Of a DNA stretch of 64,000 nucleotides, positions 1 to 64,000 are shown in pieces (positions within the stretch are counted from its first letter, which is position 1; the number at the start of each line of letters is the position of its first letter). The notes beneath the pieces were generated by a model. The model had not been told where the DNA came from. It did no database searches and was given only the letters and a program-made list of their open reading frames with translations. The translations under genes were made by a program, and so were the position numbers. The stretch comes from an uncultured Gemmatimonadales bacterium (GTDB taxonomy: Bacteria; Gemmatimonadota; Gemmatimonadetes; Gemmatimonadales; GWC2-71-9): contig CAVYSW010000003.1 of the NCBI GenBank assembly GCA_963771275.1, positions 96,001 to 160,000 on the forward strand, written 5' to 3'.

Positions 1-2884
1 ATCACGCGGCCAATCGAAGAAGCGATGCACGACATCCGTGGCGTCACCACGGTGAAGTCGGCCACGGGGCGCGGCTCGGCGGAGATCAACGTGTTCTTCA
101 CGTGGGACGTGGACATGATCCAGTCCGAGCTCTACGTGTTGAGCCGCCTGTCGCAGATCCGCAGCACCCTGCCCGCCACCGCCGAGACGACGGTGTACCG
201 GCTCACGTTCGCCGCGTTCCCGATCCTCGGCGTGAGCTTGACGAGCGACACGCGCAGCATCACCGAGCTGTGGGAAACGGCCCGGTACAACCTCAAGCTG
301 CGCTTCCTCAGGATTCCCGGCGTGGCGCGGGTCGACCTGGTGGGGGGGCGGGCGCCCGAGTACCACGTCGTGGTGGATCCCCTCCTGCTCGGCGCGACGG
401 GCCTGAGCCTCCAGGACGTGATCACCGCGCTCGACGCCAACAACCTGGTGGCATCGGCGGGGATGCACGAGGAGAACCACACCCTGTACCTCACCGTCGT
501 GGACGGGCGGGTGCACTCGATCCCGGAGATCGAGGATTTCGTGGTGACCACCGCCGACGGCCACCCGATCCGGATCCGGGATTTCGCCACGGTCGTGCGG
601 GGCCCGGAGCCGGTGTTCAACGTCGTCACCGCGGACGGTCACGCCGCGGTGCTGCTCAACATCCGGAGCCAGCCGGACGGCAGCACGCTCCACATCGCGC
701 GGGACCTCCGGCGACAGATCGCCGAGCTCCGCCAGGAGCTCCCGCCCGACATGAAGCTGGCGTTCTTCTACGATCAGTCGGAGATCGTCCGGGCCTCGGT
801 GGAGAGCGTGTGGGAGGCGATCATCTTCGGTCTGGCGCTCTCGGTCCTGATCCTCTTCGTGTTCCTCAAGAGCTGGGACACGACACTGGTGGCGACGACC
901 GTCATCCCGGTCACGGTGCTCATCACGCTCGTGTCGATGAAGCTCACCGGCCTCACGTTCAACCTGATGACGCTGGGCGGGATCGCCGCGGCAATCGGCC
1001 TCGTGATCGACGACGCCATCGTGGTGGTCGAGGCGATCCACACCCGCCTCACGCGGGGCGTGAGCCGGGCCGAAGCCGTCGTGGCCGGCATCGGCGAGAT
1101 TTTCCGCCCGCTCGTGGGGTCCACGCTCACGCCGGTCGTCGTGTTCATCCCGCTCGCGTTTCTGCGCGGCATCACCGGCGTGTTCTTCCGGGCGCTCGCG
1201 CTGACGATGGTCGTCTCGCTGCTCACCTCGCTCGTGCTGGCGGTCACGCTCACGCCGTCGCTCGCGGCGTGGCTCACGCGGCGCCGCCCGGAGGGCGCGC
1301 CCACGCAGGCGGCCGAGCTGGGGGGACCCCTGCTCCGCCGCGTGATCGAGCTGTATGAGCGCGCGGTCCGGCCGGCGCTGCGGCACCCGTGGCGCACCAT
1401 GGGGGCCTGCGCCTTCGTGCTCGTCACGGGGGTACTGCTCTACGGCCGGCTGGACAGCGAGTTCCTCCCGCCGATGGACGAGGGCGGGTTCGTGATCGAC
1501 TACTTCACGCCGCCGGGCACCAGCCTCCAGGAAACCAACCGCCAGCTGCTCCAGGCCGAGGCGATCCTCCGCACGGTGCCCGAGGTGGAGAGCTACTCGC
1601 GCCGCACCGGCGCCCGCCTCGCCCTCGCGATCGCGGAGCCCAATACCGGCGATTTCCTGGTCAAGCTCCGGACGAACAGACAGCGCAAGACCGACGACGT
1701 CATCGCCGAGCTGCGGCAGCGGTTCAATACCGAGCTGCCCGGGCCTGAACTGGGAGTTCCCCGGCATCCTCGGCGACCTGATCGGCGACCTGATGTGGGC
1801 GCCGGCACCCGTCGAGGTGAAGCTCTACTCGACCGACCAGGCGTGGCTCGAGCGGAAGGCGCCGGAGGTGGCCGCCCGGCTCGAGACCGTCTCAGGCGTG
1901 GTGGACCTGTTCGACGGGCTGGTCTACACCGGGCCGACCATCAGCCTCCGCGCCCGGCCGGCCGACGCGCGGCGCTTCGGTCTCACGGCGACCGACATCG
2001 CCAACGCCGCGAACACCGCCATGCTCGGCCAGACGGCCTCGTCGGTGCTCGAAGGCGACCGCGTCGTGGACATCCGGGTGAAGGTGGACTCGGCGCGGAT
2101 CCGGACCCTGTCCCAGATCCAGGATCTTCCGATTCGCACGCCGGCCGGGACCCTGGTGAAGCTGTCACAGGTAGTAGACGTCGTGGAGGAACCGGGGCAG
2201 CTCGAGTTGCGGCGCGAGGACGCCCGTCAGGACGTTGCGGTGACGGCGCGCCTCGAGGGCCGCGACCTCGGGAGCGCCATGGCGGAGATTCGGCAGGCGC
2301 TGAGCGCCGACTCGTCCATTCCCCGGGGCGCGATCGAGTACGGCGGGCTGTACCAGCAGCAGCGGGAGTCGTTCCGCAACCTGGTCGCCGTGCTGCTCAT
2401 GGCGATCACCCTCGTGTTCACGGTGCTGCTGCTCGAGTTCGGGTCGTTCAACGAGCCCATCGCGATCGTGTTCGGCGCGGTGCTCTCGATGTTCGGCACG
2501 GTGCTCGCCCTCTGGCTCACCGGCACGTCGTTCAACGTCGTGTCGTTCCTCGGCGCGATCATCGGGGTCGGGATCACCGCCAAGAACGGGATCCTGATGC
2601 TGGACTTCGTGAAGCAGCTGCGGGCCGACGGGCTGGATCTGGCCGAGGCGCTGGTCCGGTCCGGGCGACGGCGCCTCCGCCCCGTGCTGATGACGTCGCT
2701 GGCCGCGGCGCTGGGGATGCTGCCGCTGGCCTACGGCCTCGGCTCGGGCGCCGACATGCTGCGGCCGCTCGCCATCGCGGTGATCGGGGCGCTGTGCATC
2801 TCGGTCCTGCTGTCGCTCGTGGCGACCCCGACGCTTTACTTCCTCCTGCTCCGCAAAGGCAGCACGACAACGACGACCGCCTGA
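1..2884 (+). CDS. Efflux RND transporter permease (AcrB/CzcA family), 5'-partial, frameshift near 1742
   Basis: Open from position 1 (ITRPIEEAM). RND motifs GLVIDDAIVVVE and KNGILMLDF...RRRLRPVLMTSLAA. Homologous reading switches frame at ~1741-1745 into the 1793..2884 ORF. Confidence 0.9.
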
Positions 2885-2905
2885 CGATCACCGGGAGGTG
2901 ACCGC

Positions 2906-3960
2906 ATGACCCAGACTATCAGGTCCCGCATCGCGCTGCTCCTGGCGCTCCCACTCGTGACGGCAGGCGTTGCCGCCCCCGCGGCCGCCCAGGCGCCCAC
3001 TACCGCTTCATCAGGGAAATCACGGTGGGCGGCGAGGGCGGCTGGGACTACCTCGCCGAGGACGCCGCCGCCCACCGCCTCTACGTCAGTCACGGGACCA
3101 AGGTCGTGGTGATCGACATGGCGCGGGGGTCGGTGGTGGGCGAGATCGACAGCCTGCCGGGCGTACACGGCTTCGCGGTCGCCCCGGAGCTGGGCCTGGG
3201 CTTCGCGAGCAACGGCCGGGAGAACAAGGCCGCCGTGGTGGATCTCACGACGCTCGCGATCACCAAGCGGGTCGACACGGGCGAGAATCCGGACGCCATT
3301 CTCTACGTCCCGGGCTTCCAGGAGGTCTACACGTTCAACGGGCGGGGCCACTCCGCCACGGTCATCGACGCCAAGACCGGGAACGTGGTCGCGACGATCC
3401 TGCTCCCGGGGAAGCCCGAGTTCGCGGTGTTCGATCCCGCGGCCGGGCGGATCTACAACAACATCGAGGATCAGAACGAGATCGTCGTGATCGACGCCAA
3501 GACCCACGCGGTGGTCGCCACCTGGCCGATCGCGCCGGGGGAGGAAGCGTCGGGGCTCGCCATCGACCTGGCGCACCACCGGCTGTTCGCCGTCTGCGGC
3601 AACCAGTACATGGTGATGCTCAACAGCGCGACCGGCGCCGTGGTCGACACCGTGCGGATCGGCCAGGGAACGGACGCCGCGCGCTTCGATCCGGCCACCG
3701 GGCTCGCCTTCGCCTCGAACGGCGAGGGGACCGTCACGATCGCCCACGAGGACTCACCCGACCACCTCACGGTGGTCCAGACCCTGACCACGGCGCGGTC
3801 GGCGCGCACGATGACGCTCGACCCCACGACGCACCGGATCTACCTGTCGGCGGCGACCTATGAGGCGCCGTCGCCGGCCGACGCCGGCGGTCCGCGCCAG
3901 CGACCGCGCATGGTACCGGGGTCGTTCCGCGTGCTGGTGTACGGGATCGACGAGCGGTAG
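2906..3960 (+). CDS. Secreted YncE/YVTN-type beta-propeller protein, frameshift near 2997
   Basis: Signal peptide in the 2906 frame after GGGAGG. GGEGGWDYL, GVHGFA and GENPDAI repeats in the 3025 frame. Joining needs a 1-nt correction at ~2995-3000. Confidence 0.85.
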
Positions 3961-3969
3961 GCGATCGCG

Positions 3970-4728
3970 GTGAGCGAGCTCGCGCTGCACGGCTGGGCCG
4001 TCCGCGCGGAGCTCGCGCTCGCCGCCGTCACGCTGGTCGCGCTGCTGTTCGTGGCGGCGCCGTACGGCCGGTACGAGCGCCGAGGCTGGGGCCCGACGCT
4101 GCCTGCGACGCTCGGCTGGATTCTGATGGAGCTGCCGGCAGTCGCGCTGTTCGCCGTGTTCTTCTTTACCGGCGACCACCGCTTCGAAGTGGTCCCCCTC
4201 GTGCTGCTGGGCTTGTGGCAGCTCCACTACCTGAACCGGGCGTTCGTCTTCCCGTTGCGTATGCGCGCGGGGGGACGCAGGATGCCAGTGCTCATCGCGT
4301 TCCTGGCCATCGCCTTCAACACGCTGAACGCCTACGTCAACGCCCGGTGGATCGGGCACTTGGGAACCTACCGGAGCGCGTGGCTCGCGGACCCCCGCTT
4401 CCTGCTGGGCGCCACGTTGTTCCTCGCCGGATGGCTCGGGAACCTCCATGCGGACGCCGTCCTGCGGCGCCTCCGGCGGCCCGGCGAGACCGGATACGAG
4501 ATTCCACGCGGGGGCCTCTACCGCTGGGTCTCCGCGCCAAACTACCTGTGCGAGATGCTCGAGTGGAGCGGCTGGGCGGTCGCCACCTGGTCGACGGCCG
4601 GCCTTGCCTTCGCCGTCTATACGGCGGCGAACCTCGGGCCGCGCGCCGTCAGACACCACGCCTGGTATCGGGAGCGGTTCGCCGACTATCCGGCGGAGCG
4701 CAAGGCCTTGATTCCCGGTCTACTCTGA
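3970..4728 (+). CDS. 3-oxo-5-alpha-steroid 4-dehydrogenase (steroid 5-alpha-reductase)-like membrane protein
   Basis: APYGRY, GWILMELP, HYLNR, YEIPRGGLYRWVSAPNYLCEMLEW and NLGPRA..HH.WY motifs. Confidence 0.88.
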   Translation: MSELALHGWAVRAELALAAVTLVALLFVAAPYGRYERRGWGPTLPATLGWILMELPAVALFAVFFFTGDHRFEVVPLVLLGLWQLHYLNRAFVFPLRMRAGGRRMPVLIAFLAIAFNTLNAYVNARWIGHLGTYRSAWLADPRFLLGATLFLAGWLGNLHADAVLRRLRRPGETGYEIPRGGLYRWVSAPNYLCEMLEWSGWAVATWSTAGLAFAVYTAANLGPRAVRHHAWYRERFADYPAERKALIPGLL

Positions 4729-6171
4729 CCGAACGTACTTCGCCTTCAGCTCGTCATACACCGTCATACGGTCGGTGACGTTACCCTCCCGGTCGAACAA
4801 TCCGCTCCTCCAGCCGAGGGGCTCCCAGATCGCCGTTCCCTTCCCCAGGTCGTTGGGGAGGTCGAACACGATGTCGTTGACCTCTCGCTTGACATCGGAG
4901 TATTCCACGACGTTGACCGGCTTGCGATAGCGGTCGATCAGGTCATGGAGGTTGCCGTAGAGGTCCTCGAGGGTGCCGTGCCAGCGGGGATAGTACGACA
5001 GGCCGATGATGTCGAACTTGACGCCTCTCGCGATCATGTTGTCGAGCCAGAACCGCGCCTCCGCGTTCTGACCACCCAAGGCGATGTGCATCATCACCGG
5101 CATGGCGGGGTCAACGGCCTCGGCCCCTTCGACGCCTGCCTGCAGGAGACCCGCCAGCTGGTCCAGCTTGCCGATATGACCGTCCGGCCAGAGGATGCCG
5201 TGATTGACCTCGTTCCCGATCTGCACCATGTCGGGCAGGGTTCCCTGACGTTGCATGGCGCTCAGGACCGCGGTCGTGTAGCTCCTCAGGGAGTCTTTCA
5301 GGGTCTCGTAATCGAGGTCGGCCCACGCCAGGGGCTTGTTCTGCTGCTGGGGGTCCGCCCAGTAGTCACTGTAGTGGAAGTCCAGCAGGAGCCCCAGGCC
5401 GGCGTGCTTGACTCTCCTCGCCATGCTCAGCGTCGAGTCCAGTCCGCAGAATCCCACCCCGGGGGAATAGCCCTTCTCGTTCGCCGGATTGACGAAGATC
5501 CGCAGTCGGATGTAGTTGAAGCCGTGACGCTGGAGCAGCGCGATCGCGTCCACTTCCTTGCCGTCCTCGAAGAACTTCCCCGCTCCCGCGAACCTCCCTG
5601 CGCCGTTCTCGATCTGCGGCAGGAAGGAGATATCCGCCCCGATCATCCGGCCGATGGGTTTCGTCGTGGGAGGAAGCTGTTCGGCGGTGGGAGTCATCAG
5701 CGTGACATCGCCCGGGATGGTGTGGATCTCGTGGGATCCCGGGAACAGGGTGCCCGAACGGGCCTCGACCTTCACCCGGTCGGGCGACATGCCCGCTCTG
5801 AACGCGAGGGTAGCTACGCCACCCACCAGCGTCGCTGGGGTGTATCGTGCGCCACCGGTGTCCGCCACCACGGGCAGACTCGCACCTGCGAGCGAGGTGA
5901 TCATGCCATCGCCGGTGACGTAGATACGAATCGAATCCCCGGCGGACCGGATCTCTCGTCCCAGGCTGTCGGTGACGGCGATCCGCAGCTTCGTCCAGTC
6001 TCTCCCATTGGCCAGCAGGGTCGTGCTGTAGCTCGTGAGCATGACCGCCACGGCTCTGCCCGAGTCGACACGACTCACGGAGGAGAAGTCCGGAGCCTTG
6101 CTGGACTCCGTGCCGCATTGGGCGTACACCAAACCCGCGAGCGCGGTCACCACGATCGCTGACGTCTGCAT
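4720..6171 (-). CDS. Arabinogalactan endo-1,4-beta-galactanase (GH53) with N-terminal Ig-like region
   Basis: GADISFL, NYIRLRIF, LLDFHYSDYWADP and MVQIGNE motifs. AGGAGG upstream of the ATG at 6171. Confidence 0.88.
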   Translation of the reverse strand: MQTSAIVVTALAGLVYAQCGTESSKAPDFSSVSRVDSGRAVAVMLTSYSTTLLANGRDWTKLRIAVTDSLGREIRSAGDSIRIYVTGDGMITSLAGASLPVVADTGGARYTPATLVGGVATLAFRAGMSPDRVKVEARSGTLFPGSHEIHTIPGDVTLMTPTAEQLPPTTKPIGRMIGADISFLPQIENGAGRFAGAGKFFEDGKEVDAIALLQRHGFNYIRLRIFVNPANEKGYSPGVGFCGLDSTLSMARRVKHAGLGLLLDFHYSDYWADPQQQNKPLAWADLDYETLKDSLRSYTTAVLSAMQRQGTLPDMVQIGNEVNHGILWPDGHIGKLDQLAGLLQAGVEGAEAVDPAMPVMMHIALGGQNAEARFWLDNMIARGVKFDIIGLSYYPRWHGTLEDLYGNLHDLIDRYRKPVNVVEYSDVKREVNDIVFDLPNDLGKGTAIWEPLGWRSGLFDREGNVTDRMTVYDELKAKYVRSE

Positions 6172-6293
6172 GATAGTCGCCCTCCTGGCCCAGTCGTCCG
6201 GCTGGTCTCGGGCTACGATAGGGCGTGGGGCGGTGAGTGGCCAGTGGAAGCGAGCGTGCATTCGAAGTGGCATCCCCGCCAGGACGCCCGCGA

Positions 6294-6635
6294 TCACGCG
6301 GTCCCGGCCAGGAGGCGCTCCAGCGCGGCCAGCACCGGCTCCACGTCCTCGGTGGCCACTCGCCACACGATGTCGGGATCGACCTGATCGTAGCCGTGCA
6401 CGATGCGGTTCCGCATCCCGACCATCTGTGCCCAGGGCAACTCGGGATGCGCGTCGCGGAACGCCGCCGTGGTGCGGCTCGCCGCCTCGCCCAGCAGCTG
6501 GATCAGGTGCAGCAGGGCAAGCTGGCGAACGTCGTCGGCGTCGAACGCGTCGCGCGCCTGTCCGCGAATGATCGCGCGAATCCGGCGGACCACGTCGAGC
6601 ATCTGCTCGACGGTCAGGCGGTCGTCACGCGTCAT
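6294..6635 (-). CDS. HepT-like (DUF86, HEPN) ribonuclease toxin
   Basis: IQLLGEAA...HPELPWAQMVGMRNRIVHGY, containing the RxxxxH motif followed by Tyr. Confidence 0.9.
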   Translation of the reverse strand: MTRDDRLTVEQMLDVVRRIRAIIRGQARDAFDADDVRQLALLHLIQLLGEAASRTTAAFRDAHPELPWAQMVGMRNRIVHGYDQVDPDIVWRVATEDVEPVLAALERLLAGTA

Positions 6636-7128
6636 AGAGCGGGACCGCGCCGGCGAGGATGCGCTCCCGGAGGGGTGACCTCAGGCCGCGCCGCGTGACG
6701 AGATCCAGTCGCGCACCGCCGAGCACCGGGCGCAGGGCGTCGGCCACGGCGACGATGCCGAGCCCCGGCGTCATGCCGGGCTCGAAATCCACGACCACGT
6801 CCACGTCGCTGTCGGGCGTGGCGTCTCCCGTCACCCGCGATCCGAACACGGCCAGCCACCGGATGTGATGGCGCCGGCAGACCGCCGCAAGCGCATCGTG
6901 GTCCACCGCATCGAGCAGGGATGGCGCCGCGGGCTGCCGCGCCGCCCCATACGGCGCTGCCGTCTCCCGCACGCCTGGGCCGGGCGGCTTGCGGCGGTCC
7001 GCCGCCGCTTGCTCGAGGATGGTGAGCAGCTCGCCGTTCAGACTCCGGCGGTTCGCCCCGGCCGACGCACGCAGCGCGCGCAGGACGGGGTCCGGAACAC
7101 CGCGAACGGTGAGGGTGCGGGTTGGCAT
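6625..7128 (-). CDS. MntA-type minimal nucleotidyltransferase antitoxin fused to an N-terminal Arc/FitA-like ribbon-helix-helix domain
   Basis: N-terminal LTVRGVPDPVLRALRASAGANRRSLNGELLTILE (RHH). C-terminal FGSRVTGDATPDSDVD (GSx10DxD). Confidence 0.85.
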   Translation of the reverse strand: MPTRTLTVRGVPDPVLRALRASAGANRRSLNGELLTILEQAAADRRKPPGPGVRETAAPYGAARQPAAPSLLDAVDHDALAAVCRRHHIRWLAVFGSRVTGDATPDSDVDVVVDFEPGMTPGLGIVAVADALRPVLGGARLDLVTRRGLRSPLRERILAGAVPLYDA

Positions 7129-7163
7129 GACTGCAATATGCAGTCATCATGACTACACAGCAA
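7127..7163 (-). promoter_or_regulatory. sigma70-type promoter (likely leaderless) with a palindromic operator over the start codon
   Basis: Minus strand TTGCTG-17nt-CATATT, 6 nt before ATG. Perfect inverted repeat ATGACTGCA-ata-TGCAGTCAT at 7127-7147. Confidence 0.65.
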
Positions 7164-7381
7164 GTCCACCCGCACCCTGGCCGCCTCAATCGGCCATGCA
7201 ACGCGCCAACAGTCACCGTGGACGTGGCCCCATGCACGGCGTGGGTTTCCGTCACGCTCCGGGGGTCGTCGAGCCTGCATCGGCCGCACCCAGCGTACGG
7301 AACGGAAGCCAGGCAGTGGGGCTATCAGTCTTCGGTCCCGGACATCTGCCGGGGAAGGTGTGAAGTCGCCGAGGGGGAGCC

Positions 7382-7639
7382 ATGCTGTCGGACCTGAGTT
7401 TCACCCACATTCTCATCATCATGCTGATCGTCCTGCTCGTCTTCGGCTCGAAGCGCCTGCCGGAGTTGGGCTCGTCGCTCGGCAAGAGTATTCGCGAGTT
7501 CAAGAAGAGCATGCAGGAGGTGCAGCAGAGCATCGATACGCCCGACGCGGCCGCACCGCCCGCGCACCGGCTGGACTCGGCGGCCGCCCGCGATACCGCC
7601 GCCGCCCATGACGGCGAGCCCAAGAAGTTGAGCCAGTAG
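7382..7639 (+). CDS. tatA: Twin-arginine translocase TatA/TatE subunit
   Basis: LLVFGSKRLPELGSSLGKSIREFKK signature. Confidence 0.93.
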   Translation: MLSDLSFTHILIIMLIVLLVFGSKRLPELGSSLGKSIREFKKSMQEVQQSIDTPDAAAPPAHRLDSAAARDTAAAHDGEPKKLSQ

Positions 7640-7731
7640 CACCCCGCGCCGCACCCTGGCGCCCGCGGCGGAGCGGCCCGTATCTTCCGGGCCGCTCCCC
7701 CATTCCCCCCAGTATGGAGGCTTCTCGCTCG

Positions 7732-9168
7732 ATGCGCACGATCGTCGCCGTGCTCGCCGTTGCCGTTGTTGGCTGCGCGTCGGCCCAAGGTGCCAGGCCC
7801 ATGGGCCCGACCCCCGCCAGGGCCGATACGGCGGGCCCGCTCGCGCCCCCGGGACCGGGCGCGCTCTCGACGCCCAACGCCGATCCCTTCCCAAGCACCT
7901 ACACGCCGTTCCCATCCCGCCCGACCGCGATCCGGAACGCCACGATCTTCACCGCCACTGGCCCGCGCCTGGAGCACGCCACGATCCTGTTGCGCGACGG
8001 GAAGGTCGCCGCCGTCGGGACCGGCGTGGCGATCCCGGCCGACGCGGTCGTGATCGACGGCACCGGCAAGTACGTGACTCCCGGCCTGATCGACGCGCAC
8101 TCCCACCTCGGCGTGTATCCCGCGCCGGGGACGGAGGCCAACAGCGACGGCAACGAAGCCACGAATCCCGCCACCCCGCAGGTCTGGGCCGAGCATTCCG
8201 TCTGGCCGCAGGATCCCGCAGTTCCCGCGGAACCTCGCGGGCGGAGTCACGACACTCCAGGTGCTCCCCGGCTCGGCCAACCTGTTCGGCGGCCGGAGCG
8301 TGGTGCTCAAGGTGGTGCCGTCCGCGCGACCGTGCAGGGGATGAAGTTCCCCGGCGCCAAGTACGGCCTCAAGATGGCGTGCGGCGAGAACCCCAAGCGG
8401 GTCTATGCGCAGCGGGGACCGTCCACCCGCATGGGAAATGTGGCCGGCTACCGCGCCGAGTGGATCAGGGCCGAGCAGTACCGCCGGCGCTGGGACAAGT
8501 GGAACGCCGACCACAAGGGCGATCCGCCAGCCCGCGATCTCGGCATGGAGACATTGGCCGAGGTGCTGCGCGGCGACATGCTGGTCCAGATGCACTGCTA
8601 TCGCGCCGACGAGATGGCCATCATGCTCGACGTCGCGCGCGAGTTCGGCTACAAGATCCGCTCGTTCCACCACGCGGTCGAGGCGTACAAGATCGCCGAC
8701 CTGCTGGCGAGGGACAGCGTGTCGGCGTCGGTGTGGGCCGACTGGGGCGGCTTCAAGATGGAGGCGCTGGACGGCGTGCTCGCCAACATGGCGCTGGTGG
8801 ATCAGGCAGGCGCTCGCACGGTCGTCCACTCCGACGACCCTTCCGGCTCGCAGCGGCTTGAGCAGGAGGCGGCCAAGGGACTGGCGGCGGGCCGAGCGAT
8901 CGGCCTCCCGCTCACCGAGGAGGACGGCATCCGCTGGCTCACGATCAACCCCGCCTGGACGCTCGGCCTGGATGACCGGATCGGCTCGCTCGCCGTGGGC
9001 AAGAACGCCGACGTGGTGCTCTGGTCGGGCGATCCGTTCAGCGTGTACACCCGCACCGAGAAGGTCTGGGTGGACGGCGCGCTGCTGTTCGACCGGAGCG
9101 ACCCGGCGGAGCAGTGGCGCACCGATTTCGAGCTGGGCTACGTGCCGCAGCCGGGAGGGAGCCGATGA
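7732..9168 (+). CDS. Amidohydrolase-family lipoprotein with two compensating frameshifts (~8218, ~8325)
   Basis: TPGLIDAHSHLG, LKMACGENPKRVY, HCYRADE and GKNADVVLWSGDP. The segment 8218-8325 reads GGVTTLQVLPGSANLFGGRS in an alternative frame. Confidence 0.88.
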   Translation: MRTIVAVLAVAVVGCASAQGARPMGPTPARADTAGPLAPPGPGALSTPNADPFPSTYTPFPSRPTAIRNATIFTATGPRLEHATILLRDGKVAAVGTGVAIPADAVVIDGTGKYVTPGLIDAHSHLGVYPAPGTEANSDGNEATNPATPQVWAEHSVWPQDPAVPAEPRGRSHDTPGAPRLGQPVRRPERGAQGGAVRATVQGMKFPGAKYGLKMACGENPKRVYAQRGPSTRMGNVAGYRAEWIRAEQYRRRWDKWNADHKGDPPARDLGMETLAEVLRGDMLVQMHCYRADEMAIMLDVAREFGYKIRSFHHAVEAYKIADLLARDSVSASVWADWGGFKMEALDGVLANMALVDQAGARTVVHSDDPSGSQRLEQEAAKGLAAGRAIGLPLTEEDGIRWLTINPAWTLGLDDRIGSLAVGKNADVVLWSGDPFSVYTRTEKVWVDGALLFDRSDPAEQWRTDFELGYVPQPGGSR

Positions 9169-10445
9169 CGCGCGCGCGACTGACAGTGCCGGTGCTCCTG
9201 CTGGCGGCGGCACCCGCCGTGGCGGCGGCGCAGACGATCGCGATCACGGGTGGCAAGGTGTTCCCGGTGAGCGGCCCGCCGATCGAGCGCGGCACCGTGC
9301 TGATCGTGGACGGCCGCATCACGGCGGTCGGCGCCGACGTGACGGTCCCCACCGGGGCCACGCGGATCGACGCCACGGGCAAATGGGTAACCCCGGGGCT
9401 GGTGGACCTCAACACCGAGCTGGGCCTGGTCGAAGTCGGGTTCGGGGCGGGCGCCAACGAGTCATCGGCCAAGGGACAGGACGCGGTCGCCGCGTCGTTT
9501 CAGCCGTGGGTGGCGCTCAACTCCCGCTCCGTGCTCATCCCGCCCGCGCGCCAGGGCGGCGTCACCACCGTGGCGGTGTGGCCGGTGGGCGGGCTGGTCG
9601 CCGGCCAGGGCGCGCTGATCGACCTGCTGGACGGCTCGATGACCGACATGCTGCTCGCGGCACCCGCGGGCATGGCGGGCCAGGTCTCGAGCGATCAGGA
9701 CGCCGGGGTGGGGGCCCGGGGCGAGCTGTTCGGCCGCCTGCGGGATCTCCTCCAGAACGCGCGGGACTACGGCCGCCGCAAGGCCGACTACGACCGCGGG
9801 CAGATGCGCCCCGTGCCGTACCGCCGCGAGGATCTCGAGGCGCTGCTCCCGGTGGTGGCGGGCAAGCTCCCGCTCGTGCTGGTGGCCGACCGCGCCGCCG
9901 ACATCGAGGCGGTGCTTACGCTCGCGGCCGATCTCGACATCCGGATCGTGATCGCCGGCGGCGCGGAGGCGTGGCAGGTGGCGGACAAGCTCGCCGCCGC
10001 CAAGGTGCCGGTGCTGACGGGCGCGATGAACAACATCCCGCAGAGCTTCAACGCGCTCGCCAGCCGGCAGGAGAGCGCGGCCCTGCTCAAGGCAGCCGGC
10101 GTGACGGTCGGGCTGATCGGAAACGGCGCGGGTGACGAAGAGTTGTTCAACGTGCGCAACCTGCGTTACGAGGCGGGGAACGCGGTGGCCTACGGGATGA
10201 CGTGGGACGACGCGCTCCGGGCCGTGACGCTCACGCCGGCGGAGGTGTTCGGCGTGGCGGATCGCGTGGGCGCGCTCACTCCAGGCCTCGAGGCCAACGT
10301 GGTAATCTGGAGCGGCGATCCGTTCGAGTTCGCCACGGCGGCGGAGCACGTGCTGGTACGGGGCCGCGAGTTCACCGCGCCCTCGCGGCAGGATCTGCTG
10401 ATCCAGCGCTACCGGACCCTCCCGCCGAGGTACCAGCCACGATAG
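9165..10445 (+). CDS. Amidohydrolase-family protein lacking the HxH metal motif
   Basis: ATGA overlap with the previous gene. Signal peptide, TPGLVDLNTELG, GGVTT and ANVVIWSGDPFE. Confidence 0.85.
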   Translation: MTRARLTVPVLLLAAAPAVAAAQTIAITGGKVFPVSGPPIERGTVLIVDGRITAVGADVTVPTGATRIDATGKWVTPGLVDLNTELGLVEVGFGAGANESSAKGQDAVAASFQPWVALNSRSVLIPPARQGGVTTVAVWPVGGLVAGQGALIDLLDGSMTDMLLAAPAGMAGQVSSDQDAGVGARGELFGRLRDLLQNARDYGRRKADYDRGQMRPVPYRREDLEALLPVVAGKLPLVLVADRAADIEAVLTLAADLDIRIVIAGGAEAWQVADKLAAAKVPVLTGAMNNIPQSFNALASRQESAALLKAAGVTVGLIGNGAGDEELFNVRNLRYEAGNAVAYGMTWDDALRAVTLTPAEVFGVADRVGALTPGLEANVVIWSGDPFEFATAAEHVLVRGREFTAPSRQDLLIQRYRTLPPRYQPR

Positions 10446-10519
10446 CCGATGGGCCGAGAGCCGATGGCCGAAAGCTCAGCCTGGGCCGTCGGCTATCGGC
10501 CATCGGCTATCGGCCATCG
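10440..10519. repeat. Inverted 7-bp tandem repeat array (CGATAGC/CGATGGC ... GCTATCG/GCCATCG)
   Basis: About 5 units at 10440-10475 and 5 reverse-complement units at 10485-10519, between convergent genes. Confidence 0.85.
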
Positions 10520-10523
10520 CCCC

Positions 10524-11088
10524 CTACGCCGAGGGCCACAGCCATCCCATGGCGCCGCCGGTCATCGCCGCGTAGATCAGCGCGTCGAACACCGACCTGA
10601 GCGTGGCGCCCCATGCAGCGCCGGTACCAGATCGAGTTCTGGAATAGCGCGAGGCCGTAGCCCGCGAACGCCGTCGCGCCGGCGAACCGGAACACCACGA
10701 GGTAGTCGGCGCCCGGCTCGAGCGCCCGGCCCGCGACGTACGCCGCGAAGATCCCCACCACGACGCAGTACACGAACCACTGGACGAGGCTCCGGCCCAT
10801 CGTCATCGGCCCCTTGGGCACCACCGTCATCATCAGCACCGGTCCCTTGGCCAGCTTCTCCTGGTACTCCGGGGACTTCATGGCGGCAGACGAGCCGGCG
10901 TACGGCATGACGTAGTCGCCGGGGGGGATGTCGAACCCGCGGAGCGCGTCGCTCACCGCCCCCTCCTGGGGCACGGCCTTCACGTCGTTCTTGTGGTAGG
11001 TGAGGAACATGTGGATGATCGAGCTCACCACGAACACAATGACGGCCGCGACGAGAATGGGGAGCCAGAGCTGCGTGAGTGGGACCAT
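10524..11088 (-). CDS. Conserved-type hypothetical membrane protein, frameshift near the C-terminus
   Basis: LWLPILVAAVIVFVVSSIIHM, PPGDYVMP and KGP motifs. The plausible end GWLWPSA* lies in another frame (stop 10524-10526). Confidence 0.7.
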
Positions 11089-11243
11089 GGTGCGCCTCCG
11101 TTGGTTGACCCGACTGGGGTGATGCCCGCCGGCGGCGGGCGCCTCGAGCCGGCTTCAATGCTGTCGCGCGACGGGCCGGAGCGCCAGGGATGGGGGGGGT
11201 GGGGGAGCCGGCGCGGCCCTCTCCGGAAGCGTTACATTGGGGC

Positions 11244-11542
11244 ATGGCGAACCGAGCGATGGATTGGCTGACGCAGGGGCGCCCGGACCTCGAGTTCGCG
11301 CGCCACGCCGCGTTGGGGGGCTTCCACGAATGGGCCTGTTGCGCGGCGCAGCAGGCCGCGGAGTAGGCGCTGCAGCGCTGCTCGACACCGCCCGCCGTCT
11401 CGACCGCTTCTACATCCTGACCCGCTATCCCAACGGCTTCGACCGGGGGGCGCCGCGCGAGTATTTCGGCGCCGAGGACAGCAGTGGAGCCATCGCCGAT
11501 GCCGATCGCATCCTTGAGTTCTGCGCCCGTCACGTTTCTTGA
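11244..11542 (+). pseudogene. HEPN-domain toxin pseudogene
   Basis: MANRAMDWLTQGRPDLEFARHA...HEWACCAAQQAAE* with in-frame TAG at 11364-11366. It resumes as LDRFYILTRYPNG in another frame, and the central part is missing. Confidence 0.8.
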
Positions 11543-11888
11543 CGTGCCGCGCGCGGTGGAGGCGGTCCGCGCGGCCGCCATCCGACTGCGCGCGACCGAC
11601 CCGGGCGTGGTCGCGGTGATCCTCTTCGGGTCCCTGGCCGACGGCACGGCGACTCCCCGCAGCGATGCCGACGTGCTCGTCGTGTTGCGGGAGGACGGCC
11701 GGCGGGTACTGGATCGGATCCCGGACTACACCCGTCCGTTCGAGGACCTGGACCTCAGCGTGCAGGTGCTGCCGTGGACGCGGGGCGAGCTGGAGCGGCG
11801 GCTGGCGGAGGGTGACCGCTTCGCGCGCGAGATCGTCGAGCGGGGCCGAGTGCTGGCGGGGGCGATCGCCTTCACTTCACCAAGGTGA
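11499..11888 (+). CDS. Nucleotidyltransferase (MNT) domain protein
   Basis: VILFGSLADGTATPRSDADVLVVL. Overlaps the end of the HEPN gene as in HEPN-MNT pairs. Confidence 0.85.
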   Translation: MPIASLSSAPVTFLDVPRAVEAVRAAAIRLRATDPGVVAVILFGSLADGTATPRSDADVLVVLREDGRRVLDRIPDYTRPFEDLDLSVQVLPWTRGELERRLAEGDRFAREIVERGRVLAGAIAFTSPR

Positions 11889-13977
11889 GCCCCCGCTCAC
11901 TCGTGGCGCTGGTGCCCGCGACATCGTCCTGCACGGTCACGAGCAGCCGGTAGTTCCCCGTCGCGTCCGGCAACCGCAGCGTGACGACATCAGCGGCGTA
12001 GCCGCTCGCGCCCAACGGCCGCTGCCGCTGCCATGTGAAACTCCCGGCCTCGCCCCGGAGCCCCAGCGCCCGTCCCAGCACCCGCACCACCTCCGCCCCC
12101 GGCGTTCGGCCGCCCGCGGCCGCTGCGAGCTGGACCGTCACGGTGTAGCGCGCCGTCGAGTCGGCACCGATGCTGAGCCCGTACGTTTCCCAATACACCG
12201 AGAGATCTGCCTGCGGTGCCGGCAGGGTGTCCGGCCGACCTACCAGGCGCACGTCGGCCCGCCGGTTCACCTCCCCGACGCTGTTCGCCGCATCGGCCAG
12301 CAACAGATCCGACAACGCCAGCCCGTCCGGGGCCGTCACGTCGAGCGCGGCCCGGAGCTGCCCCGCCGCGCCCGCTCTCTGCGCCAGCCCCTCCACCGCC
12401 ACCTGCAGCGGCCCCGCCACCACCGGCAACACCGCCTCGTACGTGACCGCACCCCTGCCCGCCGCGGGTTGTGGTGCCCCGGTTCACGAGTCGCCCGCCA
12501 AGGCGCTCGTGCACGAACACGCCCAGCTCCACGCGGTCTGTCGCTCCCGAGCGAGTCCGGCTCCCAGCCGAACCGCGCGTGTACCTCCAGCACCGGCCTC
12601 CCGGGACGCGGGAACCGGGTGACCACCGCGCCCACCCTGCCGGCCCGGTACGGATTGTCGTAGCTCGACGGCAGCACCCGCGCCATCATGCTGTCCAACT
12701 CCTCGGTCAACGTCTCCCGCTTGTATTCCAGCGCGCGCTCTGAGAGCTGCCGCTCGAAGATGAAGCTCGGCACGCCCAGATCGTAGTTGAAGAACGTCCA
12801 GCGCCCGCCGCCCTGTTGAATGAGGCTGTTGACGTCCTTGCTCGCGTCGCGGAAGATCTCCCACATGTGCATCGGCCAGCCGTACCGCAAGAACAACTTC
12901 CCCGGTTGCGTGTCCCGCCCGGGAATCCGCTCCGTCGGATCCGTGAACATGATGTCCGCTAGCGCAATCCGCGCGTACAACTGCACCCGCCGCTCGTTCC
13001 CCGGCGTCAGATACAACGGGTCCGACAACGCCCACAGCTCTCTCGTCCGCCCGAGGTCCACCCCCCGGGTAATCACCTCAAGCCGCTCAAACCCCGCCTT
13101 GAGCGAATCCGGGATCAGGGAGTCGATGACGGCGAGCGTCTGACCGGCCTGCTCGATACGCCTGCGCGTGTGCACCTGGGCCGCCACCAGCGCCAGCCGC
13201 GCCGCCACCGCCGCCGGCTCCGCCTGCATCCAGCGCGTCGCCACCCCCTCGAACTCGTCCCACCGATCCTCCACCAGCGCCCGCCGCAGCCGCAACCAGT
13301 TCGCCTCGCCATGGGTCGGATCGAACTGCAGCGCCGAGTCCAGCCACTGCACCACCACCCGCCGCTGATCCGCGATGACCGACGCCAGGCTCGGCTGGTG
13401 CAGAAACCGCTCGTTGAAGAATCGCGGATGGACGAAGTTCTCGCAGAAGTAGCCCATCTCGATGCAGTCGGGGGTGCTGACCCCCAGAGGCGGCGGGGTC
13501 TGGATCAGGAAGTCGAAGTTCCGCAGCCAGTCGTCGAGCAGCAGGGCCTTGCGGTACAGCACCGCCGCCCGGAACGCCGGGGTTGCCTTGGCGCTGTCCG
13601 CCGCCACCAACCGTTCCGCCCGCTTGAGCATCCGCTGCGCGTCCACCCGGAGACTTTGTTTCTCCTTGAGCAGCGCGTAGGCATAGAGACATGTCGCGGT
13701 CTCATGCCGCAGCCCCCGCGCAAACGCCTCCGAGGCTTCCTGCCGGATCCGCCAACTGACCTGACGCATCGTCGCCATGGAGGTGAGCAGCTGGGCCAGC
13801 GCGCACCAGACTCTCCGGGCTGTCGGTTGCGCGCGCCTGGTGACGCAGCATGGTCAGCGCAGCGCTCGTGTCACCGCGAGCGAGCAGGAGGGCGGTCGTG
13901 GAATCCCACTGGCCGACGGCCGTCGCGGGAACCACGAGGGAAACGAGAACGACCGACAGCGTGAGGCGGAACGGCAT
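11872..13977 (-). CDS. GWxTD-domain-like secreted protein split by several frameshifts
   Basis: Signal peptide at 13977. LWALSDPLYLTPGNERR...F..PGRDTQPGKLFLRYGWP. C-terminal LALSDLLL...LSVYWETYGL. Pieces are ORFs 13702..13977, 12336..13778 and 11872..12432. Confidence 0.7.
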
Positions 13978-14024
13978 AGGACCCTCCCGCGGGGACTACC
14001 CACGGTCACCTGCACTTCCAGTCC

Positions 14025-14049
14025 AATGTAGGGGGGGGGGGGGGCGCAA
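14025..14049 (-). promoter_or_regulatory. Putative promoter whose -35/-10 spacer is a homopolymer (G14 on plus, 14031-14044)
   Basis: Minus strand TTGCGC-(C)13-TACATT, about 48 nt upstream of the GWxTD-like start. Confidence 0.45.
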
Positions 14050-14254
14050 TTGCTACTGGTAGGAGGTATGGGGGGTGAACGACGACGCCACCCCGCACAT
14101 GACTCCGGCACTATCCCGAACCCGCCTATCCCCTCCCCTTCTCGAGGGGAGGACGTCTACCCCCCGCGAAAGAGAACCAACCGGGAGGTGGCGACCCGGC
14201 GTCCCGGCTCGCATCTTCTCCCAGTCTCGAGCTTTGCCATCACCCGGAGCCCCC

Positions 14255-16841
14255 GTGCGACGCACCGTCAGCGCACAGCGCACAGCGCACATCCTGCTCG
14301 CGGCGCTCGCCGTCCCCGTGGGCGCGTATGCCCAGGAGCTTCGCGTCCCCCGGTTCGCGATCGCGCCCTCGCCCATCCAGCTCTCCGGCGATGTCCGCCC
14401 CCAGCAGTTCCTCGGCGTCGAGGGCCGCAAGGCCGCGTGGCTCGGGCTCGAGACCGGCGAGGCCGAGCTGTGGGTCCATCCGCTGAAGCTCGCCACCGAC
14501 TTCCAGCTCGCCTTCAAGATCCCCGACTACACCGACCCGATCCGCGGCGCGGACGTCGCCCGCACGGTGACGGTCCGGCCCGAGATCACGACCATCACCT
14601 ACAGCCACGCCACGTTCACCGTGCGGGAGCATATCCTCGCCCCGCTCGACGAGCCCGGCATCCTGGTGCTGCTCGACGTGGAGACGTTCCGGCCACTCCA
14701 GATCATCGGGAGCTTCCGCTCGGTGTTCCAGTACGCCTGGCCCGCGGGGTTCGGCGGGCAGTACACGTTCTGGAGCGAGGAGCGACCACGCCTTCCTCAT
14801 GTCCGAGAGCCTGGGCCGACGGAACGCGTTCATCGGCTCGCCGTGGATCACGGAGGCGTCATCGCACCCGGCGCACGCGCTGCCCGACGCGCCGAGCGTG
14901 TTCGTGATCCCGGTGGACAGCGCGCGGGCCACGCGGGAGCTCATCCCCATCGCGATCGCGGCGGGGACCGGCGCGCGCGACTCTGTGCGGGCGGTCTATC
15001 GCCGGCTGATCACCGGGGCCGAATCGCTGTATCGCGCGCGGCGGGCGTACGCCGACACGCTGCTCGGCACCACGACGACGATCGACTCGCCCGACGACGA
15101 GTTCGACCTGGCGTTCCAGTGGTCCAAGCTCGACCTCGACGCGCAGACCGTGTGCAATCCCGACCTGGGCTGCGGCTTGGTGGCGGGCTGGGGCGCATCC
15201 GGCAAGAGTACGCGGCCCGGGTTCGGCTGGTTCTTTGGCGGCGACGCGGCGATCAACTCGCTCGCGATGGACGCCACGGGCCAGTGGGCACCGGTGGCCC
15301 AGGGGCTCCGGTTTCTCGCGAAGTACCAGCGGCAGGACGGCAAGATTCCGCACGAGATCTCGCAGGCCGCGGCCCGCATCCCGTGGTTCACCGACTTTCC
15401 CTACACGTACTATCACCTCGACACCACGCCCTACTGGATCCTCGCGGTGTGGCGCTACTGGCTCGCGACCGGCGACGGCAAGCTGCTGGACGAGCTGTGG
15501 CCCAACGTCGAGCGGGCCTACCGCTGGACCACCACGCGCGATACCGACGGCGACGGGCTGATCGAGGGCGGGCCTGAGAACCTCGGCGCGATCGAGGTCG
15601 GCCAGCTGGGTGAGGACCTGCACGAGGACATCTACGTCGCCGCCGTGTGGATCGAGGCCCTGAAGGCGATGCAGGACATGGCGCGCGTCAAGGGAAACGC
15701 GGCGCTCGCCCAGGACGCCGCGCGCCGTTACGACCTGGCATACACGACCGTGAACGAGCGGCTGTGGCGCGAGCAGGAAGGCCATCACGCGTTTGGCCTG
15801 CTCACGTCGGGGAAGACGAACGATAACCTGACCGTCTGGCCCGCCACCCCCGCCGCGTTCGGCCAGCTCGAGCCCACGCGCGCCTGGAAGACGCTCACCA
15901 AGCTCGCTACGGACTCGATCACCGCCGACTGGGGCGCGCACTTCCTGTCCACCGGCAGCGCGCTGTACGACCCGATGGGCTACAACGCCGGCGCCATCTG
16001 GCCGTTCGTCACGGGCTTCGTGATCCTTGGCCAGTACCGCTACGGCCGTCCGTGGGCGGCGTTCCCGGTGCTCGATGCCTTGGGCCAGATGACGTTCGAT
16101 TTCTCCCGCGGGCGCCACCCCGAGCTCCTCTCCGGGGCGTACTATCGCCCGCTGGATACGGCCGTCCCGCAGCAGTTCTTCGCGACCTCGATGCTGGTCA
16201 ACCCGGCAGTGACCGGGCTCTTGGGTTGGGAGCCGGACGCGCCGCGGAACCGCGCGCGGCTCGCCCCGCAGCTCCCGCCGCACTGGGGCCAGGTGCGGGT
16301 GAGCCGGCTCCGGGTGGGCGCCGCATCGGTGGACGCCGAGTTCACGGGGATGGCGCAGGGACTCGACGTCACGCTGCACGCCACGGGCGGCGACCCGACG
16401 ATCGCGCTCGAGCTGCCGCTCCCAGAGGGCGCGACCGGAGTGCACGTCACGCTGGATGGCGCTCCGGCCAAGGTAGAGCGGGTCGCGGGGCCGGGCGCCC
16501 AGCGCATCAACCTCGAACTGACCGCCGGCGGCCGCGAGCGTCGGCAGGTGAGCGTCCGGTGGGAGGGCGGGCTCGACGTGATCCCGGAGCCCGTCACGCT
16601 CGAGCCGGGTCAGGAGAGCGGCGGCATCCGGATTCTCGATTTCGCCGCGCGCGGGGACGGATGGGACCTCGTGGTCGAAGGCACCAGCGGCCGGTCTTAC
16701 GAGATCCGCCTGTACGGCGCGCTCCCTCGCTCGGTCACCGGCGCCGCGCTCGAGCGCCGCGCCGGCCCATACAACGTGCTGCGGGTCGCCTTCCCGGCGG
16801 GCACCGGCCGCGCCACCGCCCGGGTGCGCCTGGTACGATGA
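14255..16841 (+). CDS. Secreted (alpha/alpha)6-barrel glycoside hydrolase (amylo-alpha-1,6-glucosidase-like), frameshift near 14785
   Basis: GGAG then GTG, signal peptide. RPGFGWFFGGD, YQRQDGKIPHE, DTDGDGLIE and YNAGAIWPF. Confidence 0.8.
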
Positions 16842-17371
16842 CGCCCCTCCCGATCCGGACGTTGATCTCCGAGGAGCGGATCCGCCTCCGGGTCGCCGAG
16901 CTCGCGGAGCGGATCTCGCGCGACTACGCCGGCGTGGGGGAAGTCCTCCTCGTGTGCGTCCTCAAGGGCGCGTTCATGTTCCTCGCCGACCTCACGCGCC
17001 AGCTCACGATTCCTCATCGCGTCGATTTCCTGGCCCTGTCGAGCTACGGCCTGAAGGGGACACGGCAGGGAGCCGTGCGACTGGTGCTCGATCTCCGCGA
17101 ATCGATCCGCGACCGTCACGTGTTGGTGGTCGAGGACATCGTAGACACCGGCAACACGTTCTCCTACATGCTCGAGATGCTCGATGCGCGGCACCCTGCG
17201 TCGCTCCGCACCTGCACGCTGGTCACCAAGCCCGAGCGGCGCCAGAAGGACGTGCGGCTCGACTATGTGGGCTTCGAGATCCCGGACGTGTGGGTGGTGG
17301 GCTACGGGCTCGACCACAAGGAGCGCTACCGGACGCTGCCCTACATCGGGGTGATCGAGGGGACCGAGTAG
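16838..17371 (+). CDS. hpt: Hypoxanthine phosphoribosyltransferase
   Basis: VLKGAFMFLADL, VLVVEDIVDTGNT and VVGYGLD..ERYRTLPYI. Confidence 0.95.
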   Translation: MTPLPIRTLISEERIRLRVAELAERISRDYAGVGEVLLVCVLKGAFMFLADLTRQLTIPHRVDFLALSSYGLKGTRQGAVRLVLDLRESIRDRHVLVVEDIVDTGNTFSYMLEMLDARHPASLRTCTLVTKPERRQKDVRLDYVGFEIPDVWVVGYGLDHKERYRTLPYIGVIEGTE

Positions 17372-17406
17372 GAGGGCGCGGTCCAGTGCGGGAGTGATCC
17401 GGTCCG

Positions 17407-17949
17407 CTACACCACTGCCGACAGCGGGACCGTCAAGCCCGGCAGGACCCCTTCGCCATCCAGGGTGTCGGCCTCCGCCAGCAGCGACTCGCTGCCGTCG
17501 GCGCGGTACACGCGGGCCTGTCGTCGGACGGGGTCCACGACCCAGACGAGCTGACTGCCGGCGCGCAGCCAGTCCGCGACCTTGGCGAGGACTTCTCCGG
17601 GGCGGTCGTCCGGGGAGAGCACCTCGACTACCAGGTCCGGCGCCAGCCTGGCAAATCCGGTGGGCGGCGGGTCCGGCAGCCGCGCTCGGCTGACGAACGC
17701 GACGTCAGGCGCGCGGACCGTGTCGGGGTTCGTGAACAAGGTGAACCCGGTCTCGGCAGCCAACACGCAGCCGAGGCCGTGGCGGTCAACGTGGTCGGTG
17801 ACGACCTTCGCGATCCGGGCAGCAACCTCGCCATGACGGTATCCCGCCGGCTCCCTGACCACCAGGACCCCTCGCACCAACTCGGTGCGCTTGTCCGGGA
17901 GATTGAGGTGCAGGAGATCGTCGGCCGTGAGCCTCGCCGGAGCGCTCAT
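17407..17949 (-). CDS. Uma2 family (PD-(D/E)XK) endonuclease
   Basis: ELVRGVLV, PDTVRAPDVAFV and APDLVVEVLSP. Confidence 0.92.
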   Translation of the reverse strand: MSAPARLTADDLLHLNLPDKRTELVRGVLVVREPAGYRHGEVAARIAKVVTDHVDRHGLGCVLAAETGFTLFTNPDTVRAPDVAFVSRARLPDPPPTGFARLAPDLVVEVLSPDDRPGEVLAKVADWLRAGSQLVWVVDPVRRQARVYRADGSESLLAEADTLDGEGVLPGLTVPLSAVV

Positions 17950-17981
17950 GCCGGCAATGTAGGGATGGTTGTGAGGCATGG

Positions 17982-18191
17982 CTAGGGAGTCTGGCGAGGT
18001 AGTGGCAGACGCTCGATCACTCGAAGCGTAAGGGCGTTCACGTCGTCCGTGAGGTGCTTCACGTCGCGACGCAGGGCGTCCACGTCAGCCCGCACGTCGT
18101 ATAGTTGATTCAGGTAATTGACGAGCTCTCCGACGAGCTCGTGGCCCAACTTATCGTAGACCGCTCTCGAGAAATGGACCAGGACGGGCAT
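17982..18191 (-). CDS. Small coiled-coil hypothetical protein (69 aa)
   Basis: MPVLVHFSRAVYDKLGHELVGELVNYLNQ... with GGAGGG upstream and a heptad-rich C-terminus. Confidence 0.6.
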   Translation of the reverse strand: MPVLVHFSRAVYDKLGHELVGELVNYLNQLYDVRADVDALRRDVKHLTDDVNALTLRVIERLPLPRQTP

Positions 18192-18496
18192 CGGGCCCTC
18201 CGGGGTGACGCCCCTACAGTATGGCACCAGAGGTAGGAGCACATAACCGAAACACCGCACGCGCCGACGGCTGCACTCTAGGGAGGGGATCGGCACACTC
18301 CGCCCCAATCCCGACCCAAAGCCCCGGGTTTGATGCGCTCGGGAGGCCGCCCCGTCATATTTCCTGCCTTGTAGATCGCACCACCGCACCGCAGGGGATC
18401 GCGTCCTCGCGGTCCTTTCGCGGTGCGTGTTGTATTCTTGGGGCTCCCGGAGCGTGACCACACCGCCGGGTCGAGCACTCATTCGAGGAACACGCC

Positions 18497-19714
18497 ATGA
18501 GCATCAGCCAGTTGGCCCGGTCGATTCGCGAGTCGGCCACGCTGAAACTGAACGAGACTGCCGCCCTGCTGCGCGAGAAGGGCGAGCCCGTCATTCACCT
18601 GGGCGGCGGGGAGCCCAAGAGCAAGGTGCCCTTGGACGCCATCATCAACATGACCTCGCTGGCCCACACCGGGGAGGTCCGCTACACGCCCCCGGACGGC
18701 ATCCCGTCGCTCAAGAAGGCGATCATCCGCTACACCGAGGAGCAGTACGGCCGGACGATCCACGCCGACAACGTGATCGTCTCGGGCGGGGCCAAGCAGT
18801 CGATCATGTGCTTCTTGCACACGATTCTCGACCCCAAGGACGAGGTCATCATCCTGGCGCCCTACTGGGTGAGCTATCCCGAAATGGTGAAGCTCGCCGG
18901 TGGCGTGCCCGTGATCGTGAAGGGCGAGGACGGCACGTTCCAGCCCACGCTCAAGGAGATCGCGGAGGCGTGCGGCCAGTACACCAAGGCCGTGATCGTG
19001 AACAGCCCGAACAACCCGTCCGGCGCCATGTACCCGGCCGAGTTCATCGCCGAGATCGTGGCGTTCTGCGAGAAGAAGAAGCTCTACCTGCTGATGGACG
19101 ACATCTACAACCGTCTGACGTTCGACGGCAAGACGGCGCCCAACTGCTACGACTACACGGAGTTGGATATCGAGAACTCGCGCATGGTGGTGGTCAACGG
19201 CGTCTCGAAGATGTACGGCATGACCGGCTTCCGGATCGGCTGGGCGGTGGGCAGCACGCCGCTGATCGAGACGATGGCGATCATCCAGTCGCAGCAGACT
19301 TCCGGCCCGGCGGCGCCGTCCCAGTGGGCGGCGGTGGGCGCGTTGAACGGCGTGCAGTCGGCGATCGCCAACCTGCGCACCACGCTCGAGAACAACCGCA
19401 ACGTGATGGTCGAGCGGCTCCAGGCGTTCGACGGCGTCAAGGTGGTGAAGCCCGCCGGCACGTTCTACTGCTTCCCGGACTTCAGCGCCTACGAGAAGGA
19501 CTCACAGAAGCTCGCCAACTTCCTGCTGGAGAAGGTCCGGGTCGTGGTGGTGCCGGGCAAGGAGTTCGGCTTCGAGGGCTACCTGCGGCTCAGCTACTGC
19601 GGCTCGATCAAGGACGTGACCGAGGGTCTCGAGCGGATCAAGTGGGCGCTCGATCCCAACTCGCCCAACGAGCTGTACCTCGGCGAGCGGAAGCTGGTGA
19701 GGGACTGGCTATGA
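18497..19714 (+). CDS. PLP-dependent aspartate aminotransferase (class I/II)
   Basis: GGEP, YTPPDG, GAKQS, NSPNNPSG, DDIY and SKMYGMTGFRIG. Confidence 0.92.
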   Translation: MSISQLARSIRESATLKLNETAALLREKGEPVIHLGGGEPKSKVPLDAIINMTSLAHTGEVRYTPPDGIPSLKKAIIRYTEEQYGRTIHADNVIVSGGAKQSIMCFLHTILDPKDEVIILAPYWVSYPEMVKLAGGVPVIVKGEDGTFQPTLKEIAEACGQYTKAVIVNSPNNPSGAMYPAEFIAEIVAFCEKKKLYLLMDDIYNRLTFDGKTAPNCYDYTELDIENSRMVVVNGVSKMYGMTGFRIGWAVGSTPLIETMAIIQSQQTSGPAAPSQWAAVGALNGVQSAIANLRTTLENNRNVMVERLQAFDGVKVVKPAGTFYCFPDFSAYEKDSQKLANFLLEKVRVVVVPGKEFGFEGYLRLSYCGSIKDVTEGLERIKWALDPNSPNELYLGERKLVRDWL

Positions 19715-21357
19715 ACATCTACCTCGACGTCGTCTCGCCGGCGGCGAAAGAGGCCGGCGACTACGCCAGCGTCTACGACCTGGAGAACCACGGCCTCACG
19801 AATCTCCGGCGGGTCTACTGGAACCTCCCGACCCCCGCGCTCTACGAGGAGGTCGTGTTCCGCTCGGAGGGCCGGCTCTCCCACCTGGGCCCGATCGTCG
19901 TCAGCACCGGGAAGCACACCGCGCGCGCCGCGGCCGACAAGTTCGTGGTGCGCGAGCAGACCACCGAGCAGCACGTCTGGTGGGGCCAGTACAACCGGCC
20001 GTTCACCGAGGAGAGCTTCAGCGCGCTGCACGCCCGCCTGGTGGGCTACCTCCAGGGACGCGACGTGTTCGTGCAGGACTGCTACGCCGGCTCCGACCCC
20101 GAGTACCGGCTGCCGATCCGCATCATCGCCACCCGGGCGTGGCACGGACTGTTCGCGCGCACGATGTTCCAGCGCATCCGGAACCTCGACCAGCTGAAGA
20201 AGCACGTCCCGGAATTCACCGTCATCGCGGCGCCCTCGTTCATGGCGTCCCCGATGATCGACGGCACGCGGACCGAGACGTTCATCATCATCAACTTCCG
20301 GGAGCGGCTGGCCATCATTGGCGGATCGGCGTACGGCGGCGAGATCAAGAAGACGATCTTCACCGTGCTCAACTTCCTGCTGCCGCTCCAGAGCGTGCTG
20401 CCGATGCATTGCTCCGCCAACGTCGGCGCCGGCGGCGACGTCGCCCTGTTCTTCGGCCTCTCCGGCACCGGCAAGACCACCCTCTCGGCGGACCCCAAGC
20501 GCGGGTTGATCGGCGACGACGAGCACGGCTGGAGCGACAACGGCGTGTTCAACTTCGAGGATGGCTGCTATGCCAAGGTGATCCGGCTGTCGCCCACGGC
20601 GGAGCCGCAGATCTTCGCCTGCACGCGCCGCTTCGGCACCATCATCGAGAACGTCGTGATGGATCCCCTGTCGCGGCGGCTCGACCTGGACGACGACATC
20701 ATCACCGAGAACACCCGCGCGGCCTATCCGCTCGACTACATCGAGAACGCGGTGCCCGAGCGGCGGGCCGGCCATCCCAAGAACGTCATCTTCCTCACGT
20801 GCGACGCGACCGGCGTGATGCCGCCGATCGCGAAGCTCACGCCCGACCAGGCGATCTACCACTTCATCTCCGGCTACACCAGCAAGATCGCGGGCACGGA
20901 GGTGGGCCTCGGCATCGAGCCCGAGATCACGTTCAGCACCTGCTTCGGCGGCCCGTTCATGGTGCACCACCCGTACAAGTACGCCGAGCTCCTGAAGGCG
21001 CGGATGGTCAAGCACGGCGTGGACTGCTGGCTGGTGAACACCGGCTGGACGGGCGGCCCGTTCGGCGTGGGCAAGCGCTTCAGCATTCACCACACGCGGG
21101 CGCTGCTCAACGCCGCGCTCGAGGGCAAGCTGGCCAAGGTGCCGTACAAGCAGGACCCGGTGTTCGGCTTCGCGGTCCCGGCGACCTGCGAGGGCGTCCC
21201 GGACTCGATCCTCGATCCGGCCAACACGTGGGGCAGCCGGGACGAGTACTTCCGCAAGTACGACGCGCTGGCGGCGCGGTTCATCGAGAACTTCAAGCTG
21301 TTCAAGGACGGGTGCCCGGAGCACGTGATCCAGGCCGGCCCCAAGCGGTTGAAGTAA
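19711..21357 (+). CDS. pckA: Phosphoenolpyruvate carboxykinase (ATP)
   Basis: YGGEIKK, MHCSAN, FFGLSGTGKTTLS, LIGDDEHGW and NFEDGCYAK. ATGA overlap with the aminotransferase. Confidence 0.97.
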   Translation: MNIYLDVVSPAAKEAGDYASVYDLENHGLTNLRRVYWNLPTPALYEEVVFRSEGRLSHLGPIVVSTGKHTARAAADKFVVREQTTEQHVWWGQYNRPFTEESFSALHARLVGYLQGRDVFVQDCYAGSDPEYRLPIRIIATRAWHGLFARTMFQRIRNLDQLKKHVPEFTVIAAPSFMASPMIDGTRTETFIIINFRERLAIIGGSAYGGEIKKTIFTVLNFLLPLQSVLPMHCSANVGAGGDVALFFGLSGTGKTTLSADPKRGLIGDDEHGWSDNGVFNFEDGCYAKVIRLSPTAEPQIFACTRRFGTIIENVVMDPLSRRLDLDDDIITENTRAAYPLDYIENAVPERRAGHPKNVIFLTCDATGVMPPIAKLTPDQAIYHFISGYTSKIAGTEVGLGIEPEITFSTCFGGPFMVHHPYKYAELLKARMVKHGVDCWLVNTGWTGGPFGVGKRFSIHHTRALLNAALEGKLAKVPYKQDPVFGFAVPATCEGVPDSILDPANTWGSRDEYFRKYDALAARFIENFKLFKDGCPEHVIQAGPKRLK

Positions 21358-21367
21358 GCATCCCGTC

Positions 21368-21447
21368 ACAATACGAACGAGCCGGACGGTGATAACGCCG
21401 CCCGGCTCGTCTTGCGCAGCAAAACTGGCTGCGGACTCGCACCCTGT
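21368..21447 (-). ncRNA. Putative small RNA (copy 1) with a 5' end antisense to the adjacent tRNA anticodon arm
   Basis: Downstream of a sigma70 promoter. Begins ACAGGGUGCGAGUC, then hairpin CGCAGC/GCUGCG (21415-21433) and a 13-bp terminator-like hairpin (21377-21410). Homolog at 47312-47389. Confidence 0.7.
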
Positions 21448-21453
21448 GGCACG

Positions 21454-21482
21454 ATGATAGGAAGAACGTAGTGCGACGTCAA
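21454..21482 (-). promoter_or_regulatory. sigma70 promoter between the tRNA 3' end and the sRNA
   Basis: TTGACG (21482-21477), 17-nt spacer, TATCAT (21459-21454). Confidence 0.8.
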
Positions 21483-21493
21483 CAGCACGGCGG

Positions 21494-21577
21494 TGCTGGC
21501 GGTGGGATTCGAACCCACAAGAGCCGAAGCTCCACAGGGTGCGAGCCTGTTGCGTTTGCCAGTTTCGCCACGCCAGC
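21494..21577 (-). tRNA. Class II tRNA with a tRNA-Leu-type body and anticodon CGC (Ala codon GCG)
   Basis: Acceptor GCTGGCG/CGCCAGC-A73. D arm GCG-AAACTGGCAAA-CGC. Anticodon arm ACAGG-CT CGC AC-CCTGT. Variable arm GAGC-TTCG-GCTC. T arm GTGGG-TTCGAAT-CCCAC. No encoded CCA. Confidence 0.9.
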
Positions 21578-21855
21578 ACCTCCACAGCGGCGAGCCACTG
21601 ACAACCCGAAGGCGAGAGACGGAGTACTCGCACCCGTTCCGTGCCGCGCGTCAAGATTGTGCGCTTTGGCCATGATCAGGGTTACCGATTCCTCGCCGAG
21701 ATGACCCGGATCGCGCCGGCGGGCAGGGCCGCCCCGGACCTTCGGGGCTGCCTCCAACCGTCCCGGCCTCCTACCTTTCCCGGCGAGTCGCACCATCGCT
21801 GCACGCGCACCCACGGAGGCTCGGTGACCGCCCGGTCCTTCCGCACGCTCCCGCC

Positions 21856-24012
21856 ATGAGAATCGGCGCCTACGACCCCAGCGCCTGGGCCGGTCTGGTG
21901 TTCTCGGACCAGCCCGGCCGCGGGTTCGCGCTGCGCTGGGCTATCGAGCGGGACGGCGAGCGGGCGGACGGCGCGGATCTGCTGTTCCTGGTGCACGACG
22001 CGGGCCCGCACGACCCCGACGGCGGGTACGCGCGGGTCGAGTTCGACACGTCGCTCCCGTTCGGCAAGGGTGACGACACGCCGCTCGTCAGGAAGTCCCG
22101 CCGCACCGCCGGCCTCACCGTCGAGTGGTCGCGAACGGAGGAGGGCGCCCTCCTCCGCGCGACGGTGGCGTTCCGTGGCGTGCTCGAGCTGAGAGGCTAC
22201 TTCCCGTGGGACTGGGCCGGGCACTGGACCGCGGAGGCCACCGGCATGGCGGCCACCACCGCCGACGGCGGGCTCCGCTGCCGCGTGCGCACCGACCGCG
22301 CGGGCTCGGCCGCCGTGACGGAGCGCGGCGAGGCGGTGCTGCGGTTCGCCGTCTCCCCCGGCGACGCGGTGTACGTCACCGCCGCCGTGGGGGACGACGC
22401 GCCGCCGGCGTACGGGGCGGCGATCGCCGGCACGCTGCTCGACGGGGCGGAAGCCTACGCCGCGCGGCGCGTCGCGGCGGAGGGCGTCTGGGAGGGCCTC
22501 CCGGACTCCATCGCGAACAACATCCATTGGATGGTGTGCCTCCAGCCCGAAACGGGACGGCTGTACACGCCCGCGGGCCGGCGCTGGATCTTCCCTGCCT
22601 CCGCCCCCGGCGGCCGCGACCACTGGACCATCTTCGAGTGGGACTCGTTCTTCAACGCGCTCGAGCTGGGAGTCGAGAGCGAAGCGCTTGCCGTCTCCAC
22701 GCTCGAAGCCGTGCTCGCGACCCAATTCGACAACGGCAACATCCCAAACTGGCGCGGCCGGTTCTGGGGCCCGATGGACCGCTCGCAGCCGCCGGTGGGC
22801 GCGTTCTGCGTGCTGAAGCACTATCTCCGGTTCGGCGACCCGGCCGTGCTGGAACACGCGTTCCCCTACCTCGAGCGCTGGTCGGCCTGGTGGACGGCGC
22901 CCAAGGCCGGCAAGCCCCGGCGCGACGGCAACGCCAACGGCCTGTGCGAGTGGGGCTCGGACGTCGGCCTGGTCCGGCCGTCACCCGCCTCGTGGGAGAA
23001 CGGCACGACCGGGCATCAGCGCGCGGCCTGGGAGTCGGGCGAGGACGATCTCCCCAACTGGGACGACGGCGGCTGGAACGACGCGACGGAGACGATGGAG
23101 CTGGACGCGGTGGACTTGAACAGCTTCCTGGCGCTCGATCACGAATGTCTCGCCACCATCGCCCGGCGGCTCGGGCTCGCGGACCGGGCCGCGTTTCATC
23201 AGGAGCGCGCCACCGCCGTCCGCACCGCGATGAACGACGTCCTGTGGGACGACGGGCGCGGGCTCTATCTCGACCGCCACTGGGACGGCCGCCGCTCGGC
23301 CAGGCTCGCGGCGGCGAACTTCCTGCCGCTGATCGCCGGAGTCCCGAGCCCGGCCCAAGCCGAGCGGATGCTGGCAACCCTGCTCGACCCGGCGCGGCTC
23401 TGGGGGCCTTATGTCGTGCCCACCATCAGCCGGGACGACCCGGCGTTCAAGGACCAGCAGTACTGGCGCGGCACGATCTGGCCGCCCACCAACTACCTGC
23501 TCTATCAGGGGCTGCGCCGCTACGGCTTCGATCAGGCCGCGTCCGAGCTGGCTCAGCGCAGTGTGGATCTATTCCTCGGCACGTGGCGGACGTATCGCCT
23601 GTGCCGCGAGAACTACGACGCGCGCACCGGCGCGGGCGGCGGGCACCGCTACCAGAGCTGGGGACCGCTGTTCGCGCTGATCGGGATCGAGGAGTTTCTC
23701 GACGTGACGCCGTGGGACGGCCTCCGCATCGGCGCGCCCGCGGCACCGGGGCGCACCGTGCTGCGCCGGCTCCGCGCCCGGGGACACGCGTGGACCGTGA
23801 CGCTGGCCCCCGACGGGATGCGCGTCGAGATGGACGGCTCGCTGCTGTTCGAGAGCGACCGCCTGGTCGTGGCGCGTCAGGTCGAGGTGACGGCGGACGA
23901 GCTACGTGCCGAAGTGACGGCGAGCGTCGAGACGACGTTCCGAGCCGCCGGGGGGAGTCGCACGCTGAAGGCCGGCGAGCAGCACGTGGTCCTGCCGCGC
24001 CGGCCCGCGTGA
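21856..24012 (+). CDS. MGH1/GH63-like glycoside hydrolase (trehalase-like barrel)
   Basis: FEWDSFF, DRSQPPVG, ESGEDDLP, YWRGTIWPPTNY and ENY. Confidence 0.85.
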   Translation: MRIGAYDPSAWAGLVFSDQPGRGFALRWAIERDGERADGADLLFLVHDAGPHDPDGGYARVEFDTSLPFGKGDDTPLVRKSRRTAGLTVEWSRTEEGALLRATVAFRGVLELRGYFPWDWAGHWTAEATGMAATTADGGLRCRVRTDRAGSAAVTERGEAVLRFAVSPGDAVYVTAAVGDDAPPAYGAAIAGTLLDGAEAYAARRVAAEGVWEGLPDSIANNIHWMVCLQPETGRLYTPAGRRWIFPASAPGGRDHWTIFEWDSFFNALELGVESEALAVSTLEAVLATQFDNGNIPNWRGRFWGPMDRSQPPVGAFCVLKHYLRFGDPAVLEHAFPYLERWSAWWTAPKAGKPRRDGNANGLCEWGSDVGLVRPSPASWENGTTGHQRAAWESGEDDLPNWDDGGWNDATETMELDAVDLNSFLALDHECLATIARRLGLADRAAFHQERATAVRTAMNDVLWDDGRGLYLDRHWDGRRSARLAAANFLPLIAGVPSPAQAERMLATLLDPARLWGPYVVPTISRDDPAFKDQQYWRGTIWPPTNYLLYQGLRRYGFDQAASELAQRSVDLFLGTWRTYRLCRENYDARTGAGGGHRYQSWGPLFALIGIEEFLDVTPWDGLRIGAPAAPGRTVLRRLRARGHAWTVTLAPDGMRVEMDGSLLFESDRLVVARQVEVTADELRAEVTASVETTFRAAGGSRTLKAGEQHVVLPRRPA

Positions 24013-24018
24013 TTCTGC

Positions 24019-24405
24019 CTACCAGACGATCCTGATCCCGGAGTCCTCGAACGCCGGGTCGTTGGTCACGAGCGGCGCTCCCTCGAGCCGGCTTTGCGCC
24101 ACCAGCATCCGGTCGAACGGATCGCGATGATGGACGGGAAGCAGCCCCGCTTCGACTCCGTGCGCCACCGTCACGGGCAGCTCCACGAAGCCTCGTTCCA
24201 GCAGGATGGCCGGCAGCCGCGGCACGGCTCTGTCAGGATCGCTCAGCTTGCCCAGCCGCAGCTTGGTCGCCATCTCCCATCCGGACGCGCCGCTCACCAG
24301 CACGGTGCTTCCGGGATCCGCAATGATCTTCCGCGCCCGGCGTGACAAACGCCGGTCGTCCGCAAGCCACCAGAGCAGGGCGTGCGTGTCGAGCAGGACT
24401 TTCAC
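24019..24405 (-). CDS. vapC: Type II TA toxin, VapC/PIN domain
   Basis: LLDTHALLWW, SGWEMATK and HRDPFDRMLVAQ. Confidence 0.93.
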   Translation of the reverse strand: MKVLLDTHALLWWLADDRRLSRRARKIIADPGSTVLVSGASGWEMATKLRLGKLSDPDRAVPRLPAILLERGFVELPVTVAHGVEAGLLPVHHRDPFDRMLVAQSRLEGAPLVTNDPAFEDSGIRIVW

Positions 24406-24629
24406 CGCTCCCAGGCCTCCCGCTCTTCGTCGGGCAGCGGCTCGAAGAACTCCTTGCCGAGCGTGAAGTGGAGGCCACCGGGCGCGCGAGGTTGGCCGTG
24501 CTCAAGCGGTACCAGTTTCGCCACCGGCTTCCCGGCCCTGGCGAGCGTGATCTCGGCGCCGCGGCGTACCCGCTCCAGCAGTCTGGACAGATGGGTTTTG
24601 GCGTCGTGCACGTTGACGATCTCGGCCAC
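24402..24629 (-). CDS. Type II TA antitoxin, Phd/YefM family
   Basis: VNVHDAKTHLSRLLERV..G.EITLARAGKPVAKLVP. Overlaps the vapC start. Confidence 0.93.
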   Translation of the reverse strand: MAEIVNVHDAKTHLSRLLERVRRGAEITLARAGKPVAKLVPLEHGQPRAPGGLHFTLGKEFFEPLPDEEREAWER

Positions 24630-24656
24630 CGGTTACCTCGCGGCGAAGTGCACTGC

Positions 24657-24685
24657 AAGATGACTTAGTCCACTTACTTAGTCAA
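24657..24685 (-). promoter_or_regulatory. Promoter and operator of the Phd-VapC operon
   Basis: Minus strand TTGACT-17nt-CATCTT, carrying two GACTAAGT repeats. Confidence 0.65.
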
Positions 24686-24886
24686 CAACGACAGCGGGAC
24701 GGTCAGGCCGACGGGATCGCCCGGCCGGCCTCGCAAGCGAAACGTCGGATCACGCAGGCGCGGTGGGTAGCCGACACCACTCGGGTCGGAGCCGAACGAC
24801 GCGGGCAGGGAAAACCTGAACGCCAGCCCTACCGCCCCACCCCCGCCCAACCAACCTTTCCGGCATCCCGCGGCACTAAGGATCGC

Positions 24887-25447
24887 ATGCACCACGAGCC
24901 GGCCGGCGCGAGCGACCAGGATCTGGCGTCCAAGGTCCTGAACGAGGGGGACGAGCGCGCGTTCCGCACGCTGTACCGCCGTCACACGCCGTACCTCTAC
25001 CAGTTCGCGCTGCGTACCCTGGGCGGCGACGAGCAGGAGGCCGAGGACGTGGTCCAGGAAACGTGGATTCGCGGGGTCGAGCAGCTCGAGACGTTCCGCT
25101 GGGACGCGGGGCTCCGGACCTGGCTCGCGGCGATCGCACTCAACGTCTGCCGGGGCCGGTTCCGGCGGAAGGACGCCGCGTGGCTCGAGCTCACGGAGGA
25201 GATGATGGACGGACGAACGGCGCCGAGCCCGGATGCGAAGATCGACCTCGAGCAGGCGCTGGCGCTGCTGCCGGCGGGATATCGCACCGTCGTCCTGCTG
25301 CACGATCTCGAGGGGTACCGGCACGAGGACATCGCCCGCGCGCTCGGTACCACGGTGGGCACGTCGAAGAGTCAGCTGTTTCACGGGCGGCGGGCGCTGC
25401 GCCGGCTGCTCGGCAGTGAACGGCAGAGCGAGGCATCGGCATCATGA
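24887..25447 (+). CDS. ECF-type RNA polymerase sigma factor
   Basis: AEDVVQETW, LRTWL..IA.N and HDLEGYRHEDIA..LG..VGTSKSQL. Confidence 0.93.
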   Translation: MHHEPAGASDQDLASKVLNEGDERAFRTLYRRHTPYLYQFALRTLGGDEQEAEDVVQETWIRGVEQLETFRWDAGLRTWLAAIALNVCRGRFRRKDAAWLELTEEMMDGRTAPSPDAKIDLEQALALLPAGYRTVVLLHDLEGYRHEDIARALGTTVGTSKSQLFHGRRALRRLLGSERQSEASAS

Positions 25448-25980
25448 CAGACCACAACGATCTGACCCCGAAAGAGCAGGCGGAGCTGGCGGCGCTGCCG
25501 CGCGAGCGGGCGACCGGGCGCCTGCTGGAGGAGCGCACCGTCAAGGCGCTCCGCGCGCGCGGCCTGCTGCGCGAGCGGCACCGCCGCGCGAGCTGGCTGG
25601 TCGCCGGACTGGCGGCGTCGGTCGCATTGTTCGCCGGCGGGTTTGCCGCGGGCCAGTGGACCGCCACGCGCGAGGTGACGACGTCATTCGCGGCGGCGCA
25701 CGAGCAGACGGCGATGCACGCCGCCCAGGCGGTGCAGCAGACGGGCTCTGCCTACGTCGCGGCGCTGATGGCGCTCGGGCGCTTCACCGACAGCACCAAG
25801 AGCCCGGGCGTCGTGGAAGGCCGCGAGGCCGCCGCGGCGGCGCTCTACGCGGCCGCGTCCGAGCTCGCCCGGCTCGCGCCAGACAGCCCGATCGCACGCG
25901 CCATCGCGAGCGTCCTGGCCGACACCGATCCACAGCTGCGCGGCGAACCCGCCCGCGCCCGGAACGTCGTGTGGTTCTGA
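25444..25980 (+). CDS. Putative anti-sigma factor (single transmembrane segment)
   Basis: Translationally coupled to the ECF sigma gene, with a TM segment WLVAGLAASVALFAGGFAAG. Confidence 0.6.
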   Translation: MTDHNDLTPKEQAELAALPRERATGRLLEERTVKALRARGLLRERHRRASWLVAGLAASVALFAGGFAAGQWTATREVTTSFAAAHEQTAMHAAQAVQQTGSAYVAALMALGRFTDSTKSPGVVEGREAAAAALYAAASELARLAPDSPIARAIASVLADTDPQLRGEPARARNVVWF

Positions 25981-26004
25981 CGACGAATAGAGGAGAACGT
26001 CACC

Positions 26005-27129
26005 ATGCGTAGCAACAGAGTGCTCGTCGCCCTCGCCCTCCTCGGTGGCGCCACCGGGACCCTCGTGGCGCAGCGGCCTCCCGTCGCGGCCGAGCGCCCG
26101 ACGGCGCGGGAGTGCCCCGACGGGACCCGGGCCGTGGGTGACCTCGGCTACACGGGGCTGTCGTGCAACTGCACGCTCTATCTCAACGAGCGCGCCCCCG
26201 ACCGCTCGCGCTGGCAGTTCAACTCGGAGCCCACGATCGAGGCGATTCGGCGCGGCGGCCCCGCCGACGGCAAGCTCGAGCCGGGCGACGTGGTGGTGGC
26301 GATCGACGGCCGACTGATCACCACCCGCGAGGCGGGGCGCCGGTTCGCGCAGCTGACCGCCGGTGAGCCGGTGACGCTCACCGTCCGTCGCGCCGGCCGC
26401 GAGCTCACCGTCGAGATCGTGCCCGACGTCACCTGCCCGAGCGTGGACGTCACCGCCACCGGCGTGGAGGTGGCTCCCACGCCCGCGCCCCCACCCGCCG
26501 CGCGCCCGCCTCGCGCGGCGCCGCCATCCCGCGCTCCGCGCGTGGTGACCCTGCCCCCCAGCCCGCCGGAGGCCCCCACGCCGGCCATCGCCCCGCTGCC
26601 GCCCGTCGCCGATCTCATGCCGGAGGGGTGGTTCGGCTTCAGCATCCGGTGCTCCGAGTGCGGCATCTCGCAGAGCGATCGCGACAGCACGCCGGTCTGG
26701 GATTTCTCGAGTCCGCCCACCGTCGAGAGCGTGGAGCCCGGGAGTCCCGCCGATCGCGCTGGGATCCGGGAAGGCGACCGCATCACGCACATCGATGGAC
26801 GAGCGATCACCACCGCGGAGGCCGGCGCGCGGTTTGGCGGCGTCCAGCCGGGTCAGTCGGTGACGTTCGGGATCCGGCGAGACGGCGTGACCAGGGACGT
26901 TTCCGTTACGGCAGGCAAGCGCGTCGAGCAGCCGGCGCGCGCGCGCACGCCCCGCCCGGCACGCCCTCCCCGCGCGCAGCCCGGTCCCGAAGCGCGACGC
27001 TTCTCCGGCGTGATCGGTGACGCGCTGGTCGAGGTGACGGGTGGCCCGATCACGGTGCAGCGCACCGAGGACGAGATCGTGATCCGGAGCGCCGACATCA
27101 CGGTCCGGATCAAGCGAACGGACCGGTAA
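26005..27129 (+). CDS. Secreted protein with two PDZ domains
   Basis: Signal peptide. GGPADGKLEPGDVVVAIDG and PGSPADRAGIREGDRITHIDG separated by a Pro-rich linker. Confidence 0.8.
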   Translation: MRSNRVLVALALLGGATGTLVAQRPPVAAERPTARECPDGTRAVGDLGYTGLSCNCTLYLNERAPDRSRWQFNSEPTIEAIRRGGPADGKLEPGDVVVAIDGRLITTREAGRRFAQLTAGEPVTLTVRRAGRELTVEIVPDVTCPSVDVTATGVEVAPTPAPPPAARPPRAAPPSRAPRVVTLPPSPPEAPTPAIAPLPPVADLMPEGWFGFSIRCSECGISQSDRDSTPVWDFSSPPTVESVEPGSPADRAGIREGDRITHIDGRAITTAEAGARFGGVQPGQSVTFGIRRDGVTRDVSVTAGKRVEQPARARTPRPARPPRAQPGPEARRFSGVIGDALVEVTGGPITVQRTEDEIVIRSADITVRIKRTDR

Positions 27130-27147
27130 CCTCCACCCGCAAAAGCT

Positions 27148-27175
27148 GAGAGCCGGCCCCTCGGGACCGGCTCTC
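27148..27175 (+). terminator. Hairpin between convergent genes
   Basis: GAGAGCCGG...CCGGCTCTC stem. Confidence 0.6.
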
Positions 27176-27178
27176 GGC

Positions 27179-27231
27179 GCTATCGGCTATCGGCCATCGG
27201 CCATCGGCCATCGGCTATCGGCTATCGGCTA
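27179..27231. repeat. 7-bp tandem array (GCTATCG/GCCATCG) x7, same family as 10440-10519
   Basis: Seven consecutive units. The M28 peptidase stop codon lies in the partial eighth unit. Confidence 0.9.
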
Positions 27232-28878
27232 ACGGCTCGTCCCCATCATCGCATCCCGCGCCGCCTTGAATTCGGTGCCGGGACGCCAGTTCGGGAACGT
27301 GCGCGACATCGCCAGGTTGTAGCCCACGTCGAACAGCAGTTGGAGATCCTCCACCATGCCGCTCAGGTCCCAGGTGGGATCGTACTCGTCCGACGGCTGG
27401 TGGTACTTCTGCTCGCGGTACTCCGCCTCCCGGTCGCGCGTCCACTGCTCGCCGTGCTCCACGTTGTCGACCCCCGAGCCCGGATCGAGCGCCGGAACGC
27501 CGGCCTTGGCGAACGGGAAGTGGTCGGACCGGTAGTAGTAGCCCTTCTCGGGCTCCGGGTCCGGTCGCACGACCCGCCCCTGTCGCTGGGCCGCGGCCGT
27601 CACGTAGTCGTCCAGCTCGGAATACCCCAGCCCGACGACCGTGATGTCCTTCATCCGGCCGAGCACGTCCATCGCGTCCATGTTGATGACGCCCGCGGTC
27701 TTGTTGAGCGGCACCACCGGGTGGGTCGCGTAGTAGGTCGAGCCGAGCAGCCCCTGCTCTTCCCCGGTCAGCGCCACGAACAGCACCGAGCGGTCCGGCG
27801 GGCTGCTCAGCGCCTTGAATGCCTTGGCGATCTCGAGCAGGCCGGCCACCCCGGTCGCGTTGTCCACGGCGCCGTTGAAGATCTGGTCGCCCTGGCGGTT
27901 GGGGTCGGTGCCGAAGTGATCCCAGTGCCCCGTGTAGAGCACGTACTCGTCGGCGTGCGCCCCGCCCGGCAGCTTCGCCACGAAGTTGCGCGAGGTGGAC
28001 CGGACGATCTCGTTCTTGAGCGTGAGCGACACGGTGACGCCGAGCGGCACGCCGCTGAAGCCCCGCACCACAGCCTTGGGTTTGAGCGAGTCGTACTCCT
28101 GGCCACCCATGCGGAACAGCGCGCGGGCGGTTTCGACGGTCACCCAGCCCTCGATCGCGCAGCGTGACATGTTGCCGTCTTCGGATGCGAGACTGAACTG
28201 CGGGCCGGACCAGCTGTTCCGCACTACGTCCCACGGGTACGCGGCGGGCTCGGTCTCGTGCACGATGAGCACGCCGTCCGCGCCCTGGCGCGCCGCTTCC
28301 TCGAACTTGTAGGTCCAGCGGCCGTAGTAGGTCATCGTGCGGCCGTGGAACAGCGTCGTGTCCTGCGTCGCGAAGCCCGGGTCGTTGACCAGCACGACGA
28401 CGGTCTTGCCCTTGACGTCGAGGCCCGCGTAGTCGTTCCACTGGTACTCGGGCGCCACGATCCCATAGCCTACGAACACCAGCTCGGAGTTCTTCAGCTC
28501 CACCGCGTCCACGACCCGTTTCGTGGAGGCCATGAAGTCGTCCGCGTAGCGGAACCGAGCGGTCGCGCCCTGGGCGCGGGCCGTGAGCTCGGCCGGTGTG
28601 GCGGTCGAGCGGACCATCGGCACGTCCTGGTACCAGCTCGAGCCGTTCCCCGGCTCAAGGCCGAGCGCGGCGAACCGGCTCTGCAGGTAGGCCATCGTGC
28701 GTTCTTCCCCGACCGACGACGGGGCGCGGCCCGCGAGCGAATCGGCCGCGAGCACGGCGACGTCCTGCTTGATGCCGTCCGCAGTGATGCTCTCGAGCGC
28801 AGCGCCCGGCACCGCCCCTTTCCCACACCCGAGCGCCAGCGCAGCCACCGCCAGCGCTCCCAAGTAACGACGGATCAT
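27229..28878 (-). CDS. M28 family metallopeptidase lipoprotein with PA domain
   Basis: LALGC lipobox, GHWDHFG, GAVDNATG, GEEQGLLGS, RSDH and YHQPSD. Confidence 0.92.
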   Translation of the reverse strand: MIRRYLGALAVAALALGCGKGAVPGAALESITADGIKQDVAVLAADSLAGRAPSSVGEERTMAYLQSRFAALGLEPGNGSSWYQDVPMVRSTATPAELTARAQGATARFRYADDFMASTKRVVDAVELKNSELVFVGYGIVAPEYQWNDYAGLDVKGKTVVVLVNDPGFATQDTTLFHGRTMTYYGRWTYKFEEAARQGADGVLIVHETEPAAYPWDVVRNSWSGPQFSLASEDGNMSRCAIEGWVTVETARALFRMGGQEYDSLKPKAVVRGFSGVPLGVTVSLTLKNEIVRSTSRNFVAKLPGGAHADEYVLYTGHWDHFGTDPNRQGDQIFNGAVDNATGVAGLLEIAKAFKALSSPPDRSVLFVALTGEEQGLLGSTYYATHPVVPLNKTAGVINMDAMDVLGRMKDITVVGLGYSELDDYVTAAAQRQGRVVRPDPEPEKGYYYRSDHFPFAKAGVPALDPGSGVDNVEHGEQWTRDREAEYREQKYHQPSDEYDPTWDLSGMVEDLQLLFDVGYNLAMSRTFPNWRPGTEFKAARDAMMGTSR

Positions 28879-29555
28879 TCTACGCCTCCCTGAGTGCACT
28901 CCGCATGCCCGAGCCGCGCGGCCCGGATCGAACGGGAGGAAAGATAGAGGTTTGGCGCGCGAGGCGCGCGCCGACGCCGCCCCAGCCGCATCACCAGCAG
29001 CGCCACCAGCACCAGCCCGAAGATCGCAGGCTCACGCACGTCCTTCTTCACGAGCCACAGGAAGTGCAGCACGCCGCCCGCCGCCGCGACGTACACCAGC
29101 TGGTGCAGCTTGACCCAGCGCTTCCCCAGCCGGCGAATCCACCCGTTGGTCGACGTGACCGCCAGCGGGATCAACAGGGCGAAGCTGGTGAACCCCACCG
29201 TGATCCAGCGCCGCTTGGCCACGTCCTCAAGGATGAAGCGCCAGGCAAAGAACTGGTCAATCACGAGGTAGTTCAGGAAATGCAGGCTGGCATACGTGAA
29301 CGCGAACAGCCCGAGCATCCGCCGGTAGCGGCCGATCCCGTTCCAGCCGGTGAACCGCCGCACCGGGGTGACGGCGAGCGTGATCAGCAGCAACGTGAGG
29401 GTCCACCAGCCGGTCCGCAGCTGGATGGCCCGGATCGGATCCGCGCCGAGGTGGCCGCGCAGCGCGTCGATCCCGATCAGGGCGGCCGGCACGAGGCACA
29501 GCAGGAAGACGACCGGCTTGGGCGGCCGGCTGAGGAGCGTCCCGAGGCTGCCCAT
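28875..29555 (-). CDS. msrQ: Protein-methionine-sulfoxide reductase heme-binding subunit
   Basis: TLAVTP, RRMLGLFAF.Y..LH, PLAVTS and W.KLHQLVY. Confidence 0.92.
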   Translation of the reverse strand: MGSLGTLLSRPPKPVVFLLCLVPAALIGIDALRGHLGADPIRAIQLRTGWWTLTLLLITLAVTPVRRFTGWNGIGRYRRMLGLFAFTYASLHFLNYLVIDQFFAWRFILEDVAKRRWITVGFTSFALLIPLAVTSTNGWIRRLGKRWVKLHQLVYVAAAGGVLHFLWLVKKDVREPAIFGLVLVALLVMRLGRRRRAPRAPNLYLSSRSIRAARLGHAECTQGGVE

Positions 29556-30493
29556 CAGAAATTCCGCCGGAGGTCCATTCCCGCGTAGAGCTGCGCCACC
29601 TGGTCGCCGTAGCCGTTGAACATCAGGGTGGGGCGCTTGCGGAACTCGCCGATCCGCCGCTCGCGCGCCTGGCTCCATCGCGGGTGGTCCACCTCGGGAT
29701 TGACGTTGGCATAGAAACCGTACTCGTTGGAGGCGGAGGCCTGCCACGTGTTGACGGGCTGCTCGCGCACCAGCCGGATCTTGACGATCGACTTGATACC
29801 TTTGAAGCCGTACTTCCACGGCACGACGAGCCGGATCGGCGCGCCGTTCTGCGGCAGCAGCATCTTGCCGTACAGCCCCACCGAGAGAATCGTGAGCGGG
29901 TGCATCGCCTCGTCGAGCCGCAGCCCCTCGACGTACGGCCAGTCCAGGACGTTGCGCCGCTGGCCGGGCATCTGCTGCGGGTCGTACAGCGTGGTGAACT
30001 CCACGAACCGCGCCGTCGAGCGGGGCTCCACCCGCTTGAGCAGATCGCCCAGCGGGAAGCCAAGCCACGGGATCACCATCGACCACGCCTCGACGCAGCG
30101 CATCCGGTAGACGCGCTCCTGGGGCGGGAACAGCCGGATCAGCTCGTCGACGTCGTAGTGGCCGGGCTTCGCCACCTCGCCCTCGATCGCCACGGTCCAC
30201 GGGCGAATCCGCAGCGCGCCGGCGTGGTGGGCGGGATCGGCCTTGTCGGTACCGAACTCGTAGTAGTTGTTGTAGGTCGTGACGTCGTCGTACGGGGTGA
30301 GCGGGTCGTTCGGCCCCGCCCCCGGCGTACCCTGGCCCTCCGCCCGGCGGGCGCAGGCCGCGAGCACAGACGGCACGGCGAGCCCGGCCACCGCGATGCC
30401 GGCCGCGCTGCGGATGAACTCCCGGCGGCTGCGATACAGCCGCTGGTCAGTGATGTCGCGACTCGGGACGTCGGGTGGGCGGCGAATCAGCAT
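29555..30493 (-). CDS. msrP: Protein-methionine-sulfoxide reductase catalytic subunit
   Basis: Tat motif [41 protein letters not shown] and HPRWSQA. Confidence 0.96.
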
Positions 30494-30566
30494 GACGGTC
30501 TGTCGTCCTCGGGAACGATGTCAGCCGTGATAACCCGCACCGCCACCCGGAGGTTCCCGCACCGCC

Positions 30567-31736
30567 TCAGCGCGGCGCCCCCCTGAGGCGCGCGAGCCGG
30601 CGGACGGACTCCTCCAGCACGTCCGGCGTCTTGCAGAAGGCGAACCGCACCAGATGGCGGCCCAGCTCCGGCCGGCTGAAGAAGCTCGAGCCGGGCACCG
30701 GCGCCACGCCCACCTCGCGCGTAAGCCGCTCGGCAAACGCCACGTCGGACTCGCCGCTCAGCGCCGAGAAGTCGGCGAGCACGTAGTACGCCCCCTGCGG
30801 CGGCGCGCAGCGGAACCCGGCCGCCAGCAGGCCCGCGACCAGCAGGTCCCGCCTGGCCCGGTAGTCACGCGCCAGACCCTCATAGTACGCCGGCGGGAGC
30901 CGCTCGACGCCGACCGCCACGCCCTCCTGGAGCGGTGCCGGTGCCCCCACCGTGAGGAAATCGTGCACCTTGCGGATCGCGTCGGTGATCTCGGGTGGGG
31001 CGACGATCGTCCCGACCCGCCAGCCCGTGACCGAGAACGTCTTCGACGCGCCGCTCACCGTGATCGTGCGGTCGCGCATGCCGGGCAGCGTCGCGAGTGG
31101 CACGTGCCGGCCGTCGTACAGGATGTGCTCGTAGATCTCGTCGGTGAGCGCGAGCGCGTCGTGGCGCACGCACAGCTCGGCGATGGCGGCCAAGTCCGCC
31201 GGGGTGAATACGCGCCCGCTCGGGTTGTTCGGGGTGTTGAGAATGATGGCCCGCGTGCGCGCCGTGAACGCCTGCGCGATCGCCGCCAGATCGAGCGGGC
31301 CGTCCGCCGTGACCGGCACGAACACCGGCCGGGCGCCGCACAGGATCGCGTCGGGCCCGTAGTTCTCGTAGAACGGCTCGAGGATCACGACTTCGTCGCC
31401 CGGATTCACCGTCGCGAGCACGGCCGACGCCATGGCTTCCGTGGCCCCGCACGTGATCGTGATCTCCCGCTCCGGATCCACCGCCATGCCGTACCACGCC
31501 GCGTACTTGGCCGCGAGCGCGGCCCGGAGGCGCGCGCTGCCCCACGTGATCGCATACTGGTTGAGATCGGCGTGAATCGCGCGGGCCGCGGCCTCCTTCA
31601 CCAGCGCCGGCGCCGGGAAGTTCGGGAACCCCTGAGCCAGGTTGATGGCGTCGTGCTCGGCGGCGAGCCGGGTCATCGCGCGGATCACCGACTCGGTGAA
31701 CCCGTGGGTGCGCGCGGCGGTGAAGCGGTGCGGCAT
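30567..31736 (-). CDS. PLP-dependent aminotransferase class I/II
   Basis: AINLAQGFP, NQY, NTPNNPSG, DEIY and SKTFSVTGWRVG. Confidence 0.92.
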   Translation of the reverse strand: MPHRFTAARTHGFTESVIRAMTRLAAEHDAINLAQGFPNFPAPALVKEAAARAIHADLNQYAITWGSARLRAALAAKYAAWYGMAVDPEREITITCGATEAMASAVLATVNPGDEVVILEPFYENYGPDAILCGARPVFVPVTADGPLDLAAIAQAFTARTRAIILNTPNNPSGRVFTPADLAAIAELCVRHDALALTDEIYEHILYDGRHVPLATLPGMRDRTITVSGASKTFSVTGWRVGTIVAPPEITDAIRKVHDFLTVGAPAPLQEGVAVGVERLPPAYYEGLARDYRARRDLLVAGLLAAGFRCAPPQGAYYVLADFSALSGESDVAFAERLTREVGVAPVPGSSFFSRPELGRHLVRFAFCKTPDVLEESVRRLARLRGAPR

Positions 31737-31802
31737 GATGGACTGGGACTCCGGATCGCGGGGACCGCTCAATATCGTCGGCGACCCCGGCCCCGTGAAG
31801 GG

Positions 31803-34800
31803 TCAGTCGCCGGCGGTGACGAGGGTGATCCGCACCGTCGTGCCGCCCTCGGGCGTGCTCTCCACGGCGATCCGCCCGCCCCACGACTCCACCAGCCGCC
31901 GGCAGATCGCGAGCCCGAGGCCGGTCCCGCTCGTGGTGGTCGAGAACTGCGGCTCGAAGATGCGGTGCAGGTGCTCCGCCGCGATCCCGCGCCCGTCGTC
32001 GCGCACCGTCACCACCCGGTCGCCGTTCGCGGTCCCCAGCGTCACCGTGATCGTGCGGGCCTCCGCGGCGCGGGCGTTCTCGATCAGGTTGATCAGCACT
32101 TCCTTGAGCTCGTCCCGCCGCGCGCGCACGACCACCGGCGCGTCGGCTTCCACGCCCACGCCGGGCCCGGCCGCCAGGGCGTAGAGCGCCGCGGTGTCGC
32201 GCGCCACCTCGACCGCGTCCACGCGGCCCAGGGGCTCCGCGCCGGAGGGCGGCGCGCCGAACCGCGAGAACGCCCGGGCGATCGCGTCGAGTCGCTCGAT
32301 CTCGGCGAGGATCTGCCGGCTCGTCCGGTCCAGCACGTCGCGGTAGTCGCCGCGCGGCGCGTCGTACGCGCGGCGCAGGTGCTGCACGCCGAGCCGGATG
32401 GGCGTGAGCGGATTCTTGATCTCGTGGGCGATCTGCCGCGCCAGCTCGCCCCAGGCGAGCACGCGCACCGCGCGCGCCAGATCGGTGACGTCGTCGAGCG
32501 CCACGACCCAGCCACTCGCCGCGCCGGTGAGGGGCGCCACCTGCGCGCGGATCTGCCGCTCGTCGGGGCTGAACTCGCGCGGCTCGTCGTTGCTCCGCCC
32601 CTCCGCCACGGCGCGCACCCAGGTCCAGAGCGGCTGCCACGCGGCGCCGGTGAGCGGCTCGACGGCTGCTCCCGCCGTGAGCGGCTGCCCCAGAATCTCG
32701 TCCGCCCGCGGGTTCGAGATCACCACGACCAGCGCATCATCCAGGGCCACCACGCCCGTGGCGACGTTGCGCAGCACCGCCGCCGTCCGCTGGCGCTGGG
32801 CTTCCAGCGCAGCCCGCGACGCGTGCACGTCCCGCGCCATCCGGTCGAACGCGTCCATCACCGGCACGAACTCGCCGGGCGCGTCCGGCCCGATCGGCGA
32901 CGGCAGCTCGCCGCGACGCACCTGCTCGGCCGCGGCCCGCAGGGCCTGGACCGGCCGGGCCAGGGTCCGCGCCGCCAGCGTCGCCAAGGCGACCGCCGCC
33001 GCCAACCCACCGAGCGTGATCAGCAGCAGGCCGAACACCAGGTCCTGCTCGCTCCGCACCAGCCCGGGGTCGTCGAGCAGGCGCGGCGCGCCAAGCACCA
33101 GCGCGTCGTCCACGGCGCCGCTGATCGCCCGATACCCGACCCGCGTCGGGCGTCCCGCTATCCGCTGGTCGACGGCCAGCTCGATCTCGTCACCCGTCGT
33201 GAGCGCGCGCTCCACCACGGGCGCGAGATACCAATCGAGCACCCCCAGGTCGGCGAGCACGGGCGAGCTGGCCTGGCGCAGCTGCCCCTCCTCGTAGAAC
33301 AGCAGGTCGGCGTTGAGGCGCACCGCCGCGTCGCGCAGCACCTCACCCGCGAGCGCCCCCGGCATGGCAGCGAACTCGCGCACCGACCCGGCCGCGTCCG
33401 CCAGCGTCTGGCGGATCAGAATGTCGCGCGTGCGCCGCGCCTCCAGGCCGAGGCGCGTGGCTGTCCACGCGCTATAGCCCACCGTGGGCACGACGAAGAA
33501 GACCGCGAAGGCCACCCCGAGCCGGCCGCGGTACGAGCGCGCGCGGACGTAGTCTCCCACGGCCCGCGGGAGCTGGAGCTGGCCGGCGATCCCCTGCGCC
33601 ACCAGCCAGAGGAGTCCCACCACCGCCAGGTCCAGCACGAGGACCAGGGCGCCCCGCACCATCTGGCCGAGTGGGCTCCCCAGCGAGACCACCGCGTGGA
33701 GGTGGCGCGGGCCGTCCGGAAACACGAGGTGCGCGTCGCCCCGCGCGACCCAGCCGTCGCGCCGCCATGTCACCCCGCCGCTGGTGGCCGTGTCGGGCTC
33801 CGCCACGACGTCGGAGAGCGTCAGCGTGTACGGAGCGGCGAGCGTACCCTCGCCCCGCAGGAACCGGGCGACGCGCACCGGCTCGATCAGGCGCGATCGC
33901 GGACCGAGACCGACGGTGACCGCCGAGCCGTCGGGAAACGGCACCGACAGCACGAACAGGTGCCCGGGCACGCTCGGCACTTCCGTGACGGCGGGAACGT
34001 GGCGATCGCCGGCGACGAGCGCGACGCGCTGCAGCACCGAGTCGGCCAGCGGCAGGGCTGCGAGATCGAGCCGCGACTGGAGATCCCCGTGCAGCCACAC
34101 CGCCAGCACCGCCGGGTAGCGATCCGCTTCCAGCGCCGAGCGACTCCAGCGGCTGTACAGCTCTCCGGTCGTCCGCGGGGCCGCCTCCTCCTGGAGGCTC
34201 GCGCCGAAGCGCTCGAGCAGGCCCACCGCGACCGGGTCACTGCCCTGCCGCAGCCCGGCGGCGTCCCGCTCGGCCAGCAGGATCCGGCCGTCTGCGGCGT
34301 CGCCCCACGTCAGCACCGCCGCCAGGGCGCCCGCCACCAGCCCGATGAGCGGAACCGCCCGGCCGGGCGTGGCCGGCGCGCCCGCCAGGACGAGGGCCGG
34401 CAGCCACAGAAGCGCATACCACACCGGCCAGTCATGCCCCGGCACCCAGCGCCACAGGTACAGGAGGGTCACCGCGACCGCCCACACGCCTCCCAGCAGC
34501 GGCATCCATCTCGGCAGCCCCCGCGGCACGACTCGCCGGAGCAACACGCCGCCGAACACGAGCAGCGCCGCCCCGGCGATCGCGAGCGCAACTTGCCACT
34601 GCAGCCACAGCGTCAGGTCGATGCCGTCCATCGGCGGGGTGATCGCGTCGCCCAGGCGGATGAGCACCGGTGGCACGGCCAGCGCGACCAGCACGCCTCC
34701 GATGGCGCCCCAGCGCGGCACCCGGCCCGCCCGCCACAGCAGCGCGCCCGCCACAAGCGCCAACGACGCCGTCGCCAGCAGAGCACCGGCCGACGTCGAC

Positions 34801-35825
34801 GCGGGCCCGAGCATCTCCGTGAAGAACGTGGCCGGTGAGAACAGCCGGCCGAACGGCGCATGGTGGCCCGCCGAGGTGAGCACGAGCAGCGCCGCCAGCG
34901 CCGCCGCGCCACCCATGCGCATGAGCGGTCCCGCGAACAACAGGAGGCTCACCAGCAGCAGAACGGTGGCCCCCGCCACCCAGCCCGATCCCCGGTCGAG
35001 CGCCGCGAGCTTCACGGCCCCCTGGGTCGGCGAGACCAGTCGCACGCTGAACAACGTGTCGGGTTTGACGTCCCGCGCGCCGCAGGCGGGTACGCAATAG
35101 TCGAACACGTCCGCCCAGTACGGCCCACGGCCGGCGGGATAGAACTCGAGCCCGACGCCCGTGGCGCGCTGGAACTGCGTGCCGAGCGTCCGGTTCCGGT
35201 CGGGGATGGCACTGTCGGCGCTGAGCACGACGTGGGCGACCGTGAACATCCCGTCCGGCCCCTGGCGACCGGCGGAGAGAATCGCGTAGAATGGGGTGAT
35301 GCGAGTCTCGAGACCGGCGATGGGACGCGGCGACAGGCGGTGCCGACCAGCCCAGGCCCATGGCCTGCCCTCGGCATCGAACACCACGACGCCCCGTTCC
35401 GGCCCCGCACCGCGTCCGGCGTCCGCCAGTGCGGCGAAGGCCCGGCCGCGGTGCCCGCCGGACGCGGCGACACCCGCGTCGGCGAGCCGCCGGACGAGGC
35501 CCACGGCATCGGCGAGGTCCCTGTTCAGGCGCTTGCCGGCGGCCTCCACCAGCCGCCAGTGGATGCCCGTGGAGTCGCCGCCCCAGGTTGTCTCGATCTG
35601 CTCCACCTGGCGCGCGGTGTGGACCGCGCCCCCGGCGCCGGCGACCGCGATGCCGGCCAGCACCAGAGCCACGAACGGCCGGGAACGCGCCACCAGGACG
35701 GCCGCCCCGAGCCCGGCGACCCCCGCGGCCACCCCGATCGCGAAACCGGGGTGCGCCAGCCACGCGGCCAGCAGGATGGCGGCCACCGCGGCGGCGAGTT
35801 CCCAATGAGCGACACGAGCGGCCAC
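31803..35825 (-). CDS. Large multi-TM sensor histidine kinase (NtrY-like HAMP-PAS-HisKA-HATPase); start uncertain
   Basis: WGELARQIAHEIKNPLTPI, NLIENA, DDGRGI, FEPQFST and GTGLGL. Confidence 0.88.
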   Translation of the reverse strand: MAARVAHWELAAAVAAILLAAWLAHPGFAIGVAAGVAGLGAAVLVARSRPFVALVLAGIAVAGAGGAVHTARQVEQIETTWGGDSTGIHWRLVEAAGKRLNRDLADAVGLVRRLADAGVAASGGHRGRAFAALADAGRGAGPERGVVVFDAEGRPWAWAGRHRLSPRPIAGLETRITPFYAILSAGRQGPDGMFTVAHVVLSADSAIPDRNRTLGTQFQRATGVGLEFYPAGRGPYWADVFDYCVPACGARDVKPDTLFSVRLVSPTQGAVKLAALDRGSGWVAGATVLLLVSLLLFAGPLMRMGGAAALAALLVLTSAGHHAPFGRLFSPATFFTEMLGPASTSAGALLATASLALVAGALLWRAGRVPRWGAIGGVLVALAVPPVLIRLGDAITPPMDGIDLTLWLQWQVALAIAGAALLVFGGVLLRRVVPRGLPRWMPLLGGVWAVAVTLLYLWRWVPGHDWPVWYALLWLPALVLAGAPATPGRAVPLIGLVAGALAAVLTWGDAADGRILLAERDAAGLRQGSDPVAVGLLERFGASLQEEAAPRTTGELYSRWSRSALEADRYPAVLAVWLHGDLQSRLDLAALPLADSVLQRVALVAGDRHVPAVTEVPSVPGHLFVLSVPFPDGSAVTVGLGPRSRLIEPVRVARFLRGEGTLAAPYTLTLSDVVAEPDTATSGGVTWRRDGWVARGDAHLVFPDGPRHLHAVVSLGSPLGQMVRGALVLVLDLAVVGLLWLVAQGIAGQLQLPRAVGDYVRARSYRGRLGVAFAVFFVVPTVGYSAWTATRLGLEARRTRDILIRQTLADAAGSVREFAAMPGALAGEVLRDAAVRLNADLLFYEEGQLRQASSPVLADLGVLDWYLAPVVERALTTGDEIELAVDQRIAGRPTRVGYRAISGAVDDALVLGAPRLLDDPGLVRSEQDLVFGLLLITLGGLAAAVALATLAARTLARPVQALRAAAEQVRRGELPSPIGPDAPGEFVPVMDAFDRMARDVHASRAALEAQRQRTAAVLRNVATGVVALDDALVVVISNPRADEILGQPLTAGAAVEPLTGAAWQPLWTWVRAVAEGRSNDEPREFSPDERQIRAQVAPLTGAASGWVVALDDVTDLARAVRVLAWGELARQIAHEIKNPLTPIRLGVQHLRRAYDAPRGDYRDVLDRTSRQILAEIERLDAIARAFSRFGAPPSGAEPLGRVDAVEVARDTAALYALAAGPGVGVEADAPVVVRARRDELKEVLINLIENARAAEARTITVTLGTANGDRVVTVRDDGRGIAAEHLHRIFEPQFSTTTSGTGLGLAICRRLVESWGGRIAVESTPEGGTTVRITLVTAGD

Positions 35826-36557
35826 GGCACTCCCCTGCGGCTCAAGTTCCTGCGGCCGGGCGAGGTCCGGGACATTCTGGCCCGCGACCCGCGGCTCATC
35901 ATCCCGGTCGGCACCACCGAGCAGCACGGCCCGCATCTGCCGCTCGGGGCAGACACCCTGCTGGTCGAGCGGTTGGCCGACGACCTCTCGGCGGAGTTCG
36001 GCGTGCTCCGGGCGCCGACCGTGGAATATGGCGTAAATGCACGGACGCGCACGCCCTACCCGGGAAACGCGTCGCTGCGGCGCAAGACCCTGCACCGCTT
36101 CATGAACGACTTGGTCGGCTCGTGGGAAGAGAGCGGGGTGCGGCAGTTCATCATTCTCACCGCGCACGGCCACGACCCGCATCAGGAGGCCCTCAGCACG
36201 CTGCGCACCACGCACGCCACGATCCGCACGGTGGACATCTTCACGGCCCAGCTCGACGGGGAGGATGCCGGTCTGCCGATTCACGGCGGCGCGCTCGACA
36301 CGTCGCTCGTCATGTTCGTGGGCCGGGACCTCGTGCAGCTGGAGCACGCGCAGGACTACCTGCCATCCGCGCGCCGGCTGCGCGCGTGGTACCGGCGCGG
36401 CGGCCGCAGCGTCCCGCCGGAGGGGCCCGGGTCGGTGGGGCACCCGACGCGGGCGTCAGTTGAGGCCGGGGGGCATCTGTACGATCTTATCTATGAGCGG
36501 ATCGCGACCCGGGTCTTCGGGCGCGCGCCGCACCCCACACCGACCGCGAGGCCGTGA
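35805..36557 (+). CDS. Creatininase family protein
   Basis: PVGTTEQHGPHLPLGADT, YGV...YPG and HGGALDTS. Confidence 0.85.
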   Translation: MSDTSGHGTPLRLKFLRPGEVRDILARDPRLIIPVGTTEQHGPHLPLGADTLLVERLADDLSAEFGVLRAPTVEYGVNARTRTPYPGNASLRRKTLHRFMNDLVGSWEESGVRQFIILTAHGHDPHQEALSTLRTTHATIRTVDIFTAQLDGEDAGLPIHGGALDTSLVMFVGRDLVQLEHAQDYLPSARRLRAWYRRGGRSVPPEGPGSVGHPTRASVEAGGHLYDLIYERIATRVFGRAPHPTPTARP

Positions 36558-37135
36558 TGCGCCGTCTGTCGCTGGCACTGCTTCTGCCGTCCCTCGCCCT
36601 CCCGGCCCAGGGGCGGGCGCAGCAGCCCGAGCGGGACGGCGGCCGGCTCGTCGTGCGGCAGGGAGGGATGATCATCGGGCAGGAAGACTTCACCCTCGAG
36701 CGCGTGGAGGGCGGCCTCAACCTGATCGTCACCGCTAGCTACCCGCCCGCGGTGCCGAACCGGGTGATCGCCTCGTTCGGGGCGCGGCGCATCACTGTCC
36801 GGCAGGCGTCGGACGGCACCGAAGTGGCCCGTGAGTACCCGGGCGGCGCGCGCAGCCTCGTGGTGGCGGATCGCGCCTTGGCGCTGTACGCCGTGGCGGG
36901 GGGCATGACACCGGGGCCGCTGACGGTCCACGGGTTGGGGATCCCGGGTCGGGAATCCGGTACCCTCGAGGATCGGGGACGCGAGCCCTTTCCGGGACCC
37001 GACAGCACCATGGCGCGGCGCATGGCGCTCCGTACCGGGGGCGGGCAAGTCGAGCTGTGGTACGACGGCGCCGGCCGCCTGCTACGCATCGCCGTTCCCG
37101 CAAAGGACTTGACTGCCGAGCGGGAGGTCCGATAG
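36554..37135 (+). CDS. Secreted hypothetical protein
   Basis: Signal peptide; coupled to the creatininase gene; C-terminal VELWYDGAGRLLRI. Confidence 0.7.
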   Translation: MMRRLSLALLLPSLALPAQGRAQQPERDGGRLVVRQGGMIIGQEDFTLERVEGGLNLIVTASYPPAVPNRVIASFGARRITVRQASDGTEVAREYPGGARSLVVADRALALYAVAGGMTPGPLTVHGLGIPGRESGTLEDRGREPFPGPDSTMARRMALRTGGGQVELWYDGAGRLLRIAVPAKDLTAEREVR

Positions 37136-37161
37136 CCCGCAGCGCCACCGCTGTCCCAGCT

Positions 37162-37187
37162 TGAAACTTTCCATCCCGACGCGCGTA
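37162..37187 (+). promoter_or_regulatory. ECF (SigW-like) promoter upstream of the exporter operon
   Basis: TGAAAC-16nt-CGTA. Confidence 0.55.
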
Positions 37188-37234
37188 CGTTCCCCGGAAT
37201 CCGCATGGTAATACCACGTCCAAGGACAGGCTCA

Positions 37235-38731
37235 ATGCGTTCACTCGCCATCGCTGCCCTGCTGCTAGGGACGGCCGTGACAGCCACTGCCGCCCAGCAA
37301 CCCGTGCTCCCGTCCGTCCCGCAGACGCTGCGGCTCGAGGAGGCGGTTGAGCTCGCGACCCGCAACAACCCGTCGTACCGCCAGGTCACCAATGACCGGG
37401 GGGCGGCCGTGTGGGGGGTGCGCAACGCCTACTCGGAGCTGTTCCTCCCGTCGCTCAGCGCGAGCACCGGATTCAACTACCGCGGGGCGGGGTCCCAGAC
37501 GTTCCTGACGCAGGAGTTCAGCCAGGCGTCGAGCACGATCGGCTCGATCTATCAGCTGGGCCTGAGCTGGCAGCTCTCCGGCGCGACGCTTGCGCAGCCG
37601 GGACTCGCCAAGGCGCAGCTCCGGGCGACGGACGCGGCGATCGAGGGGGCGGGCATCAGCCTCCGCGCCACGATCACCCAGCAGTATCTCGCCGTGCTCC
37701 AGGCACAGGAACAGGTCACCCTCGCGCAGTCCCAGCTCACGCGGAACGACGAGTTCCTCCGTCTGGCCCAGGCGCGCTTCCAGGTGGGGCAGGCCACGAT
37801 GCTCGACGTGCGGCAGGCGGAAGTCGCCAAGGGCCAGGCCGAGGTGAGCCTGCTCCAAGCCCGTCAGGGCGTGATCGTCGAGAAGCTGCGGCTGTTTCAG
37901 CAGATCGGGGTCCCGGCCCCGGAGGATCCCAACGTGGTGACGCTGCCGGACACGTTCCCGGTGGTCGAGCCCACGTGGACGCTGCGCGACCTGTTGCAGT
38001 CCGCCGAGGAGGGGAACCCGGACGTCGCGGCGCTGCGCGCCCAGGCGGCGGCCGCCCGATCGAGCGAGCACTCGGCCCGGTCACAGTGGTTCCCCACGCT
38101 GAGCTTCTCGGCCGGGTGGTCAGGGTTCACGCAGCGGTACACCAACGGCGACCCGACCTTCCTGCTGGCCAACGCCCGGGCGTCCGCAGCGGCCGGCATC
38201 ACGCAGTGCGACTATGCCAACGCCAATTTCCTCAACGCGGGGTCGACGCCACTCGACTGCTCGGCCTACGCGCTGACGACGGCCGAGGAGCAGGCGATTC
38301 TCGACGCGAACACGAAGTTCCCGTTCCGGTTCTCCTCGCAGCCGTTCTCGGCGAGCATTTCGATCTCGCTGCCGATCTTCACGCAATTCGGGCGTCCCGC
38401 GCGGATCGCGGAGGCCGCCCAGCAGGCAGATGACGCGCAAGAGCAGGTCGAGGCGCGGCGGCTGCAGGTGCGGACCGACGTGAGCCAGGCGTACTACGGC
38501 ATTCAGGCGGCCTACCAGGCGATCGGCATTCAGGCGACGAACAAGGTCGCGGCGCAGGAGCAGCTGCGCCTCGCCACCGAGCGGTATCGGGTGGGCTCGG
38601 GCACGTTCTTCGAGCTGCTGGACGCCCAGCTCGCGGCCCAGCGGGCCGACGGGGACTACATTAACGCCATCTACGCATACCACCGTTCGGTCGCGTCCCT
38701 CGAGGCGGCGGTCGGGCGGCCCTTGCGCTAA
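37235..38731 (+). CDS. TolC family outer membrane efflux protein
   Basis: Signal peptide, LEEAVELA..NNP, and two OEP repeats ending RFQVG and RYRVG...ELLDAQ. Confidence 0.9.
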   Translation: MRSLAIAALLLGTAVTATAAQQPVLPSVPQTLRLEEAVELATRNNPSYRQVTNDRGAAVWGVRNAYSELFLPSLSASTGFNYRGAGSQTFLTQEFSQASSTIGSIYQLGLSWQLSGATLAQPGLAKAQLRATDAAIEGAGISLRATITQQYLAVLQAQEQVTLAQSQLTRNDEFLRLAQARFQVGQATMLDVRQAEVAKGQAEVSLLQARQGVIVEKLRLFQQIGVPAPEDPNVVTLPDTFPVVEPTWTLRDLLQSAEEGNPDVAALRAQAAAARSSEHSARSQWFPTLSFSAGWSGFTQRYTNGDPTFLLANARASAAAGITQCDYANANFLNAGSTPLDCSAYALTTAEEQAILDANTKFPFRFSSQPFSASISISLPIFTQFGRPARIAEAAQQADDAQEQVEARRLQVRTDVSQAYYGIQAAYQAIGIQATNKVAAQEQLRLATERYRVGSGTFFELLDAQLAAQRADGDYINAIYAYHRSVASLEAAVGRPLR

Positions 38732-38752
38732 CAACCGGAGCGGAACGCTGTT

Positions 38753-40005
38753 ATGGCTCGGAAAAAGTGGATCATCGGCGCAGTGATCGTGGTGGTCGTG
38801 GTCGGCGCGGTCGGCGCGAAGCTGGCGCGGGGCGGCAACAAGGGCGCGGAGGTCCGGCTCGAGACCGTGGCCCGGCGCGACTTGGTCGCCACCGTCACGG
38901 CGAGCGGGAAGATCAAGCCGAAGACCAAGGTGGACATCAGCGCCGACATCACGGGCCGGATCATCGAGCTGCCCGTGGTCGAGGGGCAGCGGGTTCACAA
39001 GGGTGATCTGCTGATCCGGATCGACCCCTCCACCTTCGAGGCGTCCGTCGCCCGCGCCGAGGCGCTGCTGGCATCGGCCCAGGCCTCGGAGATCCAGAGC
39101 GTCGCGAATCGCGATCAGGCGGAGCGCAGCCTCGGCCGCTCCAAGGAGCTCCGCGCGCAGAGTCCCACCCTGGTCTCCGACGAGCAGCTCGAGCAGGCCC
39201 AGACCCAATTCGACGTCGCGGCGGCCATCGCGCTGTCGAGCCAGCGCCAGGTGGATCAGGCCCGCGCCGGCCTGCAGGAATCCCGGGATCAACTGGCCAA
39301 GACTGTGCTGCGCGCGCCGATGAACGGCCAGGTGACGCGCGTCGCCGTGGAAGCGGGCGAGGTGGCGGTCCCCGGGACGTTCTCGCGCGAGACCGGCCTG
39401 CTCATGACCGTCAGCGATCTGTCGGTGATCCAGGTCAACGTCCAGGTGGACGAGACCGACGTCGTCCGGCTCGCGCTCGGCGATTCGGCCGAGGTCACGA
39501 TCGACGCCTACCCGGACACGACGTTCTCGGGGCGGGTCACCAAGATCTCGCAGAGCTCCGTGTCGCTCGCCACGGCCGCCACGAGCAGCGACCGGGCCGT
39601 CGACTACAACGTCGAGGTGACCCTCGACAATCCGCCCCCCGACGTGCGGCCCGATCTCTCCGCCACGGCGAAGATCGTGACCGACACGCGGAAGGACGCG
39701 CTCAGCATCCCGATCATCGCGCTCACCGTGCGGGAGCACACGCCGATCTCCACCGAGACCGCGCCGCAGGATACCACCAAGGCGAAGAAGGAGACCGAGG
39801 GGGTGTTCGTGGTCCAGTCCGGCCTGGCGCAGTTCCGGCCGGTCAAGGTGGGCATTGCCGGCGAAGAGCACTTCGAGGTGCTCGAGGGACTGCAGCCCGG
39901 CGACTCGATCGTCGCCGGCCCGTACCAGGCGATCCGCGATCTCAAGGACAGCGTGCGCGTGCGCCCGTTGAAGCAGGGGCCGACGCCCGCGCCCGCGAGG
40001 GGCAC

Positions 40006-40009
<4 letters not shown>
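38753..40009 (+). CDS. Periplasmic adaptor subunit (MacA/YknX-like)
   Basis: [27 protein letters not shown] and VDETDV. Confidence 0.92.
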
Positions 40010-40710
<701 letters not shown>

Positions 40711-40711
40711 C

Positions 40712-41956
40712 ATGCAGTTCCTCGAGGCAATCCGCCTCGCGCTCCAGACGATCTGGGCGCAGAAGATGAAGACGGCGTTCGCCGTGATCGGCGTGTTCAT
40801 CGCCGTCACGTTCCTGATCGCCGTCGTCTCGATCGTGCAGGGCATGAACGCGTACATGACGGACCGCTTCGCCGGCACGCTGCTGGGCGTGAACACATTC
40901 CACCTGCGGCGGTTCCCCAACTTCCAGACCGGCGAGATCACCGACTCGACCTGGCGCTCATGGATGCGCCGCCCGCGGATCCGCTACGCGGATGCGGAGG
41001 CCGTGGAGGCGGCGATCACGGTCCCGCACCTGTCGGCGTGGGAATCGGGCAATCGCGCGACGATCGAGTACCGCGGCAAGGTGGCCCGCGACATCGACGT
41101 CACGGCGGCGACCGAGCGCTACTTCGAGATCCGGAACCTGCCGATCGTCCTCGGGCGGCCGTTCAGCGCGCAGGAGGTCCGGGCGGGCACGCCGGTCGCG
41201 GTGCTCGGCTGGGAGCTGGCCGACCGCCTGTTCGAGGGGCGCGATCCGCTCGGCCGCGAGATCAAGATCCACGACATCCCCTACCGGGTGATCGGGGTCG
41301 TCGAGAAGCAGGGCAACCTGTTCGGCATCTCGCTCGACAAGTTCGTCGTCACGACGGCGTTCGCGCCCGCCAAGCGGTTCGTGAACCCGCCGGGCGTGGT
41401 GGACGCGCTGATCATCAAGACCGGCTCCCTGCCCGAGCTGCGGGCCGCCATCACGGAAGCCGAGGCGGCAATGCGCACGCGCCGCCATCTGCGGCCCACC
41501 GAGGGGAACAACTTCGCCATCGAGACCGCCGACGCGGTGCTCGACTTCTGGGGCAAGATCAACCGGGTGCTGATGATCGCCCTGCCGGGACTGGTCAGCA
41601 TCTCCCTGGTCGTGGGCGGCATCGTGATCATGAACATCATGCTCATGGCCGTGTCGGAGCGCACCCGGGAGATCGGCATTCGCAAATCGCTCGGCGCCCG
41701 GCGGCGCGACATCCTGAGCCAGTTCCTCGTCGAGTCCGCCACGATCGCCACGGTGGGGGCGGCGGTGGGCGTGGCCACCGGGCTCGCGGCGGCTGCGCTG
41801 ATCGACGCCACGACCCCGCTGCCCGCGGCGGTGGCGCCCTGGTCGATCGGCGTCGGCGTCGCGCTCGGCGCGGGCGTCGGCATGATCGCGGGGATCTATC
41901 CGGCGAGCCGGGCGTCGCGCCTCGACCCCATCACCGCCATCCGGCACGAGACATGA
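40712..41956 (+). CDS. ABC transporter permease (MacB/FtsX family), type A copy 1
   Basis: VGGIVIMNIMLMAVSERTREIGIRKSLGA. Confidence 0.93.
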   Translation: MQFLEAIRLALQTIWAQKMKTAFAVIGVFIAVTFLIAVVSIVQGMNAYMTDRFAGTLLGVNTFHLRRFPNFQTGEITDSTWRSWMRRPRIRYADAEAVEAAITVPHLSAWESGNRATIEYRGKVARDIDVTAATERYFEIRNLPIVLGRPFSAQEVRAGTPVAVLGWELADRLFEGRDPLGREIKIHDIPYRVIGVVEKQGNLFGISLDKFVVTTAFAPAKRFVNPPGVVDALIIKTGSLPELRAAITEAEAAMRTRRHLRPTEGNNFAIETADAVLDFWGKINRVLMIALPGLVSISLVVGGIVIMNIMLMAVSERTREIGIRKSLGARRRDILSQFLVESATIATVGAAVGVATGLAAAALIDATTPLPAAVAPWSIGVGVALGAGVGMIAGIYPASRASRLDPITAIRHET

Positions 41957-43188
41957 TCGCCCTGTTCGAAGGCGTCGGGATCGCGATCGGCTCGCTGCGC
42001 GGCAACAAGATGCGCGCGGCGCTCACGATCCTCGGCATCGCGATCGGCGTGATGGTCGTGATGGTCATCGCGTCGCTCATCACCGGCATCAACCACAACG
42101 TCGCCCAGATCTTCGAGGAGGCCGGCACCCGGACGTTCTACGTGACCCGCTACTTCCAGGGCGGCATCGTGGTGAGCGACGGCTCCGACGAGATGAGCCC
42201 CTGGCGGCGGCGGCCGCACGTCACGCAGCAGGAGGCGGACCGGATCGCCCGGCTGCCGGCCGTGTCGTTCGTGGACGTCATCGAGTGGTGGGGCGCGTCG
42301 GGCGAGTACGCCGGCAAGTCGCTCGGCTCGGTCGGCATCGAAGGCCGTTCGGAGAACTGGCCGCGCGTCTCGGGCGGCGACATCTACCCCGGCCGCTCCT
42401 TCACGCGCATGGAAGCGCTGACCAACGCGCTCGTGGCGGTGATCACGCAGAAGATGGCCGACCGCCTCTTCGGCCAGGTCGACCCCGTGGGCAAGGTCAT
42501 CAAGCTGAACGGCTATCCGTTCGAGGTGATCGGCATGTACACGCCGCCGCCCAACCTGTTCGGCGACGGCGAGGGGCCACGGGCCATCATCCCGAACGGC
42601 ACGCTGAACAAGTACATCAAGCCGCAGCGGGGCTGGCTGCGGATCGCGGTGTCCCCGGTGGACAGTGTCACCGTCGCCGACGCGATCGACGAGGTCACGA
42701 TCGCGCTGCGCACGATGCGCGGCCTGCGCCCCGGTGAGGAGAGCAATTTCGACGTCATCACCCAGGACAAGCTGCTCGACACGTGGAACAAGGTCACCGG
42801 CATGTTCTTCCTGGTCATGCTGGTGCTGTCGGGCGTGGGGCTGATGGTGGGCGGGGTCGGCGTGGTCGCGATCATGATGATCTCGGTCACCGAGCGGACG
42901 CGCGAGATCGGCGTGCGCAAGGCCATGGGCGCCACCAAGCGGGAGATCCTCTGGCAATTCCTGGTGGAGGCCAGCACCCTCACGCTCGTCGGGGGTGCCG
43001 TCGGCATGGTCCTCGGGGGCGGCATCGCCTTCATCATCTCCAAGGTCACGCCGCTCCCCGCGTCGGTGCCGCTGTGGTCGGTCGTCGCGGCCCTCGGCGC
43101 CGCGGCGCTCACCGGGATCCTCTTCGGGATCTACCCGGCCGGCCGGGCGGCGCGGCTGGATCCGGTGGAAGCGCTGAGATACGAATGA
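41953..43188 (+). CDS. ABC transporter permease (MacB/FtsX family), type B copy 1
   Basis: ATGA overlap; VGGVGVVAIMMISVTERTREIGVRKAMGA. Confidence 0.93.
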   Translation: MIALFEGVGIAIGSLRGNKMRAALTILGIAIGVMVVMVIASLITGINHNVAQIFEEAGTRTFYVTRYFQGGIVVSDGSDEMSPWRRRPHVTQQEADRIARLPAVSFVDVIEWWGASGEYAGKSLGSVGIEGRSENWPRVSGGDIYPGRSFTRMEALTNALVAVITQKMADRLFGQVDPVGKVIKLNGYPFEVIGMYTPPPNLFGDGEGPRAIIPNGTLNKYIKPQRGWLRIAVSPVDSVTVADAIDEVTIALRTMRGLRPGEESNFDVITQDKLLDTWNKVTGMFFLVMLVLSGVGLMVGGVGVVAIMMISVTERTREIGVRKAMGATKREILWQFLVEASTLTLVGGAVGMVLGGGIAFIISKVTPLPASVPLWSVVAALGAAALTGILFGIYPAGRAARLDPVEALRYE

Positions 43189-43189
43189 C

Positions 43190-43259
43190 CGTGTAGCGTC
43201 TAGCGTATCGCGTGTGGCGTGGCGCCAGCGGCTGCACGCCATACGCTGCACGCTGCACG
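43190..43259. repeat. Inverted 7-bp tandem array (CGTGTAG ... CTRCACG)
   Basis: 4 units at 43190-43217 and 4 reverse-complement units at 43232-43259. Confidence 0.85.
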
Positions 43260-43280
43260 ATCCTTGTAGATTCCTCCTCT

Positions 43281-44525
43281 ATGCCGATCCTCGAAGGCCT
43301 CCGGCTCGCCGTCCAGACGATCCTGGCGCACAAGCTGCGCTCGTTCTTCACACTGCTCGGGATCATCGTCTCGGTGGCGTTTCTGGTCGCGGTGGTGGCG
43401 GTGATCCAGGGCATGAACGCCTACGTCAGCGAGACGATCACCGGCGCCATCATCGGCACGAACGCCTTTCAGATCCGCCGCACGCCGATCTCCGTGGGCC
43501 TGATCGACGACCAGGAGTGGCGTGAGCTCCAGAAGCGGCCCATCATCGCGCCGGAGGACGTACCGTTCGTGGAGCGGGCGCTGCCTGACGCCGTCGCCAT
43601 TGCGCTTCAGTCCGGCTGGCCCACCCCCTCGGTCGACGTGAAGTGGCGCAACCGCACCGTCGGCGACGTGCTGGTGTTCGGCGTGACACCGCCGTTTGTC
43701 GCCATCCAGGACTACCGCCTCGCGTTCGGCGACGCGTTCAACGACGTGGACGTCCGCGAACGCCGCCCAGTCGCCGTACTCGGCTGGGACGTCGCCGACA
43801 AGCTGTTCGACGACCCCGGCATGGCAATCGGCAGCACGGTGCGCGTGGGTGGGCGCCAATTCGTGGTCAAGGGCGTGATCGCGAAGAAGGGGAACGTCCT
43901 CGGGCAGTCGTTCGACGGCTTCGCGATGCTGCCGATCACGACGTTCGAGGCCATCTTCGGCCGGCGCCAGACCACGGTGATCTCGGTGAAGATGGCCGCA
44001 GCCGACCAGGTGGCCGACGGGATGGCACGCGCGGAGGAGGGCATGCGTATCGCGCATCGGCTCCGCCCCGGCCAGCCCGACGATTTCACCGTGGATACGG
44101 CCGAAGGGCTCGTCACGTTCTGGAAGAACCTCACCCGCGTGATCTTCACGGTCGTGCCCGCCGTCGTCGCCATCGGCATCGTCGTGGGCGGCATCGTGAT
44201 CATGAACATCATGCTCATGTCGGTGCGGGAGCGGACCCGCGAGATCGGCATCCGCAAGTCGCTCGGCGCCACGCGCCGGGACATCCGGCGCCAGTTCCTC
44301 GCCGAGGCGGTGACCCTCACCACGATCGGTGGCGCGCTCGGCCTCACGATGGGGTTCCTGTTCGCGCAGCTGATTCGGCTGGCGTCGCCGCTCCCCGCGC
44401 TCGTCACCTGGTGGTCGGCGGCAGTCGCGCTGCTGCTCGGCGCCTCGGTCGGCGTCGTGTTCGGCGTCTATCCCGCGGCTCGGGCGGCGACGCTGGACCC
44501 GATCACCGCCCTGCGCCATGAATGA
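43281..44525 (+). CDS. ABC transporter permease, type A copy 2
   Basis: LEGLRLAVQTILAHKLRS; VGGIVIMNIMLMSVRERTREIGIRKSLGA. Confidence 0.93.
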   Translation: MPILEGLRLAVQTILAHKLRSFFTLLGIIVSVAFLVAVVAVIQGMNAYVSETITGAIIGTNAFQIRRTPISVGLIDDQEWRELQKRPIIAPEDVPFVERALPDAVAIALQSGWPTPSVDVKWRNRTVGDVLVFGVTPPFVAIQDYRLAFGDAFNDVDVRERRPVAVLGWDVADKLFDDPGMAIGSTVRVGGRQFVVKGVIAKKGNVLGQSFDGFAMLPITTFEAIFGRRQTTVISVKMAAADQVADGMARAEEGMRIAHRLRPGQPDDFTVDTAEGLVTFWKNLTRVIFTVVPAVVAIGIVVGGIVIMNIMLMSVRERTREIGIRKSLGATRRDIRRQFLAEAVTLTTIGGALGLTMGFLFAQLIRLASPLPALVTWWSAAVALLLGASVGVVFGVYPAARAATLDPITALRHE

Positions 44526-44526
44526 T

Positions 44527-44604
44527 CGTGTAGCGTATAGCGTACAGCGGGTAGCGTGGATCAGCCTCGGTGCACGCTCCACGCTACACGCTAGACGCCA
44601 CACG
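44527..44604. repeat. Inverted 7-bp tandem array (CGTRTAG ... CTACACG)
   Basis: 4 units at 44527-44554 and 5 reverse-complement units at 44570-44604. Confidence 0.85.
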
Positions 44605-44616
44605 CGCGGTTAGCGT

Positions 44617-45858
44617 ATGCGTCTCTCCGCCATCCCCGAAGGTGTCGGCATCGCGCTCGACGCGATCCGGAGCAACAAGCTCCGCTCCGCGCTCACCATC
44701 CTCGGCGTGGTGATCGGCGTCTCGACGGTCATGACAATGGCGTCCATCGTCAACGGCATCCGGGGCCAGATCCTCAACACGATCGAGGTGGTGGGCCCCA
44801 CCACCATCCGCATCTTCCGCTACTTCTCGACCACTCCGGTGAACCCGGACAACCCACCTCGCGAGGTGCGGATCCGCCCGGCCCTCAAGGCCGAGGAGGC
44901 GGAGGCCTTCGCTCGGCTGCCCGAGATCGCCTACTCGGCCGTCTGGACTGTCCTCCAGCAACGCCTCGAGTACGGGCAGGTGCGAACGCAGTTCACCGTG
45001 ATCTATGGCGCCGACGAGCGGTTCATGGAAATCCTCGGCGGCGGGCTCGCCCAGGGGCGCCTATTCACACCCGCCGAGACGCGCACCGGGGCCTCGGTCG
45101 TCATCCTCGAAGCGGACGCCGCCGAGCGGCTGTTCGGGCGGGTCGACCCGCTGCGGAAGGTCATGCGTGTCGGCGGCCGGCCGTTCCGGGTCGTCGGCAT
45201 CTACCGCAAGGCCGAGAACATCTTTCAGCCGCCCGGCCAGGAGATCGCGGCCGTCCTGCCGTACGAGGCGGCTCGCCGGGGCTTCCGGGTGGACGAAGTG
45301 AACGGGCTCGTGATCCTCGCCAAGCCGCGCCCCGGGGTCTCCGTGGACCGGGCGATGGACGCGATCACGGTCCAGTTTCGCAAGATGCGCGGCCTCCGGC
45401 CGGGCGACCCCAACACGTTCGACCTGGTCACGTCCGAGCAGGTGCTGAGCCTGTTCAACCAGCTCACCGGCGTGTTCTTCCTGGTGATGATCGTGTTGTC
45501 GAGCGTCGCGCTCATGGTGGGGGGCATCGGCGTGATGGCCATCATGATGGTGTCCGTGACCGACCGCACGCGCGAGATCGGCGTGCGCAAGGCGCTGGGC
45601 GCCACGCGCCGCGAGATCCTCTGGCAGTTCCTGGTCGAGGCTTCGACGCTGACCCTGGTGGGCGGGGTGATCGGCGTGGTCTTCGGGATCGTGGCCGGTC
45701 AGGCCGTCAAGGCGCTGCTGCGACTGGAGTCCGGCGTGCCCGTCTGGAGCGCGGTGGTCGCCACCACCGTCTCGGTGGTCATCGGCCTCGTCTTCGGCTT
45801 GCTGCCGGCGAACCGAGCGTCGAGACTGGATCCGGTGGAGGCGTTGCGGTACGAGTGA
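44617..45858 (+). CDS. ABC transporter permease, type B copy 2
   Basis: EGVGIALDAIRSNKLRS; VGGIGVMAIMMVSVTDRTREIGVRKALGA. Confidence 0.93.
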   Translation: MRLSAIPEGVGIALDAIRSNKLRSALTILGVVIGVSTVMTMASIVNGIRGQILNTIEVVGPTTIRIFRYFSTTPVNPDNPPREVRIRPALKAEEAEAFARLPEIAYSAVWTVLQQRLEYGQVRTQFTVIYGADERFMEILGGGLAQGRLFTPAETRTGASVVILEADAAERLFGRVDPLRKVMRVGGRPFRVVGIYRKAENIFQPPGQEIAAVLPYEAARRGFRVDEVNGLVILAKPRPGVSVDRAMDAITVQFRKMRGLRPGDPNTFDLVTSEQVLSLFNQLTGVFFLVMIVLSSVALMVGGIGVMAIMMVSVTDRTREIGVRKALGATRREILWQFLVEASTLTLVGGVIGVVFGIVAGQAVKALLRLESGVPVWSAVVATTVSVVIGLVFGLLPANRASRLDPVEALRYE

Positions 45859-45859
45859 A

Positions 45860-45957
45860 CGTTCAGCGTATAGCGTGTAGCGTCTAGCGTACCAACTGAC
45901 GCCGCACGCCATCCGCTACACGCCATACGCTATAGGCCAGCCGCTACACGCTACACG
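45860..45957. repeat. Inverted 7-bp tandem array overlapping the stop of the four-helix-bundle gene
   Basis: 4 CGTRTAG-type units at 45860-45887 and about 9 CTACACG-type units at 45896-45957. Confidence 0.88.
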
Positions 45958-46316
45958 TTCTTCCTCCCGTACCGCTTCAGCAATCCCACCAGCATGCTCG
46001 TGACGCGCTCCAGATCGGCTGCCGTCCGTTCGACGGAAGCTCCCGTTGGCAGCGCGTCCACGCGGCCGGCGACCCAGAAGTGCGTCTTGAGCTCGACTGC
46101 AGACCCGAAGGCGATGCGGACACCCCGTACAAGCTGGCGCGGCGTCCCCAAGGCGAACGCTTCGGCGACGTTGGCAGGGATGCTGATAGCAGCACGGCCG
46201 ATCTGATCCGCGAGAATCGGATGCCCTGAAAGCGGTCGGACCCGGGTCATCCGGTAGGCCTCAACGGCGAGTTCGCGACCCAGACGGTAGGCATCGAGGT
46301 GCTCGAGGCTGCGCAT
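45951..46316 (-). CDS. Four helix bundle protein (23S rRNA IVS protein / Avd-like family)
   Basis: L.AY......LA...Y, LADQIGRAAISIPANVAE and IAFGSAVELKTH match the family pattern. Confidence 0.88.
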   Translation of the reverse strand: MRSLEHLDAYRLGRELAVEAYRMTRVRPLSGHPILADQIGRAAISIPANVAEAFALGTPRQLVRGVRIAFGSAVELKTHFWVAGRVDALPTGASVERTAADLERVTSMLVGLLKRYGRKNV

Positions 46317-46372
46317 GACGCACTATGGCGCCCTTCGCCCCGCATGTGCTACCATTCCACTGCACCGGCAAG

Positions 46373-46407
46373 CGATACGCTACACGCTAAACGCTACACG
46401 CTATACG
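46373..46407. repeat. 7-bp tandem array (CTACACG-type) x5 abutting the bshB1 ATG
   Basis: cgatacg ctacacg ctaaacg ctacacg ctatacg, then ATG. Confidence 0.88.
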
Positions 46408-47133
46408 ATGCCCACGCCCCCCGTTCATCTCCTCGCCATCGCCGCCCACCCCGACGACGTCGAGCTGACCTGCGGCGGCTCGTCGATTAAGGCGGTCCGC
46501 CAGGGCTACCGCGCCGCCATCGTGGACCTCAGCGGTGGGGAAACCGGGACCCACGGCACAATGGGGCTGCGCGCCGAGGAGGCCGGGCGGGCCGCGCGGA
46601 TCTTGGGCGTCACCGAGCGCGTCAACGCCGGGTTGCCGGATGCGGGGCTCCACAACACGGACGAGACGCGGCGTGCGGTCGTGGCGCTGATCCGCCGGTT
46701 CGCCCCAAGCGTGGTGATCCTCCCCTTCCCCATCGGCCGCCACCCGGACCACCGCGTCGCGTCGGAGCTGTGCCGCGACGCGTCCTACCTCGCCGGCCTC
46801 AAGAACTACCCGGCGGAGGGCGCGCCGCACCGGCCCGAGAAGATCCTGTATACGCTGGCGTTTCGCGAAGACCCGGTGAAGCCGACGTTCGTCGTGGACA
46901 TCACGGCCGAGTTCGAGACCAAGCTCGCGGCGATCCGCTGCTACGCGTCGCAGTTCGACGGCAAGATGGCGGCGGGCGAGATCTTTCCGTCCGGCGAGGA
47001 CATCTACGAGAACGTGCGGATGCACTGCGCGCGGGCCGGCAGCCTGATCCGGACGGCATACGGCGAGCCGTATCTCACCTACGAGACGGTGCGGATCGAC
47101 GACGTGGTGGCGATGGGAGTGCGGTCGATGTGA
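46408..47133 (+). CDS. bshB1: Bacillithiol biosynthesis deacetylase (PIG-L/LmbE family)
   Basis: AHPDDVELTCGG, DLSGGETGT, RHPDH, FVVDIT...K..AI.CYASQF and YGEP. Confidence 0.8.
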   Translation: MPTPPVHLLAIAAHPDDVELTCGGSSIKAVRQGYRAAIVDLSGGETGTHGTMGLRAEEAGRAARILGVTERVNAGLPDAGLHNTDETRRAVVALIRRFAPSVVILPFPIGRHPDHRVASELCRDASYLAGLKNYPAEGAPHRPEKILYTLAFREDPVKPTFVVDITAEFETKLAAIRCYASQFDGKMAAGEIFPSGEDIYENVRMHCARAGSLIRTAYGEPYLTYETVRIDDVVAMGVRSM

Positions 47134-47179
47134 GCCGGGTGATGCCGCCCGTCGGCACATCCCCCATCAGATTGCCCGG

Positions 47180-47299
47180 CAGAGCCAGCTCTAGCTCGAA
47201 CGGGTAGCACGGCACCCGGACTTCCTGATACAGCCGCCGCTTCGTGAGCTGGTCGGCTCTGCGTGTCGATGGGCTCAGCACTTCCACCACAAAGCGCAG
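47180..47299 (-). pseudogene. Uma2 endonuclease remnant
   Basis: LRFVVEVLSPSTRRADQLTKRRLYQEVRVPCY with no N-terminal half. Confidence 0.7.
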
Positions 47300-47311
47300 T
47301 TGGCTGGACCT

Positions 47312-47389
47312 GCCGAAACGATGAGCCGGCTGGCTTTCGCCATCCGCCTCATTCGGCGCAGCGAAACCACTACGCAAATCGCAGTCCGT
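47312..47389 (-). ncRNA. Putative small RNA (copy 2), homolog of 21368-21447
   Basis: Begins ACGGACUGCGA. Hairpins GCGUAGUG/CGCUGCGC and AUGAGGCGGAUGGC-GAAA-GCCAGCCGGCUCAU, with compensatory changes relative to copy 1. Confidence 0.65.
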
Positions 47390-47395
47390 ACACAC

Positions 47396-47425
47396 AGCGT
47401 ACGCTCGGCCTGCCGCTGCGGTCAA
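47396..47425 (-). promoter_or_regulatory. sigma70 promoter between tRNA copy 2 and sRNA copy 2
   Basis: TTGACC (47425-47420), 18-nt spacer, TACGCT (47401-47396). Same position as in copy 1. Confidence 0.7.
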
Positions 47426-47436
47426 TGGCGGGGGGG

Positions 47437-47521
47437 TGCTGGCGGTGGGACACGAACCCGCACGAGGGCCGAAGCCCGGAGGCTTGCGAGACCTCTGCGT
47501 TTGCCATTTCGCCACACCGGC
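47437..47521 (-). tRNA. Second Leu-body tRNA with CGC anticodon; mismatched stems, probably chimeric or impaired
   Basis: Acceptor GCCGGTG/CGCCAGC-A. Anticodon arm GAGGT-CT CGC AA-GCCTC. Variable arm GGGC-TTCG-GCCC. T arm GCGGG-TTCGTGT-CCCAC. Confidence 0.8.
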
Positions 47522-47739
47522 ACCCCTTCGGTTGCGACGCGAAGTGGATACGTGCGGATGTCTCGCATCGGCCCCCGCCGATGCGAGCATCAACCATGGC
47601 AAGCTCGACGCCGATGACGCAGGACCTCGCACGCGCTACCGAGCCGCGCGCTCAGGCCGGCTCGCCCAGCGCAGCGAAACCGCTCCATCTTCGTCCGCCC
47701 CCCGCCGTTTCCGCCCGGTTCCCGCTACCTTTCTCCCTG

Positions 47740-48915
47740 ATGTCCCAGCACACCATCTACCTCGACAACGCCGCCACCACGCCCGTCCTCCCCGACGTGC
47801 GGGAGGCCATGCTCCCGTTCCTTGGCGAGGCGGCCTTCGGCAACCCGTCGTCGCCGCACCGGGTGGGGCGCGCCGTGCGCGCGGCGGTCGAGGAGGCGCG
47901 GCATCAGGTGGCGGCGGCCGTGAGTGCCGACCCCAAGTGGGTGCTGTTCACCAGCGGCGGCACCGAAGCCGATAACCTCGCCGTGCTGGGGGGCGCCCTG
48001 GCGGCCCGCGCGGCGGGCCGGCCGTTCCGCGTGGCGGTGAGCGCCATCGAGCACAAGGCGGTGCTCGCTGCTGCGCACGCCGTCGAGGACCTGGGCGGCG
48101 AGGCGATCGTCATGCCGGTGGACGCGCACGGCGTGCTCGATGTCGACGCGGTCGACCGCGCGCTCACCGCGGGCGCCGATCTCGTCGCGGCCATGTGGGT
48201 CAACAACGAGACCGGCGCGCTGCAGCACGTCGCGACGCTCGCCCGCCGGGTCGCGGAAGCCGGCGGCTGGTTCGTGTGCGACGCCGTCCAGGCGCTCGGC
48301 AAGATCCCGTGCAACCTCGCCGACCTGCCCCGCACCATGCTCACCGTGTCGGCCCACAAGATCGGCGGGCCCAAGGGCGTGGGCGCCCTCATCGTGCCAG
48401 ACGTCCACGCCGTCCACCCGCTGATCCATGGCGGCGGCCAGCAGGGCGGCGTGCGGCCCGGCACGGAGAACGTCCCGGGCATCGTGGGCTTCGGGCGCGC
48501 GGCCGAGCTCGCGGTGCAGCACCTCGCGGCGCACGCCGGTCATACCGCGGCGCTGCGCGACGCGTTCGAGCAGCGGCTCCGCGCCGCGATCCCGGACGCC
48601 CTCGTCCATGGGGCCGGCGCGCCCCGCGCGCCGCACGTGAGCAACGTCGCCTTCCCCGGCGTGGACAGCGAAGCGCTGTTGATGCATCTCGACCTCGCAG
48701 GGGTGTGCTGCTCCTCCGGCTCGGCCTGCACCACCGGCTCCGTCACTCCCTCGCACGTCCTCACCGCCATGGACGTGCCCCGGGCGCTCGCGACCGCGTC
48801 GCTCCGCTTCTCATTCGGACCGCAGAACACGATGGACGAGGTAGAGCAAGTGCTGGCGGGGCTGCCGGCCATCGTGGCCAGGGTGCGGGACCTGGGGAAG
48901 GCGCTGGGACGATGA
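47740..48915 (+). CDS. Cysteine desulfurase (IscS/NifS type)
   Basis: [30 protein letters not shown] and SSGSACT. Confidence 0.94.
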
Positions 48916-49976
48916 GCGGCAAGGTCCTCGTCGCCATGTCCGGCGGTGTCGACAGCTCCGTGGCGGCGGCGCGCCTCGTCGAGGCTGGCTTCGACGTCGT
49001 CGGCGCCACCATGAAGTTGTTCTGCTATGGCGATGACGTGCCCGATCGCCCGTGCTGCTCGCTCGACTCGATCGCCGACGCCCGCGCCGTGGCGGACCGG
49101 CTCGGCATTCCCCACTACGTGCTCAACCTCGAGGACCGGTTCTCCGCGGACGTGATCCTGAACTTCGTGGACGAGTACGCCCGCGGCCGCACCCCGATCC
49201 CGTGCGTTCGCTGCAACTCGTTCACCAAGTTCCGCGACCTGCTCGCCTACGCCGACGCGCTGGGCTGCGAATTCCTGGCCACCGGCCACTACGCCATCGC
49301 CCGGGATGGCGCGCTGTTCCGCGGCCGCGATCCGGACAAGGACCAGAGCTACTTCCTCTGGGGCATCGACCGCGCGGTCGTGCCGCGCATGCTGACGCCG
49401 GTGGGCGGGCTGACCAAGCCCGAGACCCGCGGCATCGCGCGCCGGCTCGGGCTCCGCACCGCCGACAAGCAGGAATCGGTCGAGATCTGCTTCGTCCCGA
49501 CGGGCGACTACCTGCCCGTGCTCCAGCGGCATCTCCCGGCGGACGCGCCGGCGCTCGCCCCCGGCCCGATCGTGACGACCGCGGGCGACGTGGTCGGCCA
49601 CCACGATGGGTTCGCGCGGTTCACGATCGGGCAGCGCCGCGGCGTGCCGGGGGGCTTTCCCCAGGCGATGTACGTGGTCGCGATCCGGCCCGGGGATCGC
49701 ACCGTGGTGATCGGCCCCGCCGACGACCTGCTCGGCCGCCGCGTGGAGCTGTCCGAGGTACGCTGGCTCAGCGCCGAGCCGCTCGCCAAGGGTGTCGAGT
49801 GTCACGTGCAGATCCGCTACCGCTCACCCGCGGTCCCGGCACGCGTCTCCATGGTGGCGTCCGGCGGTGATCGGGTCGCGCTCGAGCTCGCCGAGCCCGT
49901 CCGGGCGATCGCTCCGGGCCAGTCGGGGGTACTGTACGACGGCGATCGGGTCCTCGGCGGCGGGATCATCGACTGA
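48912..49976 (+). CDS. mnmA: tRNA 2-thiouridine(34) synthase
   Basis: [42 protein letters not shown] and PGQS. Confidence 0.96.
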
Positions 49977-50037
49977 AGTGAGCCGGGCTGCCGTTTGGCC
50001 GTTCACTGAGCGGCGGAATCCACCATACGGAGTATCC

Positions 50038-53000
50038 ATGCCGACACGACACCTGGGCCGGAACGGCTGTGCTCATTTCCTGCCCGCTCTACCCCTCCTC
50101 GTGCTGCCGCTCCTGCCGCTTCTGCCCCTTCGGCCGCTCCAGGCCCAGGACGCGCCGAAGCCGGCCACCTGGAACATCGAGGACCCCCACGGCCCCGCGG
50201 ATACCATCCGGTTCCAGACCGATGAGGGCACCTGGATGGACCTGGACGTGAGCCCGGACGGGCAGTGGATCGTGTTCGATCTGCTGGGCGACCTCTATCG
50301 CGTCCCGATAGCGGGGGGGCACGCACAGCTGCTGGCCGGCGGGCGGGCGTACGAGCAGCTGCCGCGCTACAGCCCCGACGGCCGCACCATCGTGTACGTC
50401 AGCGACCGGAGCGGGATGGACAATCTCTGGCTGATGGACGCCGACGGCGGCCGTCCGCGGCCGCTCACCACGCTCGACGACTCGTTTCCCACCAATCCCG
50501 TCTGGCTGCCCGGCGGGGAGTACGTCGTCGCCAAGCGGCACGTGCGCGATACGCGCTCCCTCGGCGGCGGCGAGCTGTGGCTGTTTCAGGCGCACGGCGG
50601 GACCGGCATCAAGCTCAAGGACAAGCTGAGCTTCACCTCGGACGTGAACGAGCCCTATCCGTCGCGCGACGGGCGCTGGATCTACTACAGCTGGACCGGG
50701 CCGTTCGACTACAACAAGAACCCGGAGGCCGGGATCTTCCAGATCTCGCGGATCGACCGGGTGACCGGCGACGTCGAGCCCGTGACCCAGGCCCCCGGCG
50801 GCGCGGTCCGGCCGACGGTGTCGCCCGACGGGCGGTCGCTCGCGTTCATCCGCCGGGTGGGGCTCAAGACGGTGCTGTTCGTGCGCGACCTCGAGACCGG
50901 ATCGGAGCGGCCGGTGTTCGACGGGCTGGACCACGATCAGATGGAGACGTGGACGGTCCACGGCGCATATCCGAGCTATCAGTGGACGCCCGACGGGGCG
51001 AGCATCGTCATCACGTTCGGCGGCAAGCTCGCGCGGGTGAACGTCGCGAGCGGCGCGGCGACGCCCGTGCCGTTCACCGCCGACGTCGAGCAGGTGGTGA
51101 CGCGCGCGCTGCATTTCCGCTACCGGATCGCCGACGACGAGGTTCGCGCGCGCATGATCCGCTGGCCGGTGCTCTCGCCGGACGGCGCCACCCTCGTGTT
51201 CCAGGCGGTGGGCGCCCTCTGGGAGATGGCCTACCCCGGCGGCGCGCCCACCCGGATCACCGCGGACTCGGCCTTCGAGTTCGCGCCGAGTTACTCGGCC
51301 GATGGGCGGTTCCTCGCCTACGTCACATGGGACGACTCGGCGGGGGGCCACGTGTGGAAGATCCCCACCGCTGGGCGCAATCGCCGCCCCATCCGCCTCA
51401 CGACCGTCCCGAACCAGTATGCCAACCCGGCGTTCTCGCCCGACGGCCGATGGCTCGCGGTGGTCATGGGGAGCGGCGCCGCCAACCGGGGCCGCGACCT
51501 CGCGGCCGAGCCGTTCCTCCGGATCGGCGTGCTCAGCGCGGACGGCGGCCCGGTGCGCGAGGTACTACGGACCGAGAACCGCGGCTCAGGCCGCCGGATG
51601 CCGCGCGTGTGGTGGAATGCCGACGGCACGCGTCTGCTGATCCAGGAGGGCCGGGACGGCAAGAGCGTGCTGTCGTCGCTCCAGCCGGACGGAGCCGATC
51701 TCCGGATCCTCGCGGTGAACCGGCGGGCGGAGGAGATGGTGCCCTCCCCCGATGGCCGCTGGCTCGCGTTCAAGGAGCTGCACAACGTGTACGTGGCGCC
51801 GCTGCCCGCGGCCGGTGCCCCCGTGACGATCGAGGCGCGGCATGCCGGCGTGCGGGTCGTTCAGCTGTCCAACTACGGTGGTGACTGGATCGCGTGGCGC
51901 CCCGACTCCCGGGCGCTGACCTGGGTGCTGGGGCCCGCGTTCTACGAGCAGACCATCGCCGCGGCGTACGATTCCACCCCGCTACCCGCCGACACCGTCG
52001 CCGGCGCGGACTGGATGCGCGGCAACCCGCGCGTCGGCGCGCGCATCACGGAAATCGTGCTGTCGGTACCGCAGGCCCGCCCGCGCGGCGCCATCGTGCT
52101 ACGTGGTGCCCGCGTCATCACGATGCGCGGAAACGAGGTCGTCGAACACGCCGACCTGGTCGTCGAGGGCAGCCGGATCGCGCGCATCTGCCCGAGCCCG
52201 TGCGCGAACATCCCGCTCACGGCCCGCGTCGTGCCGGTTCCCGGCAAGACGATCATCCCGGGTCTGATCGACGTGCACGCACACATGGGGTACCAGGCGC
52301 TCGACATCACGCCGCAGCAGTTCTGGCCGTATCGCGCGAACCTCGCCTACGGCGTGACGACGACGCACGACCCATCGGCCTCCACGCAGGAGGTGTACGC
52401 GCAGGCGGAGCTGGTGGAGGCGGGGCGGACCGTGGGGCCGCGCATCTACTCGACCGGCTTCATCCTGTACGGCGCCGAGAACCCCGACAAGGCCGTCGTG
52501 GCGAGCCTCGCGGACGCGCGCGCACATCTGCGGCGGCACGCGGCCGTGGGCGGGTTCTCGGTCAAGAGCTACAACCAGCTGCGCCGGGACAGCCGCCAGT
52601 GGATCATCGAGGCGGCGCGCGAAGAGCACATGCTCGTCGTCCCCGAGGGCGGCTCGATGCTCCAGCAGAACATCACGATGATCCTGGACGGGCACACGGG
52701 GATCGAGCACGCGATCCCGGTGGCGCCGCTCTACAAGGATGTGGTGACGCTGTTCGGGCGCAGCAAGACCGGCTACACCCCGACGCTGATCGTGGGCTAC
52801 GGCGGCGTCTGGGGTGAGAACTACTGGTACCAGCACGCCGACGTCTTCGCCGACGCGCGGCTGCGGCAATTCGTGCCCGGCGACTGGCTCGACGCCCGGG
52901 CCCGCCGCCGGATGCTCGTGCCGGAAGACGAGTTCTATCACATCGCGCTCGCCAAGTCGGCGCACGACGTGCTCGAGGCCGGCGGCTCGGTCCAGCTCGG

Positions 53001-53322
53001 CGCCCATGGCCAGCTCCAGGGCCTCGGGGCGCACTGGGAGCTGTGGATGCTCGCGCAGGGCGGCATGACGCCGCTCGAGGCGCTGCGCGCCGCCACCCGC
53101 GCGGGCGCCGACTACCTCGGCCTGGGCGACGACCTCGGCTCGCTCGAGAACGGGAAGCTCGCCGACCTCGTGGTGCTCGACGGGAACCCGCTTGACGACA
53201 TTCACCAGTCCGACCACATCGCCATGGTGATGAAGAACGGCACCCTGTACGACGCCAACCTCAAGGTGCTGTGGCCCGATGAGCCGCTGCTGGGGACGCG
53301 ACGCGGACCCGGCCGACGCTGA
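50038..53322 (+). CDS. Secreted amidohydrolase with N-terminal TolB-like (PD40) beta-propellers
   Basis: EGTWMDLDVSPDG and repeated SPDG; IPGLIDVHAH, GVTTTHDPS, GAHGQLQGLGAHWE and GKLADLVVL. Confidence 0.9.
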   Translation: MPTRHLGRNGCAHFLPALPLLVLPLLPLLPLRPLQAQDAPKPATWNIEDPHGPADTIRFQTDEGTWMDLDVSPDGQWIVFDLLGDLYRVPIAGGHAQLLAGGRAYEQLPRYSPDGRTIVYVSDRSGMDNLWLMDADGGRPRPLTTLDDSFPTNPVWLPGGEYVVAKRHVRDTRSLGGGELWLFQAHGGTGIKLKDKLSFTSDVNEPYPSRDGRWIYYSWTGPFDYNKNPEAGIFQISRIDRVTGDVEPVTQAPGGAVRPTVSPDGRSLAFIRRVGLKTVLFVRDLETGSERPVFDGLDHDQMETWTVHGAYPSYQWTPDGASIVITFGGKLARVNVASGAATPVPFTADVEQVVTRALHFRYRIADDEVRARMIRWPVLSPDGATLVFQAVGALWEMAYPGGAPTRITADSAFEFAPSYSADGRFLAYVTWDDSAGGHVWKIPTAGRNRRPIRLTTVPNQYANPAFSPDGRWLAVVMGSGAANRGRDLAAEPFLRIGVLSADGGPVREVLRTENRGSGRRMPRVWWNADGTRLLIQEGRDGKSVLSSLQPDGADLRILAVNRRAEEMVPSPDGRWLAFKELHNVYVAPLPAAGAPVTIEARHAGVRVVQLSNYGGDWIAWRPDSRALTWVLGPAFYEQTIAAAYDSTPLPADTVAGADWMRGNPRVGARITEIVLSVPQARPRGAIVLRGARVITMRGNEVVEHADLVVEGSRIARICPSPCANIPLTARVVPVPGKTIIPGLIDVHAHMGYQALDITPQQFWPYRANLAYGVTTTHDPSASTQEVYAQAELVEAGRTVGPRIYSTGFILYGAENPDKAVVASLADARAHLRRHAAVGGFSVKSYNQLRRDSRQWIIEAAREEHMLVVPEGGSMLQQNITMILDGHTGIEHAIPVAPLYKDVVTLFGRSKTGYTPTLIVGYGGVWGENYWYQHADVFADARLRQFVPGDWLDARARRRMLVPEDEFYHIALAKSAHDVLEAGGSVQLGAHGQLQGLGAHWELWMLAQGGMTPLEALRAATRAGADYLGLGDDLGSLENGKLADLVVLDGNPLDDIHQSDHIAMVMKNGTLYDANLKVLWPDEPLLGTRRGPGRR

Positions 53323-53375
53323 CGCCGGGACGACCCGTCGCTTGACGGGGCACGTCCGGCAAGAGAGGCTACGGC

Positions 53376-53744
53376 ATGCGAGGATTCGTCGCGCGGGTCC
53401 TGATCGCGGCGTTCGGCCTGTGGATTGCCGACTTGCTGCTCGCCGGCGTACGGTTCGACGGTGCAGGCTCGCTGTTCCTGGCTGCCTTGCTCCTGGGGCT
53501 GGTCAACGCGATCGTGCGCCCCATCGTCGTGCTCCTCACGCTGCCCATCACCTTGGTATCGCTCGGGCTCTTCATGTTCGTGATCAACGGTGCGATGCTG
53601 CTGCTCGTCGCCCGGTTCCTCGACGGGTTTCACCTCGAGGGACTGTGGACCGCAATCATCGCCTCGATCATCGTGGGGCTGACGGGCTGGGCGGCGAGTG
53701 CTTTCATCGGGAATCGCGGTCGGATCGAGGTGATCCGGCGTTAG
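53376..53744 (+). CDS. YvlD-like 4-TM membrane protein (phage holin family IV)
   Basis: LGLVNAIVRPI..LLTLPITLVSLGLF.FVING. Confidence 0.88.
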   Translation: MRGFVARVLIAAFGLWIADLLLAGVRFDGAGSLFLAALLLGLVNAIVRPIVVLLTLPITLVSLGLFMFVINGAMLLLVARFLDGFHLEGLWTAIIASIIVGLTGWAASAFIGNRGRIEVIRR

Positions 53745-53836
53745 GGAGAGGGTGGCGCGGCGAAGAGACAGCAGCGGGGCAGACGGGGAGGTGAGAAGCT
53801 CGTCCCTGCCCCTCTCCCCCGCTGCCCCTCGTTACG

Positions 53837-56227
53837 CTACTTCGTTTCCTTCAGGTAACGGTCAAACCACTCGATCATTCTGGCTACCACGTCCATCACG
53901 CTCTCGCGCGCCGCGTACCCATGCGCCTCGAGCGGCAGCTGCACGTACTCCACCGTGCCCCCCAAGCCCTTGAGCGCGGCGAACATCCGCTCGGACTGGA
54001 TGGGGAACGTCCCCGAGTTATTGTCCGCCATCCCGTGGATCAGCAGGATCGGCTCGTTGATGCTATCGGCGTAGGTGAACGGCATCATGCGGAGGTAAAC
54101 GGCCCGCGCCTCCCAGAACGTGCGCTGCTCGTTCTGGAAGCCGAACGGCGTGAGCGTGCGGTTGTAGGCGCCGCTCCGGGCTACGCCGGCCTTGAACAGG
54201 TCCGAATGCGCCAGCAGGTTGGCCGTCGCGAACGCCCCGTAGCTGTGGCCGCCTACCCCGAAGCGCCCGCTGGCGATGCCGCGCTCCACCAGGTAGTCGA
54301 CCGCCGCCTTGGCCCCGGCAACCGTCTGCTCCACGTAGCTGTTGTTGGCGGTGTCGCCGCCCACCACGGGGAGCGCGGGGTTGTCCAACACCGCGTATCC
54401 CTGCGTGAGCAGGAGCAGGTGCGACGCGCCGCTCGGCAGGACGAACCGGTTGGGACTGCCGCGCACCTGCCCCGCCGCATCGGCTGAAGCGAACTCCGAC
54501 GGGTAGATCCAGAAGATCACGGGGACTTTCTGGCCGTCCTGGTAGCCCGTCGGATAGTAGAGCGTCCCCGACAGCTGCACGCCGTCCGCCCTGGTGTACG
54601 TGACCAGCTCGCGCCGCACCGTCGCGAGCTCGGGCGCCGGGTTCTCGAGCGCCGTCACGGGAACCGGGTCGGCCGTGGTGCGCAGGTCCCGGACGAAGTA
54701 GTTGGGCGGCGCCGTGCGGCTTTCCCGCCGGGTCACGATCCGGCGTCCGCGGGGGTCCAGCAGCGCGACCACCGACTCGTACACATCCGGCTCCGACTGC
54801 CACAGGCGCTCGCTCCGGCGACTCTCCAGATTGAGCCGGTCGAGGAACGGCCGTTCTCCCGTCGGGGACGCGCCGTTGCCGCGCAGGTAGATCCACTTGC
54901 CGTCGGGGCTCTCGAGCAGCACGCCGCGGCCCGTGGAGTCGACGGTCAGCAGCGGCGCGCCGGGATCGCCGTAGGCATCCTCCACGCTGCGGTCGACAAT
55001 GATCCGCCAGCCCGCCGCCGGGGCGTGGGTGTCGAACTTCCAGGTGCGGGTCTGCCGGCTCTTGCGGTCGAGCTCGCTCACCAGCGCCACGCCGTTCCGC
55101 CCCCACAGCGTGCCGCGGTAGCGGAAGCTCAGGCGCCCCAGTTCGACCGGCGCCGTGAACGGCGCGGCGAGCGACACCAGCCGGTCGCGCACCGTTGCGG
55201 GCCGGCGGTTGTCGCCGCCGTCCAGCGCCTCGACGTAGACCACGGTGGCCTCCTCACCGGGGCGCCACTCGGCGTCCCGCGGCCCCGTGCGGACGCCGTC
55301 GACCGGGACGTTTTCGGCCAGCGGGATCGTCGCCACGGTGACCACGCGCTCCCCACCCAGTGTCCAGATTTCGAGCTCCTGCGGAAACGCGGTGACGGGC
55401 AGCTGGTACGAGTACGGCCGGGTCACGCGGGCAACGAGCAGGAACTTGCCGTCGGGCGAGGGGTCGGCCTGGAGCAGCAGCGCCGGCGCGCCCACCGGCG
55501 TCACGGCCCCCGACGCCGCGTCCACCAACGCCAGCTGGCTCGTGGCGTAATCGTCAAACAGTCGCTCGTCCCGCGGCGACGCGAGCAGGTCCTGGAATGT
55601 CGGGACCGGCGCCGCGCGGCCTGCGGCCCGCTGCACGATCGGCCCCGCCGGCACCTCCTCCTCCGGTGGGGGCGCCCCTCGGGCGGCGGGAATCACATGG
55701 CACAACAGCCGGGTCCAATCCGGCATCCACTGGCACGCGCGGTCCAGCGTGCCGTTCAGCACCGGGCCGGTGACCGCCCGGGCCGTGCGGGCCGCGACGT
55801 CGGCGATCCACAGCTCCGTCCCCTGATCCGTGGCGTTCGTGAACGCGATCCGGTTGCCGTCCCGGGCCCAGGTGACCTCGCCCAGCCGGGCGCCGGCGGG
55901 AGTGGGCACCGCCCAGGTTTCGCCCGTGGAGTCCTGGCGGACCGTGAGGCGGGTGATGTCGCGCGTGCTGAATCGCCCGTTGGTGCGCGGGTTGAGGCGG
56001 AGGCCGGCGAGCCGCAACATCGGCTGCGCGAGATCGGCGATCGCCGGCATTGGTTTGAGCTCGGCCAGCAGCGCGGCACGCCCCGAGGGCGAGGGGAGCA
56101 GCAACGGCAGCCGCGGGGCGTCGAGCACGCGCCGGACGATCTCGGGCGGCGTGCGGTACGGCTCCTGGGCAGCGGCACCGGCCGCCAGCAGCGGCCACGC
56201 GAGAAGGAGGACAGGCCGACGGATCAT
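53837..56227 (-). CDS. S9 prolyl oligopeptidase-family serine peptidase
   Basis: GGHSYGAF, RSGAYNRTLTPFGFQ, HGMADNNSGT and EAHGY. Confidence 0.93.
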   Translation of the reverse strand: MIRRPVLLLAWPLLAAGAAAQEPYRTPPEIVRRVLDAPRLPLLLPSPSGRAALLAELKPMPAIADLAQPMLRLAGLRLNPRTNGRFSTRDITRLTVRQDSTGETWAVPTPAGARLGEVTWARDGNRIAFTNATDQGTELWIADVAARTARAVTGPVLNGTLDRACQWMPDWTRLLCHVIPAARGAPPPEEEVPAGPIVQRAAGRAAPVPTFQDLLASPRDERLFDDYATSQLALVDAASGAVTPVGAPALLLQADPSPDGKFLLVARVTRPYSYQLPVTAFPQELEIWTLGGERVVTVATIPLAENVPVDGVRTGPRDAEWRPGEEATVVYVEALDGGDNRRPATVRDRLVSLAAPFTAPVELGRLSFRYRGTLWGRNGVALVSELDRKSRQTRTWKFDTHAPAAGWRIIVDRSVEDAYGDPGAPLLTVDSTGRGVLLESPDGKWIYLRGNGASPTGERPFLDRLNLESRRSERLWQSEPDVYESVVALLDPRGRRIVTRRESRTAPPNYFVRDLRTTADPVPVTALENPAPELATVRRELVTYTRADGVQLSGTLYYPTGYQDGQKVPVIFWIYPSEFASADAAGQVRGSPNRFVLPSGASHLLLLTQGYAVLDNPALPVVGGDTANNSYVEQTVAGAKAAVDYLVERGIASGRFGVGGHSYGAFATANLLAHSDLFKAGVARSGAYNRTLTPFGFQNEQRTFWEARAVYLRMMPFTYADSINEPILLIHGMADNNSGTFPIQSERMFAALKGLGGTVEYVQLPLEAHGYAARESVMDVVARMIEWFDRYLKETK

Positions 56228-56326
56228 CGTTCGGGCTCCTGGGAGGGCAGAAAGAACCTACGCGTCGGGAACGATGGCGAGAAGTGACGACCGAGGCTAC
56301 CCCGGCCGGTACTATATTGTGCGGCG

Positions 56327-58318
56327 ATGCCTGCGACGACGCTGCTCCGCGACCTGGTCGTGCTGGTCGGCATCGCGATCCCCGTGGTCGCGCTCGCCCA
56401 CCGACTCCGCGTGCCGAGCATCGTGGGGTTCCTGGTCGCCGGCATCGTGATCGGCCCCCACGCGCTCGGGCTGGTGCGCGACCTCGGCTCGGTGAACGCC
56501 CTGGCCGACATGGGGATCGTCCTCCTGCTCTTCGCCATCGGGCTCGAGCTCTCGCTCGACCGGGTGATGCGCCTGGGCCGGGTCCTGCTGCAGGGAGGAT
56601 CCCTTCAGGTGGGCGGCACCATCGCCGCCGTCGCGACCCTGGCGATGGCCCTCGGCGCGGGAGTTCCCCGTGCCCTGGTCTACGGGGCCCTCGCCGCCAT
56701 GTCGTCCACCGCCATCCTCCTCAAGGTGTACGCCGACCGCGGTGCGCTCGACAGTCCCGACGCCCGCATCGTCATCCCCATCTCGCTGTTCCAGGACCTG
56801 TGCATCATCCCGTTCGTCCTGCTGGTCGGACTGGCTGGAGGCAGTGTCGCCGGTGGGGCGTGGCAGGCCGCGCTCCGGATCGGGGTTAGCGTGGCGGTTT
56901 TGGCGGCGCTCGTCCTGGGGGGACGAGTCGCCGTCCCGTGGGTGCTCGCGCGGGTGGCCCGCCTGCGGAGCCGCGAGCTCTTCACCCTGAGCATCGTGTT
57001 TCTGGGTGCCGCCGCCGCGTTCGTGACCCAGAGCGTGGGCCTGTCCCTGGCGCTCGGCGGCTTCATCGCCGGCCTGGTCATCTCCGAGTCCGAGTACGGC
57101 CTCCAGGCGCTGTCCGATGTCGTGCCGTTTCGCGACACCTTGACGGGGATCTTCTTCGCGTCGGTCGGGATGCTGCTCGACCCGCGACTTGTCGCCGCGC
57201 AGCCCGTGCTGGTATTCGGGGCCGCGGCGGGTCTCCTGCTCCTCAAGGCCACCGTGGCGACGGGCGCCGCGCTCTCGCTGCGCCGCCCGCTCCGGGTCAG
57301 CATCGTCGCCGGGCTGGCGCTGGCCCCCGTCGGCGAGTTCGCGTTCGTGCTGGCCGCGATCGCGCGGCCCGTAGGGCTGCTGAGCCCGGATGCCTACCAG
57401 CTCTTCCTCGCGGCGTCGCTCCTCACGATGCTGGCGGCCCCCTTTATCATGCAGGCGGCTCCGAGCCTCGCGGCCGCGGTGGGCCGCCTCGCCCGCCAGC
57501 CGGCGGCCCCCGCCGCCGAGGTCCAGGCGGAGATCGACGCGCTGCGGGACCACGTGATCATCGTGGGCTACGGCGTCAACGGCCGTAACCTGGCCCGCGT
57601 GCTCGACGGCGCGGGCATCCCATACGTGATCCTGGAGCAGAACGGGCAGACGGTCGAGCAGGCGCGGGAAGAGCTCCAGCCGATCTTCTTCGGCGATGCC
57701 ACGCGGCCCGAGGTGCTCAAGCGGGCCGGCATTCGCCGGGCGCGAGCGCTGGTCTTCGCCATCGCCTCGCCCGCGGACGAGCTGCGCGGCGTGGCGGTCG
57801 CCCGGGGGCTCAGCGACACCGTCCACATCGTGGTGCGAACCCGCTACGTCCGCGGGATGGAAGACCTCCGCCGCGCCGGTGCCAATCAGGTAGTGCCGGA
57901 GGAGTTCGAGACCTCGCTCGAGATCTTCAGCCGCGTGCTGCGCCACTACGAGGTGCCGTCCAATCTGATCGCGCGCGAGGTGGACGCCGCCCGCGTCGAG
58001 CTGTACGGCATGGCCCTCGGCCGGGCTGCCGGCGCGTCACAGCTCGAGGCCCTGGGGCGACTCGGTCTCCACCACGCCTTCGAGATCGTCGAGGTCGAGC
58101 CCGGGGCAGCCGCCGTGGACGGCCATCCGGTCACGCTGAATCTGCGCCACGAGACGGGCGCCACCGTCGTCGCCATCGTGCGCGACGGGGTGGTGGCATC
58201 CACCCTCGACCCCGCCTTTCGCTTCCGGGCCGGCGACATCGTGCTGCTGGCGGGCGCGGACGAAGCCCTGGCGCGCGGCCGAGCCGTCTTTCTGGGACCT
58301 CCGCCCCCACCACTGTGA
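56327..58318 (+). CDS. CPA2 cation:proton antiporter (Kef-type) with TrkA-N and TrkA-C domains
   Basis: LLFAIGLELS, SSTAI, FQDL, HVIIVGYGVNG and GDATRPEVL. Confidence 0.92.
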   Translation: MPATTLLRDLVVLVGIAIPVVALAHRLRVPSIVGFLVAGIVIGPHALGLVRDLGSVNALADMGIVLLLFAIGLELSLDRVMRLGRVLLQGGSLQVGGTIAAVATLAMALGAGVPRALVYGALAAMSSTAILLKVYADRGALDSPDARIVIPISLFQDLCIIPFVLLVGLAGGSVAGGAWQAALRIGVSVAVLAALVLGGRVAVPWVLARVARLRSRELFTLSIVFLGAAAAFVTQSVGLSLALGGFIAGLVISESEYGLQALSDVVPFRDTLTGIFFASVGMLLDPRLVAAQPVLVFGAAAGLLLLKATVATGAALSLRRPLRVSIVAGLALAPVGEFAFVLAAIARPVGLLSPDAYQLFLAASLLTMLAAPFIMQAAPSLAAAVGRLARQPAAPAAEVQAEIDALRDHVIIVGYGVNGRNLARVLDGAGIPYVILEQNGQTVEQAREELQPIFFGDATRPEVLKRAGIRRARALVFAIASPADELRGVAVARGLSDTVHIVVRTRYVRGMEDLRRAGANQVVPEEFETSLEIFSRVLRHYEVPSNLIAREVDAARVELYGMALGRAAGASQLEALGRLGLHHAFEIVEVEPGAAAVDGHPVTLNLRHETGATVVAIVRDGVVASTLDPAFRFRAGDIVLLAGADEALARGRAVFLGPPPPPL

Positions 58319-58431
58319 CGGGCCTCACCATTGGCGCGCCCCCGGGAGCACTTCGCCCGGCCGCTCCACCCTATATTACTTAGAGAGTTGTGGCTGAACG
58401 CCCCCGTCGCCTGTTGCAGAGGAGGTATATC

Positions 58432-59463
58432 ATGCTTCGGAAGTTGCTCGTCGGGTCGGTGCTGGTCGCCATGGCGGCCGCGTGCGGCGACTCCACCGGA
58501 CCGGAGGACTTCAACGCTCCCGCTATTCAGCAGCAGGCGGATCAGGTCCTCGCGGCCTTTACGAACAACGCGGCGCTGCTCGCCCTGAGCGCGCTGACCT
58601 CCACGTCGACGCCGTTCGCCGCAGCGCGCACGGCGGTCGGCCTGCTGCCGGGCTCGCCCACCGATCCGTCGACGGCGGTGCGCCTCCAGCGTCTCGGCCA
58701 GTCGCTCCTGAGCCTCAGCTCGGCGAGCCCCATGGCGCTGTTCCCGGTCGACATCCTCGCGAAGACCTTCGTATACAATCCGGACTCGGCCAAGTACGTG
58801 GTCGATCCGGCGCGCACCGATGCCCCGACCGACGGCGTCCGCCTCGTGCTGTACGCCGTGAACCCGGTCTCGCACGTGCCGCTGGTGCCGCTGCAGGAAG
58901 TCGGCAATCTCGACCTGCACGACGTGTCCACGGCGTCCGCCGATGCGATCCGGATCGTGGCAACCGTGGGGACCGTGACCTACGTGGACTACACGGCCAG
59001 CGCGTCGGTGGGGACGACCTCCGCGACGCTGGGCGCCGCCGGCTACCTGTCCAACGGGACGGACCGGCTGGATTTTAACCTCAGCCTGGCCGTCACGCAG
59101 ACGTCGATCACGGTCGATTACCTGATGGAGGCGGGGGACAATTCGGTCCGGCTGGTCGACGTCCTCACGCAGGACAGTGAGAACGTCACGCTCACGATCT
59201 CGGACGGGAACAACACGGTGGTGTTGCACGTCAGCGGTACGACCACCGGCTGGACCGGTGACATCAAGTACAACGGCGCCGTGGCCGTCACGATCGGCGG
59301 CACCCCCGAAGCGCCGACGTTCACGCGGTGGGACGGGACCGCCCTCACCACCGAAGAGATCCAGGCCCTCGGGGCCATCGTCGGCAGCATCCTGACCGTG
59401 TTTAACCAGATGGACGTCCTCCTCGGGCCGGCCCTCATCGTGCTCGCCCTGGGGAATGTCTAG
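58432..59463 (+). CDS. Hypothetical lipoprotein
   Basis: AGGAGG RBS and AAACGDSTGP lipobox. Confidence 0.8.
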   Translation: MLRKLLVGSVLVAMAAACGDSTGPEDFNAPAIQQQADQVLAAFTNNAALLALSALTSTSTPFAAARTAVGLLPGSPTDPSTAVRLQRLGQSLLSLSSASPMALFPVDILAKTFVYNPDSAKYVVDPARTDAPTDGVRLVLYAVNPVSHVPLVPLQEVGNLDLHDVSTASADAIRIVATVGTVTYVDYTASASVGTTSATLGAAGYLSNGTDRLDFNLSLAVTQTSITVDYLMEAGDNSVRLVDVLTQDSENVTLTISDGNNTVVLHVSGTTTGWTGDIKYNGAVAVTIGGTPEAPTFTRWDGTALTTEEIQALGAIVGSILTVFNQMDVLLGPALIVLALGNV

Positions 59464-60265
59464 CCGCGGTCTGATCGCTGGGGTCGGCGTGCTCGCGCTC
59501 GTCACCGGGTGCGGCGCGCCGACCACCACGTACGAACCCATCTTCCTCGCCGGCCGGGCGGTCGCCCCGGTCGGCGATTCGCTGTTTGCGGCCACCTCGA
59601 CCCGGGTGGCCGCGGTGATCTTGTACGACCGCCGCGGCCGCCCGCGCGACACGCTCGGGCTGGGCGTACTCAGCAACCCGGGACGCGTGCAGGTGCTCGA
59701 TGGGAGCACGTACGTCTCCGACGTGGCACAGGGACACCCGCGGATCGCGGTGTTCGGCCCGGACGGCACGCTGCGCCGCACCATTCCCCTCGACGGCATC
59801 GCGTCACAGGCGCATCAGTTCGCGGTGCTGCCGGATGGCGGCGTCGTGATCGAGAGCCGGGACGCGCGCCTGCTCGTCCTGCAGGGCGACAGCGTGGACA
59901 CGTTCGCGCCGGTCGAGGTCGGCACACGACCGAGCCTGGTGCTCGGCGCGGATGGCGGGGTGCTGCACGCCATCCCGGACAAGACCATCACGCTGTACAA
60001 CGGGTACGGGCACATCCGGTGGCGGATCGACTGGCCGTGGCAGGAATCGGCGTTCGTGGCCGACGTCGCGCTGGACGGGCGGGGACGGATCCACTTTCTG
60101 GTCGGCGATCCGGCAACGGGCACGTTCACGGCCCAAACACTGGCGCCGGCCACCGGTGAGGTCGTGCGCTGGTCGGAGCCGACGAGCGGCAGCTCGTTCG
60201 TGGTCGATCGGCTGGGTGAGGTGATCCCGGCGCGAGACCCCTGGGGAGACTCCGCCGGACGCTAG
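59456..60265 (+). CDS. Hypothetical lipoprotein (beta-propeller-like)
   Basis: LVTGC lipobox and NHL-like YVSD...RIAVFGPDG. Confidence 0.7.
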   Translation: MSSRGLIAGVGVLALVTGCGAPTTTYEPIFLAGRAVAPVGDSLFAATSTRVAAVILYDRRGRPRDTLGLGVLSNPGRVQVLDGSTYVSDVAQGHPRIAVFGPDGTLRRTIPLDGIASQAHQFAVLPDGGVVIESRDARLLVLQGDSVDTFAPVEVGTRPSLVLGADGGVLHAIPDKTITLYNGYGHIRWRIDWPWQESAFVADVALDGRGRIHFLVGDPATGTFTAQTLAPATGEVVRWSEPTSGSSFVVDRLGEVIPARDPWGDSAGR

Positions 60266-60364
60266 CATCCCGGATCGGAATGACGGTAACGTATTCACCG
60301 CAGGAATCGCCGGGGACGCAGAGCTGCTGAGCCGTAAGGGGCTCTCTGCGTGCTCTGCGGTGTG

Positions 60365-61450
60365 CTAGTACCGCAGGTCAGCGGCTTCGGCGAATTGCTT
60401 GAGCAGGGCCTCCTGCTCCGCGGTCAGCGTATCCGGAATCCGGACCTGGATTTCCACGTACTGATCGCCGCGCGCGCCGTTATGCTCCACTCCCTGCCCC
60501 CGGATCCGGAACCTGCGGCCAGGCTGGGTGCCTGGCGGGACCTTCAGCACGACGCGCTTGTCCTCGACGGTGCGGACGCGGACCCGGGTGCCGAAGATCG
60601 CCTGGGCGAGGTTGATCGGCACGGTACAGTGGAGGTCGTTCCCGTCCCGCCGCAGGAACCGGTCGGCCTCCACCTGCAGCGTGACGACCACGTCGCCCAC
60701 CGTCCCTCCCCCACCGCGCTGGCCCTGTCCCTTGATGCGCACGCGGTGACCGGAATCCACGCCGGGCGCCACGCTCACCATGATGCGCCGCTCGACGCCG
60801 ACCTCCCCCCGCCCGCCGCAGCGTCCGCACGGCTCGGCGGCCACGCGGCCGCGCGCGCGGCAGGCCGGGCACGGACGTTTCACCGCGAACGCGCCTTGCC
60901 CGAAGGTGATTTCGCCCCGGCCCTGGCACTCGGGGCAGATCGTCACCTTCGTCCCGGGGGCGGCCCCCGAACCGCCGCACGTGGGACAGGCTTCCGTGAC
61001 CGGCAGCGTGACCGGGATCTTGCCACCCAGCGCCGCCACCTTGAGCGGCACCGTCGCCGTGACCTCGATGGCCGGCGCCTCCTCCTCCCGTCGGCCCCGC
61101 CCGAAGATCGACGAGAACAGGTCGCCGAGTCCGCCCAACCCCTCGAAGCCGCGCGTGAAATCGAAGTCTTCGGCCCGCGGGCGGCCCTGGGGTCCGGCGC
61201 GCCGCCCGGCGCCGCCGCCCGCAAACGCTCCGTACTTCCGCATCAGATCGTACTGCCGGCGCTTCTCGCCGTCGCTCAGGACGGCGTGGGCCTCGGATAT
61301 CTCCTTGAAGCGCTCCGCCGCCGACGCGTCGTTGGGATTCGCGTCCGGATGGTATTTCTTGGCCAGACGGCGGTAGGCCTTCTTGATTTCTTCCTGCCCG
61401 GCCTTCTCCTGGACGCCGAGGATCTGATAGTAGTCCTTCGCGGGAGGCAT
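60365..61450 (-). CDS. dnaJ: Chaperone DnaJ
   Basis: J-domain HPD, G/F-rich region and four CxxCxxxG repeats. Confidence 0.93.
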
Positions 61451-61452
61451 GC

Positions 61453-62103
61453 TCAGGCGCCGTCGGGCCCGGCGTTGGTGTCACCGGTGTCGGCCGGCCA
61501 GACCCGCACGAGCACCCGGGCGGGGCGCAGCAGCTGGCCACCGAACCGGTACCCCACCTGCGCCACGAGGCCCACCGTGTGATCCAGCTCGGGGTGGTCC
61601 GCGGGCACCGTCCCGATGGCCTCGTGCTGATTGGGATCGAACGCCACATCGGCTTCGGTGACGCGCTCGAGGCCTGCCCCGGCGAGCACTCGGAGCAGCT
61701 TGCGCTCCACCAGCTCGACCCCGGCGATCACGTCGCTGGCCGCAGTCGCAGCGGGATCGAGGTGCGCCACGCGGCCCAGGTCGTCCACCACATCGAGCAA
61801 GGCCCCGACCAGCTCCCCCTGGGCGCGGGACCGTAGGTCGAGGCGCTCGCGCGCCGTCCGCTTGCGGAAGTTGTCGTACTCCGCCGCGAGCCGCAGGTGA
61901 CGATCGCGCAGCTCGTCCAGTTCGGCCACGAGCTGCTCGACGGCCGGCGCCTCGAGCGCCGCAAGCGGCGGCTCGGGGGCCGGCGGGGCTGGCGCCTCAG
62001 TCGGCTCGGTCGGCGTCGGCCCGGACCCCGGCTGCTCGGTCATCGTCGGGCCCGATGTCGTCTCGTCGGCTGCCACCTCGTTCGCCGGTCGCTTCTTGCG
62101 CAT
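61453..62103 (-). CDS. grpE: Nucleotide exchange factor GrpE
   Basis: [21 protein letters not shown] and GY......LRPARV. Confidence 0.94.
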
Positions 62104-62166
62104 GCTCCCTCGGCGTTGCGAACGGGCCGGGAGGCCCGTGCATTACAGGTTCTGCGCTACGGGCTT

Positions 62167-63435
62167 CTAATGTAATCCCCCGGCCGCACCGCTCGGGCCC
62201 TCCAGCATGCGCCGCAGCAGGTCGAGCGCCGCCTGCGTCGCCCGGGCACGGATCTCCGCCCGGTCGCCCGGAAGCCCAAGCCGCACGGTGCGGCGGACGT
62301 CGCGATACGACCCCGCGAGCCAGACGGTTCCCACCGGTTTGTCGGGCGTGCCGCCGTCCGGTCCGGCGACCCCCGAGACCGCCACGGCGGTATCGGCGCC
62401 GAAGCGCGCGCGGGCCCCGTCGGCCATCGCGAGCACGACCGGCTCACTCACCGCCCCGTGGGTCGCCAGCAGCTCCTGCGCCACGCCCAGCTCGCGCGTC
62501 TTCACCTCGTTGTCGTAGGCCACCACGCCGCCGACGAACGTCGCGGAGGCCCCGGCGATGGCCGTGAGGCGCGCGGCGACGAGCCCCCCCGTGCACGATT
62601 CGGCGGTGGCGAGTCGTCCGCCGGCACCGCGCGACCGGTCCAGCACCACCGCTGCGAGGTCCGCCCCATCCCCCCCATAGTACCAGGGCACCAGCAGGGG
62701 GCGGATCGTATCGACCGCTCGTCCGAGCAGGGCCTCCCCCTCCCCGCGCGGCCCGCCCCACACCGTCACCCGCAGATCCACCCCGTCGAACGAAGGCAGA
62801 TAGGCAAGCGTCGCCGGCCGGAGCTGCGGCTCGACCGGGCCGATCCGATCGGCGAGTTGAGACTCCGCAATCCCCGTCGTGCGCAGCACGCGGCTCAGGA
62901 CCACGCTCCCGCCCGCCCGCCGGGCAACGCGCGGCGCCACCTCGTCCGCCGCCAGGGCCCGCAGCTCGTGGGGCACGCCCGGCAGGAGCACGACGACCCC
63001 CCGCCCGTCCTCGAGCCACAAGCCGGGGGCCGTGCCCTGGGGATTGGGCAGCACGGTAGCCCCTTCCGGCACCATCGCCTGCGACCGGTTGGCGACCGGC
63101 ATTGCGCCGGCGCGGCCCAGGCGCCGCCAGCGCTCCTCGAGGCGCGCGAGGTACGCGTCGTCCGGCACGAGACGAACGCCGTAGAGGTCCGCGACGGCCT
63201 GCTTCGTCACATCGTCGTTCGTCGGACCCAAGCCGCCGGTCGTGATCACGAACCGGGTCCGCCCCAGCGCGGCGGCCACGGCATCGCGGATGGCGGCGGC
63301 ATCGTCGGACACGGTCGTCTTCCGGACGACGCGCGCCCCGACGGAGGCCAGGGCGCGCGCGAGGTCGGCCGCATTCGTGTCGATCGTGAGTCCGAGTAGC
63401 AGCTCGGCCCCGATCGTCACCAGCTCAAGGTCCAT
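62167..63435 (-). CDS. cinA: Competence/damage-inducible protein A (MoCF domain plus NMN deamidase)
   Basis: IGAELLLG..IDTN, TGGLGPTNDD, GTAPG, AESCTGG and GAVS. Confidence 0.94.
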   Translation of the reverse strand: MDLELVTIGAELLLGLTIDTNAADLARALASVGARVVRKTTVSDDAAAIRDAVAAALGRTRFVITTGGLGPTNDDVTKQAVADLYGVRLVPDDAYLARLEERWRRLGRAGAMPVANRSQAMVPEGATVLPNPQGTAPGLWLEDGRGVVVLLPGVPHELRALAADEVAPRVARRAGGSVVLSRVLRTTGIAESQLADRIGPVEPQLRPATLAYLPSFDGVDLRVTVWGGPRGEGEALLGRAVDTIRPLLVPWYYGGDGADLAAVVLDRSRGAGGRLATAESCTGGLVAARLTAIAGASATFVGGVVAYDNEVKTRELGVAQELLATHGAVSEPVVLAMADGARARFGADTAVAVSGVAGPDGGTPDKPVGTVWLAGSYRDVRRTVRLGLPGDRAEIRARATQAALDLLRRMLEGPSGAAGGLH

Positions 63436-64000
63436 CAGGCGGTGTCGCGCGCCGGAACAGCTGCCGATACCGGTACAGGTAGTGCACCAGCGAGTACACG
63501 GTGACCACGATGGCGATGGCGAGGGTCGCGGCCACGACGCCGCCGTGGAACCGCTCCCAGGCGGCCCCGAGCCAGCCGCGACGCCAGCCACGTGCGGTGG
63601 CGAGGTCCTTCCACGCGAACCAGAGAATCGTTGCCCCGATGAAGATGTCCTGGATGATCGTCTTGAACTTGCCGGCGCGCCCCGCCGCGATCACCACCCC
63701 GCGGCGCCGCGCGTACACGCGGAACACCGTCATGAAGAACTCGCGCCCGAGCAGCAGCACCGCGACCCAGACCGGGAGGTGGCCCCACCAGGGGATTTCG
63801 TACTGCCGCATCGGGTAGCGCGTGATCCAGTAGATCGGGATCAGCGTCGCCAGCAGCAGCAGCTTGTCGGCGAGCGGATCGAGCAGCTTGCCGAGATCGG
63901 TGATCTGGGCGCGGCGGCGCGCCAGCTTGCCGTCGTAGATGTCGCTAAAGGCGGCGACGAGGAAGACCGCGAACGCGATGAGCTTGGGGACGTAGCCTCG
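63425..64000 (-). CDS. pgsA: CDP-alcohol phosphatidyltransferase (PGP synthase), 5'-partial
   Basis: DIYDGKLARRRAQITDLGKLLDPLADKLL (63860-63945), then RE and GKFKT. Confidence 0.9.
   Translation of the reverse strand, partial: RGYVPKLIAFAVFLVAAFSDIYDGKLARRRAQITDLGKLLDPLADKLLLLATLIPIYWITRYPMRQYEIPWWGHLPVWVAVLLLGREFFMTVFRVYARRRGVVIAAGRAGKFKTIIQDIFIGATILWFAWKDLATARGWRRGWLGAAWERFHGGVVAATLAIAIVVTVYSLVHYLYRYRQLFRRATPPDGP

Follow-up and report, generated by a model that had tools for sequence, protein, structure and literature searches.

Why would a bacterial gene with the body of a leucine tRNA carry an alanine anticodon, and why would its own anticodon arm be mirrored in an RNA encoded just downstream? 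This question is raised by a 64,000-nt stretch of DNA from an uncultured Gemmatimonadales bacterium (the window, here always meant at its full length), in which the minus strand between 21367 and 21672 bears, in order, a conserved leader, an 86-nt class II tRNA, a sigma-70-like promoter and a terminated small RNA (sRNA) of ~80 nt (Table 1). The analysis supports a reading in which the sRNA is predicted to pair with the anticodon arm of a putative mis-decoding tRNA, within a protein-free cassette of an undescribed family. The tRNA and sRNA are found together, and co-vary, in dozens of soil bacteria related to this one, an indication of a switch or a poison-antidote pair that works without protein and has not been described before.

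Organization of the cassette

The discriminator base of the tRNA is an A at 21494, followed by CC encoded in the DNA, and the -35 box of the internal promoter begins 11 nt past it. This promoter, TTGACG-17-TATCAT, matches 10 of 12 consensus positions and is the sole match in 1 kb, as compared to 0.0 +/- 0.1 matches in dinucleotide shuffles. The predicted transcript starts with an A at 21447, 7 nt past the -10 box; its first bases, ACAGGGTGCGAGTC, complement the anticodon arm. At the DNA level the two arms form a perfect inverted repeat of 14 bp (21436-21449 vs 21532-21545), which becomes 16 contiguous pairs when U.G and C-G are added (tRNA nt 31-46 with downstream nt 43-58). Two hairpins follow the seed, the last being terminator-like and trailed by a U-rich tail. 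A first-pass annotation of the window had described the promoter, the complementary transcript start, the extendable repeat and the two hairpins in these same terms, and each was recovered here; to this the present analysis adds a second complementary block, a conserved leader of ~95 nt, three more cassettes and an orphan sRNA.

Table 1. Positions, in window coordinates, of the features of the cassette at 21 kb and of its copy at 47 kb.
Feature	Position	Strand	Basis or remark
21-kb cassette: 5' leader	21578..21672	-	alignment of 21 cassettes; leader HMM
Class II leucine-type tRNA, anticodon CGC (21543-21541)	21492..21577	-	ARAGORN; Rfam; identity set; cloverleaf covariation
Internal sigma-70-like sRNA promoter	21454..21482	-	promoter scan; TAnnnT box position across cassettes
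-35 box TTGACG	21482-21477	-	promoter scan
-10 box TATCAT	21459-21454	-	promoter scan; 17-nt spacer to -35
Antisense sRNA, ~80 nt	21367..21447	-	sequence, pairing, fold, covariation
sRNA seed, with 2 bases upstream of predicted start	21449-21434	-	pairs with tRNA nt 31-46
sRNA hairpin 1, CGCAGC/GCUGCG	21433-21415	-	fold
sRNA second complementary block	21429-21414	-	complementary to tRNA nt 5-20 (D-arm, acceptor 5' strand)
sRNA terminator-like stem	21408-21379	-	fold
sRNA U-rich tail	21378-21367	-	after terminator stem
47-kb copy: leader	47523..47654	-	leader HMM, contig C3:143654-143591; insertion visible in alignment
Degenerate tRNA, anticodon CGC	47434..47522	-	ARAGORN; Rfam 41.4 bits
Promoter-like boxes and sRNA-like RNA	47314..47425	-	sequence; sRNA HMM E = 4.2e-10

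A leucine-type body with non-leucine anticodons

The tRNA called by ARAGORN has a long variable arm, scores 57.8 bits against Rfam RF00005 (gathering cut-off 29) and bears an anticodon for the alanine codon GCG, and the native genes closest to it are tRNA-Leu genes, at 66% identity. The mismatch between anticodon and body that had been noted at first pass extends to a wider set: among 76 distinct cassettes gathered from relatives and metagenomes the anticodons are CGC (26), CAC (19), GGC (12), CTC (6), GGT (4), TTC (4), GTC (3) and GAC (2), which specify Ala, Val, Glu, Asp and Thr, and a leucine anticodon (NAG or YAA) occurs in none. The leucine identity set is nonetheless present, with A73 and G71 in 42 of 42 tRNAs, C2 in 40, U8, A14 and A15 in 41 each, G18G19 and U48 in 40 each, and GGTTCGNNTCC in all 42. 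The G3:U70 pair of the acceptor stem, which is the major determinant for AlaRS, is found in 1 of 42, the tRNA at 21 kb having U3-A70. ValRS, ThrRS and GluRS read the anticodon, which leaves room for correct or dual charging of some of the Val, Thr and Glu versions; the predicted identity mismatch is clear only for the Ala versions, which make up 38 of the 76. Annotation of these genes by standard tools as tRNA-Ala, tRNA-Val and so forth is very probably wrong. As given in the available portion of the source, the E. coli tRNA-Leu set comprises A73, C2-G71, U8:A14, A15-U48, G18G19, an intact T-loop and the long variable arm (PMC9976931); the anticodon is described there, within the same limits, as no identity element and as ignored by LeuRS (PMC9976931, PMC11028032). 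The genome has a single clear LeuRS gene.

The tRNA fold is under selection: of 1752 cloverleaf cells 98.3% are paired, and 13 of 24 pairs have changed on both sides, the acceptor (7 bp) and the T stem (5 bp) co-varying as such. The anticodon loops are of the canonical 7 nt, with A37 in 42 of 42; C33 replaces the near-universal U33 in 23 of 76, which may weaken decoding in those tRNAs. The codons concerned rank high in the genome (GCG 1, GCC 2, GTG 5, GAG 6, GAC 7), and the cassette tRNAs thus seem to target its commonest codons. No promoter for the tRNA itself was identified.

Covariation of the tRNA:sRNA duplex

The duplex was examined on a MAFFT alignment of 73 cassettes fitted to no structure, comprising 19 pairs and 1351 cells. 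Pairing in the 19-bp tRNA:sRNA duplex holds for 92.2% of these cells, against 71.3 +/- 0.7% in shuffles (0 of 500 reaching the observed value) and 28.8-47.1% in slid controls, and double compensatory changes occur in 14 of the 19 pairs. The covariation score is 0.536; shuffles give 0.169 and slid controls no more than 0.142. The co-variation of the sRNA 5' end with the neighbouring anticodon arm, anticipated by the first-pass annotation, is borne out. Over the 76 cassettes, mean duplex energy is -36.4 kcal/mol for cognate and -22.2 kcal/mol for non-cognate partners, the cognate sRNA ranking first in 39 and among the top three in 59 (permutation p <= 0.0002). Within the genome, the energy matrix is diagonal for four of five cassettes (-32.6 to -40.4, off-diagonal -15.5 to -27.7), and the sRNA seed tracks each anticodon (CGC, GGC, CAC, GAC, CTC, TTC, GTC, GGT). 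An independent sample of 115 distinct class II tRNAs from a metagenome scan gave the same picture: in all 36 with non-Leu sense anticodons a duplex spans the anticodon and measures 10 nt or more (11 nt or more in 35), whereas only 2 of 79 ordinary tRNA-Leu have one, of 11 nt, at unrelated positions and at chance level. A chance inverted repeat was rejected, as none of 129 ordinary tRNA-Leu genes, taken as a negative control, reaches a gapless duplex longer than 13 with its own 170 nt downstream. Attachment-site remnants, which are direct repeats, were likewise rejected, the present feature being an inverted repeat.

It could be argued that selection acts here on DNA, and that the repeat serves in recombination, forms a hairpin or marks a mobile-element end without any role for RNA-RNA pairing, as the feature is after all an inverted repeat in DNA and its presence is patchy. 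However, G.U outnumbers A.C by 64 to 22 in the sense orientation, that is, on the transcribed strand; complementarity sets in where transcription is predicted to start; both promoter and terminator show conservation; beyond the pairing registers the arms diverge, and lineages differ in the register itself. Further, no recombinase or transposase recurs beside the cassettes (135 flanking ORFs, 37 cassettes), and a purely DNA-level function is barely credible.

The first-pass annotation had cast the sRNA as a mimic of a GCG codon. The predicted pairing with the anticodon arm stands; however, the antisense complementarity of the sRNA takes in almost all of the tRNA 5' half (nt ~3-46), D-arm and acceptor included, which goes beyond codon mimicry. 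The second block, facing tRNA nt 1-23, is strong in every cassette and does not discriminate between partners (-28.6 vs -27.0 kcal/mol). Cloverleaf and intermolecular duplex are two covarying structures that are mutually exclusive.

The same complementarity could be read with the roles reversed, the sRNA being an effector that acts on the anticodon loops of native tRNAs or on other RNAs, and the tRNA-like RNA its sponge or antidote. The seed of the 21-kb cassette could pair over 8 nt with the loop and stem of native tRNA-Ala(CGC), and CreT is an RNA toxin that acts through tRNA supply. However, another cassette of the genome (c3) has a seed with only about 5 nt of match to the native tRNA-Ala loop, and by far the best match of a seed is the idiosyncratic anticodon stem of its own cassette. 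In addition, a decoy would not need a complete LeuRS identity set, and the orphan in this genome is an sRNA, as expected of an antidote and not of a poison. Such a reversal is thus very improbable.

The sRNA gene and the leader

A conserved promoter and terminator of its own are supported for the putative sRNA. In 29 of 40 cassettes a TAnnnT box precedes the duplex, ending 2-8 nt (mode 6 nt) before it starts. Across cassettes the predicted sRNA fold leaves the seed single-stranded and forms a hairpin and a terminator, z lying between -2.9 and -4.5; for the 21-kb cassette, folding of an 86-nt RNA gives -45.7 kcal/mol and z = -4.45. The fixed distance of the -10 box, along with the conserved fold and terminator, argues that the sRNA is a gene in its own right. 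An sRNA is present in the locus for 42 of 42 genome-derived cassette tRNAs; two tandem tRNAs of one genome have none directly 3', and both share one sRNA gene located between them. The present genome also holds an orphan sRNA gene with its own promoter and no tRNA.

The leader repeats part of this information in cis. At 21 kb it forms a hairpin (21642-21619) whose loop bears GGGTGCGAG (21635-21627), complementary to the anticodon loop of the tRNA; it further contains a stretch similar to the D-arm antisense and ends in GGT, which pairs with the discriminator and CC. At least 3 such leader:tail pairs (GGT with ACC) are found in 60 of 76 cassettes. Within the genome, a leader HMM matches the five cassettes only (contig C3:117672-117585 corresponding to window 21672-21585). 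Leader pairing is predicted to follow the anticodon weakly, at -25.7 kcal/mol with its own anticodon arm and -22.2 kcal/mol with non-cognate arms, and ranks first in 4 of 42; the cis leader carries a weaker copy of the antisense information in the sRNA. A consensus fold over all leaders revealed no structure. Leader plus tRNA was folded for 7 cassettes, and in 4 of them the predicted lowest-energy structure pairs the leader with tRNA nt 4-42.

Leader, tRNA and sRNA might instead be parts of a single structured precursor, or of a tRNA that does not translate: leader and trailer would pair in cis with the tRNA 5' half, the tRNA-like part serving processing, stability or off-ribosome donation of leucine, and the antisense parts barring decoding. 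The folds just described, the GGT:ACC pairs and the C33 residues suit such an arrangement, and since no terminator is predicted between tRNA and sRNA, read-through is likely. However, the distance from promoter to seed is fixed, the orphan sRNA gene has its own promoter, and in one genome a single sRNA gene stands apart from the tRNA that it matches best. Moreover, an off-ribosome tRNA would need neither anticodons confined to common codons and never for leucine, nor a canonical 7-nt loop with A37 throughout. A precursor of this kind is accordingly a distinctly doubtful account.

Distribution and genomic context

The genome holds a total of five cassettes in addition to the orphan sRNA. Cassettes are patchy, occurring in 20 of 401 genomes of the order, and the orthologous flank lacks the cassette in 4 of 4 same-genus genomes having that flank. 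Their neighbours are mostly housekeeping genes. No conserved partner protein was found among 12 ORFs of the window and 135 ORFs flanking 37 other cassettes, in agreement with the protein-free character proposed at first pass, and no clear mobile-element or defence-island context surrounds the cassettes. Ser/Thr kinase genes adjoin 5 of the 37 other cassettes, and single PIN, Uma2, HNH and HTH_37 genes lie near cassettes; neither observation was judged to form a pattern. A strict exact pattern gave 0 matches on viral contigs, a search that diverged copies would escape, and a pattern scan of genome contigs returned at least 119 loci, which were ordinary tRNA-Leu with encoded CCA, with no cassette among the matches listed.

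The first-pass annotation had also reported the same layout at 47.3-47.5 kb. A second copy does exist there; however, it is degenerate, and to judge by its sequence it is decaying. Its leader is interrupted by a perfect palindrome of 35 nt (47557-47591) that is unique in the genome, and its tRNA has a mismatch in the acceptor stem and an altered T-loop, TTCGTGT. The promoter-like boxes (TTGACC, 47425-47420; TACGCT, 47401-47396) failed the criteria of the promoter scan, and the sRNA-like RNA (47389-47314) keeps hairpin 1 and the terminator with an eroded seed, its cognate duplex being weak at -19.6 kcal/mol (rank 32 of 42).

A model for the cassette

These features allow a model to be drawn in which an antisense RNA gates a mis-decoder charged with leucine. 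The module would most likely be of a toxin-antitoxin-like, RNA-only kind and serve addiction or abortive infection, and a probability of about 0.5 is assigned to the model. The model proposes that the tRNA derives from tRNA-Leu and has kept all that LeuRS needs, with an anticodon for a very common non-leucine codon, and that the mature tRNA would place leucine where the message calls for Ala, Val, Glu, Asp or Thr. The cassette would make two RNAs antisense to the tRNA 5' half, namely the cis leader and the separately transcribed ~80-nt sRNA, whose single-stranded 5' end would begin exactly where complementarity begins. Pairing of the sRNA may start at the anticodon stem-loop (tRNA nt ~24-42) and extend through the D-arm and the acceptor 5' strand, possibly yielding a ~40-bp duplex incompatible with the cloverleaf, so that the tRNA could not fold, be processed, be charged or decode. 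Capture would probably be easiest on the nascent tRNA 5' half, and the duplex would probably be degraded, for example by RNase III. Should the supply of sRNA stop, the presumably stable tRNA would escape and the proteome would be mistranslated; loss of sRNA synthesis, through phage-induced shut-off or loss of the element, for instance, could in this way unleash proteome-wide leucine misincorporation. The sRNA would then be a dedicated and fast-evolving anti-tRNA, paralogous cassettes having diversified their anticodon stems into orthogonal pairs. Leucylation, decoding, the mode of silencing, toxicity and biological role are here what we infer from the features of the cassette. That the tRNA is specifically the poison of a protein-free poison-antidote module, unfolded by sRNA and cis leader, with the paralogs as orthogonal pairs, is put forward tentatively.

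The pairing, the identity set and the cloverleaf would fit equally well with a regulated mistranslation switch, in which controlled release of the leucine-inserting tRNA under stress diversifies or remodels the proteome, much as deliberate mistranslation has been suggested for tRNAProA. The cassettes are chromosomal and lie among housekeeping genes, regulation could act through the conserved upstream block and through a palindrome within the sRNA promoter, C33 could lower activity, and natural mistranslating bacterial tRNAs have been published, as far as the available text goes (PMC10404621). However, Glu-to-Leu and Ala-to-Leu exchange at the commonest codons seems too harmful to be of use, presence is patchy even inside one genus, physiology would hardly explain several orthogonal copies in one genome, and a decaying copy along with an orphan sRNA better suits a selfish or defensive element. 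A switch of this type is thus considered unlikely.

If the toxin-antitoxin-like reading is true, the cassette would be the first known case of a natural sRNA silencing a tRNA, and of a tRNA acting as toxin, and it would constitute a new kind of genetic element, with a tRNA as weapon or switch under pure RNA-pairing control. Natural small RNAs could then target and unfold tRNAs, and bacteria would hold many genes for deliberate codon-specific mistranslation.

Relation to known systems

In type VIII toxin-antitoxin systems (SdsR/RyeA, CreT/CreA) the toxin is itself an RNA that is neutralised by an antisense RNA. The cassette resembles these in having adjacent RNA genes and covarying base pairing, the likeness found here extending to the pairing alone. 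SdsR and RyeA are cis-antisense on opposite strands, whereas the sRNA of the cassette is trans-encoded on the strand of the tRNA, as an inverted, diverged copy. To our knowledge, no toxin is a tRNA that acts by mis-decoding. Type I antitoxins are small unstable antisense RNAs against an adjacent mRNA for a small toxic peptide; here, the covarying target is the tRNA itself, which departs from type I, and conservation of the cassette is explained by covariation at the RNA level. T-box leaders also offer a codon-like triplet to the anticodon of a specific tRNA, by way of a Stem I specifier, and have in addition a T-box/antiterminator. However, the cassette has no antiterminator and no downstream regulated gene, and its pairing of 17-23 nt would unfold the tRNA, unlike that of a T-box. 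Rfam gave no T-box match, either at the gathering score for the 64 kb or at E <= 5 for 361 nt, and a T-box was rejected. At the gathering score tRNA was the sole family, and at E <= 5 there were sub-threshold chance matches only, among them YrlA with 15 bits and PtaRNA1 with 22 bits, the latter on either strand of the terminator. Nothing like a tRNA/antisense-sRNA cassette was found in a literature search whose coverage left subscription journals outside, in keeping with the first-pass view that the family is undescribed.

Three groups of irregular tRNAs are closer, each described here as in the available portions of the sources. Nematode nev-tRNAs are class II, have anticodons such as Gly CCC and Ile UAU and are leucine-charged in vitro (PMC3333845, PMC4300185). 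They share the long variable arm, non-Leu non-Ser anticodons and the potential to mis-decode as leucine; however, they are eukaryotic, with no dedicated antisense RNA known from those portions, whereas the cassettes are bacterial, have other anticodons and tie each tRNA to a co-varying sRNA and a leader. Bacterial tRNAProA with ProRSx is a case of encoded mistranslation in which anticodon and amino-acid identity disagree (PMC10404621, PMC10365949, PMC11415595). These too are natural bacterial tRNAs with an anticodon-identity conflict, but of class I tRNA-Pro type and with a dedicated synthetase paralog, whereas the cassettes have a single LeuRS, no synthetase among the 12 and 135 flanking ORFs, and control by RNA. 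Allo-tRNAs of soil bacteria combine diverse sense anticodons with an anticodon-blind serine identity, often lie near toxin-antitoxin genes, and in some cases killed E. coli cells (PMC5389517). They are alike in being irregular tRNAs with varied sense anticodons and an identity blind to the anticodon; however, their acceptor/T geometry is 8/4 or 9/3 and their identity serine, and the available text of PMC5389517 is without mention of antisense, whereas the cassettes have 7/5 geometry, leucine-type identity and an obligatory antisense partner. Allo-tRNAs were rejected on this geometry.

The cassettes provide at least 40 natural, mutually orthogonal tRNA-sRNA pairs with which antisense invasion of folded or nascent tRNA may be studied, and which may be usable for RNA-only kill switches or tunable recoding tools. 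On a first look, positional variability in the cassette tRNAs is 1.3 bits per position in the anticodon stem, as opposed to 0.4 in the acceptor stem.

Structure of the intact cassette

Each cassette comprises a leader, a class II leucine-type tRNA with a non-leucine anticodon, an internal promoter and an antisense sRNA of about 80 nt. In the intact copy within the window (c1), every sequence statement of the first-pass annotation proved correct, and its observation is confirmed: a TTGACG-17-TATCAT promoter lies 11 nt past the tRNA discriminator, the predicted transcript start is complementary to the anticodon loop and 3' stem, and two hairpins follow, the last of them terminator-like. In a promoter scan this was the sole promoter-like site in its kilobase (shuffles 0.0 +/- 0.1). 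The predicted sRNA start at 21447, seven bases past the -10 box, reads ACAGGGTGCGAGTC, which together with the two bases preceding it pairs contiguously over 16 bp with tRNA nt 31-46 (anticodon loop and stem 3' strand). The 86-nt sRNA folds at -45.7 kcal/mol (z = -4.45). Three features had been missed: a second complementary block (tRNA nt 5-20 with 21429-21414), the make-up of the entire sRNA, an inverted copy of tRNA nt ~3-46 that has diverged and lost a short stretch, and a conserved leader (below). In the four intact cassettes of the source genome, the full 5' half of the tRNA pairs with its own sRNA at -58 to -64 kcal/mol.

Positions of cassette features in the window and of other loci in the source genome (G000; contigs numbered with C; L028, locus of the orphan gene)
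Feature	Position	Strand	Remarks
tRNA, 86 nt, long variable arm, anticodon CGC	21577..21492	-	ARAGORN; Rfam tRNA 57.8 bits, cut-off 29
sRNA promoter, TTGACG-17-TATCAT	21482..21454	-	11 bases past tRNA discriminator
sRNA hairpin	21433-21415	-	
Terminator-like stem with U-rich tail	21408-21367	-	
Orphan sRNA gene, no tRNA	G000 C5:15266-15336; L028 about 1500-1610	-	
ARAGORN apparent false positives	G000 C1:6508, C3:818716, C3:951562, C8:5074, C10:157418		
ARAGORN apparent false positives, further	G000 C10:536400, C10:841877, C6:102494, C9:345501		

Covariation of the tRNA and the sRNA

It had been proposed that a miscoding tRNA is silenced by an anti-anticodon sRNA, and this interpretation is partly supported by comparison of homologs, as its key prediction holds: the sRNA 5' end covaries with the neighbouring anticodon arm. 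Every collected cassette (at least 76) carries the complement of its own tRNA's anticodon arm in the downstream RNA, as in the matching seed of a TTC tRNA, ACGTGAAAGGTCACTGCGT, with up to 23-26 uninterrupted pairs in the longest cases. The most frequent register has 19 pairs; in a MAFFT alignment of 73 cassettes, not structure-fitted, these were formed in 92.2% of 1351 cells, against 71.3 +/- 0.7% in shuffles and 28.8-47.1% in slid controls; none of 500 shuffles reached the observed value, a count that, like every covariation and energy figure here, is not a true probability because the cassette sequences are related. Both sides had changed in 14 of the 19 pairs, with 266 double-change cells versus 77 +/- 7 in shuffles and a covariation score of 0.536 (shuffles, 0.169; slid controls, at most 0.142). 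The cloverleaf in the same alignment was 98.3% paired, with double changes in 13 of 24 pairs and a score of 0.400 versus 0.139. Both structures use tRNA nt 24-42 and are therefore alternatives, and selection acts on both. Duplex energies agree with this: the mean was -36.4 kcal/mol for cognate and -22.2 kcal/mol for non-cognate combinations, and of 76 tRNAs, 39 had their cognate sRNA as the top-ranked partner and 59 had it among the top three. A DNA-level repeat would be an alternative source of such complementarity; read as transcribed, the duplexes contain 64 G.U pairs against 22 A.C mismatches, which argues for selection on RNA.

Ordinary tRNAs served as controls. Among 129 listed tRNA-Leu genes from many phyla, 10 could form a gapless duplex of 12 or more with the 170 nt that follow, and in none was it longer than 13. 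A metagenome sample yielded 115 distinct class II tRNAs among the matches listed, and duplexes were sought within 110 nt downstream. All 36 sense non-leucine tRNAs among these matches had an anticodon-covering duplex of at least 10 nt (35 of at least 11 nt; median 17). The remaining 79 among the matches listed comprised 78 with leucine anticodons and one called 'stop TTA', which we read as a mis-registered tRNA-Leu(UAA); two of the 79 had an 11-nt duplex, in both cases at an unrelated position and with no cassette features.

Identity and targets of the tRNA

According to one study, E. coli LeuRS needs A73 and a tertiary core (U8:A14, A15-U48, G18G19, A20a and the T-loop), the anticodon and variable arm are dispensable, and SerRS is blocked by C2-G71 (PMC9976931). 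In 42 non-redundant, genome-derived cassette tRNAs, A73, G71 and the T-loop motif were present in all, U8, A14 and A15 in 41 each, and C2, G18G19 and U48 in 40 each, while the alanine mark G3:U70 occurred in one. The nearest native tRNAs to the c1 tRNA are tRNA-Leu genes (66% identity). The c1 tRNA is of leucine type and bears the wrong anticodon (CGC, alanine). The source genome has one clear LeuRS and, elsewhere, an ordinary tRNA-Ala(CGC). ACC is encoded after the acceptor stem in 41 of 42 cassette tRNAs; no CCA was present there in the native tRNAs of the source genome inspected.

The anticodon loops are canonical, A37 occurring in 42/42 and Y32 in 39/42. U33 is near-universal in tRNAs; C33 replaces it in 14 of the 42 and in 23 of 76 in the larger set. 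It is possible that C33 damps decoding, or that it reflects selection for sRNA pairing (C33:G). C33 was most frequent with CAC and GGC anticodons.

The anticodons of the 76 or more distinct cassette tRNAs collected from genomes and the metagenome scan (among matches listed) were CGC (26), CAC (19), GGC (12), CTC (6), GGT (4), TTC (4), GTC (3) and GAC (2), and none of 76 was a leucine anticodon. Codon use was approximated, without gene calling, from 1116 long, high-GC3 ORFs (553,821 codons). Ranks and frequencies per 1000 were GCG 1 (69), GCC 2 (54), GTG 5 (48.8), GAG 6 (44.6), GAC 7 (44.3), GTC 13 (31.7), ACC 18 (25.6) and GAA 30 (6.7); thus three of the five most used codons are matched by the three anticodons most frequent among cassettes.

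The sRNA gene and the leader

The sRNA is encoded by a separate gene. In 29 of 40 cassettes a TAnnnT box precedes the duplex, its end lying 2-8 nt ahead of the first base to pair (mode 6, 15 cases), and 24 of these 29 have a -35 box that begins TTG; the other 11 cassettes have deviant -10 boxes. Four further sRNAs of the source genome fold with the 5' seed unpaired (most clearly so in c3, c4 and c5, copies outside the window; z -2.9 to -4.4), a 7-bp hairpin and a strong terminator. The orphan gene on contig C5 has a TTGACT -35 box, a -10-like stretch upstream, hairpin 1 and a terminator, with the end of a protein-coding region in place of the tRNA; its seed, GTCGAGTGCGAGTCC, resembles that of c1, and the orphan sRNA pairs with the c1 tRNA at -23.5 kcal/mol at best. 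At L161 (G097:C89, 1380-2300, minus strand), a rearranged locus in one relative, tandem CGC and CAC tRNAs with identical 17-nt trailers have in common a single sRNA gene between them, 245 nt and 195 nt away, along with ~200 nt resembling a coding-sequence fragment. No terminator is predicted between the c1 tRNA and sRNA, so read-through from the tRNA promoter is likely as well.

The sRNA promoter region, which follows the 3' end of the tRNA, often has an inverted repeat, CTCGGC ... GCCGAG (L008, L010, L021, L164, L012, L151-L154 and other loci), bracketing the -10 box in some cassettes (GCCGAGCTTATACTCGGC) and following the -35 box in others. The repeat may act as an operator or form a hairpin in read-through transcripts.

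The ~95 nt upstream of the tRNA are also conserved, which the first-pass annotation had missed. This leader contains a stretch resembling antisense of the D-arm and, in a hairpin loop, an anti-anticodon-like stretch (in c1 GGGTGCGAG, 21635-21627). Its terminal GGT pairs with ACC (at least three such pairs in 60 of 76 cassettes), and in four of seven predicted folds of leader plus tRNA the leader pairs with the tRNA 5' half. It tracks the anticodon weakly (-25.7 versus -22.2 kcal/mol; ranked first in 4 of 42), and we read it as a putative cis copy of the antisense function. Ahead of the leader, ~100-130 nt upstream of cassette tRNAs (c1, about 21690-21720 by alignment), stands a conserved block, ~GGAAYGRTGAC, with a TAnnnT-like box ~30 nt on. 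The block may be the promoter of the tRNA transcript or a site that regulates it; sigma-70 spacing is not matched.

Distribution

In the source genome there are five cassettes and, in addition, an orphan sRNA gene. BLAST with the cassette gave matches in 15 of 41 genomes (the source and 40 relatives). An exact tRNA pattern, requiring ACC then a non-A base, was positive in 20 of 401 genomes of the order (families f1, 9/186; f2, 0/187; f3, 10/27), and the reversed pattern in none. Among 102 phylum-sample genomes outside the order there was one match, rejected because the loop of the matched string reads as ordinary tRNA-Leu(CAA). ARAGORN 'tRNAs' of 83-98 nt in GC-rich coding regions look like false positives and were likewise rejected. 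In all four same-genus genomes with the orthologous flank gene no cassette lies downstream, and the nearest relative of c1, 76-77% identical across the cassette, has another gene beside it on its contig; the distribution is thus patchy down to genus level.

A model of cassette function

Taken at the level of sequence, the system combines two covarying structures that exclude each other, an sRNA with its own gene, the identity elements of a leucine tRNA and target codons that rank among the commonest. Its paralogs are orthogonal (four of five in the source genome), and the tRNA is obligatorily linked to the sRNA, not vice versa, with patchy presence and one decaying copy. We propose that LeuRS would charge the cassette tRNA, which would then place leucine at alanine, valine, glutamate, aspartate or threonine codons. 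The sRNA 5' end would seed on the anticodon loop and stem 5' strand, then zip through the D-arm and acceptor strand, capture probably being easiest on the nascent tRNA 5' half. tRNAs are processed by RNase P, and duplex RNA is destroyed by RNase III; pairing may block folding, RNase P processing and charging, and the ~40-bp duplex is a possible RNase III substrate. A harmful stable RNA with a dedicated antisense RNA would fit toxin-antitoxin logic, and the module could serve addiction or abortive infection. RNA-RNA toxin-antitoxin pairs constitute type VIII, and we know of none with a tRNA.

The main rival explanation is a regulated mistranslation switch instead of a toxin-antitoxin module. 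Deliberately mistranslating bacterial tRNAs are described for tRNAProA/ProRSx (PMC10404621, PMC10365949), class II, leucine-charged tRNAs with foreign anticodons for nematodes (nev-tRNAs; PMC3333845, PMC4300185), and irregular missense-type allo-tRNAs near toxin-antitoxin genes (PMC5389517). The nev-tRNAs share foreign anticodons with the cassette tRNAs; none of the three groups is known to have an antisense partner. In agreement with the first-pass view that this is not a described family, Rfam has no family for the sRNA, and no similar system was found in a full-text literature collection that covers few subscription journals. The cassette appears to be new in kind.

Genomic context

The c1 cassette adjoins a glycoside hydrolase gene and a convergent gene ending at 21357, which from its translation alone reads as a probable PEP carboxykinase. 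The degenerate copy, c2, adjoins a PIG-L deacetylase gene and a cysteine desulfurase/MnmA pair. The flanks of 37 other cassettes, 135 ORFs in all, yielded no convincing recurrent partner family. Five of the 37 (L006, L030, L154, L157 and L178) have a Ser/Thr protein kinase gene (Pfam Pkinase) as neighbour, which may mean no more than that these genomes are rich in such kinases. The c2 leader carries an insertion at 47557-47591, a perfect palindrome of 35 nt, GATGTCTCGCATCGGC...GCCGATGCGAGCATC, that occurs nowhere else in the source genome; at L027, in a genome of the same genus, an almost identical palindrome takes the place of a cassette tRNA's 5' end. The palindrome may derive from the leader/tRNA-5' pairing or be a small insertion element.

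Follow-up and report, generated by a model that had tools for sequence, protein, structure and literature searches.

A leucine-type tRNA with an alanine anticodon and a co-varying, predicted antisense small RNA in Gemmatimonadota

Introduction

Natural tRNAs whose identity disagrees with their anticodon are rare, and they raise the question of how a cell can live with them. A gene for such a tRNA lies in the window, a stretch of 64,000 nucleotides from an uncultured Gemmatimonadales bacterium (contig CAVYSW010000003.1); the tRNA has a leucine body and an anticodon for the alanine codon GCG. An initial annotation objected that this tRNA would be toxic. How, then, might the genome keep it?

The sequence suggests a directly testable answer, namely a dedicated, co-evolving antisense RNA covering the anticodon, which would also answer the objection of toxicity. 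The initial annotation was right about the tRNA itself and overlooked the conserved module, with its predicted antisense RNA gene, in which the tRNA lies. We favor, tentatively and as somewhat short of probable, the reading that a leucine-charged tRNA would misread abundant codons and would be silenced by a dedicated antisense RNA, in the manner of a toxin-antitoxin system.

Results

The tRNA has a leucine-type body and an alanine anticodon. ARAGORN called a tRNA at 21492-21577 (anticodon cgc) and a second at 47434-47522, both on the minus strand, and Rfam RF00005 scored 57.8 bits at 21494-21577 (gathering score 29). This copy, X1 (Table 1), has a 7-bp acceptor stem (GCUGGCG/CGCCAGC) with U:A at 3:70, a D stem of three pairs (G10-C25, C11-G24 and G12-C23) with A13/A22 left unpaired, and A14, A15, G18G19, A20a and U48, giving A15:U48. 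The anticodon stem is ACAGG/CCUGU and the loop CUCGCAC, the 15-nt variable arm has a 4-bp stem and a UUCG loop, and the T arm is GUGGG-UUCGAAU-CCCAC. A73 is followed by CC and then G, so CCA is incompletely encoded. X1 thus has the long variable arm, the 7/5 acceptor/T stems and the 3-bp D stem of a class-II tRNA, and ARAGORN, Rfam and the sequence all bear out the intact cloverleaf that had been annotated, with A15:U48, A73 and anticodon CGC.

Neither the anticodon nor the body fits the other's amino acid. The anticodon is not of the leucine type (NAG or YAA) in X1 (CGC) or in its relatives (GGC, CAC, GGU or CUC). The body is not that of a tRNA-Ala, which is class I and carries G3:U70: X1 has a long variable arm and, as annotated, U:A at 3:70. 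The E. coli LeuRS determinants named in the available part of PMC9976931 (A73, A15-U48, G18G19, A20a and D/T-loop tertiary pairs including G18:U55) are all present in X1, and the description of a leucine body with an alanine anticodon therefore holds. Elsewhere, the genome has five ordinary tRNA-Leu isoacceptors and class-I tRNA-Ala genes with anticodons CGC, GGC and UGC, the normal tRNA-Ala that the annotation had proposed to look for; the real tRNA-Ala(CGC) carries G3:U70. There is a single LeuRS gene (G000 C3:719001-721415), and we found no dedicated synthetase for these tRNAs in the genome. From the sequence, the predicted tRNA would be leucylated and used by the ribosome, and X1 would insert Leu at GCG. 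GCG had been described as very frequent, and it is the commonest codon, accounting for 69 of every 1000 codons in 1192 long high-GC3 ORFs; among 61 codons GCG ranks 1st, GCC 2nd, GUG 5th, GAG 6th and ACC 18th. GC-rich loops in a genome of 70% GC would tend to match abundant codons anyway.

The anticodon is not a sequencing error. It is identical in contigs of three public DNA runs from three studies, none of which has a Leu anticodon, and within 461 bases compared these contigs differ only at 21424, 21489 and 21560. Of 21 public sequencing runs listed, 20 contain at least part of the window, and none is on record as RNA. The annotation had argued against an error from a second CGC copy; that copy is real but belongs to a decayed, paralogous version of the module (see below) and thus gives no independent support.

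X1 belongs to a conserved tRNA family. The genome holds five paralogs of this leucine-type family, three with CGC loops, one with GGC and one, X5, with GGU. They occupy unrelated gene neighborhoods, and Pfam scans of 28 and 43 ORFs near the modules found no shared protein neighbor. In an alignment of 16 family members (A1), 98.2% of stem cells pair and 12/24 pairs show compensatory changes, a level of covariation matched by 0/500 shuffles. G1, C2, U8, A14, A15, G18G19, A21, A37, U48 and A73 do not vary, nor does most of the T loop, and the LeuRS determinants named above are among the invariant features. Every member has a pyrimidine at position 33, and 3:70 is U:A, C:G, G:C or C/A across the family. 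By pairwise identity the nearest neighbor lay within the same group for all 26 family members and all 23 true Leu genes compared. Two features depart from what is nearly universal in decoding tRNAs: position 33 is C instead of U in 6/16 members, and the T loop is UCCGAAU (C55) in at least nine members, although G18:U55 is one of the leucine determinants listed in PMC9976931. The anticodon also switches between syntenic orthologs of one genus, from GGU at X5 to GGC in genome G006. This switch fits a tRNA directed at any abundant codon and a loop that serves as a pairing site equally well.

The family was found mainly on contigs labelled Gemmatimonadota. A strict CGC/GGC pattern matched 19/401 genomes of the phylum (coded families f1, 14/165; f3, 4/5; f2, 0/95; others, 0), an undercount, as the pattern catches 2/5 copies of this genome. 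It took the place of a covariance model of the tRNA family (R1), which matched 101/101 genomes of the order and was unusable for distribution because it also matches ordinary tRNA-Leu. The acceptor-stem sequence was rejected as a family marker, being common in ordinary tRNA-Leu of many phyla; a metagenome search with it gave 8 family members among the matches listed. We also rejected a phage origin: 30 viral contigs match a D-arm/SGCA pattern, most without an anticodon stem and none with the antisense. The gene upstream of X1 has two copies in the genome that are ~70% identical, and the matches in relatives are also ~70% identical, so synteny through this gene was rejected as a guide to presence or absence at the site orthologous to X1.

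Nearly every family tRNA is the center of a conserved, RNA-only module of ~330 nt. The module comprises, in order, a promoter-like site, a leader of ~70-85 nt, the tRNA, a second promoter-like site and a predicted small RNA of ~80 nt (Table 1). The second site has the pattern TTGAC..17..TAnnnT. The predicted small RNA begins ~8-11 nt after it, ~50 nt after the tRNA and on the same strand, and consists of a hairpin and a terminator-like hairpin. A partner locus is present for 5/5 family tRNAs found in this genome.

Table 1. Features of module X1 and of the decayed module X2 in the window.
Feature	Position	Strand	Details and basis
Candidate promoter P1 of the leader-tRNA transcript	21647..21690	-	-10-like CACAAT at 21656-21661; inferred
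Conserved 5' leader	21578..21646	-	69 nt here, ~85 nt in most relatives; alignment A2, nhmmer
Leucine-type class-II tRNA, copy X1	21494..21577	-	Anticodon CGC at 21541-21543; ARAGORN, Rfam, family alignment
Promoter-like site P2	21454..21482	-	-35 TTGACG at 21477-21482, 17-nt spacer, -10 TATCAT at 21454-21459
Predicted small-RNA 5' seed CCACAGGGTGCGAGTC	21434..21449	-	Sequence, RNAduplex, RNAcofold, family covariation
Small-RNA hairpin 1, GCAGC-CAGUUUU-GCUGC	21416..21432	-	A2 helix 324-329/340-345
Terminator-like hairpin and U-rich tail	21368..21408	-	Hairpin 21379-21408, tail 21368-21378
Copy X2 leader, broken by a ~55-nt insertion with a perfect hairpin	47522..47645	-	nhmmer, sequence
Copy X2, second family tRNA, CGC, degraded	47437..47521	-	ARAGORN; Rfam RF00005, 41.4 bits; sequence
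Copy X2 P2 and small-RNA remnant	47322..47425	-	Sequence, profile search, pairing energy

The small RNA is preceded by a promoter-like site and ends in a terminator-like hairpin. P2 of X1 matches 10/12 consensus positions (1 site versus 0.0 expected in shuffles). The best P2 site scored at least 8/12 in 48/71 modules versus 66/1420 shuffled spacers, and the distance from its -10 to the anti-loop was 8-11 nt in 63/71 modules. In A2, an alignment of 29 modules, the T of TTG and the A of the -10 are invariant; a strict consensus threshold was passed in X1 and not in X3-X5. The helix of hairpin 1 is paired in 88.7% of cells of A2, with compensatory change in 4/6 pairs, and the terminator helices in 97.4% and 80.5% of cells, with compensatory change in 7/7 pairs. 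In X1 the terminator-like hairpin faces the 3' end of a convergent gene that ends at 21357. A strict terminator scan found the terminators of X5 and X4, not those of X1 or X3 (2/4 intact copies). P1 was recognized in A2 from a nearly invariant A and an invariant T four bases apart, the TAnnnT signature, just upstream of the leader; a consensus promoter scan missed it. We infer from these sites that both predicted RNAs are transcribed. At the level of sequence, the small RNA has a promoter-like site and a terminator-like hairpin of its own, as an antisense RNA of the type I kind would.

These sites also bear on whether there is a free small RNA at all. The antisense segment and the leader might instead gate RNase P or 3' processing in cis, within the precursor made from P1, with P2 weak or irrelevant. 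We found no terminator-like hairpin or T run between the tRNA and the antisense in the trailers listed, nor did a scan of 21300-21900 report one, so a P1 transcript would contain both. RNAalifold folds this single strand into a tRNA-antisense duplex, a GGT in the leader just 5' of G1 can pair with A73-C-C, and P2 falls under the strict threshold in 3/4 intact copies of this genome, all of which fits cis control. However, the conservation of TTG and TAnnnT and the tight spacing between the -10 and the antisense would be hard to account for if no transcript began at that point. In addition, an orphan small-RNA-like gene that has no tRNA (G000 C5:15269-15350) retains promoter, seed, hairpin and terminator. 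Control of maturation in cis, with no free small RNA, therefore seems improbable, and cis control is in any case compatible with a small RNA acting in trans and not exclusive of it.

The leader is conserved and, in this genome, specific to the modules. A genome-wide search with an nhmmer leader profile found exactly the five module loci at E<0.01. The leader carries GGGTGCGAGTACTC, a G-rich, degenerate, anti-anticodon-like motif, and further holds GCGTC and a UUCG hairpin, CGCCTTCGGG. We rejected a role as a specific cis-antisense, because complementarity to the cognate tRNA was only marginally above that to non-cognate tRNAs (9.36 versus 8.72 of 12). Pairing of the 5' end of the leader with the 3' trailer was likewise rejected, with a mean longest helix of 5.9 bp for cognate and 5.45 bp for non-cognate combinations; examples of such matches are GCACGG/CCGTGC in X1 and, in addition, GCGAGG/CCTCGC and GCCAG/CTGGC. 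Single folds and RNAalifold yielded no consistent structure for the leader. In our model of the module this conserved element has no explained role.

The 5' end of the predicted small RNA is complementary to the anticodon arm of the neighboring tRNA. In X1, CCACAGGGTGCGAGTC is a 16-nt complement of tRNA G30..G45 (15 Watson-Crick pairs and 1 G-U), a span that takes in the loop of the anticodon arm, the 3' strand of its stem and flanking bases. The loop and 3' strand of hairpin 1 also complement tRNA positions 7-19, in the D arm; RNAalifold predicts this alternative pairing, with tRNA columns 160-168. Among 77 distinct family tRNAs, a 12/12 complement to the 5' stem strand and loop (G-U allowed) was found for 52, a complement of at least 11 for 62 and of at least 10 for 68, and it lay 45-69 nt past A73 in 67/68 of those scoring at least 10. 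The full 7-nt loop has a complement in 66/77. Of 118 normal tRNA-Leu genes used as a control, one reached 12 and two reached at least 11, at scattered offsets.

The complementarity is not a general property of leucine-type tRNAs with this anticodon. The antisense was seen at 48/53 loci labelled Gemmatimonadota and was absent nearby in 20/27 leucine-type tRNA(CGC) loci not so labelled; the antisense-less genes were in Pseudomonadales/Gammaproteobacteria, cyanobacterial, Dehalococcoidia and other MAGs. Their existence in other phyla indicates that such a tRNA may be tolerable without an antidote. Together with the intact leucine identity set and the CGC anticodon of X1, this is what would be expected of a stand-alone, constitutively active mistranslating tRNA, of the kind proposed for nematode nev-tRNAs and Streptomyces tRNAProA, next to incidental complementarity. 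We consider this explanation very unlikely for the module, given the frequency of the complement at Gemmatimonadota loci against 1/118 normal tRNA-Leu genes at full score, and given that it co-varies.

The tRNA and the small RNA co-vary. Across the 29 modules, tRNA positions 26-38 can form a helix of 13 pairs with the 5' end of the small RNA, and 12 of the pairs show changes on both sides; 93.2% of the cells in this helix pair, which was matched by 0/500 shuffles, and controls in which the arms were slid gave 36-50%. RNAalifold recovered the pairing unprompted (24 inter-region pairs). Loop and anti-loop co-vary over five anticodon types, with the anti-loop tracking the anticodon loop in combinations such as CTCACAA/TTGTGAG, CCCTCAA/TTGAGGG and CTGGTAA/TTACCAG. 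The 696 inter-arm cells comprise 568 Watson-Crick pairs, 82 G-U pairs, 38 other mismatches and 8 gaps, and at one position of the helix G-U is the commonest pair. This G-U-tolerant pattern points to selection on RNA pairing, as a DNA inverted repeat would not favor G-T.

It is extremely improbable that the locus is non-functional, whether as a tRNA-Leu pseudogene, an assembly artifact or a DNA inverted repeat kept by gene conversion. The two arms, which lie on either side of a promoter-like segment, do make up an imperfect inverted repeat, and copy X2 is clearly decaying. However, the excess of G-U over other mismatches speaks for RNA pairing and not DNA identity, compensatory changes within the family uphold the cloverleaf, the sequence is backed by three independent DNA runs, and more than 70 loci from many assemblies have the same architecture.

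Each intact small RNA is predicted to prefer its own tRNA. Full-length RNAduplex energies were rejected as a measure, since GC-rich cognate pairs were inseparable from shuffles; we used RNAcofold net energies instead. Cognate net pairing energies were -24.4 (X1), -18.9 (X3), -18.0 (X4) and -21.3 kcal/mol (X5), compared with 0 to -12.7 kcal/mol for non-cognate pairs and 0 to -12.7 kcal/mol for pairs with normal Leu CAG, Leu UAA and Ala CGC tRNAs. In predicted energy, the four intact pairs of this genome are mutually specific. In module X2 both the tRNA and its putative small-RNA partner are decayed. The tRNA has C3/A70, a T-stem mismatch, a T loop of UUCGUGU (A58 lost) and a shortened D loop. 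The remnant of the partner retains TTGACC (47420-47425), a seed-like segment (47373-47387), a hairpin (47356-47375) and a terminator-like segment (47323-47350), and its complementarity to the loop is reduced to 5/7 positions; the predicted net pairing energy, -5.0 kcal/mol, is no better than that of non-cognate pairs. With nhmmer, the leader match of X2 is at 47592-47645 and the module match is split in two.

Such pairing does not by itself imply decoding. The two RNAs could form a non-translational pair, in which the tRNA-shaped RNA is one side of an RNA-RNA switch or, as a decoy or sponge, soaks up the small RNA, LeuRS, RNase P or some other factor that binds tRNA, and in which the anticodon is a kissing loop without coding meaning. 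C33 in 6/16 members and C55 in several, the different anticodons of syntenic orthologs, and a loop in which every position but A37 varies and the partner compensates are all in keeping with this, and the leader, which resembles a degenerate second copy of the antisense, hints that the RNA circuit is more elaborate. Several features are contrary to it. The L-shape is conserved beyond the needs of a kissing loop (A73, CC, U8, A14, A15:U48, G18G19 and, mostly, the T loop), A37 never varies, and only pyrimidines occur at position 33. Moreover, the seeds of the paralogs vary and each tracks its own tRNA only, so that no conserved third target is apparent. We regard a non-translational pair as unlikely, though it deserves to be weighed seriously.

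Discussion

Based on these comparisons, we believe that a mis-decoding tRNA held in check by its antisense RNA could work as follows. Gene 1 (P1, leader and tRNA) would produce a tRNA with leucine identity and an anticodon for an abundant non-leucine codon: CGC for GCG here, and GGC, CAC, GGU or CUC in paralogs and relatives. Gene 2, transcribed from P2, would produce a small RNA whose single-stranded 5' end is antisense to the anticodon loop and one stem strand and whose hairpin 1 is antisense to the D arm. The small RNA would dock on the pre-formed anticodon loop and invade the anticodon and D stems, and the L-shape would unfold, leaving a tRNA that could neither be leucylated nor decode. 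As a P1 transcript that is not terminated earlier would also carry the antisense segment, at least one antidote would be produced for every tRNA, and P2 would add an excess. A drop in small-RNA supply, with transcription shut-off or stress as putative triggers, would free a long-lived tRNA that, as the presumed toxin, would put leucine at GCG, GCC, GUG, ACC or GAG codons proteome-wide and cause cell damage or arrest. The module would then be a toxin-antitoxin-like or regulated-mistranslation device.

This arrangement resembles known RNA-based systems in part. In hok/Sok and other type I toxin-antitoxin systems, a short-lived antisense RNA with its own promoter neutralizes a stable toxic transcript, which is the mRNA for a small membrane peptide; in hok/Sok the first contact is made by a single-stranded 5' tail with a U-turn loop, and the system is multi-copy with a patchy distribution. 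The module shares an antisense with its own promoter-like site, predicted 5' tail-loop recognition and a multi-copy, patchy distribution. It differs in that the genes are adjacent and not overlapping, and because the proposed toxin is a tRNA and not a peptide, the module would work like a type I system without being a member. In CreTA (type VIII), toxin and antitoxin are likewise both RNAs: CreT ties up a rare tRNA, and CreA works through Cascade. In CreTA, as in our model, translation is hit through the tRNA-codon relationship, whereas here the tRNA itself would act, the antidote would pair directly, and there is no conserved protein partner nearby. The specifier of a T-box reads a tRNA anticodon by pairing over 3 nt, in contrast to 12-24 bp reaching into the tRNA stems here. 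A T-box also regulates a downstream gene and has an antiterminator that pairs with NCCA. We found no Rfam match to a T-box; the neighbors vary, being unrelated and variously oriented, and a terminator-like hairpin closes the small RNA, so there is no downstream gene for it to regulate. In 3'ETS-leuZ a tRNA transcript and small RNA titrate each other; the target here would be the mature tRNA body and not a spacer. Partners are known for some mismatched tRNAs, as some Streptomyces tRNAProX/tRNAProA have a protein partner, a paralog of a synthetase; to our knowledge, nematode nev-tRNAs have no dedicated antisense partner.

Three groups of natural tRNAs, as described in the available portions of the papers cited, share the mismatch of identity and anticodon. 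The nev-tRNAs are class-II tRNAs with Gly or Ile anticodons that are leucylated in vitro (PMC3333845, PMC4300185). They are alike in the leucine-type class-II body, canonical fold, foreign anticodon and conservation within one lineage, but they are eukaryotic, whereas the family here is bacterial, with a co-varying antisense gene and anticodons for the most abundant codons. Allo-tRNAs of Acidobacteria and others have 8/4 or 9/3 acceptor/T stems and a D arm like that of tRNA-Sec, and have been shown to insert serine, alanine or cysteine, depending on the identity elements they carry (PMC5389517, PMC7609411). The initial annotation had cited them as a precedent while noting the canonical fold of X1. 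The fold is indeed 7/5, with both helices backed by covariation, and the likeness, a bacterial tRNA with an anticodon at odds with its identity, fails on the 8/4 or 9/3 fold that defines allo-tRNAs; the family here is also leucine-type with A73, and the available text of these papers describes no anticodon antisense for allo-tRNAs. Mukai et al. (PMC5389517) discuss missense suppression, regulatory roles and association with toxin-antitoxin loci. Streptomyces tRNAProX/tRNAProA are natural tRNAs with mismatched identity and anticodon for which regulated mistranslation has been proposed (PMC10404621, PMC11415595). These are class-I tRNAs of proline identity; control in the present family would be by RNA.

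The predicted two-RNA unit recurs in related bacteria, where its two parts co-vary. The module is not in Rfam 15, and targeted full-text literature searches found no description of it. It is possible, but on balance doubtful, that it represents a new class of RNA-only toxin-antitoxin system, perhaps acting in abortive infection, in which a mis-decoding tRNA that puts leucine at the cell's commonest codons would be countered by a small RNA covering its anticodon and opening its fold, with several mutually orthogonal pairs in one genome and changes of target codon over evolutionary time. If so, toxin-antitoxin biology would gain a toxin of a new chemical kind, mistranslation across the proteome would be seen to serve as a weapon or stress response that a cell can switch on, and synthetic biology would have natural orthogonal tRNA/anti-tRNA switches. 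Even without decoding, the leader, tRNA domain and matched small RNA would be a new structured-RNA system, with strong covariation at more than 70 loci.

Rfam 15 has no family that matches the leader or the small RNA at its gathering threshold. Only RF00005 passes, nothing besides the tRNA passes in copy X5, and permissive thresholds gave chance-level matches. Next best is PtaRNA1, which matches the terminator hairpin on both strands and whose 22.2 bits fall well short of its threshold of 47.

A leucine-type tRNA family with foreign anticodons

The tRNA X1 and its relatives are well-maintained leucine-type tRNAs with non-leucine anticodons. ARAGORN reported two tRNAs in the window, both Ala(cgc) on the (-) strand (X1, 21492-21577, and X2, 47434-47522), and both matched the Rfam tRNA model (21494-21577, 57.8 bits; 47437-47521, 41.4 bits; gathering score 29). 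All the structural elements that the initial annotation had listed for X1 were found in the sequence. The annotation had also argued that the CGC anticodon was not a sequencing error, and three public DNA runs from three studies indeed had no difference at the anticodon. In the 461 bases compared between the X1 locus and the contigs from the DNA runs, differences occurred only at 21424, 21489, and 21560. At 21560, the run coded X2 (distinct from tRNA X2) has T for C, which changes G18 of X1 to A, a natural variant at a universally conserved tertiary position.

The source genome (3.86 Mb, 11 contigs, ~70% GC) contains five leucine-type genes of the X1 kind, as determined by a whole-genome ARAGORN run. 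It also has normal class-I tRNA-Ala genes (CGC, GGC, and UGC), five tRNA-Leu isoacceptors, and a single gene for LeuRS. Some nine further long calls by ARAGORN in this GC-rich genome appear to be false positives. There was also a tRNA-Sec (tca) call (C10:542960-543056).

Features of tRNA X1, its paralogs, the orphan gene, and neighbors of single modules (C, contigs of the source genome; L, loci of relatives)
Feature	Location	Strand	Description
X1	21494-21577	-	anticodon CGC; in window
X1 acceptor stem		-	GCUGGCG/CGCCAGC, U3:A70
X1 positions 8 and 9		-	U8, G9
X1 D arm		-	3-bp stem; loop with A14, A15, G18G19, A20a
X1 anticodon arm	21541-21543 (anticodon)	-	stem ACAGG/CCUGU; loop CU-CGC-AC
X1 variable arm		-	15 nt; 4-bp stem, UUCG loop, ends in U48
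X1 T arm and 3' end		-	canonical T arm, A73, then CC-G
X2	in window	-	anticodon CGC
X3	C3:1869917		anticodon CGC
X4	C9:161276		loop GCGGCAC, 'GGC'
X5	C10:82433		loop CCGGUAA, 'GGU'
Orphan small-RNA-like gene	C5:15269-15350	-	outside window; keeps promoter, seed, hairpin, and terminator
Phd/YefM antitoxin gene	L002:6563-6847		beside single module
HepT-like RNase toxin	L023:2-379		beside single module
Xre-type HTH (regulator) gene	L011:996-1562		beside single module
Schlafen-type helicase	L010:3-1619		beside single module

Within the same order, BLAST and a covariance model identified genomes with full-length relatives, whose loops were for CGC, GGC, CAC, GGU, and CUC. Among 16 members, 98.2% of the cells in tRNA stems were paired, with compensatory change in 12 of 24 pairs, including all five of the anticodon stem, and none of 500 shuffles was as good. 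G1, C2, U8, A14, A15, G18G19, A21, U48, and A73 were invariant. The family's invariant positions include the E. coli LeuRS determinants named in the passage on leucine identity of PMC9976931 (A73, A15-U48, G18G19, A20a, and D/T-loop tertiary pairs); that passage assigns the anticodon and variable arm no role in E. coli leucine identity. The nearest neighbor was another family member in 26 of 26 cases, and mean identity was 75.9% within the family versus ~66% to true Leu genes from that order. The anticodon has been labile in evolution, and even within the genus it may differ between syntenic orthologs (GGU in X5, GGC in genome G006). C33 was present in 6 of the 16 members and C55 in several.

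A matched antisense gene

The tRNA is followed by an antisense partner that is dedicated, co-varying, and pair-specific and that has elements resembling a promoter and a terminator. A promoter scan reported a single site around X1, downstream of the tRNA and in the same orientation (TTGACG-17-TATCAT, 10 of 12 matches). Just after the promoter-like element P2 of X1 lies CCACAGGGTGCGAGTC, the complement of the X1 anticodon loop, 3' stem strand, and flanking bases, which pairs with X1 over 16 nt through 15 Watson-Crick pairs and a single G-U. We scored the complement to the 12 nt of the 5' stem strand plus loop, allowing G-U, in 77 distinct family tRNAs: 52 scored 12, 62 at least 11, and 68 at least 10. 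In 67 of the 68 loci scoring at least 10, the antisense began 45-69 nt past A73. Ordinary tRNA-Leu controls parsed the same way scored 12 in 1 of 118 cases and at least 11 in 2, at scattered offsets; one control is from the unpublished genome G094, on which none of the claims depend. Nine loci scored low: four were non-members or had a different phylum label, and the rest were X2, a few in which an indel or the other register was present, and L071, in which no antisense was found within 104 nt of downstream sequence.

The tRNA and the predicted small RNA co-vary. In an alignment of 29 whole modules, RNAalifold paired the 5' half of the tRNA with the downstream segment unprompted: positions 24-38 with the first 15 nt of the small RNA, and positions 7-15 with the far side of its first hairpin. 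In the core helix (positions 26-38), 12 of 13 pairs changed on both sides and 93.2% of cells were paired; none of 500 shuffles was as good, and partners slid by 1-3 columns paired at 36-50%. The anti-loop tracks the anticodon type (CTCACAA/TTGTGAG, CCCTCAA/TTGAGGG, and CTGGTAA/TTACCAG), and U36 of X5 faces a G kept in its partner, a wobble pair. The 24 inter-RNA pairs comprised 696 cells: 568 Watson-Crick, 82 G-U, 38 other mismatches (half of them from three other-register modules), and 8 gaps. Because G-U exceeded other mismatches, the pattern points to selection on RNA pairing rather than DNA repeat identity.

Cofolding gave cognate net energies of -24.4 (X1), -18.9 (X3), -18.0 (X4), and -21.3 kcal/mol (X5), -5.0 kcal/mol for the degraded X2 pair, and 0 to -12.7 kcal/mol for non-cognate pairs and normal tRNAs. 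These predicted energies suggest that the source genome has four mutually specific pairs.

Anatomy of the module

P2 had a best -35/-10 match of at least 8 of 12 in 48 of 71 modules versus 66 of 1420 shuffled spacers, and its -10 ended 8-11 nt upstream of the anti-loop in 63 of the 71. In the unselected alignment of modules, TTG had an invariant T and the -10 an invariant A and a nearly invariant final T; P2 passed the strict tool threshold in X1 only. The predicted small RNA comprises a single-stranded seed and two hairpins, the first with 88.7% of cells paired and compensatory change in 4 of 6 pairs, the second terminator-like with compensatory change in 7 of 7 pairs; a strict scan reported a terminator in X5 and X4 only. 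Upstream of the tRNA is a conserved leader of ~70-85 nt, and an A...T pattern of the kind seen in -10 elements directly precedes it. The leader is reminiscent of the small RNA, with a G-rich motif similar to the anti-loop, with GCGT, and with a CCAGGGTTCGC motif, and is broken by a UUCG hairpin. It tracks its own tRNA only weakly (9.36 of 12, versus 8.72 for non-cognate tRNAs). Folding of the leader gave no established fold and no supported leader-trailer helix. In Rfam 15, the tRNA alone reached threshold.

Profile searches of the source genome found exactly five modules and one orphan small-RNA-like gene. The orphan has a TTGACTCGGC promoter-like box and a seed, GTGCGAG, resembling that of X1; no tRNA was found in the 330 nt upstream, and predicted pairing with the five tRNAs was weak (best -7.7 kcal/mol). 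X2 has lost features in the tRNA, seed, and leader alike. X2 is crossed on the other strand by the longest ORF (47263-48915, +) of a class-V aminotransferase (cysteine desulfurase-like) gene whose actual start probably lies well past the tRNA, because the Pfam domain begins only at residue 165.

Leucine-type tRNA(CGC) genes with and without the antisense

We scanned one genome per species with the D arm plus U33-CGC-A37 and matched 87 stretches. Among the 80 loci listed, 53 had Gemmatimonadota-type labels, which led us to place the source organism in this phylum. An antisense of at least 11 of 12 in either register was found in 48 of these 53 versus 5 of the 27 otherwise labeled. The five were two loci labeled 'Planctomycetales', plus 'bacterium HR33', 'Gaiellaceae', and 'Chloroflexota' with one locus each, three cases that could reflect misbinning. 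The layout of the module is kept in both Planctomycetales loci, with another acceptor stem. These loci, L081 and L089, are two contigs of one MAG and are ordered leader motif GGGGTCGCGTAGACCAGTTTCC, tRNA(CGC), promoter-like site, and TTGCGAGGACGG.. antisense continuing into the D-arm complement, reflecting either lateral spread or a mislabeled bin.

Leucine-type tRNA(CGC) without a nearby antisense was found in Pseudomonadales/Gammaproteobacteria, cyanobacterial, Dehalococcoidia, and other MAGs. A separate class-II leucine-like CGC group (L050, L054, L060, L072, L079, L084, L103, L113, L115, and L123; labeled Pseudomonadales, Gammaproteobacteria, or 'Ca. Azophilus' MAGs) has a ~27-nt variable arm and GCCCCAG-type acceptor stems and lacks an antisense within 150 nt. 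Comparable genes standing alone are on contigs labeled cyanobacteria (L057, L068), Dehalococcoidia (L049, L112), Chloroflexota (L082), and Alphaproteobacteria (L108); thus, leucine-type tRNA(CGC) recurs in several phyla. Thirty IMG/VR phage contigs (L266-L295) have a leucine-type D arm, with 0-4 of 5 anticodon-stem pairs in 28 of them; these may be interrupted or irregular tRNA-like genes, and the antisense partner was absent from all 30.

A possible toxin-antitoxin logic

The feature is real and conserved, and its layout fits a toxin-antitoxin logic; the mechanism, drawn from sequence, is a well-motivated hypothesis. Both RNAs would be transcribed, and the tRNA would be leucylated because bacterial LeuRS ignores the anticodon. 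X1 would decode GCG, and its relatives GCC, GUG, ACC, and GAG, which rank 1, 2, 5, 18, and 6, respectively, in codon usage of the source genome. GCG, described as very frequent in the initial annotation, is in fact the commonest codon (69 per 1000 in 1192 long ORFs picked by high GC3). Such decoding would be harmful to the cell, and the small RNA would block it by covering the anticodon and by unfolding the hinge needed by LeuRS. Because no terminator was seen in the interval from the tRNA to the antisense segment, transcripts of the tRNA probably include the antidote, which would also be made from a promoter of its own. A tRNA is a stable molecule, and an antisense RNA usually is not. The source genome has an orphan antidote and no orphan tRNA.

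The module may instead be an RNA pair with a purely regulatory role or a switch that controls maturation in cis, given C33 and C55, the labile anticodon, the tendency of GC-rich loops to match abundant codons anyway, and the tRNA(CGC) genes without a nearby antisense. The annotation had proposed that X1 inserts leucine at GCG and is toxic. This interpretation is partly supported, in that the leucine body and CGC anticodon stand and the toxicity stays conjectural, and it is substantially extended by the matched antisense gene.

Partial parallels to the module's logic, in one aspect each, are type I toxin-antitoxin pairs (hok/Sok), the RNA-RNA CreTA system, T-box specifier-anticodon pairing, and the 3'ETS-leuZ sponge. 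To our knowledge, none of the systems compared combines a tRNA gene with a co-evolving small-RNA gene of its own directed against the anticodon. A targeted search of openly available full texts found no such module, which is undescribed as far as could be found. The nev-tRNAs (PMC3333845, PMC4300185) likewise have a leucine body and foreign anticodon; allo-tRNAs (PMC5389517, PMC7609411) likewise have an identity/anticodon mismatch, although their definition rests on 8/4 or 9/3 folds, absent from the X1 family; and Streptomyces tRNAProA (PMC10404621, PMC11415595) is a class-I proline analogue.

Distribution and neighbors

Modules are present in several copies per genome, are patchily distributed, and have no protein partner. 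Of the 401 genomes of the phylum, 19 had the strict CGC/GGC pattern, an undercount (tallies that take in two unpublished genomes). It was present in 14 of the 165 genomes in the window's family and 4 of the 5 in a sister family, and absent from all 95 in a third family and from the remaining 135. No protein family was common to the module neighbors, which were unrelated housekeeping, transport, kinase, and defense-type genes. Ser/Thr kinases adjoin 6 of ~34 loci in differing orientations (L002:4051-5676, L003:3515-5710, L006, L028, L038, and L140), which may exceed chance or reflect the number of kinases in these genomes. The toxin, antitoxin, regulator, and helicase genes beside single modules (Table) are a faint hint of toxin-antitoxin or defense neighborhoods.

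The gene convergent with the X1 module (20700-21357) has a second copy, ~70% identical, at C9:329290-329849, and relatives match both copies at ~70%. Some family tRNAs end inside the T arm (L064 and L125, labeled Gemmatimonadaceae, and also L058 and L077); L064 and L125 run into the same foreign sequence, GTGCCTGCGGTGAGCCTGCGGCTCATCC.., as if one element had inserted in both.

Follow-up and report, generated by a model that had tools for sequence, protein, structure and literature searches.

We identified a two-gene RNA unit in which a tRNA with a leucine-type body and a non-leucine anticodon is followed by a small RNA complementary to its anticodon arm. We saw the unit in a single order of soil bacteria, and it is apparently undescribed. 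Two copies, A and B, lie in the window, by which we mean the whole stretch of 64,000 nucleotides analyzed from an uncultured Gemmatimonadales bacterium. In the reading we prefer, and to which we give a little better than an even chance, the small RNA would silence, as an antisense regulator, a missense tRNA with the potential to insert leucine. Copy A is the archetype of the cassette within the window. Copy B (47313-47521) is the outlier of the family and its most eroded member, and shows decay more than conservation.

All parts of a cassette lie on one strand, in the order promoter and conserved leader of about 90 nt, class II tRNA, second promoter (P2), and a small RNA of about 70–80 nt with a terminator-like hairpin (Table 1). 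A count of copies in the genome, suggested as a check in the first-pass annotation, gave five cassettes (A–E) and one orphan copy that keeps the promoter and small RNA and has no tRNA. Cassettes occur in 29 of 151 sampled genomes of the same order (relatives labelled Gemmatimonadales), with one to six copies each; 46 genomes from other families of the phylum yielded none. Another 16 cassettes were collected from 41 related genomes, of which 15 contributed, and 18 from public contigs. At the Rfam gathering score the tRNA is the only match in the cassettes. With the E-value relaxed to 5 only chance-level matches to known RNA families appear; the best of them, PtaRNA1 (22 bits, gathering score 47), falls on the terminator hairpin on both strands.

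Table 1. Features of the two cassettes in the window and of the gene remnant next to copy B (positions in the window).
Feature	Position	Strand	Details and basis
Copy A, conserved structured leader	21578..21670	-	second, weaker anti-anticodon element GGGUGCGAG at 21627-21635
Copy A, intact leucine-type tRNA-like gene	21492..21577	-	anticodon loop CUCGCAC 21539-21545; ARAGORN
Copy A, promoter P2	21454..21482	-	TTGACG-17-TATCAT; consensus scan, 10/12 matches
Copy A, predicted small RNA	21367..21447	-	AC-AGGG-UGCGA at 5' end
Copy A, 5' seed	21436-21447	-	ACAGGGUGCGAG; 12/12 complement of tRNA A anticodon loop and 3' stem strand
Copy A, hairpin 1	21415-21433	-	
Copy A, terminator-like hairpin	21377-21410	-	
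Copy B, conserved 5' leader of tRNA	47522..47660	-	split by 55-nt palindromic insertion 47537-47591; upstream alignment
Copy B, tRNA-like gene	47435..47521	-	class II, leucine-type; ARAGORN, Rfam tRNA, sequence
Copy B, anticodon loop	47484-47490	-	CUCGCAA; anticodon CGC 47486-47488
Copy B, promoter-like site P2 for small RNA	47396..47425	-	TTGACC 47420-47425, 18-nt spacer, TACGCT 47396-47401; sequence
Copy B, predicted small RNA	47313..47389	-	5' end ACGGACUGCGA; UGCGA 47379-47383 opposite anticodon
Copy B, small-RNA hairpin 1	47356-47375	-	ends GCUGCGC
Copy B, terminator-like hairpin 2	47321-47352	-	AUGAG...CUCAU with UGG/CCA
Copy B, small-RNA tail	47313-47320	-	CGUUUCGG
Uma2-family gene remnant, directly downstream of copy B	47204..47308	-	Pfam PF05685, residues 109-143 of ORF 47075-47632(-)

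The 5' portion of the small RNA (approximately 35 nt) is a reverse-complement copy of tRNA nucleotides ~5–41, with a median of 30 matches, and the small RNA probably arose by inverted duplication. An antisense stretch of 12–20 nt tracks the anticodon of the neighboring tRNA (GCG, GUG, GCC, GUC, ACC, GAC and GAG among others), with looser complementarity over the D arm. Complementarity is perfect where the small RNA faces the anticodon loop and the 5' strand of the anticodon stem, and this segment changes with the anticodon. The UGCGA that the first-pass annotation took for a mimic of the GCG codon is present in copy B, but it is the core of this antisense stretch, which follows each anticodon, and not a fixed codon.

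The structural alignment of further homologs, also proposed at first pass, now comprises 35 cassettes and contains two-sided changes both within and between the two RNAs. The intermolecular helix joins tRNA columns 25–42 to small-RNA columns 157–175; it has 18 pairs, 14 of them changed on both sides, and 87% of its cells are paired. The anticodon positions pair as CG (19), GC (9) and UA (1); GC (18) and AU (9); and CG (30). When the partner is shifted by 1–3 columns, pairing of the whole 50-pair structure drops from 92.7% to 39.5–45.7%. The observed pairing values were matched in 0 of 500 shuffles, a control that ignores relatedness and is not a probability.

The predicted duplexes are specific to each cassette. 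Across 59 non-redundant cassettes, the mean energy is -35.0 kcal/mol (sd 5.7) for cognate pairs versus -20.2 kcal/mol (sd 5.3) for non-cognate pairs, and a tRNA has its best partner in the cognate small RNA in 41 cassettes, with the cognate ranking first or second in 53. The five-by-five matrix of tRNAs and small RNAs of this genome is diagonal save for B; the duplex of copy A, for example, has -36.7 kcal/mol, versus -17.5 to -21.7 kcal/mol when its tRNA is combined with another small RNA of this genome. Within a control set of genuine tRNA-Leu genes and a second leucine-like tRNA family, an anticodon-covering complement downstream is at most 6 nt long, with one exception at a far offset, while all 18 members of the cassette family in that set have a complement of 7–16 nt at offsets 41–56. 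Genuine tRNAs were considered as targets and rejected: the best combination, small RNA A with tRNA-Ala(CGC), has -26.4 kcal/mol and the others -14 to -26 kcal/mol, which is the non-cognate range.

Pairing and anticodon change together at a single locus. One syntenic locus, occupied by cassette E in this genome and by L069 and L082 in two other species of the genus, has been inherited in place, and its anticodons are GGU, GGC and CGC, respectively, each with a matching seed. The cassette there is 84.5% identical compared with 74.7% for the neighboring gene, which indicates selection on the RNA, as the first-pass annotation had proposed from the two copies in the window.

The tRNA half combines a leucine-type body with anticodons for other amino acids. 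Anticodons in the 59 cassettes are CGC (23), CAC (14), GGC (7), GAC (5), GGU (3), GUC (3), CUC (2), UGC (1) and AGC (1), and none is a leucine anticodon (NAG or YAA); part of this set was gathered with a filter for non-leucine anticodons, and the 31 covariance-model hits were obtained without such a filter. The codons read are those of alanine, valine, threonine, aspartate or glutamate. By its class II arm, its A73 and its lack of G3:U70, the cassette tRNA is assigned to the leucine type. Nucleotides U8, A14, A15, G18, G19, T54-Psi55-C56, A73 and C75 stand in every one of the 35 aligned rows. The class II arm, the leucine-like D arm and the tertiary pairs that link the D loop to the T loop (G18:U55, G19:C56, U54:A58) are invariant or at least 90% conserved, copy B alone deviating (A58 to U, no C16). 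The 7-bp acceptor stem and 5-bp T stem are paired in 99–100% of cells and show two-sided changes. The tRNA fold is under selection. The tRNA bodies share 72–77% identity with whichever genuine tRNA-Leu of the genome is closest and 51–69% with its Ser, Tyr, Ala and Val tRNAs. Copy A scores 57.8 bits with the Rfam tRNA model (RF00005; gathering score 29), compared with 55.6 for the genuine tRNA-Leu(UAA), 45.1 for E, 42.6 for D and 41.4 for B; C is not reported at the gathering score. According to the available part of one source, leucine identity in E. coli depends on A73 and the tertiary pairs that the D loop forms with the T loop, and the anticodon is not used (PMC9976931).

In the preferred antisense reading, the small RNA would dock onto the exposed anticodon loop and then invade the anticodon and D arms, leaving the tRNA unable to decode; the resulting duplex may also be cut. 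More speculatively, the free tRNA would be charged with leucine, as expected because bacterial leucyl-tRNA synthetase ignores the anticodon, and leucine would be inserted at abundant GNN codons. The putative target codons GCG, GCC, GUG, GUC, GAC, GAG and ACC are among the commonest in this genome of 70% G+C. The small RNA might then serve as a lock or an antidote, in a pair resembling a toxin-antitoxin system or in a conditional mistranslation switch. We put forward tentatively, as a possibility we would not yet bet on, that the cassette is a new type of RNA-only toxin-antitoxin system or stress-released mistranslation switch. The toxin would be a stable leucine-charged missense tRNA, and the antitoxin a dedicated small RNA, derived from an inverted copy of the 5' half of the tRNA, that makes a kissing contact with the anticodon loop and opens up the anticodon and D arms; new specificities would evolve at the same locus.

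The cassettes contain no terminator between the tRNA and the small RNA, so pairing could act in cis. On this account there is no separate small RNA: a single precursor of leader, tRNA and terminator carries the antisense in its 3' trailer, and a weaker one in its leader, and folds onto the 5' half of the tRNA to delay or gate maturation. The long-range duplex is indeed the minimum-energy fold of the co-transcript, better than cloverleaf plus hairpins by approximately 17–31 kcal/mol in A, D, E and L064, though not in B. The family also encodes A73-C74-C75 followed by G or C, whereas the genuine tRNAs of the genome all lack CCA and have (C)U after the discriminator, which makes normal 3' maturation uncertain. 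In the leader, a cognate anti-anticodon complement of at least 7 nt occurs in 10 of 36 cassettes compared with 9% of non-cognate pairs, and the duplex energy is -24.2 kcal/mol for cognate leaders compared with -20.7 kcal/mol. However, features of the second promoter speak against this account. Its -35 box has an invariant TTG (35 of 35), A2 and T6 of its -10 box are kept in at least 90% of rows and have a constant distance to the seed, and the seed begins exactly at the predicted +1. In addition, P2 of copy A is called by the scanner and the orphan copy carries promoter and small RNA without a tRNA. We therefore consider a purely cis-acting lock unlikely. It is compatible with the preferred antisense reading, and both could operate.

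The tRNA-shaped RNA could instead act off the ribosome. It might serve as decoy or sensor for proteins that bind tRNAs (anticodon nucleases or PIN/VapC toxins, for instance), or soak up, as a sponge, a small RNA with targets elsewhere and so set its level. Position 33 is C in 19 of the 59 cassettes, which could equally mean that decoding is not under selection. Additionally, Phd/YefM-PIN pairs lie within 3.6 kb of three of the six loci of this genome (15 PIN matches genome-wide, approximately 2.8% expected per locus), and parts of toxin-antitoxin systems lie within 1.5 kb of 5 of 40 loci in relatives. Similarly, the available text on the allo-tRNAs of Acidobacteria places these often near toxin-antitoxin genes and proposes them as missense suppressors and/or regulatory RNAs (PMC5389517). 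However, the PIN genes occur at varying distance and in varying orientation. Cassettes with the same anticodon have different seeds that fit only the stems of their own tRNA, and a common outside target is thus unlikely. A37 in all 59 cassettes, the anticodon loop of 7 nt, A73 and the invariant tertiary nucleotides also fit a translation-competent design, and we judge a role away from the ribosome improbable.

That the tRNA is an ordinary isoacceptor, either a true alanine tRNA for GCG or a mark of sense-codon reassignment, agrees with its CGC anticodon and with the ARAGORN label, tRNA-Ala(cgc) at 47434-47522 for copy B, but is very hard to believe given the long variable arm and A73, a 3:70 pair that is U-A in copy A, C.A in copy B and never GU in 35 cassettes (UA 19, CG 8, GC 6, other 2), a normal 74-nt tRNA-Ala(CGC) elsewhere in the genome, and orthologous loci that differ in anticodon.

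Copy B had been described as a diverged second copy of a conserved cassette of tRNA, promoter and small RNA, with the same order and spacing as the first, which is our copy A. All of the features named are present on the minus strand. The order and the offsets 3' of the -10 box are identical in the two copies, with 6 nt between TACGCT and AC-GGAC-UGCGA (starting at 47389, minus strand) in copy B, but the promoter spacer is 17 nt in A and 18 nt in B. Pairwise alignment of A and B gives 76% mean column identity. As reported, hairpin 1 of copy B retains GCUGCGC (47375-47356), and hairpin 2 of copy A has ACGAG...CUCGU and CGG/CCG at the positions that differ in B (Table 1). The compensatory nature of these changes holds in the wider family: both hairpins stay paired, and two-sided changes across the 35 cassettes affect 10 of the 12 pairs of the terminator and, in hairpin 1, 2 of the 4 pairs counted. 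The consensus promoter scan found one site for P2 of copy A versus 0.1 expected in shuffles, and did not call P2 of copy B, in which TACGCT matches the consensus at only 3 of 6 positions. A simple consensus scanner called a terminator in neither copy because the U tracts are short. Four RNA runs that share the species label of the best-matching sample gave 0 reads on 21150-21750, an interval that covers copy A only, and no listed sample with the region is recorded as RNA. DNA of the window occurs in samples from peat, soil and sediment.

Membership of copy B in the family is clear. With a covariance model trained on 35 other cassettes, copy B itself being left out, it reaches 123.5 bits over its full length compared with at most 82.3 for the genuine tRNA-Leu genes of the genome, a resemblance far beyond chance. 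It is, however, the only one of the 59 members without extended pairing between tRNA and small RNA, which has shrunk to UGCGA; the predicted duplex with its own tRNA has only -17.8 kcal/mol and ranks 43rd of 59. The tRNA is mismatched at C3.A70 and, with another C.A, in the T stem, which a 2-nt insertion precedes; in addition, C16 is lost and A58 is changed to U. Four of 43 model pairs are broken, two of them in the tRNA, and 3 of 66 conserved columns differ. The leader has no TAnnnT -10 box at the position where relatives have one in the upstream alignment. The lost pairing, the change of A58 to U, the broken pairs and the insertion in the leader point to a copy that is probably decaying, with the promoter, both hairpins and the 5-nt anti-anticodon core retained. 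A gross pseudogene was rejected, as 7 conserved columns differ in C and in E and the Rfam score of copy B is like those of D and E. Over 63 nt, its leader shares 94% identity with that of cassette L061 from another species of the genus; the two loci have only leader and tRNA (80%) in common, and not the flanks. Decaying duplicates of tRNA-Leu genes without present function, which the state of copy B and the orphan small RNA might suggest, are a possible description of copy B alone, but for the family this is contradicted by two-sided changes that maintain four intramolecular helices and the intermolecular one, by the identity of the syntenic cassette relative to its flanking gene and by the invariant promoter positions, and we find it scarcely plausible.

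The first-pass annotation inferred a dispersed, possibly mobile family, and of this the dispersal stands. The genes 3' of cassettes are unrelated and often on the opposite strand. Mobility was not borne out: genes for integrases or transposases are absent within 5 kb of all six loci in this genome, plasmids gave no cassette match, phages gave only partial matches the size of a tRNA-Leu (at most 21% of the query), and the hairpin-1 pattern has 0 matches in IMG/VR. No empty site could be defined, as the genes that flank A and B are on different contigs in the six other genomes of the genus. The Uma2 remnant noted beside copy B is real, although its match (E-value 2.3e-5, 24.4 bits) is below the cut-off of 27. 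Vertical inheritance of at least one locus and the lack of a known mobile element are unlike the prediction for a classic addiction module.

Several known systems resemble the cassette in part. In RNA-RNA toxin-antitoxin systems (type I, and 'type VIII' such as SdsR/RyeA and CreT/CreA) the antisense RNA adjoins the RNA that it neutralizes, and paralogous pairs are mutually specific. A system of the type VIII kind has an RNA toxin countered by a cognate RNA antitoxin of lower stability. The cassettes share the encoding of the small RNA beside its predicted target and the cognate-specific pairing. CreT reportedly starves the cell of a rare tRNA, and we know of no system in which a tRNA is the guarded RNA. 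Type I antitoxins act on the mRNA of a small toxic protein; this identity was rejected, as the cassette target is tRNA-shaped and a scan of ORFs of at least 60–70 aa around 6 loci of this genome and 40 of relatives showed no conserved protein partner. T-box leaders likewise read a tRNA through pairing that follows the anticodon. However, a T-box pairs 3–4 nt in its specifier loop, also reads the tRNA 3' end and controls a downstream gene, whereas the cassettes pair 12–20 nt or more, would unfold the arm and control no gene. A T-box riboswitch, which has a stem I specifier loop and a T-box/antiterminator ahead of a regulated gene, was also rejected on the lack of an Rfam T-box match at the gathering score or at E-values up to 5 and on the unrelated downstream genes.

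The nematode nev-tRNAs are said to carry Gly and Ile anticodons. They are, like the cassette tRNAs, class II tRNAs with a long variable arm and anticodons for neither leucine nor serine, and the available text describes them as decoding an alternative code for leucine; they differ in being eukaryotic, and no antisense partner is described there (PMC3333845). The tRNAProX of Streptomyces and Kitasatospora, natural mistranslating tRNAs of soil bacteria, similarly put anticodons that belong to other amino acids, including Ala and Thr, on a body of one identity, and often lack U33 (PMC11415595, available part), a precedent for the cassettes with C33. In contrast to the cassettes, tRNAProX belong to class I, are of proline type and come with their own dedicated synthetase, ProRSx, and that part of the paper mentions no antisense partner (PMC11415595). 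The cassettes are leucine-type, have no conserved protein partner nearby and have their own antisense small RNA for each copy. The allo-tRNAs (Mukai et al.) likewise come from soil bacteria; they are irregular tRNAs and carry many non-cognate anticodons. However, they have 8/4 or 9/3 acceptor and T arms and serine identity, as opposed to 7/5 with A73 in the cassettes, and the words 'antisense' and 'complementary' are absent from the paper (PMC5389517). An allo-tRNA identity was rejected on the fit of the 7/5 arms noted above.

Full-text literature searches, which covered journals outside subscription, returned no tRNA with a dedicated antisense small RNA. Such control, undescribed in this literature and in Rfam, would make tRNAs targets of bacterial small RNAs, and if true the cassette would hold the first bacterial small RNA with a tRNA as its sole target. 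It would also show how a missense tRNA can be kept without self-poisoning. The joint change of anticodon and antisense at one syntenic locus is a clean case of intermolecular co-evolution. The cassettes further represent natural, mutually orthogonal pairs of tRNA and anti-tRNA, the five of this genome with almost no cross-pairing, and are relevant to genetic-code engineering. Finally, the tRNA-Ala, -Val, -Thr, -Asp and -Glu labels that gene finders give to these genes distort tRNA inventories of Gemmatimonadales and screens for codon reassignment.

We identified five copies of a cassette in this genome (70% G+C), each with a leucine-type tRNA-like gene followed by a TTGnnn-17/18-TAnnnT promoter-like site and a two-hairpin RNA. 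On the whole genome ARAGORN returned 62 calls, nine of which are long and plainly false (e.g. a 'tRNA-Cys' of 95 nt and a 'tRNA-Arg' of 98 nt). Five others are true class-II tRNAs with A73, a leucine-like D arm and non-leucine anticodons; these are the cassette tRNAs, which ARAGORN labels Ala or Thr. Given such labels and the false calls, tRNA inventories produced automatically for genomes of this kind cannot be relied on. An ordinary 74-nt tRNA-Ala(CGC) is encoded separately. The first-pass annotation had described copy B as a second version of copy A, and sequence and alignment bear out that both contain these parts, at matching offsets. The hairpin 2 changes that it listed for copy B (ACGAG/CUCGU to AUGAG/CUCAU, CGG/CCG to UGG/CCA) are present as well.

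Positions of cassettes, their parts and neighbouring features (window coordinates unless a contig is named)
Feature	Position	Strand	Basis or detail
Cassettes A, B	window		anticodon CGC
Cassette C	contig C3		anticodon CGC
Cassette D	contig C9		anticodon loop GCGGCAC
Cassette E	contig C10		anticodon loop CCGGUAA
Copy A tRNA	21492-21577		
Copy A conserved leader, ~90 nt, precedes tRNA	21578-21670	-	homologous leaders in about 15 loci
Copy A leader, second, weaker anti-anticodon-like element	21627-21635	-	GGGUGCGAG
Copy B whole cassette core	47521-47313	-	sequence
Copy B promoter-like site		-	sequence; TTGACC-18 nt-TACGCT, then 6 nt
Copy B predicted small RNA, ~77 nt		-	sequence; 5' start AC-GGAC-UGCGA
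Copy B hairpin 1	47375-47356	-	sequence
Copy B hairpin 2, longer, GC-rich	47352-47321	-	tail directly after: CGUUUCGG
Copy B leader palindrome, 55 nt	47537-47591	-	
Orphan small RNA (L205/L241)	C5:15279-15396	-	outside window
Phd/YefM-PIN pair	24019-24629	-	
Phd/YefM-PIN pair	C9:161837-162498		
Phd/YefM-PIN pair	C5:11717-12432		
Intact Uma2-family gene	17407-17979	-	113 bits

The 5' end of the predicted small RNA in each cassette is the reverse complement of its own tRNA's anticodon arm, exactly antisense to the cognate loop and to the stem strand next to it. This seed is complementary over 12/12 nt in A and in D, 16/17 nt plus one G.U pair in E, and 17 nt in L061, a cassette with anticodon CAC. 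In a 35-row alignment, 14 of the 18 pairs of the intermolecular helix show two-sided changes, and pairing holds in 87% of cells. Covariation with the small RNA includes the anticodon columns (CG19/GC9/UA1, GC18/AU9 and CG30). With the partner columns slid by 1-3 positions, 39.5-45.7% of the full 50-pair structure is paired, down from 92.7%, and none of 500 column shuffles reached the observed values, although this control ignores relatedness and does not yield a probability.

Among 59 non-redundant cassettes, predicted duplexes have a mean energy of -35.0 kcal/mol (sd 5.7) for cognate and -20.2 (sd 5.3) for non-cognate pairs. For 41 cassettes the own small RNA outranks every other of the 59 partners, and for 53 it comes first or second; 31 of these 59 cassettes came from a covariance model in which the intermolecular pairing is not encoded. 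Within this genome, own-pair duplexes of -36.7 (A), -30.9 (C), -35.9 (D) and -37.0 kcal/mol (E) compare with -12 to -27 for mismatched pairs, and the matrix is diagonal with copy B as its sole exception. Downstream of the controls, true tRNA-Leu genes and a second leucine-like tRNA family, the complement is at most 6 nt apart from one 11-nt case at a far offset. At a syntenic locus in three species of the genus the anticodons are GGU (E), GGC (L069) and CGC (L082), each fitted by its seed; the cassette is 84.5% identical there versus 74.7% for the adjoining permease gene. The comparisons show that tRNA and small RNA co-evolve and that paralogous pairs are mutually specific in predicted pairing.

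When the small RNAs are folded alone, a loosely structured 5' seed leads into hairpin 1, and a short A-rich linker connects this to a terminator-like hairpin. Since the first ~35 nt of the small RNAs align with the reverse complement of tRNA nucleotides ~5-41 (median 30 matches), hairpin 1 is a mirror of the D arm remodelled as a stable hairpin. The part of the antisense that is kept exactly is the segment opposite the anticodon arm.

The alignment also shows that the tRNA fold is under selection and the promoter-like site conserved. U8, A14, A15, G18, G19, T54-Psi55-C56, A73 and C75, comprising L-shape nucleotides and the discriminator, are invariant in 35/35 rows, and A58 and C74 are kept in at least 90%. 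Pairing reaches 99-100% in the acceptor, variable-arm and T stems, and these stems show two-sided changes. The anticodon loop is 7 nt throughout, with A37 in 59/59 members; tRNAs for codons starting with G carry A37 as a rule, while G37 is found in the tRNA-Leu that reads CUN. With the anticodon arm excluded, the bodies share 72-77% identity with the closest true tRNA-Leu of the genome and 51-69% with its Ser, Tyr, Ala and Val tRNAs. In the cassette tRNAs the encoded A73-C74-C75 precedes G or C. None of the true tRNA genes has an encoded CCA, and in nearly all of them the discriminator is directly followed by U or CU. Maturation of the cassette 3' end may thus differ, and the encoded ACC points to a different processing route or a foreign origin. 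RNase Z is blocked by an encoded CC. Charging with leucine is likeliest, because leucine identity in E. coli is reported to rest on A73 and D/T-loop tertiary pairs rather than on the anticodon or variable arm, with the anticodon arm dispensable for charging (PMC9976931). C33 in 19/59 members raises doubt about a working tRNA, although a non-U33 is described as a trait of natural mistranslating tRNAs (PMC11415595).

We infer that the anticodon loop, the sole long single-stranded part of the folded tRNA, is where the small RNA docks. The small RNA would then spread into the anticodon stem and D arm, and the duplex would block decoding and perhaps form an RNase III substrate. More speculatively, the tRNA may be a missense tRNA that inserts leucine at common GNN or ACC codons, with the small RNA as its antidote, and the pair may act as an RNA-only toxin-antitoxin system or as a mistranslation switch that can be released. 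The data also fit a cis version, in which the precursor locks itself and which may operate alongside the small-RNA mode. When tRNA and downstream region are folded as a single molecule, a long-range duplex beats the cloverleaf plus separate hairpins by ~17-31 kcal/mol in A, D, E and locus L064, but not in B. The leader, closed by a co-varying outer stem (CGGYAGCG/CGYARCCG), holds a second, weaker anti-anticodon-like element; a cognate leader complement of at least 7 nt occurs in 10/36 cassettes versus 9% of non-cognate pairs.

Copy B departs from the family in several respects. Its 87-nt tRNA-like gene (ARAGORN label tRNA-Ala(cgc)) has two mismatches (C3.A70 and a C.A in the T stem), no C16, and U instead of A58; a U54:A58 pair is reported to be important for leucylation in E. 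coli (PMC9976931). The cognate duplex of -17.8 kcal/mol is the weakest among the 59 cassettes (rank 43). A palindrome interrupts the leader, and no TAnnnT box was found in the leader alignment at the upstream -10 position of relatives. What copy B retains are its -35 and -10 boxes, the two hairpins, and UGCGA facing the loop UCGCA. The first-pass annotation had read this UGCGA as a mimic of the GCG codon; it does stand opposite the loop, but is a glimpse of the larger antisense to the whole anticodon arm. Because overall conservation (3/66 conserved columns changed) and the Rfam tRNA score (41.4 bits, comparable to D and E) are not extreme, we consider copy B eroded but not proven dead. The palindrome has no further copy in this genome; a 90% identical one lies in reversed orientation within the D loop of cassette L080 of a different species (G003). 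The arms of the copy B palindrome contain CUCGCA and UGCGAG, the cassette loop and anti-loop sequences.

A covariance model built from 35 cassettes, excluding copy B, gives A 171.8 bits, E 158.7, D 158.5, C 151.0 and B 123.5; the true tRNA-Leu genes of the genome reach at most 82.3. The dispersed family suggested by the first-pass annotation is confirmed: beyond the five cassettes and one tRNA-less small-RNA copy here, 1-6 cassettes occur in 29/151 sampled genomes of the order (E-value at most 1e-28). By family, 13/61 (f1), 3/62 (f2) and 12/27 (f3) genomes are positive, and a phylum-wide sample gave matches in these three families only (0/46 genomes from nine others). Among 18 cassette-bearing public contigs, the 11 examined by title are all labelled Gemmatimonadales, Gemmatimonadaceae, Gemmatimonadetes or Gemmatimonadota. 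The tRNA-less copy, flanked by two co-directional genes, retains a TTGACT promoter-like site, hairpin 1 and the terminator. Its seed GUGCGAG complements the entire loop of tRNA A, and its duplexes with all five tRNAs (-12.6 to -27.5 kcal/mol) fall in the non-cognate range.

Antisense or RNA-RNA toxin-antitoxin pairs are among the closest known kinds. So are the sensing of anticodons by T-boxes and the natural mistranslating tRNAs, with tRNAProX (PMC11415595), nev-tRNAs (PMC3333845) and allo-tRNAs (PMC5389517). The cassette would combine a missense tRNA with antisense control; no description of a tRNA with a dedicated antisense small RNA was found in the full-text literature searched, and no Rfam family matches the small RNA or leader. 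If the toxin-antitoxin reading is true, this would be a new type of such system. Four known identities were rejected on their defining features. The mistranslating allo-tRNAs are reported with 8/4 or 9/3 arms (PMC5389517), compared with 7/5 here; T-boxes sense anticodons, but the cassette has neither an Rfam T-box match nor a regulated gene; the G3:U70 that defines tRNA-Ala is absent from the 35-row alignment; and no toxin ORF, as defines type I systems, was found beside the cassettes among ORFs of 60-70 aa or longer.

Leucine-like class-II tRNAs form a second set that crosses phyla (L085-L200), in public contigs from Acetobacteraceae, Phycisphaerae, Vicinamibacterales, Terriglobia and others. 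The D arm is as in the cassettes, the T arm is strongly conserved, and the anticodons include UGG (14 cases), UUC, CUA (amber), UUA (ochre), CCU, UUG and ACC. The downstream antisense segment is absent from this set, which may represent a further widespread tRNA family of the missense or nonsense kind.

No protein gene is common to the neighbourhoods of this genome's six loci or to those of 40 loci in relatives, and no integrase or transposase was seen near cassette loci. A, D and the tRNA-less copy each have a Phd/YefM-PIN (VapBC-like) pair within 3.6 kb (3/6 loci; ~2.8% expected per locus from 15 PIN matches in the genome), and toxin-antitoxin parts lie within 1.5 kb of 5/40 loci of relatives. 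These neighbours place the cassettes in accessory regions; the proximity does not show a functional link. The Uma2 remnant previously noted beside copy B was found as an abutting 35-residue match, although it is sub-threshold. Copy A has an intact Uma2-family gene 3.4 kb away, and another Uma2 gene adjoins cassette L067 in a relative.
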